A stretch of DNA of 64,000 nucleotides, from the NCBI GenBank assembly GCA_020348985.1, contig CP070761.1, positions 2,433,087-2,497,086 on the forward strand, written 5' to 3'. Below are positions 1-64,000 of the stretch, piece after piece. Position numbers and translations under genes: made by a program. The stretch is from Candidatus Thorarchaeota archaeon (GTDB taxonomy: Archaea > Asgardarchaeota > Thorarchaeia > Thorarchaeales > Thorarchaeaceae). The notes below the pieces were generated by a model, which was given only the letters and a program-made list of their open reading frames with translations, was not told the DNA's origin and did no database searches. Positions within the stretch are counted from its first letter, which is position 1, and every line of letters begins with the position of its first letter.

Positions 1-1
1 T

Positions 2-322
2 TGGACCCTGTTGACCTGGACGTGGTTGAATGAAGCCCATATTGACTCCACTCTGGAATGCGAATCGCATCGCTTCCATCTGGAAATTCTGCATCTTCTC
101 TCCAGTCAACAACTGGAGATGCTGAGGTGAGATCATGACTTGAGATTCAATCTGGATGTAGATCTGGTCATTCGGCCTGACAACCGTGAAGAAGTAACGC
201 ATGAACTTGACTTTGAAGAGATACTCAGCTCTAGGGTTTGAAATGCTTTCGACTTTGATTCCCTCTTTGGCGAACCATTCTCTTACTGTTCTCTTCGATT
301 TTGCCGAGGCTTTATCCGTCAA
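2..322 (-). CDS. DUF2299-like protein, 3' end runs off the window
   Basis: Manual translation from TTG at 322: (M)TDKASAKSKRTVREWFAKEGIKVESISNPRAEYPFKVKF..., open to the window edge; resembles the archaeal DUF2299 N-terminus. Not in the ORF track. Confidence 0.55.
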   Translation of the reverse strand, partial: MTDKASAKSKRTVREWFAKEGIKVESISNPRAEYLFKVKFMRYFFTVVRPNDQIYIQIESQVMISPQHLQLLTGEKMQNFQMEAMRFAFQSGVNMGFIQPRPGQQGP

Positions 323-385
323 GACAGAACTCTCCAGTCCACATTTGAAATCAGCGCCGCTCACTTAATGGTTGCGCTCAAATGC

Positions 386-1189
386 CTACTCCTTGAACCA
401 CACTACATCGTCGTACGCTGATGGAGCTCGGTCAACATAACATGTGATTTGCTCTCTCACGGCCTTGATCGCTGAAGTATCACAGACTGAAGTAAAGACA
501 TCGACTTCCGAATTGACCCTCGTTAATCGTACACCCCAGGGATCTACGACTTGACTGTGGCCGAAGTATGTCTTCTCTTCAAATGACGGACCCACTCTAT
601 TAGTCGCGGCCACGTATAGCTGGTTCTCGATTGCACGTGCAGCAACGAGCGTATCCCAATGCGCACTTCGCGGGTCCGGAAACGCTGCTGGAACCAAGAT
701 GAGTTCTGCGCCCGCAAGTGCAAGGGCTCTACTCACCTCAGGGAATCTGACGTCATAGCATATCTCAACACCTACGTTCATCCCGCCGATTTCAAACATC
801 GCAATCTTCTTGCCCCCTACGAAAACATCACGCTCTTCCTTAAAGGGGTGAATCTTGCTATAGGTCCCTACGAATGTTCCATCCGGTGATGCTACTACCA
901 ACGTGTTCAGAAACTTTGACTCTTGTCTCTCAATTCCAGTTCCTATGACGTACGCCGACTGCTCTTCCGCAAGAGAGCAAAGAAAGTCAGATGTCACGCC
1001 GGGAACTCCGGGGCCCTGTTGTTCGTAGTCAGAGTGACGGAAACCAATTGCAAAGAGCTCAGGAAGAAGAATGAAGTGTGGAGTGACATCGGTACGAGGT
1101 TCCTCCAGGACTGCTCTAGTCCCTTCGAAGTTTCGATTTCGGTCTCCTTCATAGCAGGGAGTCTGAACCAACGTCACTGCGAACTCCAT
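386..1189 (-). CDS. Carbon-nitrogen hydrolase (nitrilase/omega-amidase family)
   Basis: Catalytic triad motifs LPELF (E), YSKIH (K), ICYD (C); ARAIENQ; GHSQVVDPWG. Confidence 0.92.
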   Translation of the reverse strand: MEFAVTLVQTPCYEGDRNRNFEGTRAVLEEPRTDVTPHFILLPELFAIGFRHSDYEQQGPGVPGVTSDFLCSLAEEQSAYVIGTGIERQESKFLNTLVVASPDGTFVGTYSKIHPFKEERDVFVGGKKIAMFEIGGMNVGVEICYDVRFPEVSRALALAGAELILVPAAFPDPRSAHWDTLVAARAIENQLYVAATNRVGPSFEEKTYFGHSQVVDPWGVRLTRVNSEVDVFTSVCDTSAIKAVREQITCYVDRAPSAYDDVVWFKE

Positions 1190-1325
1190 GTTGACATCAC
1201 CTTCGAATGCAAGGACTGCTTCTGGGATTCATCACTTAAGACTGACTCGCTAGGAGCGTCCTGCAGGATGGCAAGGCTTAATATGCGCTCTTTGAGCAAG
1301 CGGCAACATCGGGCTCTCAACGGAC

Positions 1326-1649
1326 GTGCTGTTATTGGTCAACGAAGTTGACATCAATCCCAAGACTCGAGGCGACATGCCTAAGACATCCTACTCAAAA
1401 CCAACAATCGGTTCTATGGGCAAGACCGGGAGTTGGAGGACTTTCTCACCTGAGATCAACTATGATGAGTGCAGCAAATGCAGGACATGTTGGCTTCACT
1501 GTCCTGAGGCTGTGATCAGTCAAGATGAGGACGGCACTCCTCACATCGACTACGATTACTGCAAGGGGTGCGGCATCTGCGCTCAGGTCTGTCCGAAGCA
1601 TTGCATTAGCATGGTCAGAGACCTCGAGAAGAAGGAGGTTGAAGCATGA
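1326..1649 (+). CDS. porD: Pyruvate/2-ketoisovalerate:ferredoxin oxidoreductase delta subunit
   Basis: KTGSWRTF motif, two CxxCxxCxxxCP clusters, DYDYCKGCGICA; overlaps alpha start (ATGA). Exact start uncertain. Confidence 0.9.
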   Translation: MLLLVNEVDINPKTRGDMPKTSYSKPTIGSMGKTGSWRTFSPEINYDECSKCRTCWLHCPEAVISQDEDGTPHIDYDYCKGCGICAQVCPKHCISMVRDLEKKEVEA

Positions 1650-2821
1650 AGACTATGCTCATGAGTGCGAACTATGCAGCAGCACGTGCCACTGTGTCCG
1701 CGCGCGTTGAGGTTGTCGCAGCGTATCCCATAACTCCTGCCACAACGGTCCCTGAGCAGATAGCTCTTCTGAGCGAAGACGGAGTCTTCAAGGGAGAGTT
1801 CATCCGTGTCGAATCTGAACACTCGGCGATGTTCGCTTGTATAGGTGCGTCTTCAACTGGTGCAAGAGCCTTCACTGCAACATCTTCCAATGGGCTTTTG
1901 TACATGGACGAAGGTCTCCACTGGGCGGCTGCCGCAAGACTTCCCATTGTCATATCCAACATCAATCGGTCCGTTTCGCCTAGCTGGAACATTCACGTGA
2001 CACATGATGATAGCATGTCCAAACGTGATACCGGCTGGATCCAGTTCTACAGTGCAAGCGTTGATGAGTTGTATCACACAATTATCCAGTCTTTCAAACT
2101 TGCAGAAGATGAGAGAGTCCTTCTACCAGTCATGGTCAATGCTGACGGGTTCGTGCTGAGCCACACGGTCTCGACCTTTGACTATCTTGAACCCGAAGAG
2201 GTTGACAAGTTCCTTCCACCATACAATCCTCCTCATTGGAAGATGGATCCGGACGACCCTGTTTCTCACGGCAACATAGTGTTTCCTGAACACTATCAGG
2301 AGTTCAGGTATCAGATGCATGAATCGAACAAGAATGCTCTGACTGTCTTTGAAGAAGTCGAGAAGGAATACAAGAAGCTGTTCGGCAAATACTTCGGCGG
2401 TCCGATTGATTGCTACAAATGTGACGACGCAGAAGTGATTTTCACTTCACAAGGTACCATTGGGGCTGAAGCAAAGGATGCAATTGATGAACTGAGGGAG
2501 GAGGGACACAAGGTAGGAAATGCTCGAGTTAGAATGGTCCGGCCGTTTCCAGTTGAGAAGATACGGGAATTGGCTTCGAAAGTCAAGGCATTCGCAAGTT
2601 TTGACAGGTCTGCTTCCTATGGCTTTGGAGGTCCTGTCGCCAATGATATCCGAGCATCATTGTATCACACTGACTATAGACCGTTTGTGAAGAGTTACAT
2701 CGGTGGCTTCGGGGGCAGAGACATAACGGTTCCCGATATCAAAGAGATTGTCCTGGATACTGTGAATGTCGTCGAAAGCGGAGAGCTGGGTCCCGAAGAA
2801 ACCTGGCATGACTTGAGGTGA
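1646..2821 (+). CDS. porA: Pyruvate/2-ketoisovalerate:ferredoxin oxidoreductase alpha subunit
   Basis: AYPITP, VESEHSA, TATSSNGL, RDTGWIQ, GGRDI motifs. Confidence 0.92.
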   Translation: MKTMLMSANYAAARATVSARVEVVAAYPITPATTVPEQIALLSEDGVFKGEFIRVESEHSAMFACIGASSTGARAFTATSSNGLLYMDEGLHWAAAARLPIVISNINRSVSPSWNIHVTHDDSMSKRDTGWIQFYSASVDELYHTIIQSFKLAEDERVLLPVMVNADGFVLSHTVSTFDYLEPEEVDKFLPPYNPPHWKMDPDDPVSHGNIVFPEHYQEFRYQMHESNKNALTVFEEVEKEYKKLFGKYFGGPIDCYKCDDAEVIFTSQGTIGAEAKDAIDELREEGHKVGNARVRMVRPFPVEKIRELASKVKAFASFDRSASYGFGGPVANDIRASLYHTDYRPFVKSYIGGFGGRDITVPDIKEIVLDTVNVVESGELGPEETWHDLR

Positions 2822-3732
2822 GAAAGATGGTTGCAACCAAAGATATGCCTCAGAAGGAATATGTGCTCAAGGGGAATGCTGCGTGTGCAGGATGCCAGGA
2901 CATGGTGGCTCTGAGACATGCCCACAAGGCCCTGGAGGGCAATGTCATTCAGGTGGTCCCTGCCTGCTGCACAAGTGTTGTGCAATCCCTTTGGCCAAAG
3001 AGCTGTCTGGACATTCCGGTTCTTAACACAGCCTTTGCGGCGTCTGCAGCAACAGCATCGGGAGCACGGGCGGCTCTTCGGGCAAAGGGCATAACGGATA
3101 CAACAGTCATGGTCTGGGCAGGCGACGGAGGTACTTTCGACATTGGTATTCAGGCATTGAGCGGCGCATTCGAGCGCCGGACAGACTTACTTTATGTTTG
3201 CTACAACAACCAGGTTTACAGTAACACTGGGACGCAGCGTTCGGGAGCGACACCTCTCCACGCGCAGACCACCACGACGTGGTACGGCAAGAAAGAGCCG
3301 GAAAAGATGCTCGACCTCATTGTGGCGGCACATGAGCCAGTGTATCAAACAACCGCAAACTCTTCTTATCCCCGAGATCTCTATGATAAGTTCAAGAAAG
3401 CAAAGGAGATTGAGGGACCGAAGTTCATCCACATCTTTCTGCCATGTCCACAGGCTTGGAATTATCCGGTAGAGATAGGAGTTGAGATCGGCAAGCTGGC
3501 CGTTGAAACCGGTTATTGGATAATGTGGGAACGTCTCGGTGACGAATGGACTCTGGGTCGTCAGAGCAAGAGATTCCAAGACCCTGACAACAGGAAGGAC
3601 ATTGAGGAGTTTCTGAAACTGCAGGGCCGTTTCTCACACTTGTTCAAACCCAAGAAGGACGAGAAGAAGATCCAGGATCTCAGGGACTTCGTTCAGCATA
3701 GATGGGATGCTGTGCTCAGGACTTTCACGTAA
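2818..3732 (+). CDS. porB: Pyruvate/2-ketoisovalerate:ferredoxin oxidoreductase beta subunit
   Basis: ACAGC, TPP motif GDGGTFDIG...YNNQVYSNTG, PCP, QGRF. Confidence 0.92.
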   Translation: MRKMVATKDMPQKEYVLKGNAACAGCQDMVALRHAHKALEGNVIQVVPACCTSVVQSLWPKSCLDIPVLNTAFAASAATASGARAALRAKGITDTTVMVWAGDGGTFDIGIQALSGAFERRTDLLYVCYNNQVYSNTGTQRSGATPLHAQTTTTWYGKKEPEKMLDLIVAAHEPVYQTTANSSYPRDLYDKFKKAKEIEGPKFIHIFLPCPQAWNYPVEIGVEIGKLAVETGYWIMWERLGDEWTLGRQSKRFQDPDNRKDIEEFLKLQGRFSHLFKPKKDEKKIQDLRDFVQHRWDAVLRTFT

Positions 3733-3920
3733 TTGTGATCTCCGAGTACCCACATAATGGAACTGAATCCAAAACTAGGCAAAGGATTGCCCTTTTCTGT
3801 GCAATTCGTAACACCACGATTCGGAAAAGAATGATGACACACCTTAAGCCATCGATTTTCCGAACTAGGCTGTGTAGGTGAATAGATATTCTATTCCTAC
3901 TTCGAATCTGACAGATTACG

Positions 3921-4337
3921 ATGACAACAGCAGCCACTCTAATGGAGAAATACCGTGCCGAAGCCTCTAGTACTCCCAATGAAGCGTCCTTCAATGACGA
4001 GGGGGAATCCGTCAAGGTCATTGGTGAGACCAGTTGGACCCGTGTTCTGTTGATTCGACAGAAAGAGTCTCCCAGCGAAATCAGAATTGAGATAGAGCTG
4101 ATGCTTCCAAGAGCCACACGTGAACTCGTTCCCGGTCTGAAAAAGGATGAACCCATTCCTTGTCAAGTTGTCAGCGAGCTCGCAGAAAATACAATCGAGC
4201 ACATGAAGTACTTGCTGAACCTCTACCACTCGGGGTTCAACCTAGAGCTAATGGGAGAGTTCTGTCTATGGATAGCAACTCGCACATTCGAGGGGCTGCC
4301 TGGAAAAGCCATCTTCGAGGCAATCTGTCCGCCGTGA
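3921..4337 (+). CDS. Hypothetical protein, paralog of 7300..7725
   Basis: Clear similarity to 7300..7725 (FNDEGES/FNEDGES, HMKYLL/HMSYLL, CLW). Confidence 0.75.
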   Translation: MTTAATLMEKYRAEASSTPNEASFNDEGESVKVIGETSWTRVLLIRQKESPSEIRIEIELMLPRATRELVPGLKKDEPIPCQVVSELAENTIEHMKYLLNLYHSGFNLELMGEFCLWIATRTFEGLPGKAIFEAICPP

Positions 4338-4355
4338 CAGATACGAGATTACGAT

Positions 4356-5162
4356 TCAAGGTCTCTGAGATAGAAACCACTCAATCACTGCAGTGACTGT
4401 CTCTTCGTATTGTGCAGGATCGCTCAAGACGTGGTCTGCACCTTCCACAACTGCAAACTGCTTCGGCTCTCCAGCCTTATCATAAAGCTCCCTAACACCT
4501 TCAACTGGGATTCCGCGATCTGCGTCCCCAGTAATGATGAACAGAGGTCTCGGAGATATTCCAGGAATGTCCTTCATCGGATTGTAGATTATCGCATCTT
4601 CAACCATCCGTCTCAGAATCAGCTTGCGAGTTTCAGGGTTTTCTATGCCCCGAATTTGACTCGGATCGGTCTCTATGATTCGTTTGACCTCCGGCTCTAT
4701 CATAGGAGAAAGAGCGAACATGTATGTATCGAACACCGGTGCACGCACACACACTGCTTGAACGCGTTTGTCCTCTGCTGATGAGCAAATGGCCACAGCT
4801 CCGCCATAGCTAGCTCCATAGACGCCTATCCAATCATTGAATGTAAACTCAGATTCGAGGAGATACGTTACAGAATTCTTGGCATCCACTATCTCGCCGG
4901 CCAATCGAAAGAAACCATCACTTGAGCGGAATCCCCTAAAATCAAATGTCAAGACAGCGAATCCTACCTCTGCCAGTCTCGTGGCAATCCCTCCAACTTG
5001 ATCTGGTCCTCCCGGGAGCCCATGGTACTTGCAGATGCCTGGAAATGGACCTTCAGATGTGGGAGTGACAAGATTCCCCCGTACCGTTTCTCCACCACTT
5101 GTGAATTCGACAGGAACGACTTGTGTTTTGGTCAAGACAAGAAGCCATCCTTCAACCTGCAT
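4356..5162 (-). CDS. Alpha/beta hydrolase
   Basis: HGLPG, FDFRG, nucleophile elbow GASYGG, GDAD, GADH. Confidence 0.88.
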   Translation of the reverse strand: MQVEGWLLVLTKTQVVPVEFTSGGETVRGNLVTPTSEGPFPGICKYHGLPGGPDQVGGIATRLAEVGFAVLTFDFRGFRSSDGFFRLAGEIVDAKNSVTYLLESEFTFNDWIGVYGASYGGAVAICSSAEDKRVQAVCVRAPVFDTYMFALSPMIEPEVKRIIETDPSQIRGIENPETRKLILRRMVEDAIIYNPMKDIPGISPRPLFIITGDADRGIPVEGVRELYDKAGEPKQFAVVEGADHVLSDPAQYEETVTAVIEWFLSQRP

Positions 5163-5176
5163 TTTGCCCTCGGGAT

Positions 5177-5770
5177 CTACTTGGTTTGCCTTTCAACGCC
5201 GTCCCTAGAGATAAGATAGTCGCCTTCTCCGTGTTCAAGATTCTCGTATCTTGCCATCACAAAGAGCAAGTCCGAGAGTCGGTTGACATACCTGATAACT
5301 TCAGGATTGACTTCGGTTGTTTTCGAAAGGCTCAGGACTCTTCTCTCTGCCCGCCTGCACACTGTCCGAGCTTGGTGTAGGAACACGGATGCCTTCGTAC
5401 CTCCAGGTATAACGAAATTCGAGAGATGCGGCAGCTCCTCTGTTAGCTCGTCCGCAATCACTTCGAGTAATGAAACATCCTTGGCACCTACTCTCCTCAA
5501 ACCCGACGCTCCGCCACACTCTTCATGATCAGTCGCAAGCTCCGCGGCGACGTAGAACAGAAGTTGTTGAATGGAGTGTACATATTCTGAGATTCGACTA
5601 GAAGAATGTACTTTGGCAACACCTAGTACAGTGATCAGCTCGTCGAGGGTGCCATACGCTTCTACTCTCGGATCATCCTTTCCGATTCTCTCTCCAGAGA
5701 GCAAGCCTGTCTCTCCTTTGTCTCCTTTTCGCGTGTAGATGCTCTTCTTCGGCAATGCGGCACACCTCAA
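5177..5770 (-). CDS. pduO: ATP:cob(I)alamin adenosyltransferase (PduO type)
   Basis: IYTRKGDKGET, YGTLDEL, ARTVCRRAER, YVNRLSDLLF. Confidence 0.93.
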   Translation of the reverse strand: MRCAALPKKSIYTRKGDKGETGLLSGERIGKDDPRVEAYGTLDELITVLGVAKVHSSSRISEYVHSIQQLLFYVAAELATDHEECGGASGLRRVGAKDVSLLEVIADELTEELPHLSNFVIPGGTKASVFLHQARTVCRRAERRVLSLSKTTEVNPEVIRYVNRLSDLLFVMARYENLEHGEGDYLISRDGVERQTK

Positions 5771-5938
5771 AGGCTTGGTCTCAAAGTTTATGACTTGGTT
5801 AGATGAGCCTTTGCATTCGGCTGTCTAGCATTGCGAAATGGCAAGAACTTATGTGGAAGGGTGAAGCGGCACGACTGAAAGAGATATACTTCCGAAAATC
5901 GGTCCTGTCAGTCCCTTGAGCGAATATTCGGAGATAGT

Positions 5939-6865
5939 ATGAGCTCGACCGACATGGTGCAGAACATGGATCACGTAGACCGCGACATAATCAACGAACT
6001 CACTGCCAACTGCAGAGTGTCATATGAGACCATGGCCCGCAAACTTGGAATCACCGCCAACGCAGTTAGGAGGAGAATGCTCAATCTAACAGAATCTGGG
6101 GTTATATCCGAGTTCGTTCTTCTACCATCATTCGCCATGGTTGACGTGCACTTTCTGATTGGCTTGACGTGGACTGATGGGGCGAGAAATGACGATGAGA
6201 TTGTAGAGCTAATTGGCTCGCATCCATTCATCACGTCAGTAGGATTCGACTCCTTTGGGACTATCATCTTCAATGCAGAATATCCGGAAGATTCTGGACT
6301 TGAAGAGATTACAGACTTCCTTAGAGATGAAGTTAATGTCACAGATCTAGAGCTCCACCCTGTTTCAAGACCGCGGGGAGTCAAGTTCGAGCCTTCGGCG
6401 TTGCAGCTGAGAGTTCTTCGTTGCCTGGCAGAGGACCCGAGGATGTCTGTGACGACAGTCGCAGAGAAATCAGGGCTCACTGCCAAGAGGGTCAGACGGA
6501 TTATTGAACAGCTGCAGGATAGCAGGGGATTCGAATTCACCATAATCCGAAATCTCAACGCCGGATCCAACACGAACTTCGTAATACGCGTGGAATGGGA
6601 TGATGCTTTAACCGGTCCAGAAAATATCGTGAATTGGCTTGAGACAGAACATCCCAAAGAGTATTGGTATCCCAACATATCACATTCTGAAAGAGTGATG
6701 TTTCCAGTCTTTGTTGTAGATCATCTAAAGGATATCGAGGCTATCTTCAAGCACTTGATGGAACTTCCTAACATATTTCCACACGCGACACTGATACCAT
6801 ATCCCCGAAAGAGGTTTCCTGGATCTAGGGAGAGATACCTTCAGGAGCTTCTATCTCGGTCCTGA
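5939..6865 (+). CDS. Tandem (double-module) Lrp/AsnC-family transcriptional regulator
   Basis: Two Lrp wHTH modules (DRDIINELTANCRVSY..; LRVLRCLAEDPRMSV..) each followed by a RAM-like domain. Confidence 0.85.
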   Translation: MSSTDMVQNMDHVDRDIINELTANCRVSYETMARKLGITANAVRRRMLNLTESGVISEFVLLPSFAMVDVHFLIGLTWTDGARNDDEIVELIGSHPFITSVGFDSFGTIIFNAEYPEDSGLEEITDFLRDEVNVTDLELHPVSRPRGVKFEPSALQLRVLRCLAEDPRMSVTTVAEKSGLTAKRVRRIIEQLQDSRGFEFTIIRNLNAGSNTNFVIRVEWDDALTGPENIVNWLETEHPKEYWYPNISHSERVMFPVFVVDHLKDIEAIFKHLMELPNIFPHATLIPYPRKRFPGSRERYLQELLSRS

Positions 6866-7007
6866 TGCTGAAAGCCGTTTTCCGAACTTCCCAATTCGGG
6901 TTTTGGACATTGATTTGTCGGCTCAAGCTCATTCACGAACTGGACGTGTAACGCAGATAGATATGCCTTCAATGTGCCCACCGAAACGGAACGGTGGTGT
7001 ACGAATA

Positions 7008-7262
7008 ATGTCCATGGTGATACCAGAGAGTGCCCTTATTGTTCTGGATACACTTGTGAGTCATGGTCCCATGGCTCCAAAGGATATCAGCAAAAAGGCG
7101 AATCTGCCACTCCGAACAGTTAGCTTTGCCCTCAGGAGACTCACTCGTTGGGAATTGTGTCGAAAGATCCCCAATCTGCGTGATATGCGTCGACCACTCT
7201 ATCATGCAGACCAAGAAAAGATGAGAGCCGCATTCATGAAATACGGCCAGAAGATAGCATAA
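7008..7262 (+). CDS. Small winged-helix DNA-binding protein
   Basis: VLDTLVSHGPMAPKDISKKANLPLRTVSFALRRL...PNLRDMRRPLY; ATG at 7008 taken as start. Confidence 0.8.
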   Translation: MSMVIPESALIVLDTLVSHGPMAPKDISKKANLPLRTVSFALRRLTRWELCRKIPNLRDMRRPLYHADQEKMRAAFMKYGQKIA

Positions 7263-7299
7263 CCGACGAATATCTCCGACTCGGGTGTGAAGAACAAGT

Positions 7300-7725
7300 A
7301 TGAATCCTACCAATCTCTCAGAGCGATACTCCGAATATGCCTCTATTGCTCCGGAGGATCTCGAATTCAACGAAGACGGGGAATCCATTGCAACTCTTCA
7401 TCAGACAACCTGGGTCCGGATTCTTGCAGTCAGAAGAAAGAACGCTAAAGGCACAGTCTCAATCGAAGTCGAAATGTCGCTTCCAACATGTTCACCCGAA
7501 CCTGAATCCCAAACCAGAATGGGTCCAGACTGCTTGATGAGAGACGTGGTACTCGATACCATTGACCACATGAGCTATCTTTTGGAACTTAATGACTTGG
7601 GGTTTGAGCTGGATGTTCTCGGACATGACTGTCTATGGACTGCAGCGAAATCATTCAGTAAACCCCCCGAGTCAGGTGTGTTCGAACAGTTGGTCCCTCC
7701 ATCTCCGAAATCCAAGACTGGGTAA
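7300..7725 (+). CDS. Hypothetical protein, paralog of 3921..4337
   Basis: Paralogy with 3921..4337. Confidence 0.75.
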   Translation: MNPTNLSERYSEYASIAPEDLEFNEDGESIATLHQTTWVRILAVRRKNAKGTVSIEVEMSLPTCSPEPESQTRMGPDCLMRDVVLDTIDHMSYLLELNDLGFELDVLGHDCLWTAAKSFSKPPESGVFEQLVPPSPKSKTG

Positions 7726-7926
7726 AACGGTCAGGATTGACACAGCAGGTCATATTTGCTGTCGCATTTGAGTATCTCAGATTACTCGCGAGTTCTGTGC
7801 GTATGAATACTTTGAAGCATAGACTTAACATTCGATGTGCATTCGATGCCGCGAATCTACTCAGAGTATTCGTGCTCATCAGAATCGACTATTGATGACT
7901 TCCGGTTACTGCTCGGTGGTGTTTGC

Positions 7927-8856
7927 GTGGACCCTATCGACAAGGGCATTCTTTGGGATATGAGAACCGACTGCAGACAGTCCTATCAGTCACTTGCTCG
8001 TAAGTACGGTCTTACTGCAAACGCTATCAGAGGACGAATCGACCGTCTCATCAAATCAGGCATAATCGAAGGATTCCAGGTCGTCCCAAGTCTGACAATG
8101 ATGATGGCAGACTTTGTTATTGCTTTGGTGACACCTGATGGTTCACACAATCCAGATGAACTGATTGAGAAAATAGGTCAACATCCAATGGTTCTGCAGC
8201 TTGCATACATGACCAATAACGATTGTTTCGTGTATGGAGAATACTCTGGAACCTCAGGACTCCACAAGCTTGGGGCATATCTTCGCGGGATTGATGGAGT
8301 ATCAGCCGTTCAATTGCACCCATTGATTACTGAGAGAGGTGGCAGACTAGAACTGAAGAATCATCACTTGCTCGTTCTGAAGGAGCTACGTGATGATGCC
8401 CGAATGTCTGTAGCAGAGATCGCAACCCGTACTGGACTTACTGCTAGAAGAGTCCGTTCAGCCATAGCTGATTTCACAGAGTCTGATGCCATTCGGTTCT
8501 CAATTCAGTGGGCTCTCAATGCTGGAGGCAGCAATGCATTCTTTGTCTTCACAAGCTGGGATGAAGAGAAGACGAACTTGCAAGGCATCGAAGAATGGCT
8601 CTCAACCAAGTTTCCGGAGGATTATTGGCTTTCGTTTGTGTCTGCTGTGGAACCTCTTATCATCAGCATATTCGTCGTACCGCATCTTTCCCAGTCAGCC
8701 GCAATTCAGAGAGAGGTCAGGAGTGCTCCCTTTGTCATAGAAGCACGGACCCTGCTTGTCTTTCCCTCAAGGAAGTTCCAAGGACTACGTCACGATTATC
8801 TTGATACTGTCTTGGCAGGCATTGGCGAAGACATGGGTGCTGAGAAAAGGGATTAG
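7927..8856 (+). CDS. Tandem (double-module) Lrp/AsnC-family transcriptional regulator
   Basis: Colinear paralog of 5939..6865; GTG at 7927 (DPIDKGIL) aligns with the paralog start. Confidence 0.85.
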   Translation: MDPIDKGILWDMRTDCRQSYQSLARKYGLTANAIRGRIDRLIKSGIIEGFQVVPSLTMMMADFVIALVTPDGSHNPDELIEKIGQHPMVLQLAYMTNNDCFVYGEYSGTSGLHKLGAYLRGIDGVSAVQLHPLITERGGRLELKNHHLLVLKELRDDARMSVAEIATRTGLTARRVRSAIADFTESDAIRFSIQWALNAGGSNAFFVFTSWDEEKTNLQGIEEWLSTKFPEDYWLSFVSAVEPLIISIFVVPHLSQSAAIQREVRSAPFVIEARTLLVFPSRKFQGLRHDYLDTVLAGIGEDMGAEKRD

Positions 8857-9030
8857 CCTGACTGTTCCTGTTGGACTCGAACGTTGACGTCTCACATATG
8901 AAAGGATGCGATTTGTATCACAGGGTTTTATGAGATGAGAGTATGACTATCCAATTGAATGTTGACTGAAAGAGTTATACGGACTCATTTCTGACCCATT
9001 TTCCATTAGAGATGGGAAACATCAACTAGG

Positions 9031-10317
9031 TTGGCGATTGGAATGCCTCAAACGGACTTTCCTTCAGTCCTGGAAATCAAAGATCCACTCCATGGGTATG
9101 TACACCTGAGTGAGTTGGAGAAATCGATTCTTGACCTGCGACTTACACAGAGACTGCGTGGGATAAAGTCGCCTTCAGGAGTACATTTGGTCTATCCTGG
9201 TGCAGACATTTCCTCGCTTGGTTTGCTTCTCGGGACGATGAATGTAACTCAGCTCTTTTTCGAGTATCTCGATGCTGAACTTGACGAAATAATCCGTGCT
9301 CGTCTTGCAGCAATGCTATTCGGGCTTGCGATTGGCCCATGGTCAAATGTTATGGAAGAGTATCTTACCGTGAGAGGATTGGACCGTACCAAAGTTGCCA
9401 AGTTAATTGTCACGAACTCCCAAGTTGGGGATATCATTAAGAAATCCACGTTATCCAAAAGCGAAGTAATCGAACTCCTAGATAAGGGAGTCCTCTTGAA
9501 AGGACTTCGAATCGATCTTCTCCATACGCCGATAAACCCGATACTTATTGACCGCTTGGAAAGAGATGCATACTTTGCTGGAGTTGAATATGCCCAGGTA
9601 GAGTATCGAAGGCTTTTCACAGAGACCAGAATCGCCAAGAACAAAGTTGCATTCTATCGCGGGTCCCTATTTACACTTGAATCGTATCTATCCGCAGGTA
9701 CGACAATGTTTGAGGCAGTTTATTATCACAAGACTGTGAGAGCGGGAGAACTCCTTCAACTGAGGATTCTTGACGAGGCCGGAGCTCACATCTTTCCATC
9801 TCCTGAGAAGGAAACTGAGGACTTCCTTAAATGCGATGACCTCACGATTACTGATATTCTTCTCAGAGTGCCCTCCGACGCCCCTCAAGAGTTTCAAAAT
9901 GCAGGCGAGCTCTTCGGAGACCTAAGGAAGAGGTATCTTCCAAAGATGGCTAGTCTTCGCGCAATCTCGGATGCTGAATTCCTAGAGAAGATCTCAACTC
10001 CCGATGGTCTTTTCTCCGTTGAGAGAGAGATCGCAGAGGGCTGCGATATCGATCCGAGCAATGTCTATGTTGATTTTCCCGATCGACCGTCCGTCAGCTA
10101 CTATCCCGGAAAGCTGCCGATTGATGACATTGTGCTATTCGAACGTGGCACAAAAGGTTACGAGTTCTGGCCATTGACAGAGATGAGTGAGATCGCTCGA
10201 AGCTTCACTCGGAGACTGAAACCAGTTAGAGTGTACACTACTCGAGGGTACAGGGCGAAGGTCAAGAAAGTTGCTGACAGTTTACTTGAAAGCGTTGACT
10301 ATCCAGGTTCACCATAG
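9031..10317 (+). CDS. HD-domain dNTPase (YwfO/SAMHD1-like) homolog with degenerate metal-binding motifs
   Basis: IKDPLHGYV, QRLRGIK..LVYPGA and VYYHKTVR retained; H and HD ligands replaced. Confidence 0.8.
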   Translation: MAIGMPQTDFPSVLEIKDPLHGYVHLSELEKSILDLRLTQRLRGIKSPSGVHLVYPGADISSLGLLLGTMNVTQLFFEYLDAELDEIIRARLAAMLFGLAIGPWSNVMEEYLTVRGLDRTKVAKLIVTNSQVGDIIKKSTLSKSEVIELLDKGVLLKGLRIDLLHTPINPILIDRLERDAYFAGVEYAQVEYRRLFTETRIAKNKVAFYRGSLFTLESYLSAGTTMFEAVYYHKTVRAGELLQLRILDEAGAHIFPSPEKETEDFLKCDDLTITDILLRVPSDAPQEFQNAGELFGDLRKRYLPKMASLRAISDAEFLEKISTPDGLFSVEREIAEGCDIDPSNVYVDFPDRPSVSYYPGKLPIDDIVLFERGTKGYEFWPLTEMSEIARSFTRRLKPVRVYTTRGYRAKVKKVADSLLESVDYPGSP

Positions 10318-10410
10318 AAGACAGGTGTCCCCCGTGCACTCCAAGACGCACTTCCTATGGCATGAATCTTCTTAAGTATTGGAATCATCGTTTGCACTGG
10401 ACTTCGGTGA

Positions 10411-12693
10411 GTGGCAGTGTTCTCTTGCAAGAAGTGTGGCAACCCCTTATACATCAGAAGTGCCGAGCTCAAAGACCGCATTCTGAAGATGGAAGTCAGC
10501 TGCATTCGTGGTCATAAGACTGTCCGACGTTTGGCGGATCATCAAGCTCAGGATATGGCTGAGGACCTATTCGATCGAATCTTCGTCTGCGTTGAATGTG
10601 GCCTGAATATGACACAAATGGCCACTGAGATAGACGGCGAACAGGCCGAAAGCCTCTTTCTGTGCCCCATTCATGGTCCTCAGAAACGGGACTTCCCCTC
10701 CCAATTCTTGCCTGCTGTCAGTCTTTTGAGTGCTGATGTCGACGTTTCACAGTCCGTTGTTGACTCCTTCAGATGTTTGGATTGTGGACAAGTGTATGCA
10801 ATCAGTGACATCGTTGAGCGAGACCTCCACTACAAGATGGACGTACAGTGCCCAAACGGACACAAGAATCGGCGATACGTTGCTGTTGATGCTGAGGAGG
10901 ATCTGATGAAGACAATAATGCAACGCGTTGCGCACTGTGACAGATGCGGACTCCCTGGTCACATCACATCTGTAGGCGAGAAGTCCAAGATAGCAAGGTT
11001 GTATGCATCATGTCCCGTTCATGGTACCACAAAGAAAGATGTTGCATTGAGACTACTTCCAACGGTTCAAGAAGCTGTGAGCGAAATACCTGAAGATGCA
11101 ATAGTCAAAGGAATGCTTGTCTCATCAGATTGTAAACGACCTTTGGCGATAAGGGCAATAGAGCCGGATAAAGCCGGTTACAGGTTTAGAACGGCATGTC
11201 CTGGAAGGGGACAAACCACTTCCAGGACACTTCCGGTTAATTGGACCGAACTAGTCAGTAAAAGAATTGCAGCTGCTGTTCTGACTTGTAACGAATGTGG
11301 TCACCTCACTCACATGCAGGACATCAGGAAAGACAGAAAGAAGGTTGACTTCGAAATCGTCTGTCCAATCCATGGCGTCATGAAGAGATCAACGCCACCT
11401 GATGTCTTCGAACATATTTCTGCAGTCGAGCCGGAAATAGATAGGTTGCCGTCTGTGATACGATCTCTGAGCTGCGAGAGGTGCTCAATGCCAATTCATG
11501 TAAGAGATGTTGAAGACAGGCGTGGACTCACTGAACTGGACGGGGAGTGTAGGAATGGACACCGAGTAAGAAGGTTCTTTCCACAGAATCTCGATCAAGG
11601 AACTCTAGTGGACCTCTACAAGAATCTCTACAGATGCCCTGAATGTTATGACCAGCTCGACCTAGTCTACGCAGAACCTCAGGGAAGGGAGTCTCGGGTT
11701 GTCCTTCTTTGTCCTGTGCATGGCAAGTACGTTCTGGACATCCCTCACGATCATGCAAAAGCAATGGAAACCGCATATGATGAGCTTGAGGCTGACAAAG
11801 TCACCCCTCCTGTTGAGGCACCTCCCCATGAGAAGGCTACTGTGATTGAGTCCGAGGCTGACAGTCCCGAGACCCCTGAGGATGACGTCGTAGTCTATCG
11901 AGGCTGCGAAGTCGTAGGCGGCAAATTCGATTACAAGGTAAAAGTCGTCAACGACAGTGGTTATGTCATAACGAATGTCACAGTAAGCATTGTAGCCTAT
12001 CCGAAGGATTGTCTCGAAACAGGCGGCGAGACCGTGAAGACTATCTCGCGAATTGAGATTGACGGATTTCGAAGTCCGTCGTTTACGTTCTTCCCAACAA
12101 AGGACTGTGTGCAGGGCAAGATTGTCGCCACGGCGTCCTACATTGACTTTCGAGACCAGCTACATACTTTGCAGGTGGAGCCGTTTATCATTAGGTCTGT
12201 GTGCGATCTACTCAAACCGATGGAGGCGACGAGCAAGCAGTTCGATTTGGTACTAAGCAATCTTACGCGAACGGAACAAGAGCAGGCTCTTGACTGGAAT
12301 GCTCAGATTCTCTTCACCAAAGCAGAGAAGCTACTTCCTGCAAAGAACTTCCACATAGTAGATTCAGATGAGAAGATTGTTGGTGGGCAGTTTATCGGAA
12401 CAATACGCGGCTATGCTGAAGGCAAGTACACAGGCAAGAAAGTTGCAGTCATATTCATGATTACCGGACCCGAAATCGGGAGACATGCGACAGTCAAGGT
12501 CGAGGCACTAGGTGAAGATATCGCAATGCTGCCTACTACGATAGACGAGCTTGCCGAAACTATCGATTCGTGGATTTGCCTTAGATGCGGTGCTCCTTTG
12601 GCACCCGAAGAAGTTGATGAATTGGGTCAACGTGAACCAATCAGATGTCGGTACTGTGCTCACACACTCACCATTGCGCTTTACCTGCAATGA
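10411..12693 (+). CDS. Multi zinc-finger repeat protein with C-terminal adaptin/COP appendage-like domain and Zn ribbon
   Basis: Eight CxxC-x~21-C(xxGH/PxHG) repeats, Pro/acidic linker, Ig-like plus platform-like region, terminal CxxC..CxxC. Confidence 0.7.
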   Translation: MAVFSCKKCGNPLYIRSAELKDRILKMEVSCIRGHKTVRRLADHQAQDMAEDLFDRIFVCVECGLNMTQMATEIDGEQAESLFLCPIHGPQKRDFPSQFLPAVSLLSADVDVSQSVVDSFRCLDCGQVYAISDIVERDLHYKMDVQCPNGHKNRRYVAVDAEEDLMKTIMQRVAHCDRCGLPGHITSVGEKSKIARLYASCPVHGTTKKDVALRLLPTVQEAVSEIPEDAIVKGMLVSSDCKRPLAIRAIEPDKAGYRFRTACPGRGQTTSRTLPVNWTELVSKRIAAAVLTCNECGHLTHMQDIRKDRKKVDFEIVCPIHGVMKRSTPPDVFEHISAVEPEIDRLPSVIRSLSCERCSMPIHVRDVEDRRGLTELDGECRNGHRVRRFFPQNLDQGTLVDLYKNLYRCPECYDQLDLVYAEPQGRESRVVLLCPVHGKYVLDIPHDHAKAMETAYDELEADKVTPPVEAPPHEKATVIESEADSPETPEDDVVVYRGCEVVGGKFDYKVKVVNDSGYVITNVTVSIVAYPKDCLETGGETVKTISRIEIDGFRSPSFTFFPTKDCVQGKIVATASYIDFRDQLHTLQVEPFIIRSVCDLLKPMEATSKQFDLVLSNLTRTEQEQALDWNAQILFTKAEKLLPAKNFHIVDSDEKIVGGQFIGTIRGYAEGKYTGKKVAVIFMITGPEIGRHATVKVEALGEDIAMLPTTIDELAETIDSWICLRCGAPLAPEEVDELGQREPIRCRYCAHTLTIALYLQ

Positions 12694-13405
12694 GCTTGTT
12701 CAGCCACTTGTAGATCGGAGTCATCTTCTTGCACTGCTCAAATACCTCATCGACAAGATCCGGTCTAGTCAAGACTGGTTTCTGGATACTCGGTCCAATT
12801 GAGTAGAGGCCATTATACTTCAGCAGAGCCGCTCGTTTGTGGTCCGGATCGTAGCCTCCTGGCACTTTCTTGAAGTGTTCCTTCCCGACTGTATAGCCTT
12901 CTTTCGAGCTGACCTTCGAGACCGCCTTCTCTAGAGCAGGACCCATTATCTCGTGATCGACAGCCTCCCTGTATGTCGCAAGAAGCGGCTTTGGGAAGAC
13001 ATGAAGTCCACCATAGATGCCCCCTTCCTCAGAAGACATCCAGAACATAAATCCAGGATTCTCCGTCTTCTTTCCAATTCCTTCCCAGAATATCGTCCTA
13101 AGATAATCGTAGTATGGGCGTTTGTCTTTGCTGAACCTAATGTCGCGGTAGATTCTCATTATTGATCCTCTGCCGCCGGTACTAGTGTCGTACTCAAGTC
13201 CTTCTGAGATAGTCCTGAGCTTCCTTCCTAAGGTAGAAACAAATGATTGTGCTGGCTTTAGAACATATTCCTGGTAATCACCTTTGTGTTCATTGAACCA
13301 TTCTCGTTCATTATTCCTACCTAGTTCCTTGAAGAACAAGAGTGCCTTCTTTGGAAACCCCTCGAAAGGTTCTGATTCTGTCATTAACTGTCGTCCTCGA
13401 CCCAA
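12668..13405 (-). CDS. DUF2461 family protein
   Basis: NNEREWFNEHK..Y, RIYRDIRFSKDKRPY, KKVPGGYDPDH. Confidence 0.9.
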   Translation of the reverse strand: MGRGRQLMTESEPFEGFPKKALLFFKELGRNNEREWFNEHKGDYQEYVLKPAQSFVSTLGRKLRTISEGLEYDTSTGGRGSIMRIYRDIRFSKDKRPYYDYLRTIFWEGIGKKTENPGFMFWMSSEEGGIYGGLHVFPKPLLATYREAVDHEIMGPALEKAVSKVSSKEGYTVGKEHFKKVPGGYDPDHKRAALLKYNGLYSIGPSIQKPVLTRPDLVDEVFEQCKKMTPIYKWLNKLIAGKAQW

Positions 13406-13972
13406 TTAATCGCCAATCCATTCAATAGAGGTTTGCTTTCGGGCATCTAGGTGGGTCATTATCCTATCTACTATAGAATCAACAAGGTCATCGACAGTCT
13501 TCGGTTTGTGCCAGAAAGCTGGGCTTGCAGGTATGATAGTCGCGCCTGCTTCGGTAACAGCAGCCATGTTGCGGATGTGTATCAGATTAAGGGGGGTCTC
13601 ACGTGGAACTAGAACAAGTCTTCTTCTTTCCTTCAAGCTGCAGTCCGCGGCCCTAACGACAAGATTGTCCGCGTAGCCATGCGCAATGCCAGCCAGTGTC
13701 TTCATGGTACATGGAACCACAACCATTGCATCGAGGTGAAAGCTACCGCTGGATGGGCTTGCTGCCATATCGTCCTCATCATAGACTTTGTCAACTTCCT
13801 TGGCTAGATCTGCTCTCGTCATGCCTAGCTCGTAACCAAGGGTCTTTTCCCCCCACTTTGTCACAATGAGGTGGACCTCATGGCCTTCTTTTTTCAGTGC
13901 TCTGAGCAAGCGGACTCCATAGATTGCTCCGCTCGCGCCTGTAATGCAGAGCAGAAATCGCTTTGATGACAT
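13406..13972 (-). CDS. ubiX: Flavin prenyltransferase UbiX
   Basis: ITGASGAIYG, SSGS, PCTMKTL, LKERRRLVLVPRETP. Confidence 0.93.
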   Translation of the reverse strand: MSSKRFLLCITGASGAIYGVRLLRALKKEGHEVHLIVTKWGEKTLGYELGMTRADLAKEVDKVYDEDDMAASPSSGSFHLDAMVVVPCTMKTLAGIAHGYADNLVVRAADCSLKERRRLVLVPRETPLNLIHIRNMAAVTEAGATIIPASPAFWHKPKTVDDLVDSIVDRIMTHLDARKQTSIEWIGD

Positions 13973-14054
13973 GGTGATTTCCGGACATCACAGGAACTTC
14001 CAATGCATATGACTTCTACCTTTTGCCCATTTGATTGGTCTTAGAGCACAAGGA

Positions 14055-15896
14055 CTAGAATAGGAAAGATAGAATGATTGATAGAAGGATGACGGCAGAC
14101 CCAGTTAGTTTGCCCTCTTTCTTGGCAATCTCCCAAGCCTCGACAATGTCTGCGGTGAGTGTGTCAAATCCCTTTGCTCCGAATGTTCTTAGATTTTGCA
14201 CCAGCCCCTTCCCGATTCCTATCTGACTCGGCACAGCTTTCTGTCGGGCAGTTTCAACGGTGGATCGAATAGCTTCGACTACAATTTCTTTGTGATGCCT
14301 TCCAACAGGTGGATATCCTCTGCTGGAGAGAGAAATTGCATTCACAATGTGTGTATCGGTCGTAGTCACTTCAGAAGACACAAACCCCATCGACTCAAGC
14401 ATCCCAATGATTTCCTCTCTCATCCCTGGTTCCATGTTGTTCCCGTCGATTGACACAAGCGCTGAGTCAACTTTGCCTCTTCTCACGACTAGGACGCAGA
14501 TACCCCCTGGACCGATTCCCTCTTGTTTAGAAATAGAGTCAATCGACTGTCTATGAAATCCTATGGAGAACCTGGAGGCTTGCATCGCGAATCCATCAGA
14601 GACGGCATTGGCTACTGACTCTACATACTTGGCTGCATCAGGGTCTCCCGGCATTACGGAGACTGCGGTGTCATCAATACAGTTGTGAGCATCAGCTATT
14701 GCCACGGTGCCAACAACGCCAGTTCTCTCCTTGACCGCCTTGATAGCTTCCTGAGCTACTTCCAACGCAATATCATCAGTGAATTCCGGAGCACTTGTTG
14801 TGATTGCGAGAACATCGTTTCTGGCGAATATCGTCCACACCTTGAACTTGCTACTGCTGCTCCAGAGCGGTCCTGCGGACTTTTCAGTGACTTCCGTTTC
14901 TCGGAGGAGTCTATCTATCTCATCAAGAATAGCAGGGATGTCATCCTTCGTTGTTAGATTCTGATGGTGCGTGCATGTGCCATGAAGGACCATGGCAGGA
15001 ATGCCATGAGTCGATTCTATGTGGTCAATGACTATTGATGGGAGCTCGCTGCTTCCCAGGTCTCTGAAGGGACCCGGATGAATATGCAGTATGGCCACTG
15101 CCCCGGAGATATTACGTTCACTCTTGAAGACGACCACATCAACTGGAATGTCCTGTTCGACTGCAATCTGCGTCAAGAGCTTCTCAAATGGCTCTGAATT
15201 GTCACAAAGATAGTCATGCCCAAAGGCTCTCAGTAGAGCTGGACCGTTTATGCCAAGGTCTCTCTCGAACGGGACGCTGACCGCCAAGAAGACGCGACGA
15301 ACAGCGTATGATGACAGAATGATGAGTCCAATAACAGGTATAGGCCAAAAGACGGATAGTCCAAGAATGAACCAACCAATGTAAGCAAGCAGAGTGACTG
15401 TCATCAGCCATGTCAATGCTGGCAGCGAAGCAGACAGGAAATTCCGAATGATATGGCGGTCGCTAAGACCTGTAACAAGGAATGACGCCAGCATATATGA
15501 GAGTCCGAGGCCAAGAAGCATCAACCTCGGCTCGAAGTAGATCGTATCAAACAAGAAGTCAATAATCCCACCAATCAGGCCCAAGACGAACCAAATCAAG
15601 ATTGCATATTGGACAACTCCAGCAGTTCTACGGAGGTCTAAGGGGGATTCTCTTACCCGAACTGCTGCATAGAGCAATCCGGTTCCTAGAATTGATGGAA
15701 CTGCAAGTGTAATCAAGTAGAACGCAAATAACGACAGGTCACCAAATCTGGCCCATCGAAGCGCCGCAAGTGCCACACCGAAGAGTATGACTGAAAGGAC
15801 TATTCGAATGACAATGCCTTTCATTGTAGGTAGTTGCCATACCTTCGAATAGAGTCTGACAGTTTCTTTGACTTTCGCCTTCTCTCCCAAGGGCAC
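14055..15896 (-). CDS. DUF2070 family membrane protein (ceramidase-like)
   Basis: N-terminal TMs; HPGPFRDLGSS, HGTCTH, DAHN, DGNNM, TTDTH motifs. Confidence 0.85.
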   Translation of the reverse strand: MPLGEKAKVKETVRLYSKVWQLPTMKGIVIRIVLSVILFGVALAALRWARFGDLSLFAFYLITLAVPSILGTGLLYAAVRVRESPLDLRRTAGVVQYAILIWFVLGLIGGIIDFLFDTIYFEPRLMLLGLGLSYMLASFLVTGLSDRHIIRNFLSASLPALTWLMTVTLLAYIGWFILGLSVFWPIPVIGLIILSSYAVRRVFLAVSVPFERDLGINGPALLRAFGHDYLCDNSEPFEKLLTQIAVEQDIPVDVVVFKSERNISGAVAILHIHPGPFRDLGSSELPSIVIDHIESTHGIPAMVLHGTCTHHQNLTTKDDIPAILDEIDRLLRETEVTEKSAGPLWSSSSKFKVWTIFARNDVLAITTSAPEFTDDIALEVAQEAIKAVKERTGVVGTVAIADAHNCIDDTAVSVMPGDPDAAKYVESVANAVSDGFAMQASRFSIGFHRQSIDSISKQEGIGPGGICVLVVRRGKVDSALVSIDGNNMEPGMREEIIGMLESMGFVSSEVTTTDTHIVNAISLSSRGYPPVGRHHKEIVVEAIRSTVETARQKAVPSQIGIGKGLVQNLRTFGAKGFDTLTADIVEAWEIAKKEGKLTGSAVILLSIILSFLF

Positions 15897-15979
15897 TCCA
15901 CCTGAAAGGTTCCTCTACCGCTGGTCCTTGACGTCTTATCAAGATTGTCAAAGGAAGGTTTCTCACCTATATGAGAAGC

Positions 15980-16012
15980 TTTATATCGCATTCGATATCA
16001 CATTCGATATAA
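15980..16012 (+). promoter_or_regulatory. TATA box overlapped by tandem palindromic operator (likely PadR autoregulatory site)
   Basis: TTTATA followed by ATATCG-CATT-CGATAT and ATATCA-CATT-CGATAT overlapping boxes; outer inverted repeat TTATATCG/CGATATAA. Confidence 0.6.
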
Positions 16013-16023
16013 CTGAAGAAGGA

Positions 16024-16560
16024 ATGGGCTCGATGAATGTTAGCGAATGCGATGAAGATGTAAGAATGCCTCACACAATACCACGTGGGCTACTTCGTCT
16101 CATTGTTATGACGCTGCTGAAGGACCAAGACATGACTGGATCTGAAATAATGGATACACTTGCCAAACGTCACGGAGGCAAGTGGAGACCTAGTCCTGGT
16201 TCAATCTACCCCTTATTGGAGTCACTTAGTGAGAAAGGACTCATCGAGGTAGTTGGTACGGAAGGCCGCAGCAAGACATATGGCCTGACAGAGGTTGGAA
16301 AAGCACACATCAAGGCTGCGATTAGTCGTAAGGGCGACTTTGAGCACAAAGCCAGACTAGGTCGAAGCCTATGGCTCAACCTTCTTGAGCCAGGTCATAG
16401 AGCACACTTCTTCGTTTCAGGAATGAACGCCACTCTGGAGCTTCTAGGCGAGCTTGTTCCAGAACTGAGTCCTGCTCAGAAAAGCAAGATATATGATCGC
16501 CTAGGGAAACTTGCAGAGAAGCTCGGCAATCTTCAAACTCACTTCAAGACAGGAGCATAG
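16024..16560 (+). CDS. PadR family transcriptional regulator
   Basis: RGLLRLIVMTLL, WRPSPGSIYPLL, KTYGLTEVG; upstream part of the ORF-track call overlaps the promoter and divergent gene. Confidence 0.88.
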   Translation: MGSMNVSECDEDVRMPHTIPRGLLRLIVMTLLKDQDMTGSEIMDTLAKRHGGKWRPSPGSIYPLLESLSEKGLIEVVGTEGRSKTYGLTEVGKAHIKAAISRKGDFEHKARLGRSLWLNLLEPGHRAHFFVSGMNATLELLGELVPELSPAQKSKIYDRLGKLAEKLGNLQTHFKTGA

Positions 16561-16564
16561 AGAC

Positions 16565-18388
16565 ATGGAAAACATCGACATCAAGAAAAAACGGACCCCG
16601 CTCGGATACATGTTGGGTGGTCTCCTTAGACATCCGGGTGCGATTGCCTTCGCAATAATCATGACAATAATTTCCACACTTCTGATCACTTTCCCGATGG
16701 TCTTTCTCGGATTTGCCGTGGATGAGCTTGAGGCATCATCCGCAATAACACCGGCATTCATGAGCTTTGTGTGGTACATTGTCATTGTCACTTTGGTTTA
16801 CATGGTGCTCTACTTCGGAGTAGGATACGTCTGGGCATTAGTGACGCTCCGCTGGGAAAGAGATGCGAGACAGGAGTTCTTCGAGATACTTCAAGAGAAC
16901 AGCATGACTTTCCATGATGAGATTGACAGCAAGAGACTACTATCTGTTGCCATGCAGGACTTAAACTGGGTGAGATTGTCACTAAACCCGGCCCTTCGTA
17001 ACATTGTCGGTGGTCTTGCTTCTTTTGGAATAACAGGTATTCTTCTAGCACTTGTTGATCAACAGATTGGAGGGGGAGGACTCCCTGTTCTCACCCTGTT
17101 GATGTTGATAGGCACTCCAATCTATCTGATATTCGCCTACAAGTATGCAAGCGCAGTAGAGCCAGTCAGGAGAAAACGGTCTGAAACGATGGAGAGAATG
17201 ACCTCCATTTCCCAGGGAGTCTTCGCTGGAATCGAAGTTGTAAGGGCTTTTGGAGCTGAAGATAGAGAGACAGAGAAGTTCTACGAAACATCGAAAGTGT
17301 ACGAGGAGGTTGTAGCCAAGGAAGGCCGTCTTGCGGCTTTCTACATCCCCGCTCTTGTCCTCATTGCAATAACCACGATCGCCTTCTTCTATGGAGGTAC
17401 CGCTGTTCTCAATGGGGATATGACATCAGGCACTTTCGTTCAGGTTCTGACTTTGCTAGTAGCTCTCACATTTCTCAATTTCCAACTGCCGTGGATGCTC
17501 TTGATGCTTCGGGGTGGCATCGTCAATTCAAGAAGAATCGTGGACATTCTCAATTGGGAAGACCCACTTGTCGAACCGGAACTCCCTGTCCAAGTAGACT
17601 GGTCGGGGGACATTGCTTTCGACAATGTTAGCTTCTGCTACAATTCATCAAACGGGAACAATGGCCATTATGCCCTGAAGAACCTCAACCTCACAATACC
17701 CGGCGGCTCAAGAGTTGCACTAATAGGCGGACCTGGCGGCGGCAAGTCCACAATCCTGAAGCTGCTTCTTAGGCTCTATGATCCAACCGAGGGGGCTGTG
17801 AGCGTGGGTGGAATCGACCTAAGAGATGTCTGCACAAAGGACGTACGTGACGCCGTTGGGATTGTTGAACAGGATATCTTTCTGTTCAGAATGAGCGTTC
17901 GCGACAATATCGCGTTTGGACGTAAAGACGCAACACTTGAAGAAGTCAAGGAAGCTGCAGAGAGAGCTCAAGCCACAGAATTCATAGAAGAACTGCCTGA
18001 GGAATACGAGTCAATGGTGGGAGAGCGCGGAATGACCTTGAGCGGGGGTCAACGTCAGAGGCTGGCAATAGCCCGTGCTTTAATCCAGGATCCGAAGATT
18101 CTGTTGCTAGACGATTCAGTCAGTGCTATTGATGCTCAGACTGAGTTTCTAATGAGAAAAGCGCTTGATGAGGCACTAGTGGGTAGGACTAGTATCACTG
18201 TTACACAGAGGCTACGTACGCTAATCGAGTCTGATATTGTGATCATAGTCGATAAGGGTCAGCTAGTCGCCGTCGGGCCTCATGATGAGCTCATTCGAAC
18301 CTCGGAACAATATCGCCGAGTCTTTGAGCGACTTCCCGGGGCAGCCCGACTCCTGACCACTGCAGATACTCCTGGAGGTGCTGCGTAA
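16565..18388 (+). CDS. ABC exporter half-transporter (degenerate-site subunit)
   Basis: TMD plus NBD: GGPGGGKS, LSGGQ, Walker B LLLDD (E>D), switch Q (VTQR). Confidence 0.9.
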   Translation: MENIDIKKKRTPLGYMLGGLLRHPGAIAFAIIMTIISTLLITFPMVFLGFAVDELEASSAITPAFMSFVWYIVIVTLVYMVLYFGVGYVWALVTLRWERDARQEFFEILQENSMTFHDEIDSKRLLSVAMQDLNWVRLSLNPALRNIVGGLASFGITGILLALVDQQIGGGGLPVLTLLMLIGTPIYLIFAYKYASAVEPVRRKRSETMERMTSISQGVFAGIEVVRAFGAEDRETEKFYETSKVYEEVVAKEGRLAAFYIPALVLIAITTIAFFYGGTAVLNGDMTSGTFVQVLTLLVALTFLNFQLPWMLLMLRGGIVNSRRIVDILNWEDPLVEPELPVQVDWSGDIAFDNVSFCYNSSNGNNGHYALKNLNLTIPGGSRVALIGGPGGGKSTILKLLLRLYDPTEGAVSVGGIDLRDVCTKDVRDAVGIVEQDIFLFRMSVRDNIAFGRKDATLEEVKEAAERAQATEFIEELPEEYESMVGERGMTLSGGQRQRLAIARALIQDPKILLLDDSVSAIDAQTEFLMRKALDEALVGRTSITVTQRLRTLIESDIVIIVDKGQLVAVGPHDELIRTSEQYRRVFERLPGAARLLTTADTPGGAA

Positions 18389-20475
18389 TGGGAATGCGGG
18401 GACATGGGGGTCCTCGTGCACTAGCAGCACGAGGAGAGAAGCGGAGTCGTCCCGTAAGAGTTCTGCTCGGAAGAATGGCTTACTACCTTGGTAGATTCAA
18501 GCGAATCGTGATACTGGGGGCTGCGCTGTCGCTCGTCTCCACAATCCTTGGCGTTCTAGTTCCCATAGTGCTAACAAATGGCATAGACACGGTGGCAGGA
18601 CCGTCTGCAAACATATCCAATCTTCTTCTCCTGGTAGGTATGTTCGTCTCTTTGAGTCTGGCTTCTTGGATTCTGGGTAGCTCCAATACATGGATTCTAG
18701 CTGGAGCTCAGGCCGGATTCGTACAGACTGTTCAGTCCGATGTCTATGACCATCTCGTTTCAGCTGACCTCCTATATCACAAGTCTGAACAAAGCGGGAA
18801 TGTTACGTCTAGAGTCACAACTGACACAGTATCCCTGGCAACAGGAATCCAAGTGATAATCACATTCTCCAGCCAAGTTGTGCTTCTCATCACAACTTTC
18901 TCGGTTCTTTGGCTGACCTCGCCCGCAATCGCGATTACTGCACTCATAGTAGTCCCAGGCGTCGCTCTCATTGCAGGGATTTTTGGCACCGTCGGCCAGA
19001 GGATAATGCTGGCCTCACAACGTGCATACGGAGCAGTGTCTGGCCAGATTGCAGAGAATCTCAGCGGCATTCACGTGGCCAAAGCTTTCAATCGAGAAGA
19101 TGAACTTGCTGAAGAAATGTCAGAACTAAATCAGAAAGCCTACAACCACGGATTTAGATTCATGATTCTAATGAGCGCCATGCAACCGCTTGTCAGGTCC
19201 TTTGGTCAAATCGGTGTTGCCGCGATTCTGTTTGTGGGCGGTACACTGGCAGTTGGCACTGCAGCCGTTTTATCAATTGGTGAAGTTGTGCTTGGTGTGA
19301 TTCTTGTCAATTCATTCATGATGCCACTCATGCACCTTTCCATGATGGCCTCACAGGTACAAGCTTCGCTTGCAGCAATGGATCGTATCTCCGATGTGCT
19401 CGAATCGAAGCCATCTATTGCAGATGCTTTGGAATCCGTTCCGCTCAGGCCAGAGAGTGATGGCATCAAGTTCGAAGATGTCACATTCTCTTATGTGGAA
19501 GGGACGGAAGTTTTGAGAGACGCGACCTTCGAGATCAAACCAGGTGAGATGGTTGCAGTCGTGGGTCACACGGGTGCTGGTAAGACTACGCTCGCCGCTC
19601 TAGTCAACAGGTTCTATGATCCACAAGAAGGAGCAATCCTCATTGGCGACCAAGATTTGCGTTCTGTGACTTTGGAGTCTCTTCATGAAGCTGTTTCTCT
19701 GATTCCACAAGAGCCCTACTTGTTTGATGGTACCATACTTGAGAACATCAGATACGGTCGGCCAGAAGCGACAGACAAAGAGATTCAAGATCTGTGTGAG
19801 ATAATCGGCGCTAGCGATTTCATAGAAGTTCTTTCGGAAGGATATGAGACACTGATTATTGAAGATGGTAAGAATCTCTCAGCTGGGCAACGGCAGATGA
19901 TAACCATTGCTAGGACGATGCTTGCCAACCCCCGCATTCTGATTTTGGATGAGGCGACGAGTCGGCTTGACGCCTACAGTGAATCGCTTGTCCAGGATGC
20001 CCAAGCCATGCTCTTTGCGAACAGGACAACCATCGTGATAGCACATCGGCTAACAACCATCGCAAATGCGTCGAGAGTTCTCGTCTTCGCACAAGGTGAG
20101 CTGATTGAACAGGGCACTCACGAGGAGCTGCTGGCCCTCGGTGGTACATTCAAGACTCTATACGACACCTACTACGCCCATCAAGGAGTAGAAGAAATCA
20201 CCGAGGATGCGGCAAGAGTTGCAGAGGTGGAAATCGCGAAACATGGTCGACCTGAGGTCACCGCACCTTCTGGATCTATGGCAATGTCGATGATGGGTCC
20301 ACATAGCTCAATGTCGTCAATGGGCGGAGGACATGGAGGAGGACCTCCCGGAGAAGTAACACCGGAGATGATAGAACATCTCAAGGAGAATCTGGATAGA
20401 CTGCCACCAGAGATGCAGAAACGGGTGAAGGCCATGTTGGCTAGCCAACAGGATAGTGAACAATCTGAAGATTGA
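18388..20475 (+). CDS. ABC exporter half-transporter (consensus Walker B subunit)
   Basis: GHTGAGKT, LSAGQ, ILDEAT, AHRL; translationally coupled (TAATG); heterodimeric TM287/288-type pair. Confidence 0.9.
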   Translation: MGMRGHGGPRALAARGEKRSRPVRVLLGRMAYYLGRFKRIVILGAALSLVSTILGVLVPIVLTNGIDTVAGPSANISNLLLLVGMFVSLSLASWILGSSNTWILAGAQAGFVQTVQSDVYDHLVSADLLYHKSEQSGNVTSRVTTDTVSLATGIQVIITFSSQVVLLITTFSVLWLTSPAIAITALIVVPGVALIAGIFGTVGQRIMLASQRAYGAVSGQIAENLSGIHVAKAFNREDELAEEMSELNQKAYNHGFRFMILMSAMQPLVRSFGQIGVAAILFVGGTLAVGTAAVLSIGEVVLGVILVNSFMMPLMHLSMMASQVQASLAAMDRISDVLESKPSIADALESVPLRPESDGIKFEDVTFSYVEGTEVLRDATFEIKPGEMVAVVGHTGAGKTTLAALVNRFYDPQEGAILIGDQDLRSVTLESLHEAVSLIPQEPYLFDGTILENIRYGRPEATDKEIQDLCEIIGASDFIEVLSEGYETLIIEDGKNLSAGQRQMITIARTMLANPRILILDEATSRLDAYSESLVQDAQAMLFANRTTIVIAHRLTTIANASRVLVFAQGELIEQGTHEELLALGGTFKTLYDTYYAHQGVEEITEDAARVAEVEIAKHGRPEVTAPSGSMAMSMMGPHSSMSSMGGGHGGGPPGEVTPEMIEHLKENLDRLPPEMQKRVKAMLASQQDSEQSED

Positions 20476-20477
20476 AT

Positions 20478-21266
20478 CTAGCTCTCGTTTACTCTGGCAG
20501 CCGTAATTGCGCCGCCAATCATAGCGTATGCTGCAGCTCCAAGAATACGACTTGAAGTAAGAACAGGTGTGACTGCATATACAGCCCAAACGACTCCTCT
20601 AGCGAAAAGAAGTAGAAGACCTAACAGTATGAAGATAGCCGGCATCAGCAGTCTTCCTCTTCGGAAGACCACGGCTATGATGCTAACGCATAGAGCTGTT
20701 ACTCCAAAACCGATTGATACAATTCCACTTGTTACTAGCTCTGCGAAGGAGACTGACTGAAGGGGATCATAGGAAAGAGCTACTAGTATAACGACAAATG
20801 CAAGCGGAAACGCCACAACTACGGACCACGTAATCTGTGGCCTTGAGTAGCCCACTGTCTTATTTACTGCATTGAAGTACCCCCCAACACCTATAGAAAA
20901 AGAGATCATTCCGAGTATTTGGACGAATCCAACCGTGAAAACAAGTGAAGCGCCCACACCAGATGATTCGATTGCTATTCCTGCCAATTCTGCAAGAAGC
21001 ATCACAAAGAGTCCGACGCTCAAGAAGATGAACATGACATGAAACCTATCCTCTCTTACTAATCCCCTGGGGGCGAAATGTGTTAGACCGTAGACTCCTA
21101 CTAGACCGGCGACCAGTGGTGCAGTAGCCGCAGCCATTGAGTCTAGGGCTGATGTGTTGCCTACAATCCATGGGATGCCGAATGCGCCTAGCAGAAGAAG
21201 GATTAGAGCAACGAAGGGAATCCAAGTGCCTAATTCCATATTCTTTGGTGGGTCTTCCTTCTCCAT
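20478..21266 (-). CDS. Hypothetical multi-pass membrane protein (~7-8 TM)
   Basis: Repeated hydrophobic helices over 262 aa. Confidence 0.7.
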   Translation of the reverse strand: MEKEDPPKNMELGTWIPFVALILLLLGAFGIPWIVGNTSALDSMAAATAPLVAGLVGVYGLTHFAPRGLVREDRFHVMFIFLSVGLFVMLLAELAGIAIESSGVGASLVFTVGFVQILGMISFSIGVGGYFNAVNKTVGYSRPQITWSVVVAFPLAFVVILVALSYDPLQSVSFAELVTSGIVSIGFGVTALCVSIIAVVFRRGRLLMPAIFILLGLLLLFARGVVWAVYAVTPVLTSSRILGAAAYAMIGGAITAARVNES

Positions 21267-21381
21267 TGTGCTATCCCCTTGGTTCTGGATTCTTCATTTG
21301 TGGCATATATTGATTGAGAACCCTGTTGAATCCGAAGTACTTGAATTCACCTTGGTCAGAGTATATCCATGTTTTTGGTGT

Positions 21382-22575
21382 CTAGCGGAGCAATTTCTCC
21401 CACTCGATCTGATAAGTCCTTGATGGAAATTGCTTCTCAAGTTCATCCTTAGACTTGGTGACTATGGCGCGTGACGGTTTCGGACCGACAAAGCGTCTTG
21501 TCTGCTCCATAATTGAAGATAGTAGTTGTAGGAATCCTTGGTCAAGAGTCTCGGGAGCAATTGTTCCCCTGACAGCAGCGGTAGTGAGTGATGTCTTGAT
21601 TTCGACGTCGACATTGTCTTCGAGGTCGACAAACGCAAGCCAAGGATTCTGCTTCATCAACGATTTTCTTGATCCGTGGAATGCGGACCGTGCAAGATGA
21701 ATACCGATAAGGTTGCCGCTCCTATCAAGAATCTCTTGAAGTGCCGACGAGTACAGAACCAAAGTAGCCTGGGCGGGCGAGATGAGCTCAATCGCGTGTC
21801 TCCTTGCGAGAAGGGCGATCTCTTCCAGGAATCTTTTCAGATCCTTGGTTTTGACTCTCTCTGCAGCAATCATCAGAGGAGTCTCTCCGTCCAGTTGTGT
21901 CAATGCCTCTGCGGTCTCAGGTGATATTCCATCGACGTCATCAGCAACGCCTACAATGGCTGTGGCCTGATAGATGTCATCTGGCTTGATTGGCTGAGAT
22001 ATCGTCACAGCTTTCTCGAAGTAGGCTTCCGCCATCAAGTTCAGGATAATCTCTACTGGCATTTCTAGGAAGTCAGCTGCGTCCCTTACCGTACAAATTC
22101 GTGGAATCAGTCGGAGCACTGAGATGACATCTGCGTTCTTTGTGTAGTATTCCCAATCCCACTTGACATGAATAACACTATCTGGCTGAATCTTTTCACT
22201 CACGAATTCATTGATCACAGTCTTTTCGAAACGAGTATAGACAGCCAAGTCAAGGTCAATCCATCTCAATAGATTGAACTGCTCCTCAAAGCTTGCTACG
22301 AGCCTGCGAAGCTTCTCTCTTACCGCCGCAGAGTCTGCTTCAACTGAGAGCGCCCCCATTGCCCAATCTCCGAATTCCACGATTATCTTGTAGTCACTGC
22401 CTTCGAAGGCGCGAGCTCGCGAAGACACCGCGCCGCTGGCCTCGTCAAAAAACGTAGTCATTGCCACGATGAACGATGAAAGGAGATGAGGGTCAAAGAT
22501 ACTTTCTCGGAAGTCCTTATGGTACATACAGACACCTGTATCACGCTTCACTATGTACAAGCTTCTGATCTCCAA
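21382..22575 (-). CDS. Longin-domain protein with tandem winged helices (NPRL2-like architecture)
   Basis: N-terminal longin pattern (IRSLYIVKRDTGVCMYHKDF..DPHLLSSFIVAM..F..E), two wHTH-like segments. Confidence 0.7.
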   Translation of the reverse strand: MEIRSLYIVKRDTGVCMYHKDFRESIFDPHLLSSFIVAMTTFFDEASGAVSSRARAFEGSDYKIIVEFGDWAMGALSVEADSAAVREKLRRLVASFEEQFNLLRWIDLDLAVYTRFEKTVINEFVSEKIQPDSVIHVKWDWEYYTKNADVISVLRLIPRICTVRDAADFLEMPVEIILNLMAEAYFEKAVTISQPIKPDDIYQATAIVGVADDVDGISPETAEALTQLDGETPLMIAAERVKTKDLKRFLEEIALLARRHAIELISPAQATLVLYSSALQEILDRSGNLIGIHLARSAFHGSRKSLMKQNPWLAFVDLEDNVDVEIKTSLTTAAVRGTIAPETLDQGFLQLLSSIMEQTRRFVGPKPSRAIVTKSKDELEKQFPSRTYQIEWEKLLR

Positions 22576-22714
22576 AGGTTGTCCTTCCTACTTGACGTGG
22601 TTTGTCACACGCTTCTAGGTACCTTTCGTTCGACGCGCTCTTAAAGGAAACTCGCATGAATCGTTGACGCTGTTTACACCGAATGTCAAGTGCATAGGAC
22701 TATAAGCGCGGTAG

Positions 22715-23341
22715 ATGCACATGGCCACCATGGCTGAATCAGAACAGTACGTGGCAGTCTGTCCGGCGTGTGAGGTAGGTCACTTGAAGGTGCACTCTAT
22801 GCTCTACAGTGTACCTTTCTTCAACGAGCTCGCTCTTTTCACAATGGAGTGTCCCGATTGCAATTTCAGCCATAACGACGTCTTCTCCGCCGAGCAGAGG
22901 AGACCAAGACGCTGGACTCTCCGTGTTGACGAGAAATCAAAGCTCTACATCAGAGTTGTCAGGTCCGGGTCCGGAACAGTCAGACTTCCTGAGTTTGGGA
23001 TTGACATAGAGCCAGGACCCGCCGCGGAATCCTACATCTCAAACGTTGAGGGCGTCCTACTGCGAACCCGGCCTGTCGTGGAAAGCGCTATCAATTTCGC
23101 GGAGTCAGAGACCCAGAAGAAGCGAGGACGTGAACTTCTCACAGAAATTGACCTCGCCATTGCGGGGGAACACTCTTTCACACTCGTAATCGAAGATCCG
23201 GCAGGCGTGAGCGGAATCTTGCCAGATGATCTATCTCTTGTTCAGTACGAAGAACTCACTCGTGAAGAAGCTTCAGAGCTCAAAGGTGCGCCGTTATGGA
23301 TGGATGCGGTTAGAGATGAGTATCTGGAGCGTAAGGGCTAA
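22715..23341 (+). CDS. ZPR1-type zinc finger protein
   Basis: CPAC..VPFF..CPDC..NDV; IRVVRS, IEPGP, SNVEGVL, FTLVIEDPAG. Confidence 0.92.
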   Translation: MHMATMAESEQYVAVCPACEVGHLKVHSMLYSVPFFNELALFTMECPDCNFSHNDVFSAEQRRPRRWTLRVDEKSKLYIRVVRSGSGTVRLPEFGIDIEPGPAAESYISNVEGVLLRTRPVVESAINFAESETQKKRGRELLTEIDLAIAGEHSFTLVIEDPAGVSGILPDDLSLVQYEELTREEASELKGAPLWMDAVRDEYLERKG

Positions 23342-23371
23342 AAGGTCACCAACGGCTACACACGAAACCAT

Positions 23372-23448
23372 GGGCCGGTAGATCAGCCTGGCAGATCGTC
23401 TGGTTTGCATCCAGAAGGTCGCGAGTTCAAATCTCGCCCGGTCCACCA
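23372..23448 (+). tRNA. tRNA-Ala(UGC) with encoded CCA
   Basis: Acceptor GGGCCGG/CCGGTCC with G3:U70, anticodon arm TCTGG-TTTGCAT-CCAGA, T-loop TTCAAAT, ends ACCA; no intron. Confidence 0.96.
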
Positions 23449-23479
23449 CACTCTTTCTTGAGAATTCAAACAAGACGCA

Positions 23480-23884
23480 CCAGGACTTTGAGGCTATCCA
23501 ACATGGAATCTCCTGAATTGCAAGTGTAATGTTGCCTACTTGGAAATGATTCGCTGCGTGCTCCTCTTCAGTGAAGACTCGGGTTGCCACTGACCGTGCG
23601 TCCACAAGTCCGTCTTCGTTTAGCTTTAGATTCTCTAGGGGAATCATGTAATCCTTCTCTCCTGCCATCAAAAGAACATCTTTTCGTACTTTTTCAGCAA
23701 TGCTAGCTACTGAATAGTCGGCTAATGAGAATCCCCATTCGTTAGGTGTTTCTGCGCCTGCGATGTACATCCACTGACTGACTATGAAGTGGGCAATAAC
23801 ACTGCGGTTCATCTGGTAGTTGAAGTGCTTGATCTTGTGAAATGGACGATATCCAATGGGGAGATTGAGGTTCATGTATGTCAC
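23480..23884 (-). pseudogene. Internally deleted alpha/beta hydrolase remnant
   Basis: Family-like N-terminus (PIGYRPFH..NYQMNR) joined to C-terminus (LLMAGEKD..P, AANHFQVGN); no GxSxG; frame runs antisense into the tRNA. Confidence 0.6.
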
Positions 23885-24009
23885 TCTCTCAGTGATAGTA
23901 TGTTAGTAGATTGGGAACTCTAGGCGATTCTTCGACTGTGTCAGACCATGTTGGTGCAATCGCCTACTTTTCAAAAGTATCAAATTGCCGCGTGTGAACC
24001 AGACTAGGT

Positions 24010-25143
24010 GTGGTTAGAGAATTGGGCCCGAAGAGAACGTTGTCTGACCGATATGCGGGCTGGTTTGGCTCTCGCGTTCCTATGACATCAAGAACGATGC
24101 TCTACTTGATGACGATAGTCGTTTCTCTAGGCACGTCTTTCTTCCTGTACAATCCGGCTTGGTCGGGACCGAATTGGATGCTGGTTCTTGCAGTTTCGCC
24201 AGTTGTCGCAATGTTTTCGCACTTAATCTTCCTTCTTCTCCAGATCCAATTCTATCATAACCCGGTGGAGAATCCTGCTTTCGAGGAAGTGGAAGATAGA
24301 GCAGACCAGAAATTAGAGGTCATTTCTTCGGCACAGGTTTGGAGTCGGCCTAGCAAACATGTCTTCATCACTTCTGTGTCCAGTGCTCTCTATAACTCAG
24401 TTATTGTGTCTGAACCAATGATTGAGAAAATCATACAGCATCCGGAAGATGGTGAGGTTGTGCTAGCATTTCACATGCTCCGAGCCAAAGATTGCTCCTA
24501 TATCGACCTAGTTCTGACAATTATGGTTTTCTTAATCATGACAGCTGTTGAATTGCTAGTCGTGTGGCCTTTTGTTGCTGGAATCGTGTCAATGGCTGGT
24601 TACCTCGGCATTCTCTACGTGCTCCTCATGATGGGGTATCTGGTCCTTCCTGCTGTCATTCTAGTGTTAGTGCTTAAGTCAGCCACATGGAGATTCGACA
24701 ACACGCTTAACGAGATTTGGCGAATCTACGATGTTCATCCCCAGGTTGCAAAGACACAACTTGAAGGAGAGAAAGGGCTTGCTCCAGAGGGAGTGGAGGC
24801 AATTGTCTGGAGTGTCAAGCAATGGGAACGAGGAAAAAGGTATACCCGGAGAACTAGTCTCGCAGCAATTGCGGCAGCTTTGGCATTCTTCGGTTTCGTT
24901 CTGTTCTTTCCGCCGTCGTACGTTATCTATGGCTACTATAATACACTCTTGATGCTCTTCGCTCCGCCGGTTCTCGTCGGTATTGTAGTTTTCATTGCCA
25001 TGAAGTATTGGGATAAGAAGTGCATGACAGAAGTTTACGTCGATTCTAAAGACGCTCACGAGCCGATTTGGCTCGGTCAAGATCTATGGGAGATAATTGA
25101 GTCGCAAGATGATGAGGGGAAACAGTCTGGTCTTGATGCTTAA
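24010..25143 (+). CDS. Membrane protein, degenerate M48/HtpX-like fold lacking HExxH
   Basis: 2 TMs, then SVIVSEPMIE..GEVVLAFHMLRAK where M48 has ELEAVLAHELGH, then further TMs. Confidence 0.55.
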   Translation: MVRELGPKRTLSDRYAGWFGSRVPMTSRTMLYLMTIVVSLGTSFFLYNPAWSGPNWMLVLAVSPVVAMFSHLIFLLLQIQFYHNPVENPAFEEVEDRADQKLEVISSAQVWSRPSKHVFITSVSSALYNSVIVSEPMIEKIIQHPEDGEVVLAFHMLRAKDCSYIDLVLTIMVFLIMTAVELLVVWPFVAGIVSMAGYLGILYVLLMMGYLVLPAVILVLVLKSATWRFDNTLNEIWRIYDVHPQVAKTQLEGEKGLAPEGVEAIVWSVKQWERGKRYTRRTSLAAIAAALAFFGFVLFFPPSYVIYGYYNTLLMLFAPPVLVGIVVFIAMKYWDKKCMTEVYVDSKDAHEPIWLGQDLWEIIESQDDEGKQSGLDA

Positions 25144-25568
25144 TATGCCCATCTCTCTGTCACGCGGTCGATTATCATCTGCATTCTTGATTCATCTGTA
25201 ACTCGTGACTTCCACTCGGTGATGATTTCACTTCCCACGCGAGGGGTCACGAAATTTCTGAAAATCCTGAGGTTCTGGTCATTCAGTCTAGTACACTTCA
25301 TCGCCTGCCGATCATCGCATTTTGACGGTGGACATTCGGCTGTCGTGATTACGTACCACAATTCGTCACCAAGTTTTGTGGCGATGATCATTGCAGGGCA
25401 TATATCCATGTTCTCACGAAAGACCACATAGTCGCCTTCACGAAGTGATGAATCTTCCTCGGCCAATCTTCCATTGCCGGATTCTATCACTTCTGTAAAA
25501 TCAGAGATAACGGTTTGTGCCGCTTCTCTCACAAGATCGATTGATGCTTTGACTACAATACCATCCAT
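25140..25568 (-). CDS. Hypothetical protein
   Basis: ORF from ATG at 25568 (MDGIVVKAS), CPPSKC..C cluster; stop overlaps the convergent gene. Confidence 0.6.
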   Translation of the reverse strand: MDGIVVKASIDLVREAAQTVISDFTEVIESGNGRLAEEDSSLREGDYVVFRENMDICPAMIIATKLGDELWYVITTAECPPSKCDDRQAMKCTRLNDQNLRIFRNFVTPRVGSEIITEWKSRVTDESRMQMIIDRVTERWAY

Positions 25569-25811
25569 CTGGCGACCATCCTGCACTGTCACGAGGTCTT
25601 GCCAGCACGCTACAATCCTAGATTTAATCCTTGTTGAGTAGCAACACGAGGCGCAACAGATTCGGCCTACAACTCCATGGAAGATTTCGTCCGATTGCTT
25701 ACACAAAGTAATCCTTAAAGGGGCCGTTGAAGGCCACGAGTCAATCCGCTGAGGCGTTCGAGCTGGTCAGTTTCCGTCCTTGAGGACATTGAAAGAGCTT
25801 GACCCTCAAGC

Positions 25812-28148
25812 TTGGTGATAATTACTATGCAAGGGTTATTTGATACATTCCTGAATCAGATGACACTCTTCGAGCAAGCAATGATTCTGCTTGTCATTGG
25901 AGCAGCGATTCTAAGCCTTATCTACGCTTGGTGGCTGCGAAGGGGTGTACTTGTTCAGGACAAAGGGACAGAACAGATGCAAACTGTCTGGGAAGGAATT
26001 CGCGAGGGTGCTCTTTCCTATCTGAGCAGACAGTTGAGAAGCGTCTTGCCGATCCTCTTCTTTCTGATAATATTCCTTTATGCAAGCGTAGCAGTAGCAC
26101 CCCCTGAGCCACAGGCCGTCATTCTCTTCGGAGCTGATGCATTAATCATCATTGGGATTGGCCGTGCTATTGCCTTCATCTTGGGAGCGTCCTTCTCCCT
26201 TATGGTTGGCCAGCTTGGCATGCGAATAGCAGTCGAGTCGAGCGTTAGAGTCGCACAGGCGACCAGGGAAGGCGAAGACAGGTACAACCGTGCCTTGACG
26301 ATTGCATACAGGGGTGGAACCTACACAGGGATGCTTACCGATGGTCTAGGGCTGATTGGTGGTACGACCATCTTCATCATCTTCGGAACCGCGGCCCCTG
26401 ATGCCCTGCTTGGGTTCGGATTGGGAGGAACACTTCTTGCACTCTTCATGAGAGTGGGGGGAGGAATCTACACCAAGGCGGCCGATGTCGGTGCTGATCT
26501 TGTAGGTAAGATTGAGCAGGGTCTCCCTGAAGACGATCCAAGAAACGCCGCAGTAGTCGCAGACCTCGTTGGTGACAATGTCGGCGATTGCGCTGGAATG
26601 GCCGCAGATATCTTCGAGTCTTATGAAGTTACAATAGTATCTGCACTGATTATTGGTATCGCCATATATGCAGACCCCACACATTGGATTGTGGGCATGC
26701 CTGCATTGGCTGTCATAGTATTTCCACTGGCTGTAAGAGCAGTTGGTGTAATTTCATCAATGATTGGAACTGTGATGGTTCCCATTTGGCCTCGGCTTCT
26801 TAGAAAACGAGAAGTGTACGCCGAGAAGGCTATGTTTCTGTCTTACGAAGCATCAAGTCTATTCACAGGCATTGTTACTATGTTCCTGGCGTACTTCTAT
26901 GTAAACGATATTCGTCTAGCAATCCTTGTGATTGTTGGCGTATTGCTCGCCGTCTCGTTCAATCCGATTACCAGTTACTTTACTTCGCTTCAGAAGCCGC
27001 CTGTCCAAGAGATTGTGAAATCCGCTGATACTGGTCATGCAACTTTCATTCTGTCTGGCCTGGTTGCCGGCTACGAGTCGACCGTTGCGGCTCTCATTGC
27101 AATTGTGACAACCTTCGGAGTGGCCTATGTGCTGTTTGCAGTAGACGGTCTGATTTGGGTACTCTACGGAATTGCACTGATTGGTATAGGCATGCTTTCG
27201 CACACAGGTAACAATGTTGCAATGGACTCCTATGGTCCGATAAGCGACAATGCTGCTGGCATTGGAGAGCTTTCTCCCGGCGACTTTGAAGAGGAGTCGC
27301 AGAAGGTAATGGCTGAATTAGATGCAGTTGGAAACACAACCAAAGCCATCACCAAGGGTGTGGCGATTGCCTCAGCAGTGATTGCTGCAGTGAGCCTCTT
27401 TGACAGCTTTGTGATTGTAGCTGGCCTTGAAGAGATTGGCATCAGACTTGACAATCCACTTGTGTTTGCTGGAGTTCTACTGGGAGCTGCGCTGCCGTGG
27501 CTGTTCTCAGCATTGAACATCAAGGCTGTAACAAGAGCTGCAGGCGAGATGGTAAGAGAAGTTCGAAGGCAATTCAAGATACCTGGAATCCTTGAAGGAA
27601 CGGTAAAACCAGATTATGACCGAGCAGTAGGAATTTCAACCACCGCTGCTCAGAAGGAACTCATTGCGCTGGTCGCCATGACGGTTTCAATCCCGTTAAT
27701 GGTTGCGATTCTCTTCGGTGGTGACAACTTGGCACCGCTGGGTGGATTCCTTGGAGGTATCATCATCTCTGGTCAACTTCTGGCAGTCTTTATGTCCAAT
27801 AGTGGCGGAGCATGGGATAACGCCAAGAAAGCTATCGAGGAAGAAGAATGCGATCCCGAGAGAAACATGGGGAAGGGTTCCGAGCGCCACAAGTGCGGAG
27901 TTGTTGGAGATACCATCGGTGACCCACTAAAGGACACAGCAGGTCCAGCATTGAATCCTATGATCAAAGTTGTCAACTTGGTCAGTCTACTCCTGGCCCC
28001 GGTTCTGGTGACTTACCACTTTGGTTCAGGAATTGCGGTCGCTGGAATACCAATGGACCTCATTCTCGCGGGAATTGTCGGTCTACTTGCTTTGCTGACA
28101 TTCTGGGCTATCAGGAAGAGTCGCAAGCCAGCGGACTTTGGAGAATAG
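25812..28148 (+). CDS. hppA: Membrane-bound pyrophosphatase, K+-independent H+-PPase type
   Basis: GGGIYTKAADVGADLVGK, EDDPRN, DNVGD, GNTTKA (Lys marks K+-independent type), GDTIGDPLKD. Confidence 0.93.
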   Translation: MVIITMQGLFDTFLNQMTLFEQAMILLVIGAAILSLIYAWWLRRGVLVQDKGTEQMQTVWEGIREGALSYLSRQLRSVLPILFFLIIFLYASVAVAPPEPQAVILFGADALIIIGIGRAIAFILGASFSLMVGQLGMRIAVESSVRVAQATREGEDRYNRALTIAYRGGTYTGMLTDGLGLIGGTTIFIIFGTAAPDALLGFGLGGTLLALFMRVGGGIYTKAADVGADLVGKIEQGLPEDDPRNAAVVADLVGDNVGDCAGMAADIFESYEVTIVSALIIGIAIYADPTHWIVGMPALAVIVFPLAVRAVGVISSMIGTVMVPIWPRLLRKREVYAEKAMFLSYEASSLFTGIVTMFLAYFYVNDIRLAILVIVGVLLAVSFNPITSYFTSLQKPPVQEIVKSADTGHATFILSGLVAGYESTVAALIAIVTTFGVAYVLFAVDGLIWVLYGIALIGIGMLSHTGNNVAMDSYGPISDNAAGIGELSPGDFEEESQKVMAELDAVGNTTKAITKGVAIASAVIAAVSLFDSFVIVAGLEEIGIRLDNPLVFAGVLLGAALPWLFSALNIKAVTRAAGEMVREVRRQFKIPGILEGTVKPDYDRAVGISTTAAQKELIALVAMTVSIPLMVAILFGGDNLAPLGGFLGGIIISGQLLAVFMSNSGGAWDNAKKAIEEEECDPERNMGKGSERHKCGVVGDTIGDPLKDTAGPALNPMIKVVNLVSLLLAPVLVTYHFGSGIAVAGIPMDLILAGIVGLLALLTFWAIRKSRKPADFGE

Positions 28149-28175
28149 GATAGGACAGAGCGTATTGCTTTGAAT

Positions 28176-28210
28176 GGTGGCACGAAGTGTCACCATCCTT
28201 CCACTTTTTC
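28176..28210 (+). terminator. Hairpin plus pyrimidine tract after hppA
   Basis: GGTGGCAC-GAA-GTGTCACC followed by CCTTCCACTTTTTC. Confidence 0.45.
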
Positions 28211-28279
28211 ATCATAACAAGAACCATATGAACCAGATTAGCCTAGGCACTGAACAATAAGGTGACGCGGGACCTAGGC

Positions 28280-28630
28280 ATGAGCGAGCGAATGAGAGTT
28301 GGAGAACTGATTTTCGAATGCATCCAACGCGGCAACAAATCGGGCGGGTTGACAGGAGAGGCAGTCATCGCTATTGCTAAAATCATCCGAGATGAGATTC
28401 GTTACTACGATTCACCTGAGAGTAGACAAGAACGGAAATGGGACCACACCGTTTCACAAAGCCTCACTGATGTTTCTCAAGCCCTAGAAGAGATTTGGTC
28501 CAAGCAACCTCGTGGTCTTAGACTCCACCACATCACTCCTATCCGGGCTCATAGCTCTAAGGCAACTGCCCATGAGATACTCCACAAAACAAGAGCTGAG
28601 CTAGTGATTGAGCTCGATACGATCATCTAG
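28280..28630 (+). CDS. Hypothetical protein
   Basis: ORF of ~116 aa with plausible helical composition; no motif recognised. Confidence 0.55.
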   Translation: MSERMRVGELIFECIQRGNKSGGLTGEAVIAIAKIIRDEIRYYDSPESRQERKWDHTVSQSLTDVSQALEEIWSKQPRGLRLHHITPIRAHSSKATAHEILHKTRAELVIELDTII

Positions 28631-28656
28631 GCATGCATTTCGTCCTGTTGAAGTCA

Positions 28657-28791
28657 GGCTCAATAGAATTGATTGGGGGTTGAGCCCGAGCTTGGGAACA
28701 AAAGAGAAAGTAGGTAAATTCGCGTGGTTAGGAGGGGAGATATGTAGTAGGCTCCCAAGCCGGACTCCTACGACGAATTAAATCAATTCCT
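28657..28791 (-). ncRNA. Candidate structured (pseudoknotted) non-coding RNA
   Basis: Five complementary segment pairs of 6-9 bp within 135 nt, three extendable by G-U only on the minus strand. Confidence 0.4.
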
Positions 28792-28896
28792 AAATAAGGC
28801 TATTAGAAGGGGCAAAAGTCTGCGCGGTCTTTCTCTGAACATTGAGGAGCCAAAAAGAGAGTCAACTGATTTGACGGGGGGTGCCTGCATGGCACA

Positions 28897-29256
28897 CTAG
28901 TATCCCCACTCTTGCCCCAATCTTTGGCGATACCAACGCTGGCCACGTTTGGTAAGGGAGTACTTCCCGCTAATCTCTTGAAGTAGTCCCATCTGCACCA
29001 TACTCTGAAGGACCCCGAAGAGCTTGTCATCAGAAGCACCTGTTGTTTCGCGAAGCTTTGCGAAGCTCATCTTCCCATCTCGTCTTAACAGCTGCGCTAT
29101 GTCGAATTTTCCAACCGCTCTAGTTTCCTTGCGTGACACAATCTCGCCGCAGTTTGTGCAGATCAAGTCGCCTTTGAGATCGTCCCTGGCAACCTCTTGG
29201 CTACCGCATATGGGGCATGTGGCCTTTGAGAATCTCAATGAACGACGGTGTGACAT
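28897..29256 (-). CDS. TFIIB-type zinc ribbon fused to winged helix
   Basis: CPICGS..V..D...GDLICTNCGEIV; then wHTH ending GLLQEISGKYSLTKRG. Confidence 0.75.
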   Translation of the reverse strand: MSHRRSLRFSKATCPICGSQEVARDDLKGDLICTNCGEIVSRKETRAVGKFDIAQLLRRDGKMSFAKLRETTGASDDKLFGVLQSMVQMGLLQEISGKYSLTKRGQRWYRQRLGQEWGY

Positions 29257-29322
29257 CTTTCTTGCCTAATGAGAAGCCAAGCGAGTGTTGATAAAACTAG
29301 CGAAGCGGTGTCTGTTGGGTCT

Positions 29323-29826
29323 TCACTTGCTGGAGCCCAGCTCAGAAAAGAAGGTGTCATAGTCTATCTCAAATGGCACTCTCATTCCTGGTCGAACTTT
29401 CTTTGAGCCTTTGTCAACCTCAACATAACCTAGAGATGCGAGTTCCCTTAGGTCCGCACGCACGCCCTGTAAGCTCTTCTTTCTTAGTTCCCTGACTTGG
29501 TCAATTCGGACCCAGCCCCCCTCTTGATATGCAAGAGTGATTACAACGAGAAGCGTTGCAGCCAGGCGATCTGGCAGAGCTGAACCGTGGACTTCGGCGT
29601 CGGCTTCAACCACTGCGTCGAGATAGTATACATGATGAACTGGATTGTGACAAATCGCAAGGCCAACCGGTGTCAGTCTTCTGTGAAGTCCTGCGAGCTT
29701 TCGATAAAGCGGATGTCGTCCTGAGACTTCAGGAAGTCCCAATGCTTCTAGCATATCATCCACTGAAGCACCAATGGGGTCTCCTGTCCGGGTGAGGAGC
29801 CTGATGAGGATCCCAAACTCATTCAT
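29323..29826 (-). CDS. KITE (tandem winged-helix; Nse1/Nse3/ScpB-like) SMC accessory subunit
   Basis: WH-A ending L..RL..VGLAI..VYYL; WH-B ending LRELASLGYVE..RPGMRVPFEI; overlaps kleisin stop. Confidence 0.7.
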   Translation of the reverse strand: MNEFGILIRLLTRTGDPIGASVDDMLEALGLPEVSGRHPLYRKLAGLHRRLTPVGLAICHNPVHHVYYLDAVVEADAEVHGSALPDRLAATLLVVITLAYQEGGWVRIDQVRELRKKSLQGVRADLRELASLGYVEVDKGSKKVRPGMRVPFEIDYDTFFSELGSSK

Positions 29827-30487
29827 TGTGCAGCGCCTCCTTTCCCAGCCTCACGATGTCCTTCGCCTGAGGGTCATATATCGCCGTTCCATCAGAGACC
29901 ATGAGGATCACATAGAGGAATCTTCGCAGCCTCAGCTCTTTGCTGTCAGTTGTGAGAATCTTGACGAGAGGAATCTTCTTATCAACCGGAATCGATGTAA
30001 TGAAGTCCTCCATTTCTTTTGAGAAGGCAACATCTTCAGATCTCAGTATTATGTCACGTGCACTGAATGAAATTGAAGGTATCTGGTCCTCTGGACCCTC
30101 TCTGGATATAGCGTCAATGAAGCTCAGCATTCTTGCTAACGAGTCGTCCAGGGATTTCTGACTGAGCCCCTTCAGGACTAGTGGTTGACGATAGCGTATC
30201 ATCTTTGATAGTTTTCGGCTACTCGTCTGACTAAGTTTTTCTACATATCGCTCAGGTGCCCCAATGACTCTAACAAGCTCCTGTACACGATTCACTTTAG
30301 CAGACAGAATTCCGTTGAGCAACTCGTCTACTTCGATTTTGGTGTGGACTTGCCCTGCTGCTATCTTCAGCTCTCGAAATGCAGGTGTAAGTTTGACATC
30401 AAGGGGGTTGAGCTCCCCTTGCTCGATCCTTCTTGCAATGTTGAATATTCTCCTCGAGAGATCCGTTATCGGTTTCACTGCACACAT
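29819..30487 (-). CDS. Kleisin (ScpA/Nse4-like)
   Basis: N-term IEQGELNPLDVKL..ILSAKV; C-term wHTH RRFLYVILMVSDG; GGAGGA RBS before ATG at 30487. Confidence 0.72.
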   Translation of the reverse strand: MCAVKPITDLSRRIFNIARRIEQGELNPLDVKLTPAFRELKIAAGQVHTKIEVDELLNGILSAKVNRVQELVRVIGAPERYVEKLSQTSSRKLSKMIRYRQPLVLKGLSQKSLDDSLARMLSFIDAISREGPEDQIPSISFSARDIILRSEDVAFSKEMEDFITSIPVDKKIPLVKILTTDSKELRLRRFLYVILMVSDGTAIYDPQAKDIVRLGKEALHNE

Positions 30488-30494
30488 TCCTCCA

Positions 30495-33400
30495 TCATCC
30501 TGAGAACCTCGGATTCTCAATTATCAACGAGGGTTCACTCCCTCTAGGCGCTGCAACTCCAATGATTCTGTCTGCATTGCGCAGGAGGTATGTGCTCTTT
30601 GCTGGTGTAAAAAGAACGAACTGACTACTCAAAGACGAGTTGTGAAGCAACTTACCAACGAGTTCGGTGTTCGTGGCATCGAGAAAAATGTCGATTTCAT
30701 CCAGTGCATAGATTGGATTTGAGTTGAGCTTCTGAAGAGCAAGAATCAAGGCTATGGCGATAAGCGACCTTTCTCCTCCAGAACCAGCGCTCAATTCAAC
30801 AAAGGCCTCGGCCTTAATGCGGGATTTGAACTCAACACCATATTGCCCATCCTTGAGAAGCAGCTCGAATCGAACGTCACCAGGAAACTGCACTCCGTTT
30901 AGGATATTGTTGACCTGGTTTTCAACCCCAGAGATTGCATCGCTCATTTCGTTGTGATATTGTTCTCTAATGCTTTTCACAGCAAGTTCTGCTTCTTCAA
31001 GCTCCAATCCTAGCTCGGCAGACTTGACAATGAGTGAAGCAAAGCGATTTGAGAGCTGTGACTCTGTGAGTGCAATAGCTTCTGACACATCACGATAGTC
31101 CTCCAGAACGTGTCTGATACCCACAAGTTCTTCGTAGACGGACTTTGGGTCTCTGACGGATTCGGGTTGTTCATCAAGATTCAGCTCTGATTCAATACGT
31201 TGGGTCTCCTGCTCCAGACTGGTAAGCTGTTTCTTTGTCTGTGCCACAAGTCGATGACTATCCTTGATCCTCAGATTAATCTCAACCAGGTTCTCTCGCT
31301 GCAAGCGAATAAGATCCCTTCGACTCTCGAGGTCGCTTCTCAATCTCTCCAATTCATCTTCCAGTTCTACTTGAGACTCTGCAAATCCTTCAATCGTTGT
31401 CATTGCTTCAGCCGCAATCGACTCAGATTCCTTAACCTGGCTTCGTAGATCAGTTGCGCGTTCAGAGAGCATGGCGATGCTCTCCTTGAGGCGGGCAGAT
31501 TCTCCTTTCCTGTTTTCCTCCTCAGCTTCCGATGCCGCTAAAGCCGCCTCGACTGACGAAAGATCTGACTGTAGGCTCCTCTGCTTTGTCCGTACGGCGT
31601 TTTGTGCGGCAATAAGCCTACTCCGTTCAGGAGGCTGAGCATCATCTAGTTTCTTCAGCTTTCTCTCAGCTATCCCGAGGTCTTTTTGGAGCTCCTTTAG
31701 CTCTTGATCCCCTGAAGCAATCCTCTCCTGCAATTCCACGATGCTTTCAGACAGTCTCTTCCTTCGATGCCAAGTCTCACTCCAAGCCCTAAACTGACTA
31801 AGCATGTCCAGAATCTCTGATCTCTCATCTACCAGGGCCTCAAGTCTAAGCGCTGCGTTGGTAATCTGCTTGTTCACGACTTTTGCTTCTGCTTCTGCGC
31901 TGGCAAGCTGCGCTTGCAACGGAGCTGACGAGATAATGCCGGTGGGCTCTCTTAGTGGATGACTGACAATACTTTTGTTCTGATGACTGTGAATGTGCCG
32001 GTCCAAAGAGACTGCATTTAGACCCGTCTTGGTTGAGACCCTTGTGCACGCAGCGGCAGTCGATGTTAGAACATACTCACCGAATGCCAGCCGAAGAATC
32101 CTTCGTGTCTCTGGTTCAAGTTCAAGCGTCTCCCATAGCCATCCTTCGACACCACGCCCCTTCGGAAGTTCAGGCAACACTCTGCCCGGATTATCATCAG
32201 ACACCAGAATGATTGGCGAAGGGGCTGAGACCTGATCTCGCAGCTTCTGCATAAGGCTGAAGTCAGCACTTTCTGTAACAATGAAGGCAAACACCATGTT
32301 GTCAGAGAACAGAATCTCCAAGACTTCACCAAACTTCTCTCCGGAGGGAATCAATTCTATCAGAGGACCAGCAACGGACGCAAGCTCATGATCTTCGATG
32401 GATGATTTTAGTTCGTGGACTGACGCGGGAATTCTTTCCTTCATTTCAGAGAGCTTTAGCTTTGTCTTTTCCATCCGTTTTCTGATTTCTGACAACTTGC
32501 TCCCGGCTCTAATCCTCTCTTCATTCACAGACTCAATCTCACGTTCGATTCCTGCGAGCCGCTGATTTAGCTCCCTTTCGTCAGTCTTCTCTAGTGCTTG
32601 CCAAGTGCTTTCCCATCTTCTTTCCATGGAATGGAGCTCGGCCTGCTCAACTTGGAGGCGTTCCATGAGACTTCTGACCAGGAAGTCCCGTGATCTGATG
32701 TCTGCCTGAAGGCCCTTGTAGGTTCCATATGCCTCAGCTCTCTTCTTGTTCCACTTGGAGAACCTCTCAAGAGCGGCTTCGATTTCCGCTCGTTCAGTCT
32801 CTAGCTCGGCAAAGGACTGACGCAGTGTCTTCAGTCGTTCGAGCCTTTCTTCCTTCTGTACTGAAGCCCGCTTCAAATCGCTACCAATCTTGTCCAGTTG
32901 TTTCCTATCCTTCTTCAACAAGTCCTCGGTCTTACTCAACTCCCCTATCAGTTTCTTATCTTCTTCTCTGAGATGATCGATTCTTCGTTTCTCTGCTTCA
33001 ATCTTGGCTCCGATTCGTCCGATTTCAACTTGAATACTATCGATTCTCTTCTGAATGGCTGAAGCGTCTTCTTCGTCAGATTCTAGTTCATCTTGAAGGG
33101 ACTTGGACTGATCAAGTATTTCAAGGAGTCCAGATTCTCTTTCCTCCACTTCCTTCCTAATAGACTCAACTTGGCCATTCAGTTCTTGCCGCCTTGCCCA
33201 CTTTGCTTCTACCTCAAGTTCGCTTTCTCTCTTCTGAAGCTCGCGTTTCTTTTCGAGTCTTTGCAGGTCCCGTTTGATGAATCTCAGCTCTGTCTCAACG
33301 GCTTGAGATTCGATTAGCGCATTATCAAGCTCCTGTCGACTTCTTGCCACTCTAGTCTCTTCCAAGGAGATACGATCTCTCAAGGCATAGAGACCTGTTC

Positions 33401-33863
33401 CCTCTTCTATCAACGTGCGGACGGCTACCGGGTTCATTCCACGTATGGAGTTAATCTTCTCTTGAGGCATGAATACGAGATCGTTGTCAACATCAAACCC
33501 AAAGGAAGAAACCAGTTCGCGAAGTTCCGCCGCTTTGACACGGCGTCCATCGATGTAAGGGCGTGGGATACTTCCTTTGCCTATCCTTCTGGTCAGCTTT
33601 CTACTCTGGCCATTAACCTTGACACGCACCTCAACCTCCGCAGCCGAAGCTCCATGTCTTATGAAATCACTCCACTTTGGGTAACGATCCTCTCGCTGGT
33701 TTGAGCCAAGCGCGAACTTGAGAGCCTGAAAGATTGACGTTTTGCCTGAACCATTGGGTCCAACGATCACGGTCAAGCCAGAGTCCAGCTCAACAAATCC
33801 TTCATAGAACGATAGGAAATTCTTCAGTCGCACCGATTCGATGTATACTTGGTTGTCACCCAC
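30495..33863 (-). CDS. SMC ATPase, Smc5/6 (ClsN-related) type
   Basis: LKNFLSF, GPNGSGKT, Q-loop FMPQE, coiled coils, hinge GPLIELI, SGGERS, LDEIDIFLD, QFVLFTP. Confidence 0.88.
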   Translation of the reverse strand: MGDNQVYIESVRLKNFLSFYEGFVELDSGLTVIVGPNGSGKTSIFQALKFALGSNQREDRYPKWSDFIRHGASAAEVEVRVKVNGQSRKLTRRIGKGSIPRPYIDGRRVKAAELRELVSSFGFDVDNDLVFMPQEKINSIRGMNPVAVRTLIEEGTGLYALRDRISLEETRVARSRQELDNALIESQAVETELRFIKRDLQRLEKKRELQKRESELEVEAKWARRQELNGQVESIRKEVEERESGLLEILDQSKSLQDELESDEEDASAIQKRIDSIQVEIGRIGAKIEAEKRRIDHLREEDKKLIGELSKTEDLLKKDRKQLDKIGSDLKRASVQKEERLERLKTLRQSFAELETERAEIEAALERFSKWNKKRAEAYGTYKGLQADIRSRDFLVRSLMERLQVEQAELHSMERRWESTWQALEKTDERELNQRLAGIEREIESVNEERIRAGSKLSEIRKRMEKTKLKLSEMKERIPASVHELKSSIEDHELASVAGPLIELIPSGEKFGEVLEILFSDNMVFAFIVTESADFSLMQKLRDQVSAPSPIILVSDDNPGRVLPELPKGRGVEGWLWETLELEPETRRILRLAFGEYVLTSTAAACTRVSTKTGLNAVSLDRHIHSHQNKSIVSHPLREPTGIISSAPLQAQLASAEAEAKVVNKQITNAALRLEALVDERSEILDMLSQFRAWSETWHRRKRLSESIVELQERIASGDQELKELQKDLGIAERKLKKLDDAQPPERSRLIAAQNAVRTKQRSLQSDLSSVEAALAASEAEEENRKGESARLKESIAMLSERATDLRSQVKESESIAAEAMTTIEGFAESQVELEDELERLRSDLESRRDLIRLQRENLVEINLRIKDSHRLVAQTKKQLTSLEQETQRIESELNLDEQPESVRDPKSVYEELVGIRHVLEDYRDVSEAIALTESQLSNRFASLIVKSAELGLELEEAELAVKSIREQYHNEMSDAISGVENQVNNILNGVQFPGDVRFELLLKDGQYGVEFKSRIKAEAFVELSAGSGGERSLIAIALILALQKLNSNPIYALDEIDIFLDATNTELVGKLLHNSSLSSQFVLFTPAKSTYLLRNADRIIGVAAPRGSEPSLIIENPRFSG

Positions 33864-33878
33864 GCTTCCCGTTCTCCG

Positions 33879-34952
33879 CTATTGCCTTCCCATGAGTCTT
33901 CGCAGTTTGTCAGCACTTCTCTTTGCCTTCAACAGACGCATCAAGCGCTCTTCCGCACTTCCCATTATCAGAAAGGGGAACTTGCCGAGGAAATCCAGGT
34001 CTTTCTTTGACAGAGGCAAACTGGAATTGAGAGTCTCAATGACACGCTGAGTATCGGAATAGCTCTCCCCTACCGCCTCCAAGTAGAGTTGATCAAGGAA
34101 CTCCTCCGGATACTCAAGCTCAGTTGTCTCAACAGAGGGGAATCGCCGCCCCGATGTCCTTGCGATTAGAGAATCGACATACTCTCCTCGGCCCACCGGG
34201 TGCACTCCGCTCTCACGAATGAGCCTCTCTAGGCTCTCTCCAGAGAATGAGTCGGCCTCGATCTCGTCATTCATCAATATGCTCACAGCAAGGTGTTTGA
34301 CATCGATAAAGCTCCAGCCATCAGTCAACTCTGCTAGCTGCGCAACATCAACATCCTCGCGGTTTCTCAACACGTCCTCCAATGCCCTGACTCGGTCCTC
34401 AAGAGATGCGCTATCACTGACTAAAAGACGGTCGAATGTTCCCATCAGACTTCTTTCCAATGCATCTGGTTTACTCGTTGAAGCTATTACTAGAACTTCA
34501 TCCTTGTCCCAAGTGGTCCTTTCTAGCTCGTCAATAAGAAGTGCTGTTGTAGGGGTGCCGCTTGGACATAATGATTCCAGACTCTGTATGTACAATAGAC
34601 AGGGTGAGCTTCTCTTCGCAGTCTCAAAACCCGTCTGGATTGCTGCGTTTACGTACTTTGGTTCTGAGAGAATGTTGCTAATCCTAAAACGCAAGATTCT
34701 GAGGGGCACCTCAATCCCAATATAGTCGATGAAAGCTTGGAAGTCGGTTCCTGGTGGTCCAACTAGCAGTACCCTGCCTCCAAACTCAACTCCTCTTTCG
34801 TCGAGTGTTGACCTGACCCCTTCGTGGCGTTTGATGATAGAGTGAAACCATTTCGCTTTCTCACGAATAGAGTATTGACTAAGTCGACTTGCTGATATCC
34901 GCTCGGGGTCTATCAGCTCCAGTGCCTCAGCGAGTGTGTCCTCTGTTCCCAC
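33879..34952 (-). CDS. Catalytically inactive classical-clade AAA+ protein
   Basis: Walker A GPPGTDFQ, Walker B LLYIQS, SRH STSKPDALERSLMGTFDR, lid LAELTDGWS; GTG at 34952 taken as start. Confidence 0.75.
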   Translation of the reverse strand: MGTEDTLAEALELIDPERISASRLSQYSIREKAKWFHSIIKRHEGVRSTLDERGVEFGGRVLLVGPPGTDFQAFIDYIGIEVPLRILRFRISNILSEPKYVNAAIQTGFETAKRSSPCLLYIQSLESLCPSGTPTTALLIDELERTTWDKDEVLVIASTSKPDALERSLMGTFDRLLVSDSASLEDRVRALEDVLRNREDVDVAQLAELTDGWSFIDVKHLAVSILMNDEIEADSFSGESLERLIRESGVHPVGRGEYVDSLIARTSGRRFPSVETTELEYPEEFLDQLYLEAVGESYSDTQRVIETLNSSLPLSKKDLDFLGKFPFLIMGSAEERLMRLLKAKRSADKLRRLMGRQ

Positions 34953-35083
34953 GGCTGACCCGCCTAGAACGCGGCAATCGCATGAATCCATATTACGTCT
35001 TCGGAGGGACCTATATTCCGCGCCCTTCTCTGCCCTCTAGCAAACCATTAAGGCGCTTTCTCTTCCCCCATCACTGGGTCCGA

Positions 35084-36802
35084 ATGAGTAGTCCAAGCGA
35101 ACACTTACGTGAACAGGTTTGGCAGGTCATTACCACGATTGAGAGTAGAGGTCTCTATGTCCACTCGGCAGACCTTCTCGTCAAGTATCAAGACACTGGG
35201 ACGAAGGAAGGTCGGGTCCGGACTCGTAGAATTCCATTGATTGCAGGCATGTGTGTCCTGAATGCTCTCGTCCCCCGTTCTGCAATACTACTCGTTGGAG
35301 GTCATGGTGGCGGGAAGACTACGCTCATCAAGCTCCTAGGAAGAATGATGACAGGCAGACCCCTTCAGGAAATTGATGAGGGAATCCTTAGAGGACATCC
35401 TCAGCTTACTGAAGAGAAGATGGTTGCAACGCTAAAGCCAGGTCCGTTGATGAAAGACGGGGTCGAAGTTGTTGTCTGGCGGCGGTTTGTAACTGATTTC
35501 TGGAAGCTGATAGATGAGGTCAATCGCCTTACACCACACGCTCAAAACATCTTGCTATCTCTGCTTGCCGAAGGTGAAATGAAATACTATGATGAGACCT
35601 ACAGATGTGAGGAATACTGCCTGTATGCTACTCTGAATCCTGCAGATGCTGGAACGTTCGAACTTTCACCCCCGTTTCTCGATCGTTTTGGCGCAGCAGT
35701 ACCAATCACAATGCCCACAGTAACGGATCTTGAGCTCATTCTATCCTCGAGGGATGAGCGTCTGTTTGGATACGATGAGCTTTGGCAAGTCCCTGCGCTC
35801 ATGAAGGAGGAAGAGCTGTTAACAATATGGAATCTAGCTGACAAGATTCCGGTTTCAGAAGAAGCATCCGGATTCATGAGGTCTCTAGTCAGAGAGTTTG
35901 GCGCATGCATTAGGACAGACAAGAGCCAATCAAGAGACCTCACCGTTGAGACTGGCCTCTGCGATGGCTGTCATTTCAATACTGCGAAGAGTGTATGTAA
36001 CAAAGTAGTTATCCCTCTTAGTGTTCGTGCAGTCAAGGATCTAAACAGGTATGCCAAAGCTGCAGCTTGGCTAGTAGGTGCTGCAGAGGTTGGGGTTGAG
36101 ATAGTCAAGTCACTGGCTCCTCTAGTCTTCTGGCACAGAACGAGTTTTGCTTCAGATGAGCTTGACAGGTCACCCTTCTACGGAGACCGCTACATCTACA
36201 CAAAACATCTTGTTGAACTAGCATCTAGTCGATTCGCACAGAGAGACGCTGCTCTGAGAATCATTGAGCAGCTGGAACAGGGAGCAGCACCTGTCAAAGC
36301 ACTCGATGAGTTGAAGGAAATGGGGAAGAGTGATCTCATTGTTAGGCTCGACTACGTCCGTTTCGCCAAGGAGCTAAGCAAATCCCGATATGTTAAGATG
36401 ACACAGGGGATAGAGAAGAGCATCCACAAGAAGGACGCAGAGAAGCTAGCCAGAATCCATGATGAGCTGATGCATGATCCTGAGTTTCCAAATCGCAGCA
36501 TGCTTCTAAACAAGGTTTCTGAGGCTCTTCATAGGCTAACTCTATCACAATTCTCTCTCACGTACGAGCAGTGGCAAGAGGTCTGGACTTCAATAGGCCT
36601 ACGCTTTCCAAAGATGACCAGTGTTCTTAAAGAAACCCTGAACGCCCCAAAGCGAAAAGTGATCCGGACTGACGGACTCACACTTGTCGTGTATGTTACT
36701 GGTGACACTCCTACCTCGTCTGTCTTTCTCGAGATTTCCGGTGGTCCCGGGGCAATGGAAATTCGAGAAGACATAGAGACTCATATTGCTGGAGGTGAGT
36801 AG
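35084..36802 (+). CDS. MoxR-family AAA+ ATPase with Cys-rich insertion
   Basis: GGHGGGKT, LIDEVNR, ATLNPAD.GTFELSPPFLDRF, SVR; C..CDGCH..C insert; ATG at 35084. Confidence 0.85.
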   Translation: MSSPSEHLREQVWQVITTIESRGLYVHSADLLVKYQDTGTKEGRVRTRRIPLIAGMCVLNALVPRSAILLVGGHGGGKTTLIKLLGRMMTGRPLQEIDEGILRGHPQLTEEKMVATLKPGPLMKDGVEVVVWRRFVTDFWKLIDEVNRLTPHAQNILLSLLAEGEMKYYDETYRCEEYCLYATLNPADAGTFELSPPFLDRFGAAVPITMPTVTDLELILSSRDERLFGYDELWQVPALMKEEELLTIWNLADKIPVSEEASGFMRSLVREFGACIRTDKSQSRDLTVETGLCDGCHFNTAKSVCNKVVIPLSVRAVKDLNRYAKAAAWLVGAAEVGVEIVKSLAPLVFWHRTSFASDELDRSPFYGDRYIYTKHLVELASSRFAQRDAALRIIEQLEQGAAPVKALDELKEMGKSDLIVRLDYVRFAKELSKSRYVKMTQGIEKSIHKKDAEKLARIHDELMHDPEFPNRSMLLNKVSEALHRLTLSQFSLTYEQWQEVWTSIGLRFPKMTSVLKETLNAPKRKVIRTDGLTLVVYVTGDTPTSSVFLEISGGPGAMEIREDIETHIAGGE

Positions 36803-38527
36803 ATGATTCGAGAGCAAGACGCAGTTCAATCAGGAATTCAATATCAGAGTGCGGCAGAACGCGCCTTCGCTCAAGCGCTTGCGGATTTCTATCATCCCCC
36901 GCTCCCAAGTCCGATCATTCAGTATGATCCTGAAGCTTCAAGCTTCTTCTTCATAGATGCCAAAAGCTGGACTGTCCACCTGAATACAGCAGGGGTTCCT
37001 GTGCACCTTGATGCAAATGAAGCTGAGCCATATTTGCGATCGGTCTCGCAACATGAGATTCAGCATTACTTGGTCTGCCCTTTTGACGGCATAACGAACG
37101 GTATGATGTTCGCTGCGGCACGACGTCACGTGAATGATGCCACTGCAATGTTCACCTGCAACCTGTTTGCAGACCTTGTGGTTGATTCTGGACTCTTGAA
37201 GAGGTATCCTCGGCTTACTCACGAACGGATTCAGCTTTCAATACACGACTCTGCAATGAGAGTCAAAGAACACAGCCCTCTATGGCTCCTGATTGCAGGA
37301 TGTTACCGTGCGATGTGGGGATTCCCGTTACCTCCAACGGCAGGCATGGACCGCTCCACATACTCAACGGCCGAAGCGATTGTAGAGATGGTCAAGAAAT
37401 CTCTTGGCCGAGAAAGTAGATGGCCCAAGACTTGCAGAGAGATAGCCCGGATAATTGCTGAATGGTTGCCTCCTGAGGAGGAACAGCTCCCCGGTTGTCC
37501 GGCATTGTCTTCAGATGGGGGTCTAAATGCAGACTCTGTAACCATCTTCGTTCCACTTGACGTTGATGGAATCATGGGCAGCCCAATAGAAGATCGGAAT
37601 GGCGATCGAGCGAGGAGATGTCTTGACCCCGACTCGATTGCTGATATGGATTCTGAGATGGAGCGAATCGCGGTAGAAGTTGAGCAGAGAGGCGGCGGAC
37701 TCGATGATCTCGATGCCGTGTACACGTTGACCGGAATTGGAGACGAAAGAAGTGAGTGGATTCGGTTCTGGTATCGAGCCAAAGCACGAGGAATGATCCG
37801 ATATGAAATATCAGAAAGATTCCCATCTGGATCAGTGCCGCTAACACCCCAACTCTGGAGGCTAGGAGACCCAGTAGAAGAGCTGGATATTGTCCAATCA
37901 CTCCAGACATTCCCAGTCTTGGTTCCTAATCTCTCAACACGAAGATGGGCAAAGGCTGACTCTTTCGGCCAATTGGAATCGAAGTCAATTCCTGACATGT
38001 TGATAGTCATTGACTCAAGTGGCTCCATGACTTACTCTATGAGTCGTAGCACAATAGCCGGAGAGTTTCACACAGCTTTGCTTGCAGCTTTTGCGTCAAT
38101 GGACTTTGCCCTAAAGAGAGGTAGGCGAGTTGCGGTTATCAACTTCTCAGATGGTGTCAGAGTATGTGATTGGACTCGTCAAAGAAGAGATGCTGAGATG
38201 AGACTCCTTTCCTATCAGGGCGGAGGAACTATGGCACCAATTAAACACATTGAACAAATGTGTTCTCGTGCAGATGGTCATAACATGATCATTCTGATGA
38301 CTGACGCTGAGATAGCCAACTGGGACAAGTTCGTGAAAGCTGTGGATACCTTGACCAAGAAGGGCATCAAGCTGTTCCTTTTTCACATTGGACGCAGCAG
38401 CGCGAAGAGCCTGGACAAAATCCAGATTGCTCTCAAAGAGGCTGGTGCAAATGTCTACCCAATCGCGTCTGTTGACGACCTTCCAGGCCTCGTAGTCAGG
38501 GAGATTAACTCCTTCTACCGCTATTAG
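36803..38527 (+). CDS. HExxH metallopeptidase-like domain plus vWA domain protein
   Basis: HEIQH..NLFADLVVD; MIDAS DSSGS, GGT, TDAE; abuts MoxR stop. Confidence 0.85.
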   Translation: MIREQDAVQSGIQYQSAAERAFAQALADFYHPPLPSPIIQYDPEASSFFFIDAKSWTVHLNTAGVPVHLDANEAEPYLRSVSQHEIQHYLVCPFDGITNGMMFAAARRHVNDATAMFTCNLFADLVVDSGLLKRYPRLTHERIQLSIHDSAMRVKEHSPLWLLIAGCYRAMWGFPLPPTAGMDRSTYSTAEAIVEMVKKSLGRESRWPKTCREIARIIAEWLPPEEEQLPGCPALSSDGGLNADSVTIFVPLDVDGIMGSPIEDRNGDRARRCLDPDSIADMDSEMERIAVEVEQRGGGLDDLDAVYTLTGIGDERSEWIRFWYRAKARGMIRYEISERFPSGSVPLTPQLWRLGDPVEELDIVQSLQTFPVLVPNLSTRRWAKADSFGQLESKSIPDMLIVIDSSGSMTYSMSRSTIAGEFHTALLAAFASMDFALKRGRRVAVINFSDGVRVCDWTRQRRDAEMRLLSYQGGGTMAPIKHIEQMCSRADGHNMIILMTDAEIANWDKFVKAVDTLTKKGIKLFLFHIGRSSAKSLDKIQIALKEAGANVYPIASVDDLPGLVVREINSFYRY

Positions 38528-38612
38528 AGCTAGGCCCAAAGTTTTATCTCGCACGTAAAAACGCAACGCCTGTCACCTGGAGCAAACTAGGTCTCCTAGA
38601 GGCAGTGATAGT

Positions 38613-39455
38613 ATGTATGAAATCCTCTTCAAGAAGATTCTGAACGAGAACACGAAGTTCATGGTTGTTGACGCCCCAGAGATTGCCAGGGTCTGCAAAC
38701 CTGGTCAGTTCGTAGTGATACGAGTCAATGAAACTGGAGAGCGTATTCCACTTACAATTGCAGACTTTGACCGTGAGAAAGGAACAATAACAATTGTCTT
38801 TCAAGAGGTTGGAAAATCAACCAAGCTTCTCGGAAGTCTTGAGAAGGGAGACAAGATTCTAAATTTCGTAGGCCCACTCGGCAAACCTACACCCACTGAA
38901 AAGGTCTACGGTACCGTTGTAGCTGTTGGGGGTGGGTGTGGAACTGCAATTGTATACCCTGTTGCTCGAGCTTTCAAGGAGGCTGGCAATCATCTCATCA
39001 GCATAAATGGAGCTCGCAGTATGGACCTTCTCATATATAGAAGAGAAATGGAAGAAATCAGCGACGAAACTTATGAGACCACGGATGACGGATCATGTGG
39101 AGTTCATGGTTTTGTGACAACAGTGTTGGGAGACCTCATCTCAAAAGGCAGAAAGATTGACCTTGTTTTTGCTGTTGGTCCTGTTCCTATGATGAAGTTC
39201 GTTTCAAAGATCACTGCAGCACAAGAGATTCCCACACTGGTTAGCTTGAATAGTATCATGGTTGATGGGACGGGAATGTGTGGAGCCTGTCGGGTGAACG
39301 TTGGAGGGCAAATGAAGTTCTCATGTGTAGATGGACCAGAATTCGATGGTCATGAAGTTGATTATGATGAGCTGATGGGGCGGCTGAACGCATACAAGGA
39401 ACAGGAAGAGATCTCTGATAGGCTTTGGAATGAGTCACAGGGAGGTGCCGCATAG
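38613..39455 (+). CDS. nfnA: NfnA/SudB small subunit of ferredoxin-dependent transhydrogenase
   Basis: PGQFV..GERIPLTIAD, GPLG, MVDGTGMCGACRV, CVDGPEFD. Confidence 0.92.
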   Translation: MYEILFKKILNENTKFMVVDAPEIARVCKPGQFVVIRVNETGERIPLTIADFDREKGTITIVFQEVGKSTKLLGSLEKGDKILNFVGPLGKPTPTEKVYGTVVAVGGGCGTAIVYPVARAFKEAGNHLISINGARSMDLLIYRREMEEISDETYETTDDGSCGVHGFVTTVLGDLISKGRKIDLVFAVGPVPMMKFVSKITAAQEIPTLVSLNSIMVDGTGMCGACRVNVGGQMKFSCVDGPEFDGHEVDYDELMGRLNAYKEQEEISDRLWNESQGGAA

Positions 39456-40888
39456 TGTCTGATAGAAGCAACAAGGCTCCAGCAAAAAAGCGTGAGAGGA
39501 AACCTCCCACCAAGAAGGTGCCCATGCCCGAGCAAGACCCGCTTGAACGCAGAAAGAACTTTGACGAAGTGGCTCTTGGATATGATGCTGAGCAAGCAGT
39601 TGCAGAAGCCGAGAAATGTCTACAATGCAGGAATCCCAAATGCATAGACGGTTGCCCGGTGGAGGTGAACATCAAAGAGTTCATTGAACTGGTCCGCGTA
39701 AGGCGATTCATGGAAGCTGCTCTGAAGATAAAAGAAACCAACAGTCTTCCAGCTATCTGCGGTCGCGTTTGCCCTCAAGAAACCCAATGTGAGCAGTCCT
39801 GCATCTACGGCATTCGTAATGAACCCATAGCTATCGGTCGTCTTGAAAGATTTGTAGCTGACTATGCGCGCGCCCATGATGAACCAATGCCAGAAATACT
39901 GGATAGAATAGGAAGGAAGATTGCAGTCATTGGATCGGGACCAGCTGGATTAACCTGCGCCGGCGACCTCGCTAGACTGGGTTATGACGTAACTATCTTT
40001 GAGGCCTTCCACAAACCTGGGGGCGTTCTTGTCTATGGTATCCCCGAGTTCAGATTACCAAAAGACATTGTGATGGCCGAAGTGGAGTATCTTGAGAGGT
40101 TAGGTGTTGAGATCAAGTACGATTATGTCATCGGGAAAATTCGTACTGTACTCGAATTGATTGATGAGGACGGCTATGATGCAGTCTTCTTGGGAACCGG
40201 AGCAGGTGCCCCCAACTTCATGAGAATATCAGGTATGAACCTGGTGACCGTATTCTCAGCAAACGAGTTCCTAACACGGGTCAATCTGATGAAGGCATAT
40301 GAGTTTCCCGAGTACGATACGCCTGTCAGGATTGGCAACAGTGTAGCAGTCATTGGTGGAGGAAATGTAGCCATGGATGCGGCTCGTACATCCGTGAGAC
40401 TTGGTGCAGATGAAGTTACTATCATCTATAGACGTTCTATGGAAGAGCTCCCTGCACGACTTGAAGAAGTTCATCATGCAGAGGAGGAAGGAGTACACTT
40501 CCGTCTTCTGACTAGTCCCACGGAAGTCCTGGGCAATGAAAGTGGTGAAGTCATTGGCATGCAATGCATTGAGATGGAGCTTGGTGAACCTGACGAATCT
40601 GGGAGGAGACGGCCGATTCCAATTCCGGATTCTGAGTCTACCATCAATGTTGACACAGTAATTGTGGCAATTGGCAACTCTCCAAATCCAATAATCCCAC
40701 AAACCACGCCTGGACTTGATGTCACCTATTGGGGGACCATCATTGTAAACGAAGAGACAGGGATGACGTCACTTCCCGGTGTCTTTGCAGGTGGTGATAT
40801 TGTGACAGGTGCCGCAACGGTAATCAGTGCGATGGGGGCGGGAAAGCGAGCCGCCCGGGGGATCCATAAGCTCCTGAACGGCGAGTGA
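39455..40888 (+). CDS. nfnB: NfnB/SudA (GltD-like) large subunit
   Basis: CLQC..CIDGCPV, CGRVCPQETQCE, GSGPAG, GGGNVAMD, GGDIVTGAATVI. Confidence 0.92.
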   Translation: MSDRSNKAPAKKRERKPPTKKVPMPEQDPLERRKNFDEVALGYDAEQAVAEAEKCLQCRNPKCIDGCPVEVNIKEFIELVRVRRFMEAALKIKETNSLPAICGRVCPQETQCEQSCIYGIRNEPIAIGRLERFVADYARAHDEPMPEILDRIGRKIAVIGSGPAGLTCAGDLARLGYDVTIFEAFHKPGGVLVYGIPEFRLPKDIVMAEVEYLERLGVEIKYDYVIGKIRTVLELIDEDGYDAVFLGTGAGAPNFMRISGMNLVTVFSANEFLTRVNLMKAYEFPEYDTPVRIGNSVAVIGGGNVAMDAARTSVRLGADEVTIIYRRSMEELPARLEEVHHAEEEGVHFRLLTSPTEVLGNESGEVIGMQCIEMELGEPDESGRRRPIPIPDSESTINVDTVIVAIGNSPNPIIPQTTPGLDVTYWGTIIVNEETGMTSLPGVFAGGDIVTGAATVISAMGAGKRAARGIHKLLNGE

Positions 40889-41236
40889 CTTTACTAGGAG
40901 TGTACTGCTTGACCATTTGTACAGCATATGAAATCCCAGAAGGTGTGCTCGAAGAGGCTTCATCTACCAATTGACCTTCCATTTAGGATGAAGACATCAA
41001 GACAAGGATTGGAATTCGTTTGTGACTACGTGAAGAATAGAGCCGGAATCAGGCTCTTTCGCTCCTGCACGTCAGCGAAAATGGACAAACGAATGTTGAC
41101 ATCAGAAACCCGTTCGCCGAAACAGGTGTGGACGACCGCTTCTCAGGAAAGTAATACGAAGAGCAGTTCATAACTGACTTGCCCATCTTGCCGTTTGCTC
41201 AGCTGATGATTTCGTGGATTCGCTTTCGAAAGCAAG

Positions 41237-41908
41237 CTATTTCTTGACTCTAATCTCGCAAAAGACACTGCTCCTATCTACTAATTGAACTGTTGATTCA
41301 ACACCAACCTCCAATGCAATTCTGGCGAAATCATCAGGTCCGAATGTGGTCGATTTGAACCCATCTTTGCAGACTATGATTCCGTTCCCAGTGAGTTCCC
41401 AATCAATCTCTCCAACCAGTTTCTCTTCTGATTGAAGCTCGAACCAGTCCAGTCTATGATTCCAGAATTGGTCGGCATAGCTTGAGAATAGGCAACGTCC
41501 GCCCGGACGTGTGACGCGAATGCTCTCACGAACAAGCGATGAAGGGTCGAGGTTGAATGCTGAAATCCCATTCTGAATGCAAATCACAACATCAAACTCA
41601 TTGTCGTCAAAGGCAAGAGATCCCGCGTTCATTTGCGCCAAATCCAACTCTACATCATACAAATCATACGTCATCGCCAGGCTTGAAAAAGAAGTGTCAA
41701 TCCCAACCAATCTAGTAGCATATCCATCTAGTCTTGACAAGAAACGGGCGAAACCACAACCCAGCTCGAGAACAACATCCTCTGTATTCAACCTAGCCAA
41801 TACATGCTGAACCTCTGCTTCAAGATATTGCATTATTCTTGGAGGCGCGACTTCATAGCATCTCTTCAGACGTTCAGCCGAGAGTCTCTCGGAGTAGTAA
41901 GCTTCCAT
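41237..41908 (-). CDS. Class I SAM-dependent methyltransferase
   Basis: VLELGCG, GID, FDVVIC, RVTRPGG. Confidence 0.88.
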   Translation of the reverse strand: MEAYYSERLSAERLKRCYEVAPPRIMQYLEAEVQHVLARLNTEDVVLELGCGFARFLSRLDGYATRLVGIDTSFSSLAMTYDLYDVELDLAQMNAGSLAFDDNEFDVVICIQNGISAFNLDPSSLVRESIRVTRPGGRCLFSSYADQFWNHRLDWFELQSEEKLVGEIDWELTGNGIIVCKDGFKSTTFGPDDFARIALEVGVESTVQLVDRSSVFCEIRVKK

Positions 41909-42061
41909 TCCAATCGGTGTTCAAATCACAATGCTGCATTAGTCTTTCTGATGTATGGCCCCGTGAGTGAGAGAAGTACAAGCTAGATTTGGGTCGGGAA
42001 AGACGAAGAGGAAAGTGTCATATTGGATGACTGCTTGGTTCCAACACGGGAAGGGAATTCT

Positions 42062-43588
42062 ATGCAGGACACACCCATCGACTCGAAGCATATGCGTATT
42101 CTCGAGCTGAATTCTCAGTACCTAGGCGTGGATCTTGGGATGCTGATGCAGCAAGCTGGACGCGAAGTTGCGCGAGTCATTGAAATGAACGAGGACTTGG
42201 AGCAGAAGTGGATTATCATCCTCTGCGGAGGCGGCGGAAACGGCGGCGATGGCATGGTCGCCGCGCGTCATTTGCTAGAGGTCGGTGCGAATGTAGAGGT
42301 CTATCTTCTAGGTTCAGAATCCGACATATCAAGCCCTGACACCAGATGGAATTGGGAAATTCTCGACAATCTACATGGAATTCCCAACGTGATTCTCAAG
42401 ACAGAGTCTGAAGTGAAGTCGTGCAAAGGAATTCTCGAGGCCGACCTGCTAGTAGACGCCCTTCTTGGTTTTGGTCTGAAGAGCAGAGTAAGAGAACCAT
42501 TGCTGACTGCGGTGAAGATGATTAACAAGTCGGAAGCAAAGACGTATTCAATCGATGTTCCTACCGGCCTAGACTCAGACACGGGCAAGGTCCATGGAAC
42601 CGTGGTCAAGGCAGACGCAACGATCACACTTCATGCCCCGAAACCGGGGTTAATGGACGCGGAAGATATCACCGGTACTGTATATGTTGTGCCAATCGGA
42701 ATACCACCTGAAGCGGAGCGACTCTGTGGCCCTGGTGACCTGTGGCTTTTCAATCGTCCACGCCATCCTGACTCACGAAAAGGTGACAACGGAAGAATCC
42801 TCGTGATTGGCGGCAGTGATGTATATTCTGGTGCTCCAGCGCTTGCGGGCATGGCTGCACTCAGGTCCGGGGCTGATCTTGTGACTGTAGTCGCGCCTGA
42901 CCCAGTCGTCCCCGCGATTCGTGCATATAGTCCGAATCTCATGGTGAGAAGCCTTGGCACTCGTGTCCTCCTGAGTGAGAGTCTGGATATGATACTGGAC
43001 TTGGTCAAAGCCAACGACGTTGTGGCACTAGGGCCAGGTCTGGGCTTGGAACCTGGAACAAGTTCGGCTGTTCTTACCTTGGTGGAGTCTATCGTGGCTA
43101 TGAAGAAGCCATTGGTGATTGACGCAGACGGCCTGAAAAGCCTTGCAAACTCAGGAATAGAGTTGGAACCAACCACATCGATTCTTACACCACACTGGAG
43201 TGAACTGGCAATGTTACTAGACGAGAGCCATAGTGAAACTCCCTACCTGGCTCTTAAGGTCGACACAGCACGCATGGCGGCCGAGATGTACAATGCCGTC
43301 ATTCTTCTCAAGGGTCCTATTGATGTGGTGGTTCGTCCGGAGGGGGCCTTCAAGCTTAACAGAACCGGAGTGCCAGCAATGACAGTGGGGGGAACCGGCG
43401 ATGTTCTAACCGGAATTTGCGCGGCTCTACTCGCTCAAAAAGAGGAATCACTTCATTGTGCGTCAGCTGCTGCATTTGTCTCAGGGATTGCTGGAGAGCT
43501 TGCATTCGAAAAGCTCGGCAATCACATTCTAGCAACGGATGTGATTGAAATGATTCCAAATGCAATGTCCGGAATCAGCCACGAATGA
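42062..43588 (+). CDS. nnr: Bifunctional NAD(P)H-hydrate epimerase/dehydratase
   Basis: CGGGGNGGDG, DALLGFG, IDVPTG; KGDNG, GPGLG, DADG, TPH, GGTGDVL. Confidence 0.93.
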   Translation: MQDTPIDSKHMRILELNSQYLGVDLGMLMQQAGREVARVIEMNEDLEQKWIIILCGGGGNGGDGMVAARHLLEVGANVEVYLLGSESDISSPDTRWNWEILDNLHGIPNVILKTESEVKSCKGILEADLLVDALLGFGLKSRVREPLLTAVKMINKSEAKTYSIDVPTGLDSDTGKVHGTVVKADATITLHAPKPGLMDAEDITGTVYVVPIGIPPEAERLCGPGDLWLFNRPRHPDSRKGDNGRILVIGGSDVYSGAPALAGMAALRSGADLVTVVAPDPVVPAIRAYSPNLMVRSLGTRVLLSESLDMILDLVKANDVVALGPGLGLEPGTSSAVLTLVESIVAMKKPLVIDADGLKSLANSGIELEPTTSILTPHWSELAMLLDESHSETPYLALKVDTARMAAEMYNAVILLKGPIDVVVRPEGAFKLNRTGVPAMTVGGTGDVLTGICAALLAQKEESLHCASAAAFVSGIAGELAFEKLGNHILATDVIEMIPNAMSGISHE

Positions 43589-44576
43589 TAGGCATTTCAT
43601 CGAGGAAGCCTCGTGCCAATTTCTGATTCTCCTGATTCACAGGCACCCACACAATCCCGACATCTGGCTGACCATAGAGCATTACACTGCCATCTCTTGC
43701 CAGGAGAACGGCTGGAAATCCCATAAGATCTTCCTCACCTTCAACGACCACTAATGAAGTAGCACCATCATTGATTGCAGTGTCTATTACCGACCATGCT
43801 TCTGGATAGATTGTTGCAGCAGGGTTGAAAATCGTGTATTCCTTTTCTGCGGAGAACGACCCTACGAATTTGCCACGCTTTGTTATTCCATCTACAACTT
43901 GGACATCAGGAGTGTAACCTTGACTGACAAGAGTTGCACACGTGACATCGCCAACAGCAATGACGCATTCGGGAGAGTCAGCTTCGATCTTGGCGACAAC
44001 TCGCTCCTCAGGTTTGCCGTCTTTGGTCTCAAAAACTTCCCCTTTCGGTGTCTGCAGGTCTGCCCTGATGACCTCTCCCAACAATCTTGGGGGCTCTTCC
44101 GTTCCTCTCAGGACATGTCCGTTTCTGTCGATCTCCCCTTTACGTATTCTGGCGGAAGCTAGTTTATCCCCGTCGTTAGCTCGCATTGGCTTCATGTATT
44201 CAACACGATCTGATACCCCTAGTCTTTTGGAACGAAGGCTGAGCGCGTTCTCTTCAATATCGAGACAGCAAGGTCCTGCATACATCATGAAGCATGTGTC
44301 TCCGGGTATTTGCAGCAGTTGGTCAAAGCTTGAAATAACCTCGACCTCGATGATGTCATCTAGTCTGACTGATTCCAAGTAGTGCTTGAGGTTCTCAACA
44401 CGCATCGAAACTGGCTGAATCAGCTGATATAGCTCAAGCTTGTTGCCAATGATTTCGCCGTCAGTGACTCCTGCCACCGGTTCTGGCATCTCAGATAGAA
44501 TATCGACAAGCACATGGTGGCCTACATGAAGTCTGTCGAAAAGGTTGAGCGCCCAGCTTCCAGCCATATATAACAC
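43575..44576 (-). CDS. Fused phosphopantetheine adenylyltransferase plus GTP-dependent dephospho-CoA kinase (DUF359)
   Basis: FDRLHVGH, KLASARIRKGEID; VGDVT, VDGITKR, NPAATI, GEEDL, YGQP. Confidence 0.85.
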   Translation of the reverse strand: MLYMAGSWALNLFDRLHVGHHVLVDILSEMPEPVAGVTDGEIIGNKLELYQLIQPVSMRVENLKHYLESVRLDDIIEVEVISSFDQLLQIPGDTCFMMYAGPCCLDIEENALSLRSKRLGVSDRVEYMKPMRANDGDKLASARIRKGEIDRNGHVLRGTEEPPRLLGEVIRADLQTPKGEVFETKDGKPEERVVAKIEADSPECVIAVGDVTCATLVSQGYTPDVQVVDGITKRGKFVGSFSAEKEYTIFNPAATIYPEAWSVIDTAINDGATSLVVVEGEEDLMGFPAVLLARDGSVMLYGQPDVGIVWVPVNQENQKLARGFLDEMPIIRG

Positions 44577-44652
44577 GAGTTGGCGTGGTCTCTTTAAGTT
44601 TAATAACTGTGCCTCACATCATTTCAGGCAAAGGAATAACGTTGGCCTAGGC

Positions 44653-45357
44653 ATGAAGGTTCTGGCAGTAGCAGATGTTCACAGTCCAAGATTCCATGAG
44701 GATTTCGTGGCTGGACTGAAAGACCACGACTCGCCAGATTTGTTATTGATGGCAGGTGACATGGTTAATCGAGGTCGTGCCGCAGAGTATTCTCGAATTG
44801 TCGAGTCTATTGGCGACATTCTTGGCAACGATTTTCCGATTATCGCCTGTTTCGGCAATGATGATTATGGGGAACGAAGAGCTGCCATAATTGAAAATGG
44901 TGGAGACAGAATAACATTCCTTGACGAGAAATCAAAGGTCGTAGAGACTGACGGCTTGAAAGTGGGGATTGTTGGTACTCAAGGTTCTCTTGACAAGCCA
45001 ACTAGTTGGCAACGTAAGACAATTCCAAGTATCAAGCGTATCTTTGCCCAACGCGCCAGCCGTGCGGAATCTCTCCTTAGACGGCTCAAGGAGAAGACAG
45101 ACTATCGTATTCTGCTCATGCACTATGCACCTTGTCTTGAGACGTGTGAGGGTGAGAGTGCCCGCTCATTTGCTTGGCTAGGAAGCCGGAAATTCTATTC
45201 CGTAATCAAGACGGAACAACCCGATCTTGTCATTCATGGACACGTTCACAACGCAACAACGCTCGAGGCAAAGATTGGAGACACAATGGTCTACAATGTC
45301 GCGTTTCCTGCGGTAGGCTCTCTGACGAAACTTGAGATCCAAGATGGTTCTGGCTAA
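44653..45357 (+). CDS. Metallophosphoesterase
   Basis: ADVH, AGD, FGNDD, HYAP, HGHVH. Confidence 0.88.
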   Translation: MKVLAVADVHSPRFHEDFVAGLKDHDSPDLLLMAGDMVNRGRAAEYSRIVESIGDILGNDFPIIACFGNDDYGERRAAIIENGGDRITFLDEKSKVVETDGLKVGIVGTQGSLDKPTSWQRKTIPSIKRIFAQRASRAESLLRRLKEKTDYRILLMHYAPCLETCEGESARSFAWLGSRKFYSVIKTEQPDLVIHGHVHNATTLEAKIGDTMVYNVAFPAVGSLTKLEIQDGSG

Positions 45358-45782
45358 GGGTATGGATGTCCCGTGACCTTCAGTACGGGTTCGAACTTGT
45401 AGCCATAGACTATGATGCCTTTGTCGCCAAACTCGGTAATCTTTCGGAAACAGGCACGAACTCTCATGCCGATTTCGACTTCCTCAGGATCGCAGTTCAC
45501 AATCTGCCCAGTTAGTCTCGCTCCTTCATCGAGCTCAATCTGTGCAACCACGTAAGGCACCTGTCTCTTGAACGTGTCTGGTGCTTGTCGAACAACGGCA
45601 AAAGTATGTATCTTGCCAAGTCCCTTGAATCTGTAGTCCTCAAGTACACCTTTCCTCCTGCATTCAGGGCAGACTGGTCTGGGTGGGAAGTAGTAGGTGT
45701 CACATGTCTTGCAGTGGTTGCCTTGGATGTTGTAGATGGATTTGATCTTCCTCCAGATTTGAGCTACTCCATGTTCTGCCAT
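45354..45782 (-). CDS. DUF35 Zn-ribbon/OB-fold scaffold protein
   Basis: CKTC..FPPRPVCPEC, GIIVYGYKF; in HMGS-thiolase operon. Confidence 0.93.
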   Translation of the reverse strand: MAEHGVAQIWRKIKSIYNIQGNHCKTCDTYYFPPRPVCPECRRKGVLEDYRFKGLGKIHTFAVVRQAPDTFKRQVPYVVAQIELDEGARLTGQIVNCDPEEVEIGMRVRACFRKITEFGDKGIIVYGYKFEPVLKVTGHPYP

Positions 45783-45787
45783 CTTGA

Positions 45788-46954
45788 TTACCTCCCTAGA
45801 ATGTGAACTATTGATGTGGCGCCCGTTCCGCCAATGTTCACAGCCATCCCCTTCTCGGCTCCATCAACCTGTCTCTTGTCTGCATCTCCTCTCAGTTGTA
45901 GCACAAGCTCCACAATCTGAGCTACTCCAGTAGCCCCAATTGGATGTCCACGTGCTTTCAGGCCGCCAGACGTGTTTACAGGATACTTCCCATCCTTCTC
46001 TGTCAGACCCTCTTCGAGTATCTTGCCGCCTTCACCTTTCTTTGCGATTCCTATGTCTTCAGTTAGAATAATCTCTCCTATTGTGAAGCTGTCATGGAGT
46101 TCAAACACATCAATGTCGTCGATCTTAAGGCCTGCTTCTTTGAGCGACGAAGCCGATGACTTCTTGACAGCTTCCATTGTGCAGATGTCTTTTCTGTCGT
46201 GCAACGCTAGCGTGTCACCTGCTTGCTCTGAGGATTCGATGTAGACCGGAGTGTCTGTGAATTCCTTGGCTCTCTCTTCGGTGCACATAATGAGACCGGC
46301 AGCCCCATCAGTTACCGGGGATGAATGGAGCACGCGAAGGGGGTCTGCAAGAAGCCCTGATTTCATGACAACTTCTAGTGGCACTGGTCGCCGAAACTGC
46401 GCAAACTCATTGTGTGCAGCATTTGCGTGATTCTTCACAGCAACCATACTAAGATGCTCGAGAGTCGTTCCGTGTTCAAGCATGTGCCTTCTTGCCATGA
46501 ATGCATAGAGCGCAGGAAAAGTGGCGCCGAAGAGACCCTCCCACTCCCAATCAGATGCAACACTCATAGTATCCATTGCCTCGGATTGGTTGACGTCGCT
46601 CATCTTCTCACAGCCAAGAACCATCATGACTTCATGCTCACCCGACATTATCGCCATGTACGCATGTCGTACTGCAGCACCTCCACTAGCACAAGCCGCC
46701 TCCACACTGTAGGCTGGGATATTCCCCAACCCTCCCATATCAACCGCTTGTGCTCCGAGGTGTTCCTGGCCTGTGAATCTTCCAGCGCTCATGTTTCCGA
46801 TTGTGACTGCGTCTATCTGACTACCCTTGACTTGAGAGTCGAATATGGCAGACACTCCCGCTTCAAGAGTTATGTCCCTCAGATTCATGTCCCAAAGCTC
46901 ACCAAACTTGCTCATTCCTACGCCAACGATAGCTACTCTCTTGCCCATCTTCAA
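45788..46954 (-). CDS. Acetoacetyl-CoA thiolase (archaeal)
   Basis: EAACASG, KNHANA, ELHDSF, NTSGGLKARGHPIGATG. Confidence 0.93.
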   Translation of the reverse strand: MKMGKRVAIVGVGMSKFGELWDMNLRDITLEAGVSAIFDSQVKGSQIDAVTIGNMSAGRFTGQEHLGAQAVDMGGLGNIPAYSVEAACASGGAAVRHAYMAIMSGEHEVMMVLGCEKMSDVNQSEAMDTMSVASDWEWEGLFGATFPALYAFMARRHMLEHGTTLEHLSMVAVKNHANAAHNEFAQFRRPVPLEVVMKSGLLADPLRVLHSSPVTDGAAGLIMCTEERAKEFTDTPVYIESSEQAGDTLALHDRKDICTMEAVKKSSASSLKEAGLKIDDIDVFELHDSFTIGEIILTEDIGIAKKGEGGKILEEGLTEKDGKYPVNTSGGLKARGHPIGATGVAQIVELVLQLRGDADKRQVDGAEKGMAVNIGGTGATSIVHILGR

Positions 46955-46963
46955 TCCTCCTTA

Positions 46964-48004
46964 CTACATTGCCTTGATCTTACGCCTGAACTTGGCATAG
47001 ATTGAATACTCAATGTTCGTCTTTCTCGCGATGTAGTCGTCAACAGTAGGAACCTCTCCTCGGCGCTTGAGGACTTCTTCTTCAACGACTATTGAAAATG
47101 CATCACTTCCTGCACCGGAGCCATATGATACCATGAAGATTCTGGAGCCAGGATCTGCAATGTCAAGGATTCTTGCCAGACCCATCATTGCCGAACCTGA
47201 ATAGGTGTTTCCGATTTGCCTAACTACCAAGCTGTCCTCGAGCTTCTCGCCGGGAACGCCCAGCTGCATTCCCATTGCTAATGGGAACTTGCCATTGGGC
47301 ATGTGGAACACAAAGTAGTCATAGTCATCAACACTTGTCTTTGTGTTGCGCAACAATAACTTGGCCCCTTCACCTACGTGCCTGAAGTATGCCGGCTCCC
47401 CCGTGAATCTTGCGCCGTGGCTCGGATAGTCTTCTCCTTCTCTCCGCCAGAAGTCAGGAGTGTCCGTTGTGAATGAGGCCGTTGCTTCAATCGTCGCGAC
47501 AGGATTCTCCTTTCCGATTAAGAATGCAACTCCTCCCGCGGCTGCTGAGTACTCCAGGGCATCACCGGGACGACCCTGTGCAGTGTCAGATCCAATAGCG
47601 AGCCCTACCTTGATCATGTCCGACTTGACAAGACCCATGCAGGTCTGCATTGCAGCTGTTCCTGCCTTGCATGCAAACTCATAATCTGCACAAGTTATGT
47701 CTGTGGAGCATTCAATTGCCTCGGCTACGATGGTGCCGGTTGGCTTGACTGCATACGGGTGTGACTCAGAGCCAACATAGACTGCTCCTATGTCCAGTGG
47801 ATCAATGTTCCCGTGCTTCACGGCATTCCTTGCGGCTTCTACCGAAATGGTCGCCACATCTTCGTCTGGTCCGGGAACAGACTTCTCGAAGACTCCCAGA
47901 CCTTTTGCAAGTCTTACACCGTCTTCGCCCCAAACCCGTGCAATCTCTTCGGTCTTAATCCTGTATCTTGGAATGTACACTCCGTAACCAACAATGCCAA
48001 CCAT
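46964..48004 (-). CDS. Hydroxymethylglutaryl-CoA synthase (archaeal)
   Basis: [41 protein letters not shown]. Confidence 0.95.
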
Positions 48005-48245
48005 AATTCTGACTCCTCAGATACTTCGTGAATTGTCGAACTTCATTACGACATTATCTTACTGGGTTTTAGCTTTCCGCAACAGCGCCTCTTATGAAGA
48101 TTATTCTACATTTGTAGAACACTCAATGAGCATGTGCGTCCCAGAGTTTCCTCGGGCCGTGAATTTGGGTCTATATATGCCTAGCTATCTGGAATCGATT
48201 GATGTTACTTGGCTGCCTTCCCAATTAATGCTATAAGGAGATGAA

Positions 48246-48461
48246 TTGAGTCCACATTGGGTGGATGCCCTGTCGGAAACATTAGGTGATCGCATCAAAC
48301 GGATTATTGTCACAGAGACAAAGACAGTCAGAGAACTGTTGGCTGAGTTGGACCTCTCGAACGATCACGTTGTATTGCTAGACGGAAAAAGAATTGACCT
48401 AGACACTGAGATTCATGAGAACGATAGTGTAGTAGTCCTACCTCTGATTGAGGGCGGATAA
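48246..48461 (+). CDS. MoaD/ThiS/SAMP ubiquitin-like sulfur carrier
   Basis: 71 aa, TVRELLAEL, ends LPLIEGG; GGAG RBS. Confidence 0.8.
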   Translation: MSPHWVDALSETLGDRIKRIIVTETKTVRELLAELDLSNDHVVLLDGKRIDLDTEIHENDSVVVLPLIEGG

Positions 48462-48471
48462 CCTCTCACTC

Positions 48472-49878
48472 CTATCGATTCTCTGTTCTCTTCTGTACAC
48501 CAACATCGATTCCAATTCGGTCGAGAATGCTCTGAACGATTGGATCGATTTCCTTCTTGCTCATTCCTTGACATTCTGGCGCATAACGCCCGAAAGCCTC
48601 GATGAGGGCCTTTGACGAACCTGAGCTATACTGAGTAGCTTTCTTTGGTTCTTGAGTGATTGGCAAGGGAAGTCCCAATGACTCCGCAAGTTCTCTGAAG
48701 ATGATCTTTCGAGAGGGCTTGCGGTCAAGAGACACTTTCATCTCAGCAGGAATAGAAAGGGCAAGATTCACGAATTGCGTTGAGAGATAGGGGAAAGCTG
48801 CCTCGATCCCGTTGAATGCAATTGCTTTCTCATCTCGAGCAATGTTGGATTCGTGCGTCACAGACACCTCTTCCCAGAGCTTCCTTTCGAGAGCCAAGAT
48901 TCCATCCGATTCCGCGAGCCTGACATGTCGCATGTATCCCGCAAATAGCTCATCAGGTCCCTGCCCTGAGACGAGGATTGTACATCCATCCTGCACGGCG
49001 CATCTTGCGGCAAAGAAAAACGGCAGAGCTATCTCTACATCCATCCTTCTAGTGGTTTCGATAGAATACACAACGTCTCCTATGGCGTCCCAGATTGCCT
49101 CCGTTTCGATTTCCAAGTAGACCGGGGTGATATCCATCAGACGTGCGGCCTTCTCAGAGGTAGCAAAGTCATGTGAATCCGCAGTCCCAACTGTATAGAA
49201 CTTTGTACCATCAAAGCTGTTCCGAAGAAGATGAGCAATAACCGAGCTATCAACTCCTCCAGAGAACAGAACTCCGTATCTCTGGCCTCTGGGAAGATGC
49301 TTAATCGAGTCCAACAGAGTATCTCGCAAGGAATCAACAAGATCTCGAGTGGGCTTTTCTCTCTGAACCTGCGGAATCTTACGCTCCAGTCGGTCGACTA
49401 ATGTCAGCTCGCCTGTCCATGACAGTGCTACTCTCGCCCCCGGCAGAGGTGATATCAGGTCATCAAATCCTCCTGCATACAGGGCTTTCTTTTCGCTTGC
49501 GAAACCATATGCTGTCCCGTCCATGGAATAGTATAGCGGCCTTGTACAGTCAGGAGACCTCTCAATATTGAGGCCTTCTTGGTCGAGACTAATTGCCAGA
49601 ACCCCGTGAGAGTTCTTGACCCAATCCAGTTTTGGTGCTGCATCTTCAACAATGTAGCAGGGGGCATCTATCAGAAATAGGGAGTCTTCAGAAGTAATCG
49701 AATCAATCCTGTGATCGTCTGATGACCTTTCAGCAATCAGAGCTACAACACGGCCCTTCATTTCGAAAGCGTAGTCCGTTTCTGAGCCACGATGACCGAG
49801 TGAGTCAGACATCCTTCTGAATCTAGGCCTGAGCTTGTTTGATGTGTGAGTGTCTACCAGACCAACAATACCTGGCAT
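48472..49878 (-). CDS. Asparagine synthetase-like protein lacking the N-terminal catalytic Cys
   Basis: MPGIVG, HRG, FASEKKAL, FSGGVDS, SGQGPDELFAGY, PKKATQY. Confidence 0.8.
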   Translation of the reverse strand: MPGIVGLVDTHTSNKLRPRFRRMSDSLGHRGSETDYAFEMKGRVVALIAERSSDDHRIDSITSEDSLFLIDAPCYIVEDAAPKLDWVKNSHGVLAISLDQEGLNIERSPDCTRPLYYSMDGTAYGFASEKKALYAGGFDDLISPLPGARVALSWTGELTLVDRLERKIPQVQREKPTRDLVDSLRDTLLDSIKHLPRGQRYGVLFSGGVDSSVIAHLLRNSFDGTKFYTVGTADSHDFATSEKAARLMDITPVYLEIETEAIWDAIGDVVYSIETTRRMDVEIALPFFFAARCAVQDGCTILVSGQGPDELFAGYMRHVRLAESDGILALERKLWEEVSVTHESNIARDEKAIAFNGIEAAFPYLSTQFVNLALSIPAEMKVSLDRKPSRKIIFRELAESLGLPLPITQEPKKATQYSSGSSKALIEAFGRYAPECQGMSKKEIDPIVQSILDRIGIDVGVQKRTENR

Positions 49879-49968
49879 ATTCCCTGCTTGACTCCTAATT
49901 GGTGAAAAGCATACAAGTACAGTTAGTTCTTGCGGGTGAGAGCCGCAGGGTCCCAATGAAACAGTAGA

Positions 49969-50388
49969 CTACTTCGCTATGGGTACCTCTTCTAGTATAA
50001 CGCTCTGGACTCCGCTTATGCCATCGAGAGACTTCCTTAGTTTTTCGTCTTCGACATTCAGTTGCTCTGGTGTGAAATAGCATTCGTAGTAACATTGGTC
50101 CGCAGATTGACAGATTCCACTTGTGAACAGAATGTCCTCCAACCCAGACTTCTCGAAGACCGAAGTCAGCTCTTCAAGGAAGCTCTTGCTCAGCTTCTCT
50201 ATGTTCAGCTTCAAGTAGAGGATTCTCGAACTGCCAACCGGATAGAGTTTCACGTTCTTGTCCTTAAGGACAAGAATCGCAAGACCATATGGAAGCCCGA
50301 TGGAATCTACAAACTCTCCTGGAAGCGTTATTGCATTGCCCTTCTTGATTTCGAGGACCTTTGCATGTGTAATGTCAGTCTTGCTCAA
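49969..50388 (-). CDS. AbrB-like plus ACT-like domain protein
   Basis: KKGNAITLP..GL N-terminus; ACT-like C-terminal beta-alpha pattern. Confidence 0.55.
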   Translation of the reverse strand: MSKTDITHAKVLEIKKGNAITLPGEFVDSIGLPYGLAILVLKDKNVKLYPVGSSRILYLKLNIEKLSKSFLEELTSVFEKSGLEDILFTSGICQSADQCYYECYFTPEQLNVEDEKLRKSLDGISGVQSVILEEVPIAK

Positions 50389-50484
50389 AGACGTCTTCCT
50401 CCGCGTCGGTATCGGTCAAGTGAGTATGGGATATATTTCTTGTGTATCATCGTTCGAGAATCAAAGACCACAGTTTTGCAGCCA

Positions 50485-52086
50485 CTATCGCATGCTAAAC
50501 CACTTTCTTAGTCGCTCAATAGCCCCTCGATCAGGCTCCTCAACGACTCTTAGACACCACTGTTCGTCAGCACTCGTGTAGTATTCTAGAAAAGCAACAC
50601 CCCCATCGGAGCGAATACGTTCCATCTCCTGAAGTCTCACTTGCAGCCAGGCCTTCTTTGAGATCGGCATTCGCATTGTAGCAATGTCAAACAGGGCCGG
50701 ATGGAAATCAAACACCAATGCGCGGTCGCTCATGTACTCTAGGATTCCCTCCTGGAGCGTATTACTAATCTTCTCCCTATTAGTGAAGAAGGAAGCGGCC
50801 ACGGATACATTTGGATACTTCTCAGGGATGTTCAAGGCGAATTTGAATGACCGTCTGAACTTCGAGAGATGAGTTGCTGCATCCAGAAACAGAATTGTTT
50901 CAGGCTTGCCCTCGAATTCGTCTTCTGATAGCTCAACGTCCGTGTCAAGTTCTATTTCTTTCTCCAATACACTCTGAATCAGCTTGTCAGTAACAGGAGG
51001 AAGTCCTTTGTCGGTTGGGTCTTCATATTCAAGGGAATCGTCATCATCGTCTTCGTCAAGCGGCTCATCGGGAGGTTTATCATGTTGGGGCCTTGGTTTC
51101 CTTCTAGGTCGCTTATGTGGAGGGACATATCCAATCTGCTCAACGAGATGTTGAAGGACAAGTGGTAAGAAAAGGTCGTAGAGCGTCCCTCTGGTTTCGG
51201 TAACCAGAATGACTGGGTTGTACTCGGAAACCGCATTCTCCAGAAGATTCTCGTGTTCAGGTGATGGGTCAAAGAACTTCATAAGATTGACTTGTGAGTA
51301 GGTCTTCCTGACACGCTCTTCCCACTCTTGATAGACCTCTTTCACTTCCTGCTTGCGTCGGTCCTTCAGCAGACTCACGAACTTCCCTAGATATCTCACT
51401 CCACGAGATACTGCCGACGCCGGATTCACGAAGGCAGCCATCAGTCCGACTGCCTCTCCGGCATATTCACTCGCTTCAGTGCTCTTGATCTTTCCGAGCA
51501 CCTCTTCAGTAAGCGACGGGGGTCCAAGCTTCTCGACTAGAACCTCTGTCATTCCGTCTAAATCTTCGAATGAAGCATCACCCGGGCCAACCTCTTCTGC
51601 AATGGGTGAAGCATCTGACAGCACTTCGGCAAATACATTCGGTCTCTTCACAAGCCACCCAAGCGGGATTCTAATCGAGGGAAATCCGTGCAAATAGGTG
51701 CGTTCAGAGTCCTTCGCGCCGAAGTAAAGCTTGACTGCATCCGGAAACAGCCCATCGAAGATCTCCATGAATTGGTCGAATCCATGCTTCGTACTCAATC
51801 CCATTTCTGCTCTCTCTAGAGCGTCAGCCACAAAGACGAGTCCGGCTTCTTGTGGCTTGGACTGCTTTGCCATAACAGCCATGACCTGTTTTGGTGAAAG
51901 GTACAACCTGTCACTGGCAGCAAATGGAGCATCGTAGAATGAAAAGATTCCCAAGCGTTTCCATGGCCTATTATCCATACGCGATTCAGCTAGATGCGAG
52001 AACCATTCGAAACCTCGCTGATATCGAGGTATGCTCTCTTCGTCTATGTCCATTTCAGGTTCTGCCATAGAAGACACCTGGGCCAT
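50485..52086 (-). CDS. Hypothetical protein with Pro/acidic insert
   Basis: 533-aa ORF; low-complexity PPHKRPRRKPRP..DEDDDDD; no firm family. Confidence 0.65.
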   Translation of the reverse strand: MAQVSSMAEPEMDIDEESIPRYQRGFEWFSHLAESRMDNRPWKRLGIFSFYDAPFAASDRLYLSPKQVMAVMAKQSKPQEAGLVFVADALERAEMGLSTKHGFDQFMEIFDGLFPDAVKLYFGAKDSERTYLHGFPSIRIPLGWLVKRPNVFAEVLSDASPIAEEVGPGDASFEDLDGMTEVLVEKLGPPSLTEEVLGKIKSTEASEYAGEAVGLMAAFVNPASAVSRGVRYLGKFVSLLKDRRKQEVKEVYQEWEERVRKTYSQVNLMKFFDPSPEHENLLENAVSEYNPVILVTETRGTLYDLFLPLVLQHLVEQIGYVPPHKRPRRKPRPQHDKPPDEPLDEDDDDDSLEYEDPTDKGLPPVTDKLIQSVLEKEIELDTDVELSEDEFEGKPETILFLDAATHLSKFRRSFKFALNIPEKYPNVSVAASFFTNREKISNTLQEGILEYMSDRALVFDFHPALFDIATMRMPISKKAWLQVRLQEMERIRSDGGVAFLEYYTSADEQWCLRVVEEPDRGAIERLRKWFSMR

Positions 52087-52149
52087 GTCGGCTCATGACA
52101 TATCCCGGTGCTATTCTGGGTGGGATTGTGATAAACCTATTGCCACATT

Positions 52150-53358
52150 CTACTCCATTCTAAGAGCGACGAGAGCAATTACAACCGCAACTACTACGAA
52201 ACCAACCACAAGTATAGCTCGCCAGTCTATCAGAGGGCCTGCCGGATTATTCGGATCCTCTTCGTAGAGAAGACTCCGAGAATCAAGACTATCCAATGAC
52301 TCTACAGCAAATGCCGCAAGTTCCATGGTTCCAACTTCGAGACCTGGAACTATCCCCCAGCCACCATCAGCCGCTTGACAGTCAGCAATGAACCTCGCTA
52401 CAGAAGACGTGTTCGTTGGAACGCCGCTGAGGACACCCAGCGCTTGGAGCGCATTGCATGTGCTGACTAGGTTTGTGTCATTTGTGAGATATCCTTCTTC
52501 AAAACCACCGAAGAACTCGCCACCATCTTCTTCAGACACCTGTCTGTCAAGAATCCAATTCCTCACGTCCTGGAGTTCACTCGAAAGGCTAGTAACCTCA
52601 CCTAAGATCTCGAGTGCCAAGAGGGCAGCAGCTGTGGGCGTTACACCTGGAATCGAGGAGGCTGGATTGAGTTTGAATGCATCACCTTCTCGGCAACTGA
52701 GGATCCACTCGACCGTCTTAGTTCTGTTCAAGAGGATTTCATCAAAGGTGTAGACTGGAGTTTCACCTTCCATCGCGTCTATGATATACAAGGCCATGTA
52801 GGTTGACACAATGTCTGGAGAAGAGGTCTCTAGGAGTCCGAAACCCCCTTCTACGGATTGGCTCTTGTTCACAAAGAACAGAAGAGAAGTGCTGTTTATC
52901 TCTTCAACATCTAGCATCCTTGGTACGTCATTGTGCTCATTCAGTATCTGCCAAAGCCTAACTCCATAGAAAGTGGCAAAAATGTCTGGTTCGCCTGCAA
53001 TGAACGGGCTCATCCCGCCATACCGTCTAGAATCTTCTCCACCAGTATCCCACTGGAGCTTCTGAGTGAAGTTCTTCGTCCTGACTAGATTATCGGCTCC
53101 GTTTGGATAGGGCGGCCTCTGTCCCAGATAGCCAAGATTGTCGAGAATGAATATCGCCGGGAATGTAGCCTCAACACGGGAAGCGATTGTCCCGACAAGT
53201 GAATAGCCTCTCTCGACGGTAGCGTCATAATTCTCGGCCATGAATGCCAATAGGGAGTCTAATCTAGATCCCGGGTTGGCTGTTGCTGGCTGTGCTACCA
53301 CAGAGAGAAACATGAGTGACAGCGCTAATGTGAGTCCAACAGCTTTGACCTTGTTCAT
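52150..53358 (-). CDS. Secreted, membrane-anchored prenyltransferase/squalene-oxidase repeat protein
   Basis: Signal peptide, repeats QSVEGGFG, GGFEE, CQAADGGWG, C-terminal TM. Confidence 0.75.
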   Translation of the reverse strand: MNKVKAVGLTLALSLMFLSVVAQPATANPGSRLDSLLAFMAENYDATVERGYSLVGTIASRVEATFPAIFILDNLGYLGQRPPYPNGADNLVRTKNFTQKLQWDTGGEDSRRYGGMSPFIAGEPDIFATFYGVRLWQILNEHNDVPRMLDVEEINSTSLLFFVNKSQSVEGGFGLLETSSPDIVSTYMALYIIDAMEGETPVYTFDEILLNRTKTVEWILSCREGDAFKLNPASSIPGVTPTAAALLALEILGEVTSLSSELQDVRNWILDRQVSEEDGGEFFGGFEEGYLTNDTNLVSTCNALQALGVLSGVPTNTSSVARFIADCQAADGGWGIVPGLEVGTMELAAFAVESLDSLDSRSLLYEEDPNNPAGPLIDWRAILVVGFVVVAVVIALVALRME

Positions 53359-53464
53359 AGAAGCATCCCAATTGAGGTTGTTCCGATGAGCTTTCAAGCT
53401 CCCGGCTTTCGAGCACGGACCGGAGTGGGGTTATTAACGTTTTCCCAAAGTCAAAGGCTGTACT

Positions 53465-54412
53465 CTACCTAGGGCCGAGCTTGACGCCGCGTATAAACGA
53501 GTACGCAGAATCAGCTGCTATCGCTCCCTGACCAACAGCTACGGCAATCTGTTTCAATGATTCAACAACGTCACCAGCTGCGAATACGCCGGGAAGGTTG
53601 GTCGCTTGATGGGCATCTGCTATGATCTCCCCTCTTTCGTTCATCTCAACTGCAAGCTCAACTGCAAGCTTGTTCTGAGGTTCCGAACCTAGCGCAACAA
53701 AAGCCCCGTCAACCACAAGACTGGACACTTCTCCGTTCTTGAGATTCTCGAGTACAATCTCCGAAAGCAGATTCTCGCCCTTGAACTCCTTGACAACATG
53801 GCTCCACAAGATTTCGATATCCGAATCAAACAGCATATCCTGGACTGCTTGCTCTGCCCTCAATTCATCACGTCTGTGAATGAGGTACACCTTTGTTGCC
53901 AAATCCTTGAGATAGAGTGCCTCGGTCACAGCAGTGTTACCTCCACCCACCACGGCGATTACTTTCTCTCGAAAGAGCGGACCATCACAAGTTGCACAAT
54001 AGGAGACCCCCTGGCCGGTGTATTCATCTTCTCCTGGAACGTGGAGTTTCCTGTACTCGCCTCCAGTTGCCAAGATGATAGCCTTTGCATTGTAATCTCC
54101 TCTTCTAGTTTCGAGTACAAAGCTGCCATTTTCTTCGGTCTTTATGCTCTTGACCTCAGTAATCTCGCGGATATTCGCACCACATTTCTTGACTTGTTCC
54201 TTCATTCTGTTTGCAAGTTCGATACCCATAATGAACGAGAAACCAGGGTAGTTTTCTATGCCGGGGCTTGTGGCTTGAGCCCCTCCAAGGACGCGAGATT
54301 CCAACAGGACAGTCTTCAGACCGTAGCGCGCTCCATATATGGCTGCAGTCATCCCTGCGGGTCCGCCACCGATTATCACCAATTCCCATTCAAGGTCTTC
54401 TTCCATCGCCAT
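53465..54412 (-). CDS. trxB: Thioredoxin reductase
   Basis: GGGPAG, ENYPG, CATCDG, GGGNTA, HRR, FAAGD. Confidence 0.95.
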   Translation of the reverse strand: MAMEEDLEWELVIIGGGPAGMTAAIYGARYGLKTVLLESRVLGGAQATSPGIENYPGFSFIMGIELANRMKEQVKKCGANIREITEVKSIKTEENGSFVLETRRGDYNAKAIILATGGEYRKLHVPGEDEYTGQGVSYCATCDGPLFREKVIAVVGGGNTAVTEALYLKDLATKVYLIHRRDELRAEQAVQDMLFDSDIEILWSHVVKEFKGENLLSEIVLENLKNGEVSSLVVDGAFVALGSEPQNKLAVELAVEMNERGEIIADAHQATNLPGVFAAGDVVESLKQIAVAVGQGAIAADSAYSFIRGVKLGPR

Positions 54413-54479
54413 TCCCTATCTTGAGCTCTACTCTCCATGCGGCATTTGCTTTACTCTACATCGACCTAATCTTTCTTTC

Positions 54480-55325
54480 TCACAATCCAATGTCAAGACT
54501 CTCGATTGGAGGTCTCTCGCCGGGCTGAACATGAAATGTCTTCATCGGTTTGAGAAGGTCAGCTATCTCACGAAGGGTGATGGAATATATCGGACTGTGT
54601 CCTTTGTTCATGTAGGAAACCGCCTTCAGATACTTCTTTGGTTCGTAAGAGAATATGTGTCCTGGTCCTATTGCAAAGACTTTGTCCACCGAATCCAACC
54701 CCTCCCACGGCCATGCTGAATTGTTGAAAGACTCTATCACTGTATTAGAAAACCTATCTTCCACCAGCTCAAACGAGCTGTTCAAGGCACCTTCCATTAG
54801 AGTAGTCTCATACACATAGACCTCTTCAAGGTCAGTAATGTGGATTCTTTCAGAGTTTCCGGCCAGAGCGTTGGCGTCTTCTTTTGAGATCAGGAGATGG
54901 TCTCCAGCGATTAGTTCAGAAGACATCAGCACTATTGATTGAACTGCTCCGTCTTGAACTTGGCTTATTCGCCGCATGGCAAGGACTGCATCCCACCCAG
55001 CAATACCAAGAGTGCTGCCCATCGAATACGCTGGTCTCTCTAGCTTGGCCGGCACGTAGAGACTGTGAACAGGATTGAGTATCTCTAACGGTAATCCCGA
55101 ATCAACGAGTTTCTCGAGTCGGGCAACATCATTCGAGTAGAGTCTCCCATCTTCGATGCAGGCCTGGGTGTGTTCGAATTTTTCCCAGTAGCTGTGACCA
55201 CTCTGTGGTTTGAAGTAGGCGAACTCAACCCCCTTCTCCTTCAACGCCTTGGCCAAATAGATTGCGAGTTGTGTCTTGCCCGAGTCGTGAGTGTTCATCC
55301 CTACTATCAGGTAGCGTCTTGACAA
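54480..55325 (-). CDS. Archaeal predicted P-loop ATPase (dethiobiotin-synthase-like fold)
   Basis: LIVG..THDSGKT, FKPQSGH..W, NPVH, IESFN; TTG at 55325 taken as start. Confidence 0.75.
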   Translation of the reverse strand: MSRRYLIVGMNTHDSGKTQLAIYLAKALKEKGVEFAYFKPQSGHSYWEKFEHTQACIEDGRLYSNDVARLEKLVDSGLPLEILNPVHSLYVPAKLERPAYSMGSTLGIAGWDAVLAMRRISQVQDGAVQSIVLMSSELIAGDHLLISKEDANALAGNSERIHITDLEEVYVYETTLMEGALNSSFELVEDRFSNTVIESFNNSAWPWEGLDSVDKVFAIGPGHIFSYEPKKYLKAVSYMNKGHSPIYSITLREIADLLKPMKTFHVQPGERPPIESLDIGL

Positions 55326-55340
55326 CTGAGTCTGCCTCAC

Positions 55341-55374
55341 AAAGAAAAGTAGGGTGGGAGCCATAAGGCTCCAC
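55341..55374 (-). terminator. Hairpin and U-tract after thermosome gene
   Basis: GGAGCC/GGCTCC stem followed on the minus strand by CTTTTCTTT. Confidence 0.45.
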
Positions 55375-55389
55375 TGTTTTTCAAGTTCT

Positions 55390-57051
55390 TCACATTGGGG
55401 GCATTCCGCCCATGCCACCCATTCCGCCCATTCCTCCCATACCACCTTCTGGTGGACCTGGAGGTGGACCCGCCTTGGCAGCGATGACATCATCGATTCT
55501 GAGAATCATCTGAGCTGCCTCTGAAGCGGAACGGATTGCTTGAAGCTTGACACGCGAAGGCTCGATAACACCAGTCTTCATCATGTCAGTAATCTTGCCC
55601 CTCATCACATCAACACCATGCCATAGACCCAATTCCTTGGAGTGCTCCTTGTTCAGGTCCGCCATAATGTCAATGGGATCATGACCGCCATTTTCAGCCA
55701 GTGTCTTCGGGATGATTAGAAGTGCCTCGGCGAATGCCTCGATAGCTAACTGCTCCCTGCCACCAACCTTGTTGGCGTAGGCCTCTAGCCGCTTGGCTAT
55801 CTCCACCTCTGTGGAACCACCACCTGCGACGTAGGTGCTGTCTTCGACAACATTCCTGACTACACAAAGTGCGTCATGAAGTGCCCTGTCAGCCTCGTCA
55901 ACAACGTGTTCAGTTCCACCACGAATGACTATGGAAACGGCCTTCGGATCCTTGCAGTCTCTGACATAGACGAGCTTGTCGTCAGCAATCTTGACCTCTT
56001 CGACGACACCAGCATGGCCGATGTAGTCCTTGTCTATCTCACTCAGGCTAGTGGCAATCTTGCCACCAGTGGCCTTTGCCAGCTTCTCCAAGGTGCTCTT
56101 CTTCGCGCGTCGAACAGCCATGATGCCAGCCTTTGCGAGGTAATGCTGAGCTACGTCGTCAATGCCTTTCTGGCAGACGAGGACGTTAGCACCACTCTGG
56201 ATGATTTTGTCGACCATATCCTTCAGCATTCGCTCTTCTTCGTCAAGAAAGGCCTTTATCTGGTCTGGACTGTCAATCTTGATCTCTGCATCGAACTCGG
56301 TCTTCTCAACCTCGATTGCAGAGTTGACAAGAGCAATCTTTGCGCCTTCGACTTTGCGAGGCATCGCAGCATGGACTATTTCCTTGTCGACGACCATGCC
56401 CTTCACGAGCTCGGTCTCTGTCAGGCTTTTGCCCTGTTTCTTGATTATCTCAATCATTTCGATGTCTGCTTTCTTCTCGCCGTTTGATTCCTCCACAATC
56501 TGGAGAACTGCATCGACAGCGATGTCAGCGAAGTGGTCCTTTGCACCAACGATGGACTTGCTGTTCATAGAGGTGCTAGCAATCTTCTCAAGGATCTTCT
56601 TGTCAGTGCCAGCCATGGCGACAGAAATCTCATCAAGGATTTCTGTGGCTTTATCTGCGGCTTTCTGATAACCACCAACGAGGATCGTTGGATGAATCTT
56701 CTTCTCAAGAAGCTCCTGTGCTCTCTTCAAGAGCTCACCAGCAATGACTACGGCGGTGGTAGTACCGTCTCCGGTTTCCTGGTCTTGACTCTTGGCTACT
56801 TCAACAAGCATCTTGGCCGCCGGGTGCTGCACATCAATCTCTTTCAGGATTGAAGCACCGTCGTTTGTGATGGTGACGTCTCCAAGACTGTCAACCAGCA
56901 TCTTATCCATGCCTCGGGGGCCCAGTGTGGACCTGACGGCATCAGCAATGATGATTCCGGCCATTATGTTGTTGCTCTGCGCGGACCTGCCGCGCGTTCT
57001 AGAAGTGCCCTCCTTCAGAATCAGGACGGGCGTTCCAGACAACTGTGCCAT
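55390..57051 (-). CDS. ths: Thermosome (group II chaperonin) subunit
   Basis: [23 protein letters not shown] tail; ATG at 57051. Confidence 0.97.
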
Positions 57052-57124
57052 TTTTTTCTTCCCCTTGTTATTGTCTTCGAAGTCCACCCGCCAATTCACG
57101 GTGGGCTGACTTCTCCTTATACAT

Positions 57125-57182
57125 TAAAACTGTACATGCACTTCGCACGTACGGGCTGATAAAACTGCACATGGACTTCGCA
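57125..57182. repeat. 23-bp imperfect direct repeat in thermosome promoter region
   Basis: TAAAACTGTACATGCACTTCGCA / TAAAACTGCACATGGACTTCGCA, 2 mismatches, 35-bp period. Confidence 0.75.
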
Positions 57183-57368
57183 TTTAAAGCTTATCACATG
57201 TGCGGTGTCGTTTGATTCACCTACCGAAGCTTCTACTCAGGCTAGTGGTGTGTAGGCTTTTGTGCCTAACAGTCCTACCGTGTTTTATACACGAGAGATT
57301 GGAGTAGAAAATACGATAGGAAAAGCATTTTGTCCACGACTCTTCATGAAGGCTCGGTGATTCATGGG

Positions 57369-57494
57369 ATGAGTCTGGAGTTCTTCGAGCAAACCGCTAT
57401 CCTTAGGACACTAGTTATGACTGATGAGAGACCACGGTTCATAACCGAGCTCAGAAGAGCAAGCGTCAATCCTTCTGGAGTTGCCTGTCTTTGA
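57369..57494 (+). pseudogene. Truncated winged-helix regulator N-terminus
   Basis: MSLEFFEQTAILRTLVMTDERPRFITELRR then early stop; resembles wHTH helices 1-2. Confidence 0.3.
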
Positions 57495-57505
57495 GAGCGC
57501 CCGGT

Positions 57506-57706
57506 CTATCTTATCATCCATTCAGCTAGCTGAATGTCAGCTAAGTCATCCTGCACTTTCTCAAGAGCCTGGTTGAGCCTGAACGCCAAGTCGTTCAAGT
57601 CCTTCGGTTGGTCTGATAGCTACATCTTGCTGACCAATCGTAGTAGGGCCAGCAGAGTCTTGATTGTGACAACTGGGCTATTGCCTCGATTTCCTATAAA
57701 AACACA
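57506..57706 (-). pseudogene. Gene remnant copy 1 (in-frame TAG at 57620-57622)
   Basis: Last 37 codons 31/37 identical to copy 2. Confidence 0.5.
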
Positions 57707-57721
57707 CTGCGGATTTTTCTA

Positions 57722-58225
57722 TCAGGCCCTTTTCCACCACGGTTCCGTTGCTTTCCAAGGGATAGTCTCTTTTGGTGGAGGATAGAAGTGTACGAGCAAG
57801 ACAGCAACTAGAAGAGAACTTGGTAATGGAGTCGGGTTAAATGCATGGGGCCATCCGGGTTCCCACAATAGAGGAAGAGTGTTGGCAAGGAAGAGCATGA
57901 GCGGAATTGCTAGACCAATGAACCAGGAAATAAACGCTCTTGGACCCGTTGTCTTTCCTCCATAGAGTCTCACCATCTGAAACGCAAAAATGAATTGAGG
58001 AAGCACGATTAACACGAGAACTTCAATGCTCCCGGCTCCGAAAAGGCGAAAACTAGACGAGAACGGAGTCAGACTGAGTAACCAGACTCCTGCAGTAATC
58101 ACGATACGATCTCTGTCGCCAGCGATGTTAAACGGTAAAAGGATGATGGCCAAAGCGACTGCTTGACCGACTCGCCATGGGCGAATCCCATCAATCAGGT
58201 TCTCTTTCTTCGTCATATCCTTCAC
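57722..58225 (-). CDS. Small multi-pass membrane protein, paralog of 58985..59497
   Basis: Shared PQF..RLY.GKTT, PLLW, PSSLLVAVL.VHFYPPP.ETIPWK..PWW. Confidence 0.8.
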   Translation of the reverse strand: MKDMTKKENLIDGIRPWRVGQAVALAIILLPFNIAGDRDRIVITAGVWLLSLTPFSSSFRLFGAGSIEVLVLIVLPQFIFAFQMVRLYGGKTTGPRAFISWFIGLAIPLMLFLANTLPLLWEPGWPHAFNPTPLPSSLLVAVLLVHFYPPPKETIPWKATEPWWKRA

Positions 58226-58242
58226 CGGAGACCTCTATAATC

Positions 58243-58512
58243 TTAAATCAAGGGGTCTAGTATGTTTAGTCCATCCCAATATCCTGATTCTCCCTTCAAG
58301 TAAAGATCACCATAGTAATCATAACACGATACATGAACCCAAATATCGGAGTCGTAGCCGCTAGCAACAAACGCACTGAACTCTCCATCCTCCCAAGTCC
58401 CACTATTGGCTTGTTCTCCCTCCGGGTCATGAGCCGCACTAACTGGCTTCGGCATCAGAAGGACCGAAATCATCACTGTGAGTCCTATTATTGTAAGCAA
58501 TCTTCTTCTCAC
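58243..58512 (-). CDS. Small secreted protein, possibly truncated
   Basis: Signal peptide MRRRLLTIIGLTVMISVLLMPKPVSA; upstream GAGG. Confidence 0.5.
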   Translation of the reverse strand: MRRRLLTIIGLTVMISVLLMPKPVSAAHDPEGEQANSGTWEDGEFSAFVASGYDSDIWVHVSCYDYYGDLYLKGESGYWDGLNILDPLI

Positions 58513-58771
58513 TACGCATCCCCTACCTCAATCATGAGGTAGTCAGCATTCGACTTCGATACAATATAAGGCGTGTAATGGCTACTTGAAATGCAGCGAG
58601 GGCTATACCTGTGAGCCCCGATCACTAGTCTCACACTTGGTAATACCCAAAACGCGGTAATGAACCTGTACTGAACAGCTGTATCAGCTACAGGACCGCA
58701 CCAGAACTTGTTGTTCTCCGCGGCCCGAAAAGCAAAGGAAACTGAATCGACTCTCGTGTGTAGTGCTGAGC

Positions 58772-58975
58772 TTATCTTATAATCCATTCTGCTAGCTGAG
58801 TGTTAGCTAAGTCATCCTGCACCTTTTCAAGAGCCTGGTTGAGCTTGAATGCCAAGTCACTCAAGTCCTTTGGCCTGTCTGACAGTTGTGATTTACTAAT
58901 CAATCGTAAGACAGCCAAGAGTGTCTTGAATGTGACAAACTGAGTTATCGTTCCGATTACCTACACACAAAGCGA
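58772..58975 (-). pseudogene. Gene remnant copy 2 (frameshift near 58938)
   Basis: Homologous to 57506..57706 at a 1266-bp offset. Confidence 0.5.
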
Positions 58976-58984
58976 TTCCTCCTG

Positions 58985-59497
58985 TCAGGTCTTGCTCCAC
59001 CATGGTTTCGTTTCTTTCCAAGGGATAGTCTCGCTTGGTGGCGGATAGAAATGCACAATCAACACGGCAACCAGAAGAGAGCTTGGAATAAGGATTGGCT
59101 TGAATGCGTAGGGCCAAAGTGAATCCCACAGTAATGGGAGCGAGTTCATCACGAATGTCAAGAGCTGATTTGAAACTCCAATGAACCAGGCAAGGAACGT
59201 CCGCCTACCAGTTGTCTTTCCTTCATACAGTCTTATCATCATATACACAAAGAGGAATTGTGGAATTATGTCTAGCACAATCCTTTGAGAGCTCAATACT
59301 TCGGGCTGCAGGATTATGAACCCAGACGAGATGGGATTCACAATCAACAGCCATACTCCAGATGAGAGCCAGAGATTATCTGGACTACCCGAAATAGTGA
59401 ATGGCAAGAAGAGAATGGCAAATATAATGACTCCGCCAACCCTCCCAGGGCTGAGTGGTGGCTCGTGGACTTCGCTTTCTGTCATGAATCTCACCAA
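58985..59497 (-). CDS. Small multi-pass membrane protein, paralog of 57722..58225
   Basis: Paralogy as above. Confidence 0.8.
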   Translation of the reverse strand: MVRFMTESEVHEPPLSPGRVGGVIIFAILFLPFTISGSPDNLWLSSGVWLLIVNPISSGFIILQPEVLSSQRIVLDIIPQFLFVYMMIRLYEGKTTGRRTFLAWFIGVSNQLLTFVMNSLPLLWDSLWPYAFKPILIPSSLLVAVLIVHFYPPPSETIPWKETKPWWSKT

Positions 59498-59725
59498 CAG
59501 AATCTTCTTTGGGCAGTCAGGTATTTAAAAGCCATTTTTCACTTCAATGTTCGCGACAATTCAGTCATCTTGTATCTAGGCTGAGGATAGGAAAGAATGA
59601 CCGAACTTATGTTGATCACCTAGCTTTCGCCGACGACTTTTACATGTCTCACCATCAAATGAGTTAAGAAGAGGAACTATCTTTTTCCCATTCTCACCCT
59701 GTAATTGCGCAGGAGGACCATAAGG

Positions 59726-61450
59726 ATGGATATATCGTTCAACGTGGGCGGTGCTGCCGGTCAAGGAATAGACACGATTGGGGACCTGCTTACTCAGGTC
59801 TTTGTCAGAGCCGGATTCTATACTTTCACAATCAAGGATTATGAGTCTAGGATCCGTGGGGGGTACAACTTCACTCAGATTCGTGTTTCGGATACGCCTG
59901 TCTTTGCTCCGGTCAGCGAGATCGATGTGGTGGTTGCGTTGTCTAGCGACGCCATCACTCAACCTCGAGACCGTCTGGTAGATGGCGGAGTAATCATTTA
60001 CGATGACTCGGTCGAATTTGAAGAGCGTGAAGCCTGTCACTTTGCAGCCCCTCTCCAATCAAAGGCGAAGGAAGTCGGCGGCGACAAGCGAATGACAAAC
60101 GCCGCCGCGCTCGGAGTGGTCTTGGCGGTCCTCCAGTTTCCATTCGAGCTTGCCGAGGAAGCTTTGTCTTCGATCTTCAAGAAAAAGGGTGACAGGGTCA
60201 TCAAACCCAATGTTGCAGTTGCAAAGACGCTCTATGACTTGACTACTGAGAGCTGGACTGGTGACTGTCGTCACAACCTCAGTTCACTGAAGACAGGGCC
60301 CTCCGAAGACCGATTACTTCTGAATGGAAACCGTGCTCTTGCACTCGGCGCAATGGCCGCCAATCTGAAGTGGATTTCAGCATACCCGATGAGTCCCTCC
60401 ACAACTGTCTTCCAAGACATAGTCTCAGTCGCTCGTGAGTTGAAAATCGGTTCACTACAAACGGAAGACGAGATATCAGCTATGTGTATGGCCATAGGTG
60501 CCTCTTATGCCGGAAGTAGGGCAATGGTGACCACATCTGGCGGAGGATTTTCACTCAAGGTTGAGGCGCTTGGCCTTGCGGCAATGGTTGAGACCCCTGT
60601 GGTCATTTTCAACGCACAGAGACCTGGGCCCAGCACGGGCCTACCTACAAGAACAGAGCAATCCGATTTGCTTTTCATGGCCCATGCTAGTCAGGGAGAG
60701 TTTCCGAGGATAATGCTTGCCCCCAAGGATCCTGTGGAAGGCTTTGATATCGCAACACGAGCATTCAACTTGGCTGATCAGTTCCAGGTTCCGGTCATGA
60801 TTCTTGGAGATCAGCACTTCTCTGATTCGGTCATGAATGTCCCACGAATTAATGCCACAGGAGTCAAGATAGACCGGGGGAAGATGGCACCATCTGGGCC
60901 AGTTCAGGAAGGGCCATACAAACGCTATCTCCTCACCGAAGATGGCATCTCTCCCAGGGCATTCCCTGGAGATGAAGGTAAGATGGTTTGCTCTGCAGGG
61001 AACGTACACACGGAGGAGGGCCATGTTTCAGAGAACCCTGAACTCCGGAATGCAATGGTACACAAGTTTCTCGCCAAGATGCCGGCGATTCTTGAAGCAC
61101 TAAACCCACCGATTATTGAAGGACCGAGGGAGGCAGAAACGACTCTTCTGACGTGGGGTTCTACTTGGGGTGCAGCATTCGAAGCCGTGAACAGAATGGC
61201 AGCCGATGGGGTCTCTGTTAACCAACTTCATTTCAGTGATATCTATCCACTACGAACTGAGACTCTCAATGCAGTCTTTGAGAGAGCGAAGAAAGTGATA
61301 GCTGTCGAGCAAAACGTCACTTCACAATTCGCTAGGCTCGTCCGAATGGAAACAGGTCTTGCTGTCAATCATCACATCAACAAGTATGACGGGAGACCCA
61401 TGACCGCGAATTGGATAATGAGCAAGCTAGAGGAGGTTGGATTGAAATGA
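59726..61450 (+). CDS. korA: 2-oxoacid:ferredoxin oxidoreductase alpha subunit (gamma-alpha fused, KorA type)
   Basis: GGAAGQG, YESRIRGG, YPMSP, EDEI, TSGGG, QRPGPSTGLPT. Confidence 0.9.
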   Translation: MDISFNVGGAAGQGIDTIGDLLTQVFVRAGFYTFTIKDYESRIRGGYNFTQIRVSDTPVFAPVSEIDVVVALSSDAITQPRDRLVDGGVIIYDDSVEFEEREACHFAAPLQSKAKEVGGDKRMTNAAALGVVLAVLQFPFELAEEALSSIFKKKGDRVIKPNVAVAKTLYDLTTESWTGDCRHNLSSLKTGPSEDRLLLNGNRALALGAMAANLKWISAYPMSPSTTVFQDIVSVARELKIGSLQTEDEISAMCMAIGASYAGSRAMVTTSGGGFSLKVEALGLAAMVETPVVIFNAQRPGPSTGLPTRTEQSDLLFMAHASQGEFPRIMLAPKDPVEGFDIATRAFNLADQFQVPVMILGDQHFSDSVMNVPRINATGVKIDRGKMAPSGPVQEGPYKRYLLTEDGISPRAFPGDEGKMVCSAGNVHTEEGHVSENPELRNAMVHKFLAKMPAILEALNPPIIEGPREAETTLLTWGSTWGAAFEAVNRMAADGVSVNQLHFSDIYPLRTETLNAVFERAKKVIAVEQNVTSQFARLVRMETGLAVNHHINKYDGRPMTANWIMSKLEEVGLK

Positions 61451-62313
61451 TTCAACGCGAACAGCTTGAAGGACCGCAGAAAGTCACATGGTGTCCCGGA
61501 TGCGGCAACTTTGGAATACTGTCTGCTCTCAAGAAAGCAGTGATGAAGCTGGATGTGAAGCATGAGAATCTAGTGATCGTGTCTGGTATAGGCTGCTCTG
61601 GCAAGTTGCCTCACTATATCAATCTGAATTGCTTCCATTCACTTCATGGAAGGGCTGTTCCAGTTGCTACTGGCGTTCATCTTGTAAACCAAGACCTCAA
61701 GGTCTTCGTTCATGCAGGAGATGGTGACTGTCTAGGCGAGGGGCTAGGGCATCTTCTCCACGCAGCTAGAAGGAACGTAGACCTTGCAGTGTTCATACAC
61801 AATAATGGCGTCATGGGATTGACAAAAGGCCAGTTCTCACCCACCGCTCCATTAGGTTACGTGTCAAAGACCTCTCCTCCCCCGCCTGGGGCACCGATGA
61901 AACCTGTTAGTGTTCTGGGCCTTGCGATCGGATCCGGTGCAACCTTTGTCGCCCGTGGATTCACCGCACGACAGGAAGAGCTCGCAGACCTCATGGTTGA
62001 GGCGTTCAACCACACCGGATTTGCTGTCTTAGACATCATTCAGCCGTGTGTCACGTGGAACCGTAAGTTGACCTGGAGCTACTACAACGAGAGAGTCTAC
62101 TCACTCGTCGAAGCTGGTCATGATGAAACAGACAAGATGAAAGCGATTGAGCGGGCCGAAGAAGGCGACGACAAAATCCCCTTAGGAATCCTCTATCGCG
62201 AAGCCGCTCCAGATCTCTCCACAGGCATTGCACTACCGGAAGACGGTAGATTGAAGGATCATGAGACCGACCTCAATGCTCTTCAAGAGATAATTGATAG
62301 ATTCATCATATAG
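61447..62313 (+). CDS. korB: 2-oxoacid:ferredoxin oxidoreductase beta subunit
   Basis: WCPGCG, SGIGCS, HGRA, GDGD, GLTKGQ, QPCVT. Confidence 0.92.
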   Translation: MIQREQLEGPQKVTWCPGCGNFGILSALKKAVMKLDVKHENLVIVSGIGCSGKLPHYINLNCFHSLHGRAVPVATGVHLVNQDLKVFVHAGDGDCLGEGLGHLLHAARRNVDLAVFIHNNGVMGLTKGQFSPTAPLGYVSKTSPPPPGAPMKPVSVLGLAIGSGATFVARGFTARQEELADLMVEAFNHTGFAVLDIIQPCVTWNRKLTWSYYNERVYSLVEAGHDETDKMKAIERAEEGDDKIPLGILYREAAPDLSTGIALPEDGRLKDHETDLNALQEIIDRFII

Positions 62314-62341
62314 AAGACATCTGTCACACAGAGGGAGCTGG

Positions 62342-63730
62342 ATGAACAAGAAACGGAAAGAGCAAGATGCTCTAGGTGAGCTTGAGGTTCCTACGGATGC
62401 TTATTGGGGTATCAGCACGCAGAGAGCTCTACATAACTTCAAGATTAGTGGACGGGCGTTTCCGGAGCGGTTCATTATTGCTCTGGCTCGAGTGAAGAAA
62501 GCGTGCCTCTTGGTAAACATGAAGAATGAAGACATCGATCAAGAAATCGGAAAGGCGACTCTACAAGCAGTCGACGAAATTCTCAAGGATGGCAAGTTCC
62601 TAGATCAGTTTCCCATTGACGTCTTCCAGACAGGTTCCGGAACTCAGACAAATATGAACATGAACGAAGTTCTGGCGAATCGGGCGAATGAGATTCTTGG
62701 CAAAGCATTAGGTACGAAATCTCCTGTCCATCCCAATGACCATGTAAACATGGGGCAGTCTTCGAATGACGTTATTCCCACAGCAATGCACCTTTCTGCT
62801 CTCGATGCTCTATCAAATGAGCTGTTCCCTGCAATCCACACGCTAATTCAGGCTCTTGAAAAGAAGATCGATGAGTTTGAGGGAGTTGTGAAAGTTGGGA
62901 GGACTCATCTTCAGGATGCGGTCCCGATACCTCTGTCAACAGAATTCGAGGTTTACAGAACTCAGATGATGGCAAGTTTCTCTAATCTCCAAAGCGTACG
63001 TGATGATTTGGTGACAGTGCCAATCGGTGGGACCGCCTTAGGGACTGGTATCAACGCACCAGGTGATTTCGGACCAAGGGTTTCTGAACAGCTTGCCAAG
63101 CTCGTTGAATTGCCAATAAAGAGCCATCCCATGAAAGCTGAAGGCATTGCATCCCACAGTGTAATTGTCAAAGCTAGTGGCGCTCTTCGACTCCTTGCTC
63201 TTGCCTGTCTCAAAATGGCCAACGACATCAGATGGATGGGAAGTGGGCCCCGGGCAGGTCTCGGAGAACTGATTCTTCCTGTAAACGAACCGGGAAGCAG
63301 CATTATGCCTGGGAAAGTCAATCCTACGCAAAGTGAGGCCCTAATTCAGGTGTGTATGCAAGTTATGGGACACGATGCAACGATAGCCTCTGCAGAGGGA
63401 TTTGGTAGCATACTTGATCTCAATGTAACAAAGCCCGTGATGATTGTGAATCTACTCGATGCGGTACAGATCCTCTCACGCGGTATTACTTCCTTTACCG
63501 AGAATTGTCTCTTGGGTCTAGAACCAAATAAGGAACAGATTCAGCGTCACCTTGACAGGAGTCTTATGATTGTGACTAGGCTCTCCCCGGTTATCGGCTA
63601 CGACCAGGCTTCTAAAGTAGCCAAGAGAGCGCTTGAGACTGGCAAAACAATCAGAGAGACAGTTCAACATATGGGTATCAAATTCGAGGGGGATCTTGAC
63701 GACATTCTCGATCCCCTAAAGATGGTCTGA
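62342..63730 (+). CDS. fumC: Class II fumarate hydratase
   Basis: QTGSGTQTNMN, HPNDHVN, SSND, GRTHLQDA, GSSIMPGKVNP. Confidence 0.93.
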   Translation: MNKKRKEQDALGELEVPTDAYWGISTQRALHNFKISGRAFPERFIIALARVKKACLLVNMKNEDIDQEIGKATLQAVDEILKDGKFLDQFPIDVFQTGSGTQTNMNMNEVLANRANEILGKALGTKSPVHPNDHVNMGQSSNDVIPTAMHLSALDALSNELFPAIHTLIQALEKKIDEFEGVVKVGRTHLQDAVPIPLSTEFEVYRTQMMASFSNLQSVRDDLVTVPIGGTALGTGINAPGDFGPRVSEQLAKLVELPIKSHPMKAEGIASHSVIVKASGALRLLALACLKMANDIRWMGSGPRAGLGELILPVNEPGSSIMPGKVNPTQSEALIQVCMQVMGHDATIASAEGFGSILDLNVTKPVMIVNLLDAVQILSRGITSFTENCLLGLEPNKEQIQRHLDRSLMIVTRLSPVIGYDQASKVAKRALETGKTIRETVQHMGIKFEGDLDDILDPLKMV

Positions 63731-63818
63731 ATGACTGCCCTTGTTTGAAAAACATCTTAAGCTTCCCTGGCCTGCATATCAGGTGGCAAGTGATTTGCCA
63801 GTGTCTGGAGATTACACA

Positions 63819-64000
63819 ATGACCTATTCGCATGATGCCTTGGTCGTGGGAGCTGGACTCTCTGGGCTTAGGGCTGCCATTGAGCTTGCAAAAGGCCACG
63901 ATGTCGCAATACTAACGAAAGTCCATCCCTTGAGATCTCATTCTGTTGCCGCACAAGGTGGAATCAATGCCTCAATAGGTGAAGACGATTCTTGGGAATC
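63819..64000 (+). CDS. sdhA: Succinate dehydrogenase/fumarate reductase flavoprotein, 5' part
   Basis: Manual translation MTYSHDALVVGAGLSGLRAAI..RSHSVAAQGGINA (covalent-FAD His motif); truncated by window end. Confidence 0.88.
   Translation, partial: MTYSHDALVVGAGLSGLRAAIELAKGHDVAILTKVHPLRSHSVAAQGGINASIGEDDSWE

Follow-up and report, generated by a model that had tools for sequence, protein, structure and literature searches.

A candidate family of stand-alone small RNAs with a clamped, nearly invariant open loop in one family of Thorarchaeota

Small RNAs (sRNAs) of the RsaE/RoxS type in Firmicutes pair with the G-rich Shine-Dalgarno (SD) regions of many mRNAs through unpaired C-runs, and the constraint of having multiple targets keeps the seed invariant. 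Archaeal sRNAs whose loops are complementary to ribosome-binding sites (anti-RBS loops) are also known: sRNA154 and sRNA41 of Methanosarcina mazei are intergenic, have promoters of their own and form stable stem-loops, with an unpaired anti-RBS loop that is proposed to mask SD sites in trans (PMC5867862). The Ro60-bound Y RNAs, approximately 100 nt long, pair their two ends in a long stem that carries a large pyrimidine-rich loop and, optionally, further hairpins. The RNA described here resembles the two Methanosarcina RNAs in these respects and the Y RNAs in this general plan. It is encoded in a window of 64,000 nucleotides of a Candidatus Thorarchaeota archaeon (contig CP070761.1, positions 2,433,087 to 2,497,086; coordinates below are those of the window) and represents what appears to be a new family of stand-alone archaeal small RNA, its sole known home, so far, being one family of the Thorarchaeota. 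A search of the literature found no indexed paper containing its core sequence or describing Thorarchaeota sRNAs, and no regulatory or structured Asgard sRNA beyond rRNA, tRNA, RNase P and SRP.

The element, single-copy within the 3.16-Mb assembly, lies in an intergenic gap of 266 nt between two convergent open reading frames (ORFs), 28262-28630 on the plus strand and 28897-29256 on the minus strand. The former, convergent with the RNA, would encode 122 aa; it has no Pfam or NCBIfam match, and its counterpart is absent from beside the RNA at all of the relatives' loci that were compared: the plus-strand neighbour changes between genomes and the RNA stays. The latter encodes a protein of 119 aa and is the last gene of an SMC5/6-like operon, after the kleisin and KITE genes. 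The initial annotation saw in this gap, downstream of the SMC operon and on the same (minus) strand, a pseudoknotted RNA-like element of ~135 nt, assembled from five complementary pairs, belonging to no known family and conceivably a novel sRNA, a switch or a ribozyme. Its location and strand have held, all five pairs are present where they were placed, and an anti-SD-like C-rich motif to which it drew attention turns out to belong to an invariant core; its pseudoknot and closing stem have not survived comparison with relatives, and the interpretation stands only in part.

In place of the pseudoknotted architecture, conservation backs one terminal helix and an open, G-poor loop. The two arms of the helix, GGAGUCCGGCUUGGGAGC on the 5' side (28751-28768, minus strand) and GUUCCCAAGCUCGGGCUC on the 3' side (28682-28699, minus strand), are joined in the minimum free energy fold over 18 positions, with 17 pairs and one 1-nt bulge; the minus-strand 87-nt segment folds as this terminal helix alone (-26.8 kcal/mol, 58% of the ensemble, z = -3.34). 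The second of the five pairs, GCTTGGGA (28690-97) with TCCCAAGC (28753-60), is the centre of this helix, and conservation is seen for this pair only. Orthologs pair 15-18 bp from both ends, with a sequence that is wholly different from genus to genus and with no conserved bulge in the helix alignment. Compensatory changes on both sides are found in 15/15 modelled pairs among 37 distinct orthologs. In the same set 93.7% of paired cells are in fact paired, compared with 68% for shuffled partners and 22-55% after sliding them by 1-3 columns; the alignments are fitted to a covariance model and hence biased towards pairing, yet the helix is secure because of the slid controls and the number of pair types. 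An independent set of 37 distinct environmental sequences (91% paired, 15/15 pairs compensated) brings the RNA family to more than 70 distinct sequences. Conservation and covariation in relatives, which the initial annotation had named as what its proposal should stand or fall by, thus extend across the Thorarchaeota orthologs. (The covariance model was seeded from two collinear sequences with the helix set by hand, and rebuilt from 12 realigned orthologs; MAFFT alignment followed by RNAalifold yielded no structure, the stems having no sequence in common.)

The helix also discriminates between the strands. Its 536 cells contain 80 G.U pairs and 34 unpaired cells when read as the minus strand, 13 G.U pairs and 101 mismatches when read as the plus strand; the RNA is therefore on the minus strand. 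The fold of the same segment as the plus strand (z = -1.59) and the orientation of the promoter described below agree with that assignment. A functional element on the plus strand, either an SD sequence with an ATG-TAG mini-ORF or leader or a terminator hairpin shared by the convergent genes, is hardly credible. The resemblance of AGGAGGGGAGATATGTAG to a ribosome-binding site followed by a start-stop, and the placement of the element between convergent genes, would speak for it. The plus-strand AGGAGGGG-AGAT-ATG-TAG of the initial annotation is, however, the antisense of the invariant loop, its ATG is replaced by ATTG, TTTG or TACG in relatives, and no ORF is conserved in its stead; a terminator would not have a 51-nt loop with 26 invariant nt at its core, and, like the helix mismatches, the persistence of the RNA beside differing plus-strand neighbours tells against this reading.

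What becomes of the remaining four pairs? The outer "closing stem" (28666-74/28781-89) has z = -3.5 in this genome, and its existence here together with that of the other pairs is what could recommend an H-type pseudoknot of ~135 nt (28657-28791) serving as a riboswitch or self-cleaving ribozyme. This stem is absent from 17 orthologs (mean z = -0.2), including that of a relative in the same genus (z = +0.78); one of its arms falls between the TATA box and the inferred transcript start, the other past the 3' arm of the terminal helix. The two pairs that make the pseudoknot, TAGGAG (28729-34) with CTCCTA (28765-70) and AATTCG (28717-22) with CGAATT (28774-79), are not conserved either: complementarity reaches at most 6 and 5 nt here, and 3-5 nt, which is chance length, in orthologs. 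The 5' partners of the outer stem and of these two pairs are located within the spacer between TATA box and start or upstream of it, that of the second pseudoknot pair upstream of the inferred transcript start. Moreover, 2 G among 51 nt are too few for the loop to form the helices that a switch or ribozyme needs, Rfam contributes no ribozyme or riboswitch even at E = 10, no same-strand gene downstream of the RNA presents itself as a candidate for regulation, and what is conserved is one helix rather than a multi-helix or pseudoknotted core. The riboswitch or ribozyme is, in short, largely refuted by comparison and very improbable; the outer stem and pseudoknot pairs are, on the evidence of these alignments, specific to this genome and partly outside the predicted transcript. 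The fifth pair, GGCTCAA (28657-63) with TTGAGCC (28680-86), competes with the true helix. Its counterpart was sought in the same genus only, where one relative (L012) has a terminator-like hairpin, GGGGGCTCA-CG-TTGAGCCC, ~95 nt downstream of its RNA; that hairpin repeats the GGGCTCA of the RNA's 3' arm, and the competing hairpin formed here by TTGAGCC and GGCTCAA is similar to it.

The orthologs share a plan that, in the minus-strand sense, runs from a TATA box through a spacer of ~22-25 nt to the helix 5' arm and on to the large loop with its conserved block. In this genome the TATA box (TTATTTA, 28791-28797) is centred ~26 nt upstream of the first helix base, and a BRE-like element (CUAAUAG here, 28800-28806), recognized from its sequence, lies just upstream of it; many orthologs have a BRE of the CTCAAT type before the TATA box. 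The order of the two elements, BRE before TATA box in the minus-strand sense, fixes the way the promoter points. Of 18 orthologs, 12 have an all-A/T 8-mer whose centre lies 22-34 nt ahead of the helix, the remaining six (this genome among them) have an A/T 7-mer at that place, and in the opposite orientation an A/T box is found at that distance in 2/18. At the other end, all orthologs have a pyrimidine tract of the (A/U)ACCU..UUCUU type within ~20 nt of the helix 3' arm; here the corresponding pyrimidine-rich 3' tail (AACCCCCAAUCAAUUCUAUU..., 28655-28681, minus strand) is, by analogy with the ortholog tracts, a likely termination zone. We infer a transcript that starts at ~28768, ends in the pyrimidine tract after 28682 and is ~90-105 nt long. 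The features expected of a stand-alone archaeal sRNA, a BRE/TATA promoter of its own at the right distance and in the right orientation and a compensated structure on one strand, are both present, and that this is a real structured RNA gene, presumably transcribed from its own promoter on the minus strand, is highly probable. In many orthologs (e.g., L009, L010, L016, L017, L019, L020 and L023) a further motif, TGCA or ATGCAT, precedes the TATA box by 10-15 nt and may be an operator. In the window, ATGCA occurs at 28886-28890, in a small hairpin beside the stop codon of the zinc-ribbon gene (the 119-aa gene, considered below), and ATGCAT at 28634-28639.

The loop is where sequence, rather than pairing, is conserved. 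It comprises 51 unpaired nucleotides (28700-28750, minus strand; 19 C, 19 U, 11 A and 2 G) and, with only 2 G, cannot fold on itself. A BLAST search of 28640-28810 against 40 relatives yields matches in at least 17 genera of the same family, and the part that matches is confined to 28696-28744 (85-100% identity). The core, CCCCUCCUAACCACGCGAAU..ACCUAC, is nearly invariant in 14/16 genera, and CCCUCCUAACCACGCGAAU is exact in 30/37 distinct orthologs while their stems differ completely. Lineage-specific closed hairpins are inserted at three sites in the loop only, all between modules: before AUCUCC, between CCUCC and UAACC (30-90 nt, in three genera), and between AAUACCU and CCUAC. These insertion sites divide the loop into three modules: 1) module A, AUCUCCCCUCC (28731-28741), is C-rich and anti-SD-like, and its CCCCUCC is found in 35/37 distinct orthologs; 2) module B, UAACCACGCGAAU (28718-28730), is the most invariant part, exact in 32/37 and kept as well in the "type 2" paralogs of one genus; 3) module C, ACCUACUUUCUC (28704-28715), retains ACCUAC in 28/37. 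All three are on the minus strand, and in relatives modules B and C are 0-3 nt apart or have a hairpin inserted between them. GGAGAU or GGGG runs in several of the inserts are able to pair with module A, which shows that the C-run can serve as a pairing strand. In one genus the RNA is present in two or three copies. Its "type 2" paralogs (L056:529-630, L075:138-241, L076:65-165 and L073:292-391) have a TATA box of their own, an unrelated stem (GGAUUCGAUUCG.../...CGAAUCGAAUCC) and a loop reduced to AUCUCCCUCCUA(A)CCACGCGA; they are often 200-1200 nt from the main copy.

How widely is this RNA distributed? The covariance model places it in 67/86 genomes of one Thorarchaeota family, in 21/23 of the high-quality genomes and 14/16 genera (one of the two genera scored as lacking it does have the RNA, with a 90-nt insert), and in 0/124 genomes from 26 other families of the phylum. 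Scanning 185,579 species genomes for an exact 17-mer returned ~52 records titled Candidatus Thorarchaeota, Promethearchaeota, uncultured archaeon or archaeon; six matches in bacterial metagenome-assembled genomes score 15-21 bits, lack the helix and are ascribed to chance. The initial annotation had recognized no known family in the element, and an Rfam 15 cmscan of 28000-29500 on both strands, with E up to 10, bears this out: it gave two chance matches only, outside the element.

Might it nevertheless be a divergent member of a class already described: a C/D or H/ACA guide, a Y RNA, a vault-like or 6S-like RNA, or a circular RNA processed at a bulge-helix-bulge (BHB)? Its terminal stem and pyrimidine-rich loop are superficially like those of Y RNAs, and the loop could in principle guide modification. 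Such an assignment is very doubtful. For box C/D sRNAs, RUGAUGA is absent from the 87-nt RNA, as the RUGAUGA/CUGA boxes are from the transcript, and there is no excess complementarity to rRNA. For Y RNAs, PF05731 (Ro60/TROVE) is found in 0/26 genomes, with positive controls. For BHB processing, the helix is continuous save for its 1-nt bulge and has no 3-nt bulges 4 bp apart. RNase P and SRP RNAs, of which it might be a divergent form, are both present elsewhere in the family. As an rRNA guide it was rejected because duplexes of the core with the 16S and 23S rRNAs of two relatives are no better than those of shuffled sequences, and pairing with 5S, RNase P and SRP RNA is likewise no better than that of shuffles. 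(These rRNA comparisons used relatives because 16S and 23S were not recovered in G000, whose "single contig" is interrupted by 131 runs of N: no 16S gene is detected there with the Rfam 16S model, a scan for the 23S sarcin-loop motif finds nothing, and a motif scan locates only a 3'-terminal 16S stretch, ..GGATCACCTCCT, at C1:1651283.) One tRNA match deserves separate mention: the consensus core CGCGAAUACCUAC could form 13 bp with two tRNA-Leu of G000, across the variable arm and T stem: tRNA-Leu(GAG) at C1:448938-449025 and tRNA-Leu(CAG) at C1:2624498-2624585. It is judged to be chance; the RNA of this genome interrupts the stretch midway with UU, and in other lineages whole hairpins are inserted there.

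If the RNA acts in trans with its loop as the recognition surface, what would it recognize? We tentatively favour SD-type pairing, a choice that is still some way short of an even bet. The 5' and 3' ends of the RNA would pair as a helix of 17-18 bp that clamps the 51-nt loop open; the helix would be a stabilizing handle, its sequence free to drift so long as pairing is kept, and the loop, with AUCUCCCCUCC, UAACCACGCGAAU and ACCUAC, would be the working surface. Being C/U-rich, the loop could base-pair with purine-rich segments of mRNA, in particular SD-type GGAGG or GGGG sites, and such pairing would mask ribosome-binding sites, as for Methanosarcina sRNA154 and sRNA41. This reading is ranked first because of the use of GGAGG as an SD sequence, the 3' end of 16S rRNA and the precedent of archaeal anti-RBS loops. 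The 16S 3' end of this genome is GGAUCACCUCCU, ending ..CACCUCCU, so that the CCUCC of the loop copies its anti-SD; CCCCUCCU sits in the 51-nt open loop, which is the arrangement (an unpaired loop with an anti-SD) of an anti-RBS sRNA; and GGAGG peaks 12-14 nt before ATG in this genome, indicating that SD sites are in use. That GGAGG is carried by a minority of the genes here counts against the mechanism, as does the extent of conservation: invariance over 18-26 unpaired nt exceeds what one SD-masking seed needs.

Searches for targets, informative for complementarity longer than 10 nt, were uniformly negative. Within the genome, the 26-nt core is matched in trans at no more than 19/26, which is the chance level, and start codons have no near-perfect GGTTAGGAGGGGAGAT-type site. 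When the loop was paired in silico with 14,078 candidate translation-start regions, 897 duplexes came out at or below -20 kcal/mol, against 953-1602 for shuffled loops; and across 86 genomes the 12-mer complement GTGGTTAGGAGG occurs only 7 times away from the RNA locus, fewer than its reversed-pattern control.

Because of the long invariant stretch and the lack of targets found, a protein partner is almost as likely as SD-type pairing, if doubtful in its own right: the RNA would be the partner, scaffold or decoy of a sequence-specific protein, for which the neighbouring 119-aa protein is the candidate. The gene (28897-29256, minus strand) encodes a TFB-type zinc ribbon (Pfam PF08271; the TFIIB ribbon of PDB 1pft) followed by a MarR/PadR-like winged helix. 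An AF2 model (pLDDT 80.6) has a winged helix with a long C-terminal helix, and Foldseek returns weak matches (E ~0.01) to AspA, MarR, PadR and Sso10a and none at E <= 0.001. The C-terminal segment G105-Y119, rich in Arg, Trp and Tyr, is almost all invariant, with an invariant C-terminal RWYRQRLGQEWGY helix. (It is worth remarking that AspA, to which the fold weakly corresponds, is an archaeal centromere-binding protein, and that the gene is the last of an SMC5/6-like operon.) Full-length orthologs are found in this family and, at 47% identity, in one sister-family genome that was sampled; the rest of the phylum sample has none, and the named database homologs are nearly all labelled Thorarchaeota (67-82% identity).

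The RNA is downstream of this gene and on the same strand in 25/25 genomes compared and in 21/21 environmental contigs that carry both, at a distance of 125-145 nt in many and up to 1.65 kb elsewhere. One genome has its best-scoring RNA copy 8 kb off, with a weaker paralog 135 nt downstream of the zinc-ribbon gene. In the wide gaps, the inserted genes (ferredoxin-like, nitroreductase, DUF362) are mutually unrelated, and a hidden third partner between gene and RNA was discounted for that reason. Loop invariance over 18-26 nt with no detectable complementary RNA, closed hairpin inserts that keep the modules spatially adjacent, the constant and often close linkage, the restriction of both RNA and protein to Thorarchaeota, and the invariance of the protein's C-terminus all fit a protein partner. 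On the other side, the winged helix resembles DNA-binding proteins (AspA, MarR, PadR, Sso10a) and the RNA-binding SelB only weakly; the genes inserted between the two in several lineages allow that the linkage may be inherited gene order; and a sister-family genome (G025) has the protein with no such RNA detectable downstream of its ortholog. If RNA and protein do form a pair, its target could be RNA polymerase, modulated much as it is by 6S or 7SK, or the SMC5/6-like complex encoded next to it. The fully developed version of this proposal, in which RNA and 119-aa protein constitute an Asgard-specific RNP that acts on RNA polymerase or on the SMC5/6-like complex, or in which the core also serves a gene-specific TFB-like factor as an internal control element (compare eukaryotic Pol III genes), is unlikely.

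The resemblance of the neighbour's fold to DNA-binding proteins raises a different question: might the invariant 26 bp be mainly a DNA site (an integration target, or else an operator or loading site used by the winged-helix protein or the SMC5/6-like complex), with the transcribed hairpin secondary? Besides those weakly scoring nearest folds (AspA and DNA-binding regulators), the location at the end of the SMC operon and the varying gene content beside the RNA are compatible with such a site. It is nonetheless improbable: the G.U count (80 versus 13) shows selection on one RNA strand, the promoter is correctly placed and oriented, the inserts of 30-90 nt between CCUCC and UAACC in three genera would split the site, the core is non-palindromic and occurs once per genome, and the paralogs retain the core only within stem-loops that are themselves predicted to be transcribed.

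Whichever molecule reads it, the comparative support for this RNA is unusually clean (more than 70 sequences, every stem pair covarying, a conserved promoter), and the candidate is ready to be made an Rfam family and to be entered in the annotation of Thorarchaeota genomes. The question that it poses is a sharp one: which molecule recognizes a loop that is invariant, unpaired and poor in G, held by a stem whose sequence runs free? The organisms are uncultured, but the RNA keeps a fixed place after the TFB-like zinc-ribbon gene that closes an SMC5/6-like operon, and this supplies one concrete candidate for a partner in vitro.

Set against the systems with which this account began, the Thorarchaeota RNA is distinctive in several ways. 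With bacterial 6S and eukaryotic 7SK RNA it shares context only, that of an RNA linked to a protein with TFB's polymerase-docking zinc ribbon; it is half the size of 6S RNA and does not have a central bubble between two long helices, and the link to polymerase is a candidate by that context only. It departs from the Y RNAs in having no conserved bulged-C Ro site and no Rfam match, and its 26 examined genomes have no Ro60/TROVE. It has no sequence or structural homology to sRNA154 and sRNA41, is restricted to one family and found no target in the searches that were run; it consists of a single long terminal helix, and its invariant loop (18-26 nt) is much longer than theirs. The RsaE/RoxS-type RNAs, finally, are bacterial, unrelated in sequence, and distribute their C-runs over several short hairpins, where the Thorarchaeota RNA presents one clamped loop of 51 nt.

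Follow-up and report, generated by a model that had tools for sequence, protein, structure and literature searches.

An SMC5/6-related locus with a pseudo-AAA+ protein and a MoxR/zincin-vWA pair in a Thorarchaeota genome

Layout of the locus

The window, i.e. the whole stretch of 64,000 nucleotides of Candidatus Thorarchaeota DNA that was analyzed, contains two divergently oriented gene units with the following features:

28897-29256, minus strand: Zn-ribbon-wHTH protein, 119 aa, at the 3' end of the minus-strand unit
29323-29826, minus strand: KITE-like subunit, 167 aa, tandem winged-helix
29819-30487, minus strand: Nse4-like kleisin, about 222 aa, ATG at 30487, open frame to 30520
30495-33863, minus strand: SMC-2, a second, non-canonical SMC ATPase, 1122 aa
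33879-34991, minus strand: pseudo-AAA+ protein X, 370 aa (357 aa from an alternative GTG at 34952)
34992-35083: divergent spacer common to both units, 92 bp (131 bp with the shorter X start)
35084-36802, plus strand: MoxR-class AAA+ ATPase, 572 aa
36803-38527, plus strand: HExxH-vWA adaptor, 574 aa

All seven open reading frames exist at the positions given in a preliminary description of this DNA, as do the gaps it listed on the minus strand (X to SMC-2, 15 nt; SMC-2 to kleisin, 7 nt; KITE to Zn-ribbon, 66 nt). The overlap of kleisin and KITE that it reported amounts to 8 nt, and the MoxR and vWA genes do abut, with 0 nt between them. The spacer of about 130 bp it described agrees with the shorter start of X but not with the longer one; the sole TATA-like element noticed there, read by eye, is TATATT at 35012-35017. 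Synteny of the whole set of seven extends over about 15 genera of the window's family at an SMC identity of 35-51%, so the arrangement is not a product of chance. The flanks are housekeeping genes (H+-PPase, NfnAB-like), which are also kept within family f1.

Proteins of the SMC core and their partners

SMC-2 (Pfam SMC_N, 1.6e-38) has intact Walker A, signature and Walker B motifs, but it is a divergent member of its family, since it scores 277 bits against TIGR02169, far under the cut-off of 729 bits. The PDB matches of its N-terminal half are Smc6 and Smc5 chains, and the best PDB match of its C-terminal head is a prokaryotic SMC. A canonical SMC-ScpA-ScpB operon is encoded elsewhere in the same genome (C1:1325067-1329900). 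Neither the kleisin nor the KITE protein has a Pfam match, and their identities rest on weaker evidence than those of the Pfam-matched genes. By Atlas features the kleisin scores 0.94 against an archaeal cluster in which 18% of the members have Nse4_C, 0.86 against a eukaryotic Nse4 cluster and 0.78-0.80 against ScpA clusters; its best PDB profile match, at the C-terminus, is the ScpA C-terminal winged helix 4i99_C, with an E-value of only 0.45. The KITE gene follows the kleisin in every locus compared. Its Atlas model reaches TM 0.46-0.49 to ScpB, DUF4194/MksE and Nse1 clusters, three orthologues match DUF4194 weakly, and the PDB profile search returned generic wHTH matches only. The minus-strand SMC, Nse4-like kleisin and KITE genes constitute an archaeal SMC5/6-related operon that is already in the literature (Yoshinaga & Inagaki 2021, PMC8665677; van Hooff et al. 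2025, bioRxiv, 10.1101/2024.01.07.573240).

Protein X (Pfam AAA, 3e-10) carries GPPGTDF in place of the Walker A motif GPPGTGKT and LLYIQS in place of the Walker B motif hhhhDE, and none of the 23 orthologues has the lysine of Walker A or the DE of Walker B. Its fold is that of a classical-clade AAA+ protein (Cdc48/FtsH clade), to which a conserved, helical domain of about 80 aa is added at the C-terminus; the PDB profile match to Cdc48/p97 is 9e-43, and the AF2 model (pLDDT 87) gives a VIA Z of 18.8 to p97. In families f7/f8 the protein is shorter (271-315 aa) but retains AAA_lid_3 and the C-terminal domain. Loss of the catalytic residues of X is ancient and universal among orthologues, with the C-terminal domain still conserved.

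The MoxR protein (Pfam AAA_5, 2.8e-12, plus AAA_3 and AAA_lid_2) has intact Walker A and B motifs, and its PDB matches include Midasin AAA modules and 2r44, a MoxR protein. It is the best conserved of the seven, with 66-75% identity across genera of the family. Asgard MoxR proteins have their own C-terminal extension of about 215 aa, which is lacking in the SMC-free TACK cassette described below; the TACK relatives are about 406 aa long and the alignment is confined to residues 43-357. The adjacent protein (Pfam VWA, 6.8e-9; AF2 pLDDT 78) consists of a helical N-domain with HExxH and, C-terminally, a vWA domain whose MIDAS is complete. In 23 orthologues there is no variation at H84, E85, H88, D95, N120 and D124, nor at the MIDAS residues D404-S-S406-x-S408, T476 and D501. 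In structure searches the vWA domain scored Z 18.6, with NorD and Rea1-MIDAS among the matches, and the whole protein has bacterial look-alikes at TM 0.64-0.70.

The Zn-ribbon-wHTH protein is of TFIIB type (Pfam Zn_Ribbon_TF, 1.2e-7; score 31.6 bits, cut-off 29; wHTH matches weak). Its gene lies 3' of KITE in 15 relatives at 65-83% identity, and in locus L045 the two genes are inverted jointly, as one unit. It occurs in the Thorarchaeia-type families f1 and f2 only: the Zn-ribbon profile had no match in the Loki-type SMC-2 loci L085, L087, L089 and L092, and the ORF 3' of KITE in f7/f8 loci is something else. The protein is probably a Thorarchaeia-specific DNA-binding add-on.

Linkage across Asgard and TACK genomes

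Homologues of X were found in Asgard archaea alone, directly upstream of SMC-2 at every locus examined (Thor-type, f7/f8, Loki-type and a metagenome contig), with 4-nt X/SMC-2 overlaps in L057 and L058. For the MoxR-vWA pair the association is looser. Among 151 Asgard genomes, 49 have both the vWA gene and SMC-2, seven have one alone and 95 have neither; the genomes are kin, so these numbers are too high to be read as independent events. Both genes are absent together inside family f1 from both g4 genomes and G012, while in three genomes with SMC-2, one of them rated 100% complete, no vWA gene was detected. The pair adjoins SMC-2 in 27 of the 49 genomes holding both, in four families, and in two further genomes the adjacency is broken by a contig end. 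Three gene orders are seen: two divergent units; MoxR>vWA>X>SMC>kleisin>KITE on a single strand as one operon, stops and starts overlapping by 4 nt; and X>SMC>vWA>109 aa>MoxR.

In f9 and f24, which are Loki-type families, the pair and SMC-2 occur together but are unlinked in 20 of 20 genomes. In all five of the genomes with an unlinked pair that have a canonical SMC (G062, G140, G147, G154 and G104), and likewise at locus L081, the unlinked pair lies tail-to-tail with canonical SMC-ScpB, 0.6-1.4 kb apart, a placement that is not co-transcription and could be inherited synteny. A short MoxR/zincin-vWA cassette, which includes a tail-anchored small protein (membrane-linked), is present in 42 of 251 TACK genomes, with no SMC within 8 kb at 14 of 14 loci, and other branches of the family adjoin unrelated partners. 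The preliminary description had regarded the seven genes as one system. The genome comparison bears this out as a conserved unit and, for X, without exception, whereas the linkage of the MoxR-vWA pair holds only in part and fails in f9 and f24. That description had also called the system a candidate undescribed one, which is true of the accessory genes but not of the published core: X, as well as the co-occurrence and adjacency of MoxR-vWA with SMC-2, was not found in the literature searched.

Interpretation and comparison with known systems

Functional coupling of the accessory genes with SMC-2 is well supported by the genome comparison. A second SMC5/6-type, chromosome-folding complex together with a dead AAA+ protein and a MoxR/vWA pair points to an undescribed machine acting on SMC rings, and the locus is probably an Asgard-specific elaboration of the archaeal SMC5/6-related complex with X as a subunit and MoxR-vWA as a remodeller. 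An SMC homodimer would form a DNA-entrapping ring with the Nse4-like kleisin and KITE, and X, made together with SMC, would be a nucleotide-independent structural or regulatory subunit of it, probably acting via its conserved C-terminal helical domain. MoxR and the zincin-vWA protein would be dedicated to remodelling SMC complexes at the expense of ATP: as in CbbQ-CbbO, NorQ-NorD and Rea1/Midasin, the vWA MIDAS may grip an acidic residue of a client subunit, whereupon the MoxR hexamer would pull and the ring would be assembled, opened, loaded or released. Physical contact of the pair with the ring, a client subunit and either direction, loading or unloading, are predictions of this model; the HExxH domain may contribute proteolysis or serve for zinc binding alone.

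It is possible, though rather unlikely, that the genes are neighbours without a shared job, the pair being a general chaperone cassette for some other client, held in place by inherited order or shared regulation, with X still a member of the SMC complex. The SMC-free TACK loci and other contexts of the pair's family, together with the unlinked f9 and f24 genomes, are consistent with this, and synteny as such is strong in family f1, because the flanks are conserved too. However, the linkage survives three gene orders, one of them an operon with 4-nt overlaps, the pair co-occurs with SMC-2 phylum-wide and is lost jointly with it inside family f1, away from SMC-2 it adjoins the other, canonical SMC, and the Asgard MoxR has an extension of its own.

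An anti-episome role, in which the SMC5/6-like ring would sense or entrap foreign DNA while MoxR, the vWA-peptidase and the inactive NTPase act as a ternary conflict system with the zincin as latent effector, is an unlikely reading. The trio does fit the published "ternary" design of MoxR, a vWA-peptidase fusion and an inactive STAND NTPase or FtsH-type AAA+ (PMC7159879), the distribution is patchy with losses inside a family, and a distant branch of the pair (L082) has type I restriction-modification methylases and a large P-loop protein as neighbours. Against this, the locus has no nuclease or other known effector and no specific PADLOC match, it occupies a stable chromosomal site between housekeeping genes across genera, its sequence divergence tracks taxonomy, neither transfer nor a defence island being indicated, and the high identity of MoxR is unlike that of fast-evolving conflict genes. 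Less probable still is separase-like control, the mechanism put forward in the preliminary description, with an active zincin cleaving the kleisin or X to open the ring and MoxR delivering the substrate. The invariant HExxH and downstream acidic/polar residues would suit such a role, as would the AF2 model, whose three short strands before the HExxH helix and helices after it appear zincin-compatible, and in one bacterial cluster of similar structure 13% of the members carry Peptidase_M48. Nevertheless, ten N-domains matched no peptidase family by sequence, and the HExxH motif is not an SMC-specific adaptation, since SMC-free cassettes have the same architecture.

The Asgard elaboration that we favour resembles the published archaeal SMC5/6-related operon in that an Asgard genome has a second SMC paralogue, followed by its own kleisin, with affinity to Nse4, and by one KITE. 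The papers give three genes, whereas here a pseudo-AAA+ gene comes first, MoxR/zincin-vWA is coupled and a Zn-ribbon-wHTH gene is added in Thorarchaeia; in a text search, "AAA" was absent from both papers (PMC8665677; 10.1101/2024.01.07.573240), and "MoxR" and "vWA" from the latter. The MoxR-vWA ternary systems of bacteria (Kaur, Burroughs, Iyer, Aravind 2020, PMC7159879) serve in conflict, have hypervariable effectors and are in no case tied to an SMC. In the present locus, which is stable and has housekeeping flanks, a dead AAA+ of the Cdc48/FtsH clade takes the third place and an SMC ring is the partner. Like CbbQ-CbbO, NorQ-NorD, RavA-ViaA and Rea1/Midasin, the pair has an AAA_5-type ATPase encoded beside a MIDAS-bearing vWA adaptor. 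The clients of those systems are known, and the putative SMC client would be new for the class; the HExxH N-domain of the adaptor and the extra C-terminal domain of the ATPase also set the pair apart.

Wadjet (JetABCD), and eukaryotic Smc5/6 with Nse5/6, Wapl and separase, likewise combine an SMC-kleisin-KITE ring with extra ring-acting factors, but Wadjet has a JetD-type nuclease, which this locus lacks. Nse5/6 and Wapl consist of helical repeats and separase is a cysteine protease, so a resemblance of the zincin-vWA protein to any of them would be one of function only. Mg-chelatase (BchI/BchD) and cobaltochelatase (CobS/CobT) combine an active AAA+ with an inactive AAA+ module and a vWA/MIDAS domain that act in concert, and profile searches with the locus proteins gave weak BchI and cobaltochelatase matches. 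The dead AAA+ of those enzymes is a fusion with the vWA domain and shares the clade of its active counterpart, whereas here it is a separate protein of the classical clade, tied to the SMC gene.

Gene layout and the SMC core

The locus comprises five co-oriented genes on the minus strand and a divergent pair of genes on the plus strand, as the preliminary description had it.

Genes of the locus in the window (minus-strand genes from the six-frame ORF list and translation)
33879-34991, minus strand: X, an AAA-like protein of 370 aa
30495-33863, minus strand: SMC protein (SMC-2), 1122 aa
29819-30487, minus strand: kleisin-like protein, about 222 aa
29323-29826, minus strand: KITE-like protein, 167 aa
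28897-29256, minus strand: Zn-ribbon-wHTH protein, 119 aa
35084-36802, plus strand: MoxR, abutting the HExxH-vWA gene
36803-38527, plus strand: HExxH-vWA protein

X and SMC-2 are 15 nt apart and SMC-2 and the kleisin gene 7 nt, kleisin and KITE genes overlap by 8 nt, and 66 nt precede the Zn-ribbon-wHTH gene, in line with the first listing; the two plus-strand genes indeed abut at 36802/36803. The divergent spacer between X and MoxR, put earlier at about 130 bp, has that length (131 bp) with one start codon of X and is 92 bp long with the other. Among the locus genes, Pfam and NCBIfam back the domains SMC_N, AAA, AAA_5 and VWA as well as a zinc ribbon of TFIIB type. Housekeeping genes flank the locus: an NfnAB-like pair of oxidoreductase genes (window 38613-40888) and a gene for an H+-pyrophosphatase (25812-28148), both of which most genera of the family have close by, in some cases in inverted orientation. 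By protein-cluster labels and source names, the organism belongs to Thorarchaeota. An RNA-like element proposed downstream of the operon (window 28657-28791) matches nothing in Rfam up to an E of 1, and tRNAs are absent from its vicinity, the searches covering 28200-29000 for Rfam and 28000-39000 for tRNAs. Public sequencing runs listed as containing the stretch are of sediment metagenome DNA only, with no RNA run among them.

SMC-2 matches Pfam SMC_N over residues 7-1105 (1.6e-38), and its translation carries GPNGSGKT, SGGE and a Walker B motif ending in DE; the hinge match is weak (0.0017, 19.2 bits vs. a cut-off of 22.5). The match and the motifs place it among the SMC ATPases, whose split ABC head is separated by long coiled coils and a hinge. 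Because a canonical SMC-ScpA-ScpB operon is found elsewhere in the same genome (an SMC gene encoding 1196-1214 aa, accompanied by genes the size of ScpA and ScpB, G000:C1:1325067 onward), the SMC of the window is a second paralogue; BLASTP aligns the two over 145 residues only, with 32% identity (E 1.2e-10). A search of the PDB gave a mixed result, the N-terminal half of SMC-2 being closest to Smc6 (2.4e-14) and the C-terminal head to prokaryotic SMC (5.9e-23).

The kleisin-like gene follows SMC-2 in all loci compared. Its product has no Pfam match, and in the Atlas protein-cluster resource its nearest neighbours by language-model features are clusters that include Nse4_C (0.94 and 0.86), with ScpA clusters behind them, but the first structure in a PDB profile search is the ScpA cWHD 4i99_C, at a weak E of 0.45. 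The KITE-like protein is modelled with TM 0.46-0.49 to ScpB, DUF4194/MksE and Nse1 clusters and shows weak DUF4194 matches in 3 of 18 members; profile searches of both proteins against the PDB and Pfam gave weak matches only. SMC5/6-related SMC-kleisin-KITE operons have been reported in TACK and Asgard archaea (PMC8665677; 10.1101/2024.01.07.573240), and the core of the locus fits this published complex, its clade placement drawing on those papers and on the kleisin and KITE leads. The system had been proposed as undescribed, which applies to the companions X, MoxR and vWA and not to the core.

Some relatives depart locally from this layout. The KITE and Zn-ribbon genes travel as a pair, being jointly inverted relative to SMC-kleisin in one genome (L045:12623-13542, G014), while in another the KITE gene lies about 2.4 kb away from the kleisin gene (L039:4926-7351, G007). 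One f7 genome (L090:10954-11792, G093) has X in two ORFs, of 116 and 172 aa, and a single in-frame TAG in SMC-2, which could be due to decay or sequencing error. In family f9, 5 of 25 genomes (G062, G140, G147, G152 and G154) have a canonical SMC that reaches an E of 1e-80 or better, and 21 of 25 have SMC-2; many of them may depend solely on the SMC5/6-type complex, or their canonical SMC may be very divergent.

Three companions: X, MoxR and the HExxH-vWA protein

A profile of 23 X orthologues finds Cdc48/p97 in the PDB at 9e-43, and the AF2 model (pLDDT 87) superposes on p97 with Z 18.8 and an rmsd of 3.8 over 227 residues in VIA, a structure comparison whose rows for X span residues 16-274 only. 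By its modelled alpha/beta fold and lid, X belongs to the classical clade of AAA+ proteins (Cdc48/FtsH/Vps4). Where Walker A should lie, X has GPPGTDF, and the Walker B positions are variable; neither the Walker A lysine nor the Walker B acidic pair survives in any of 23 orthologues, which makes X a pseudo-ATPase and not an enzyme of the Cdc48/FtsH/Vps4 family. In families f7 and f8 it is shortened to 271-315 aa and retains AAA_lid_3 (1.9e-7) and the C-terminal domain, which is helical, about 80 aa long and strongly conserved; Atlas features and shapes gave chance-level rows only for this domain (e.g. Vps4_C, 0.81). A profile search of 5.8 billion proteins recovered the X family from Asgard archaea only, with Thor-, Prometh-/Loki-, Hod- and Hermod-labelled sources, the next matches being true Cdc48 and FtsH enzymes.

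No other gene of the set is as well conserved as MoxR (66-75% identity across genera). Its AAA_5 match (2.8e-12, 47 bits vs. a cut-off of 22) and AAA_3 match (29 bits, cut-off 27), the intact Walker A (GGHGGGKT) and Walker B (IDEV) motifs in the translation and the abutting vWA gene identify it, at the sequence level, as a predicted MoxR-type AAA+ protein. The modelled vWA domain aligns with experimentally solved vWA structures (Z 18.6, rmsd 2.4 over 163 residues), which include NorD and Rea1-MIDAS, and the MIDAS residues D404, S406, S408, T476 and D501 are invariant, so that by modelled fold and complete MIDAS the protein is a predicted vWA/MIDAS adaptor. Both proteins appear functional. In the single genome of family f2 (G025, L068:4211-8315) about 4 kb are inserted between their genes. 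A candidate partial duplicate occurs in G021, where a 186-aa ORF (G021:C1:1328361-1328879) lying 3.5 kb downstream of the complete gene matches the vWA domain alone (44% identity, 2.9e-44).

The HExxH motif of the vWA protein is invariant, as are D95, N120 and D124, which are candidate third zinc ligands. The N-domain that bears the motif, residues 1-335, matched no Pfam family, peptidases included, in ten diverse orthologues, and the Foldseek and VIA lists for the protein are filled by its vWA domain. Whole-protein shape matches in bacteria reach TM 0.64-0.70, and one of these clusters has Peptidase_M48 on 13% of its members, a lead only; the N-domain is a putative zincin metallopeptidase. 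A complex prediction for the vWA protein with X (alignments A4 and A3) scored 0.00, which is no evidence either way.

Linkage to SMC genes in Asgard archaea and beyond

Among 41 relatives, SMC-2, MoxR and vWA are jointly present or jointly absent, with a single exception at a contig break. In an even sample of the phylum (151 genomes), 49 have both vWA and SMC-2, 95 have neither, 3 have SMC-2 alone and 4 have vWA alone (two weak matches, one on a 2.6-kb contig), counts that overstate independence because the genomes are kin. A related-locus search of the genome contigs returned one true orthologue only.

The linkage in other Asgard genomes that the preliminary description proposed to check holds throughout for X, which directly precedes SMC-2 in every locus, including those of Loki-type genomes with MoxR-vWA elsewhere; in L057 and L058 its gene shares 4 nt with the start of the SMC gene. 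For the MoxR-vWA pair it holds in part. The pair adjoins SMC-2 in 27 genomes of families f1, f2, f7 and f8, and in two more the locus is broken by a contig end. Three gene orders occur: the divergent one of the window, an operon on one strand, MoxR>vWA>X>SMC>kleisin>KITE, in which stop and start codons overlap, and X>SMC>vWA>small gene>MoxR on a metagenome contig. In the Loki-type families f9 (Promethearchaeota-labelled) and f24, pair and SMC-2 are on different contigs in 20 of 20 genomes. Five of these 20 genomes also carry a canonical SMC (E 1e-80 or better), and there the pair lies 0.6-1.4 kb away from it, tail-to-tail with SMC-ScpB, and L081 is a sixth case of a pair near a canonical SMC, with two genes inserted. 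The pair is thus recurrently found beside an SMC gene, be it SMC-2 or the canonical one. In G032, MoxR closes contig C3 and SMC-2 lies close to the end of C44, which was first taken as a hidden adjacency; this reading was rejected because all other f9 genomes, including one of 10 contigs, have the two on separate contigs.

In TACK archaea, none of 14 loci (L103-L116, e.g. L110:7125-10350) has an SMC gene within 8 kb of the pair. The TACK cassette, present in 42 of 251 Thermoproteota genomes, encodes a MoxR of 400-426 aa (406 aa being the length cited) without the C-terminal 215 aa (residues 358-572) of the Asgard protein, a HExxH-vWA protein of 570-600 aa and a small protein of about 105-125 aa that is tail-anchored by a C-terminal transmembrane helix. 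The Thorarchaeota SMC-2 query gave one match (1e-25) in the 251 genomes, a search that scored two candidates per genome and is uninformative on SMC5/6-type genes there. Other branches of the pair adjoin a classical AAA protein, a 483-aa unknown protein or restriction-modification genes, and the partners of the distant branches L074, L077 and L082 have no informative Pfam matches. At L082:3170-16080 a 1180-aa P-loop protein (weak nSTAND3 match) and a 515-aa protein precede a distant MoxR/zincin-vWA pair, followed by type I restriction-modification methylases and an EMARD_N protein, surroundings that look like a defence island. The wider MoxR/vWA family does not need an SMC partner.

Possible roles and comparison with known systems

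The mechanisms by which SMC rings are loaded, opened and taken off again are a central issue in chromosome biology, and to our knowledge archaea have no known protein that loads, releases or regulates SMC complexes. The best-supported reading of the locus is an SMC5/6-related ring with an Asgard-specific pseudo-AAA+ subunit and a MoxR/MIDAS remodeller that would be functionally coupled to SMC complexes. More tentatively, and with the balance somewhat against it, MoxR, adaptor and X could form a dedicated ATP-driven SMC-ring machine of Asgard archaea, in which a MoxR hexamer acting via the MIDAS/zincin adaptor and X would serve to load, release or dismantle SMC5/6-type and canonical complexes alike. 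Such a machine would be the first remodeller of this kind known from prokaryotes and a functional forerunner or analogue of the eukaryotic ring regulators (loaders, Wapl-type releasers, separase), in the archaea most closely related to eukaryotes.

It could also be that the MoxR-vWA and SMC genes are mere neighbours, since the pair family occurs without SMC in the TACK cassette and in other branches; the joint presence or absence in Asgard genomes and the second type of SMC neighbour in Loki-type genomes point the other way. A separase-like cut by the HExxH domain, another reading, agrees with the invariance of the motif and depends on the putative peptidase nature of the N-domain. If the coupling to SMC complexes is real, it would give MoxR/vWA chaperones a new class of client and prokaryotic SMC complexes a new regulatory layer; if it is not, X alone would still be a new, Asgard-specific subunit of an SMC5/6-related complex. 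In the lineage nearest to eukaryotes, the locus joins three companions not reported before to the archaeal counterpart of eukaryotic Smc5/6, and our literature search found no paper tying MoxR or vWA to SMC or kleisin. The biochemistry of MoxR motors, MIDAS adaptors and pseudo-ATPases is well understood, so the role of these companions is directly testable with recombinant proteins.

A role in defence is a further rival reading. The locus recalls bacterial MoxR-vWA ternary systems, where MoxR comes with a vWA-peptidase and with either an inactive NTPase or an AAA+ protein of FtsH type (Kaur et al. 2020, PMC7159879), and it has a three-part design too, with X as the third part. However, the variable effectors and defence-island context of those systems are not seen at the window locus, which is stable, has housekeeping flanks and contains no known effector. 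PADLOC gave no specific match: generic head matches only (mad3 and the LmuB N-terminus), no JetA-D, and nothing for kleisin, KITE, MoxR or vWA, so that the locus does not qualify as Wadjet or Lamassu.
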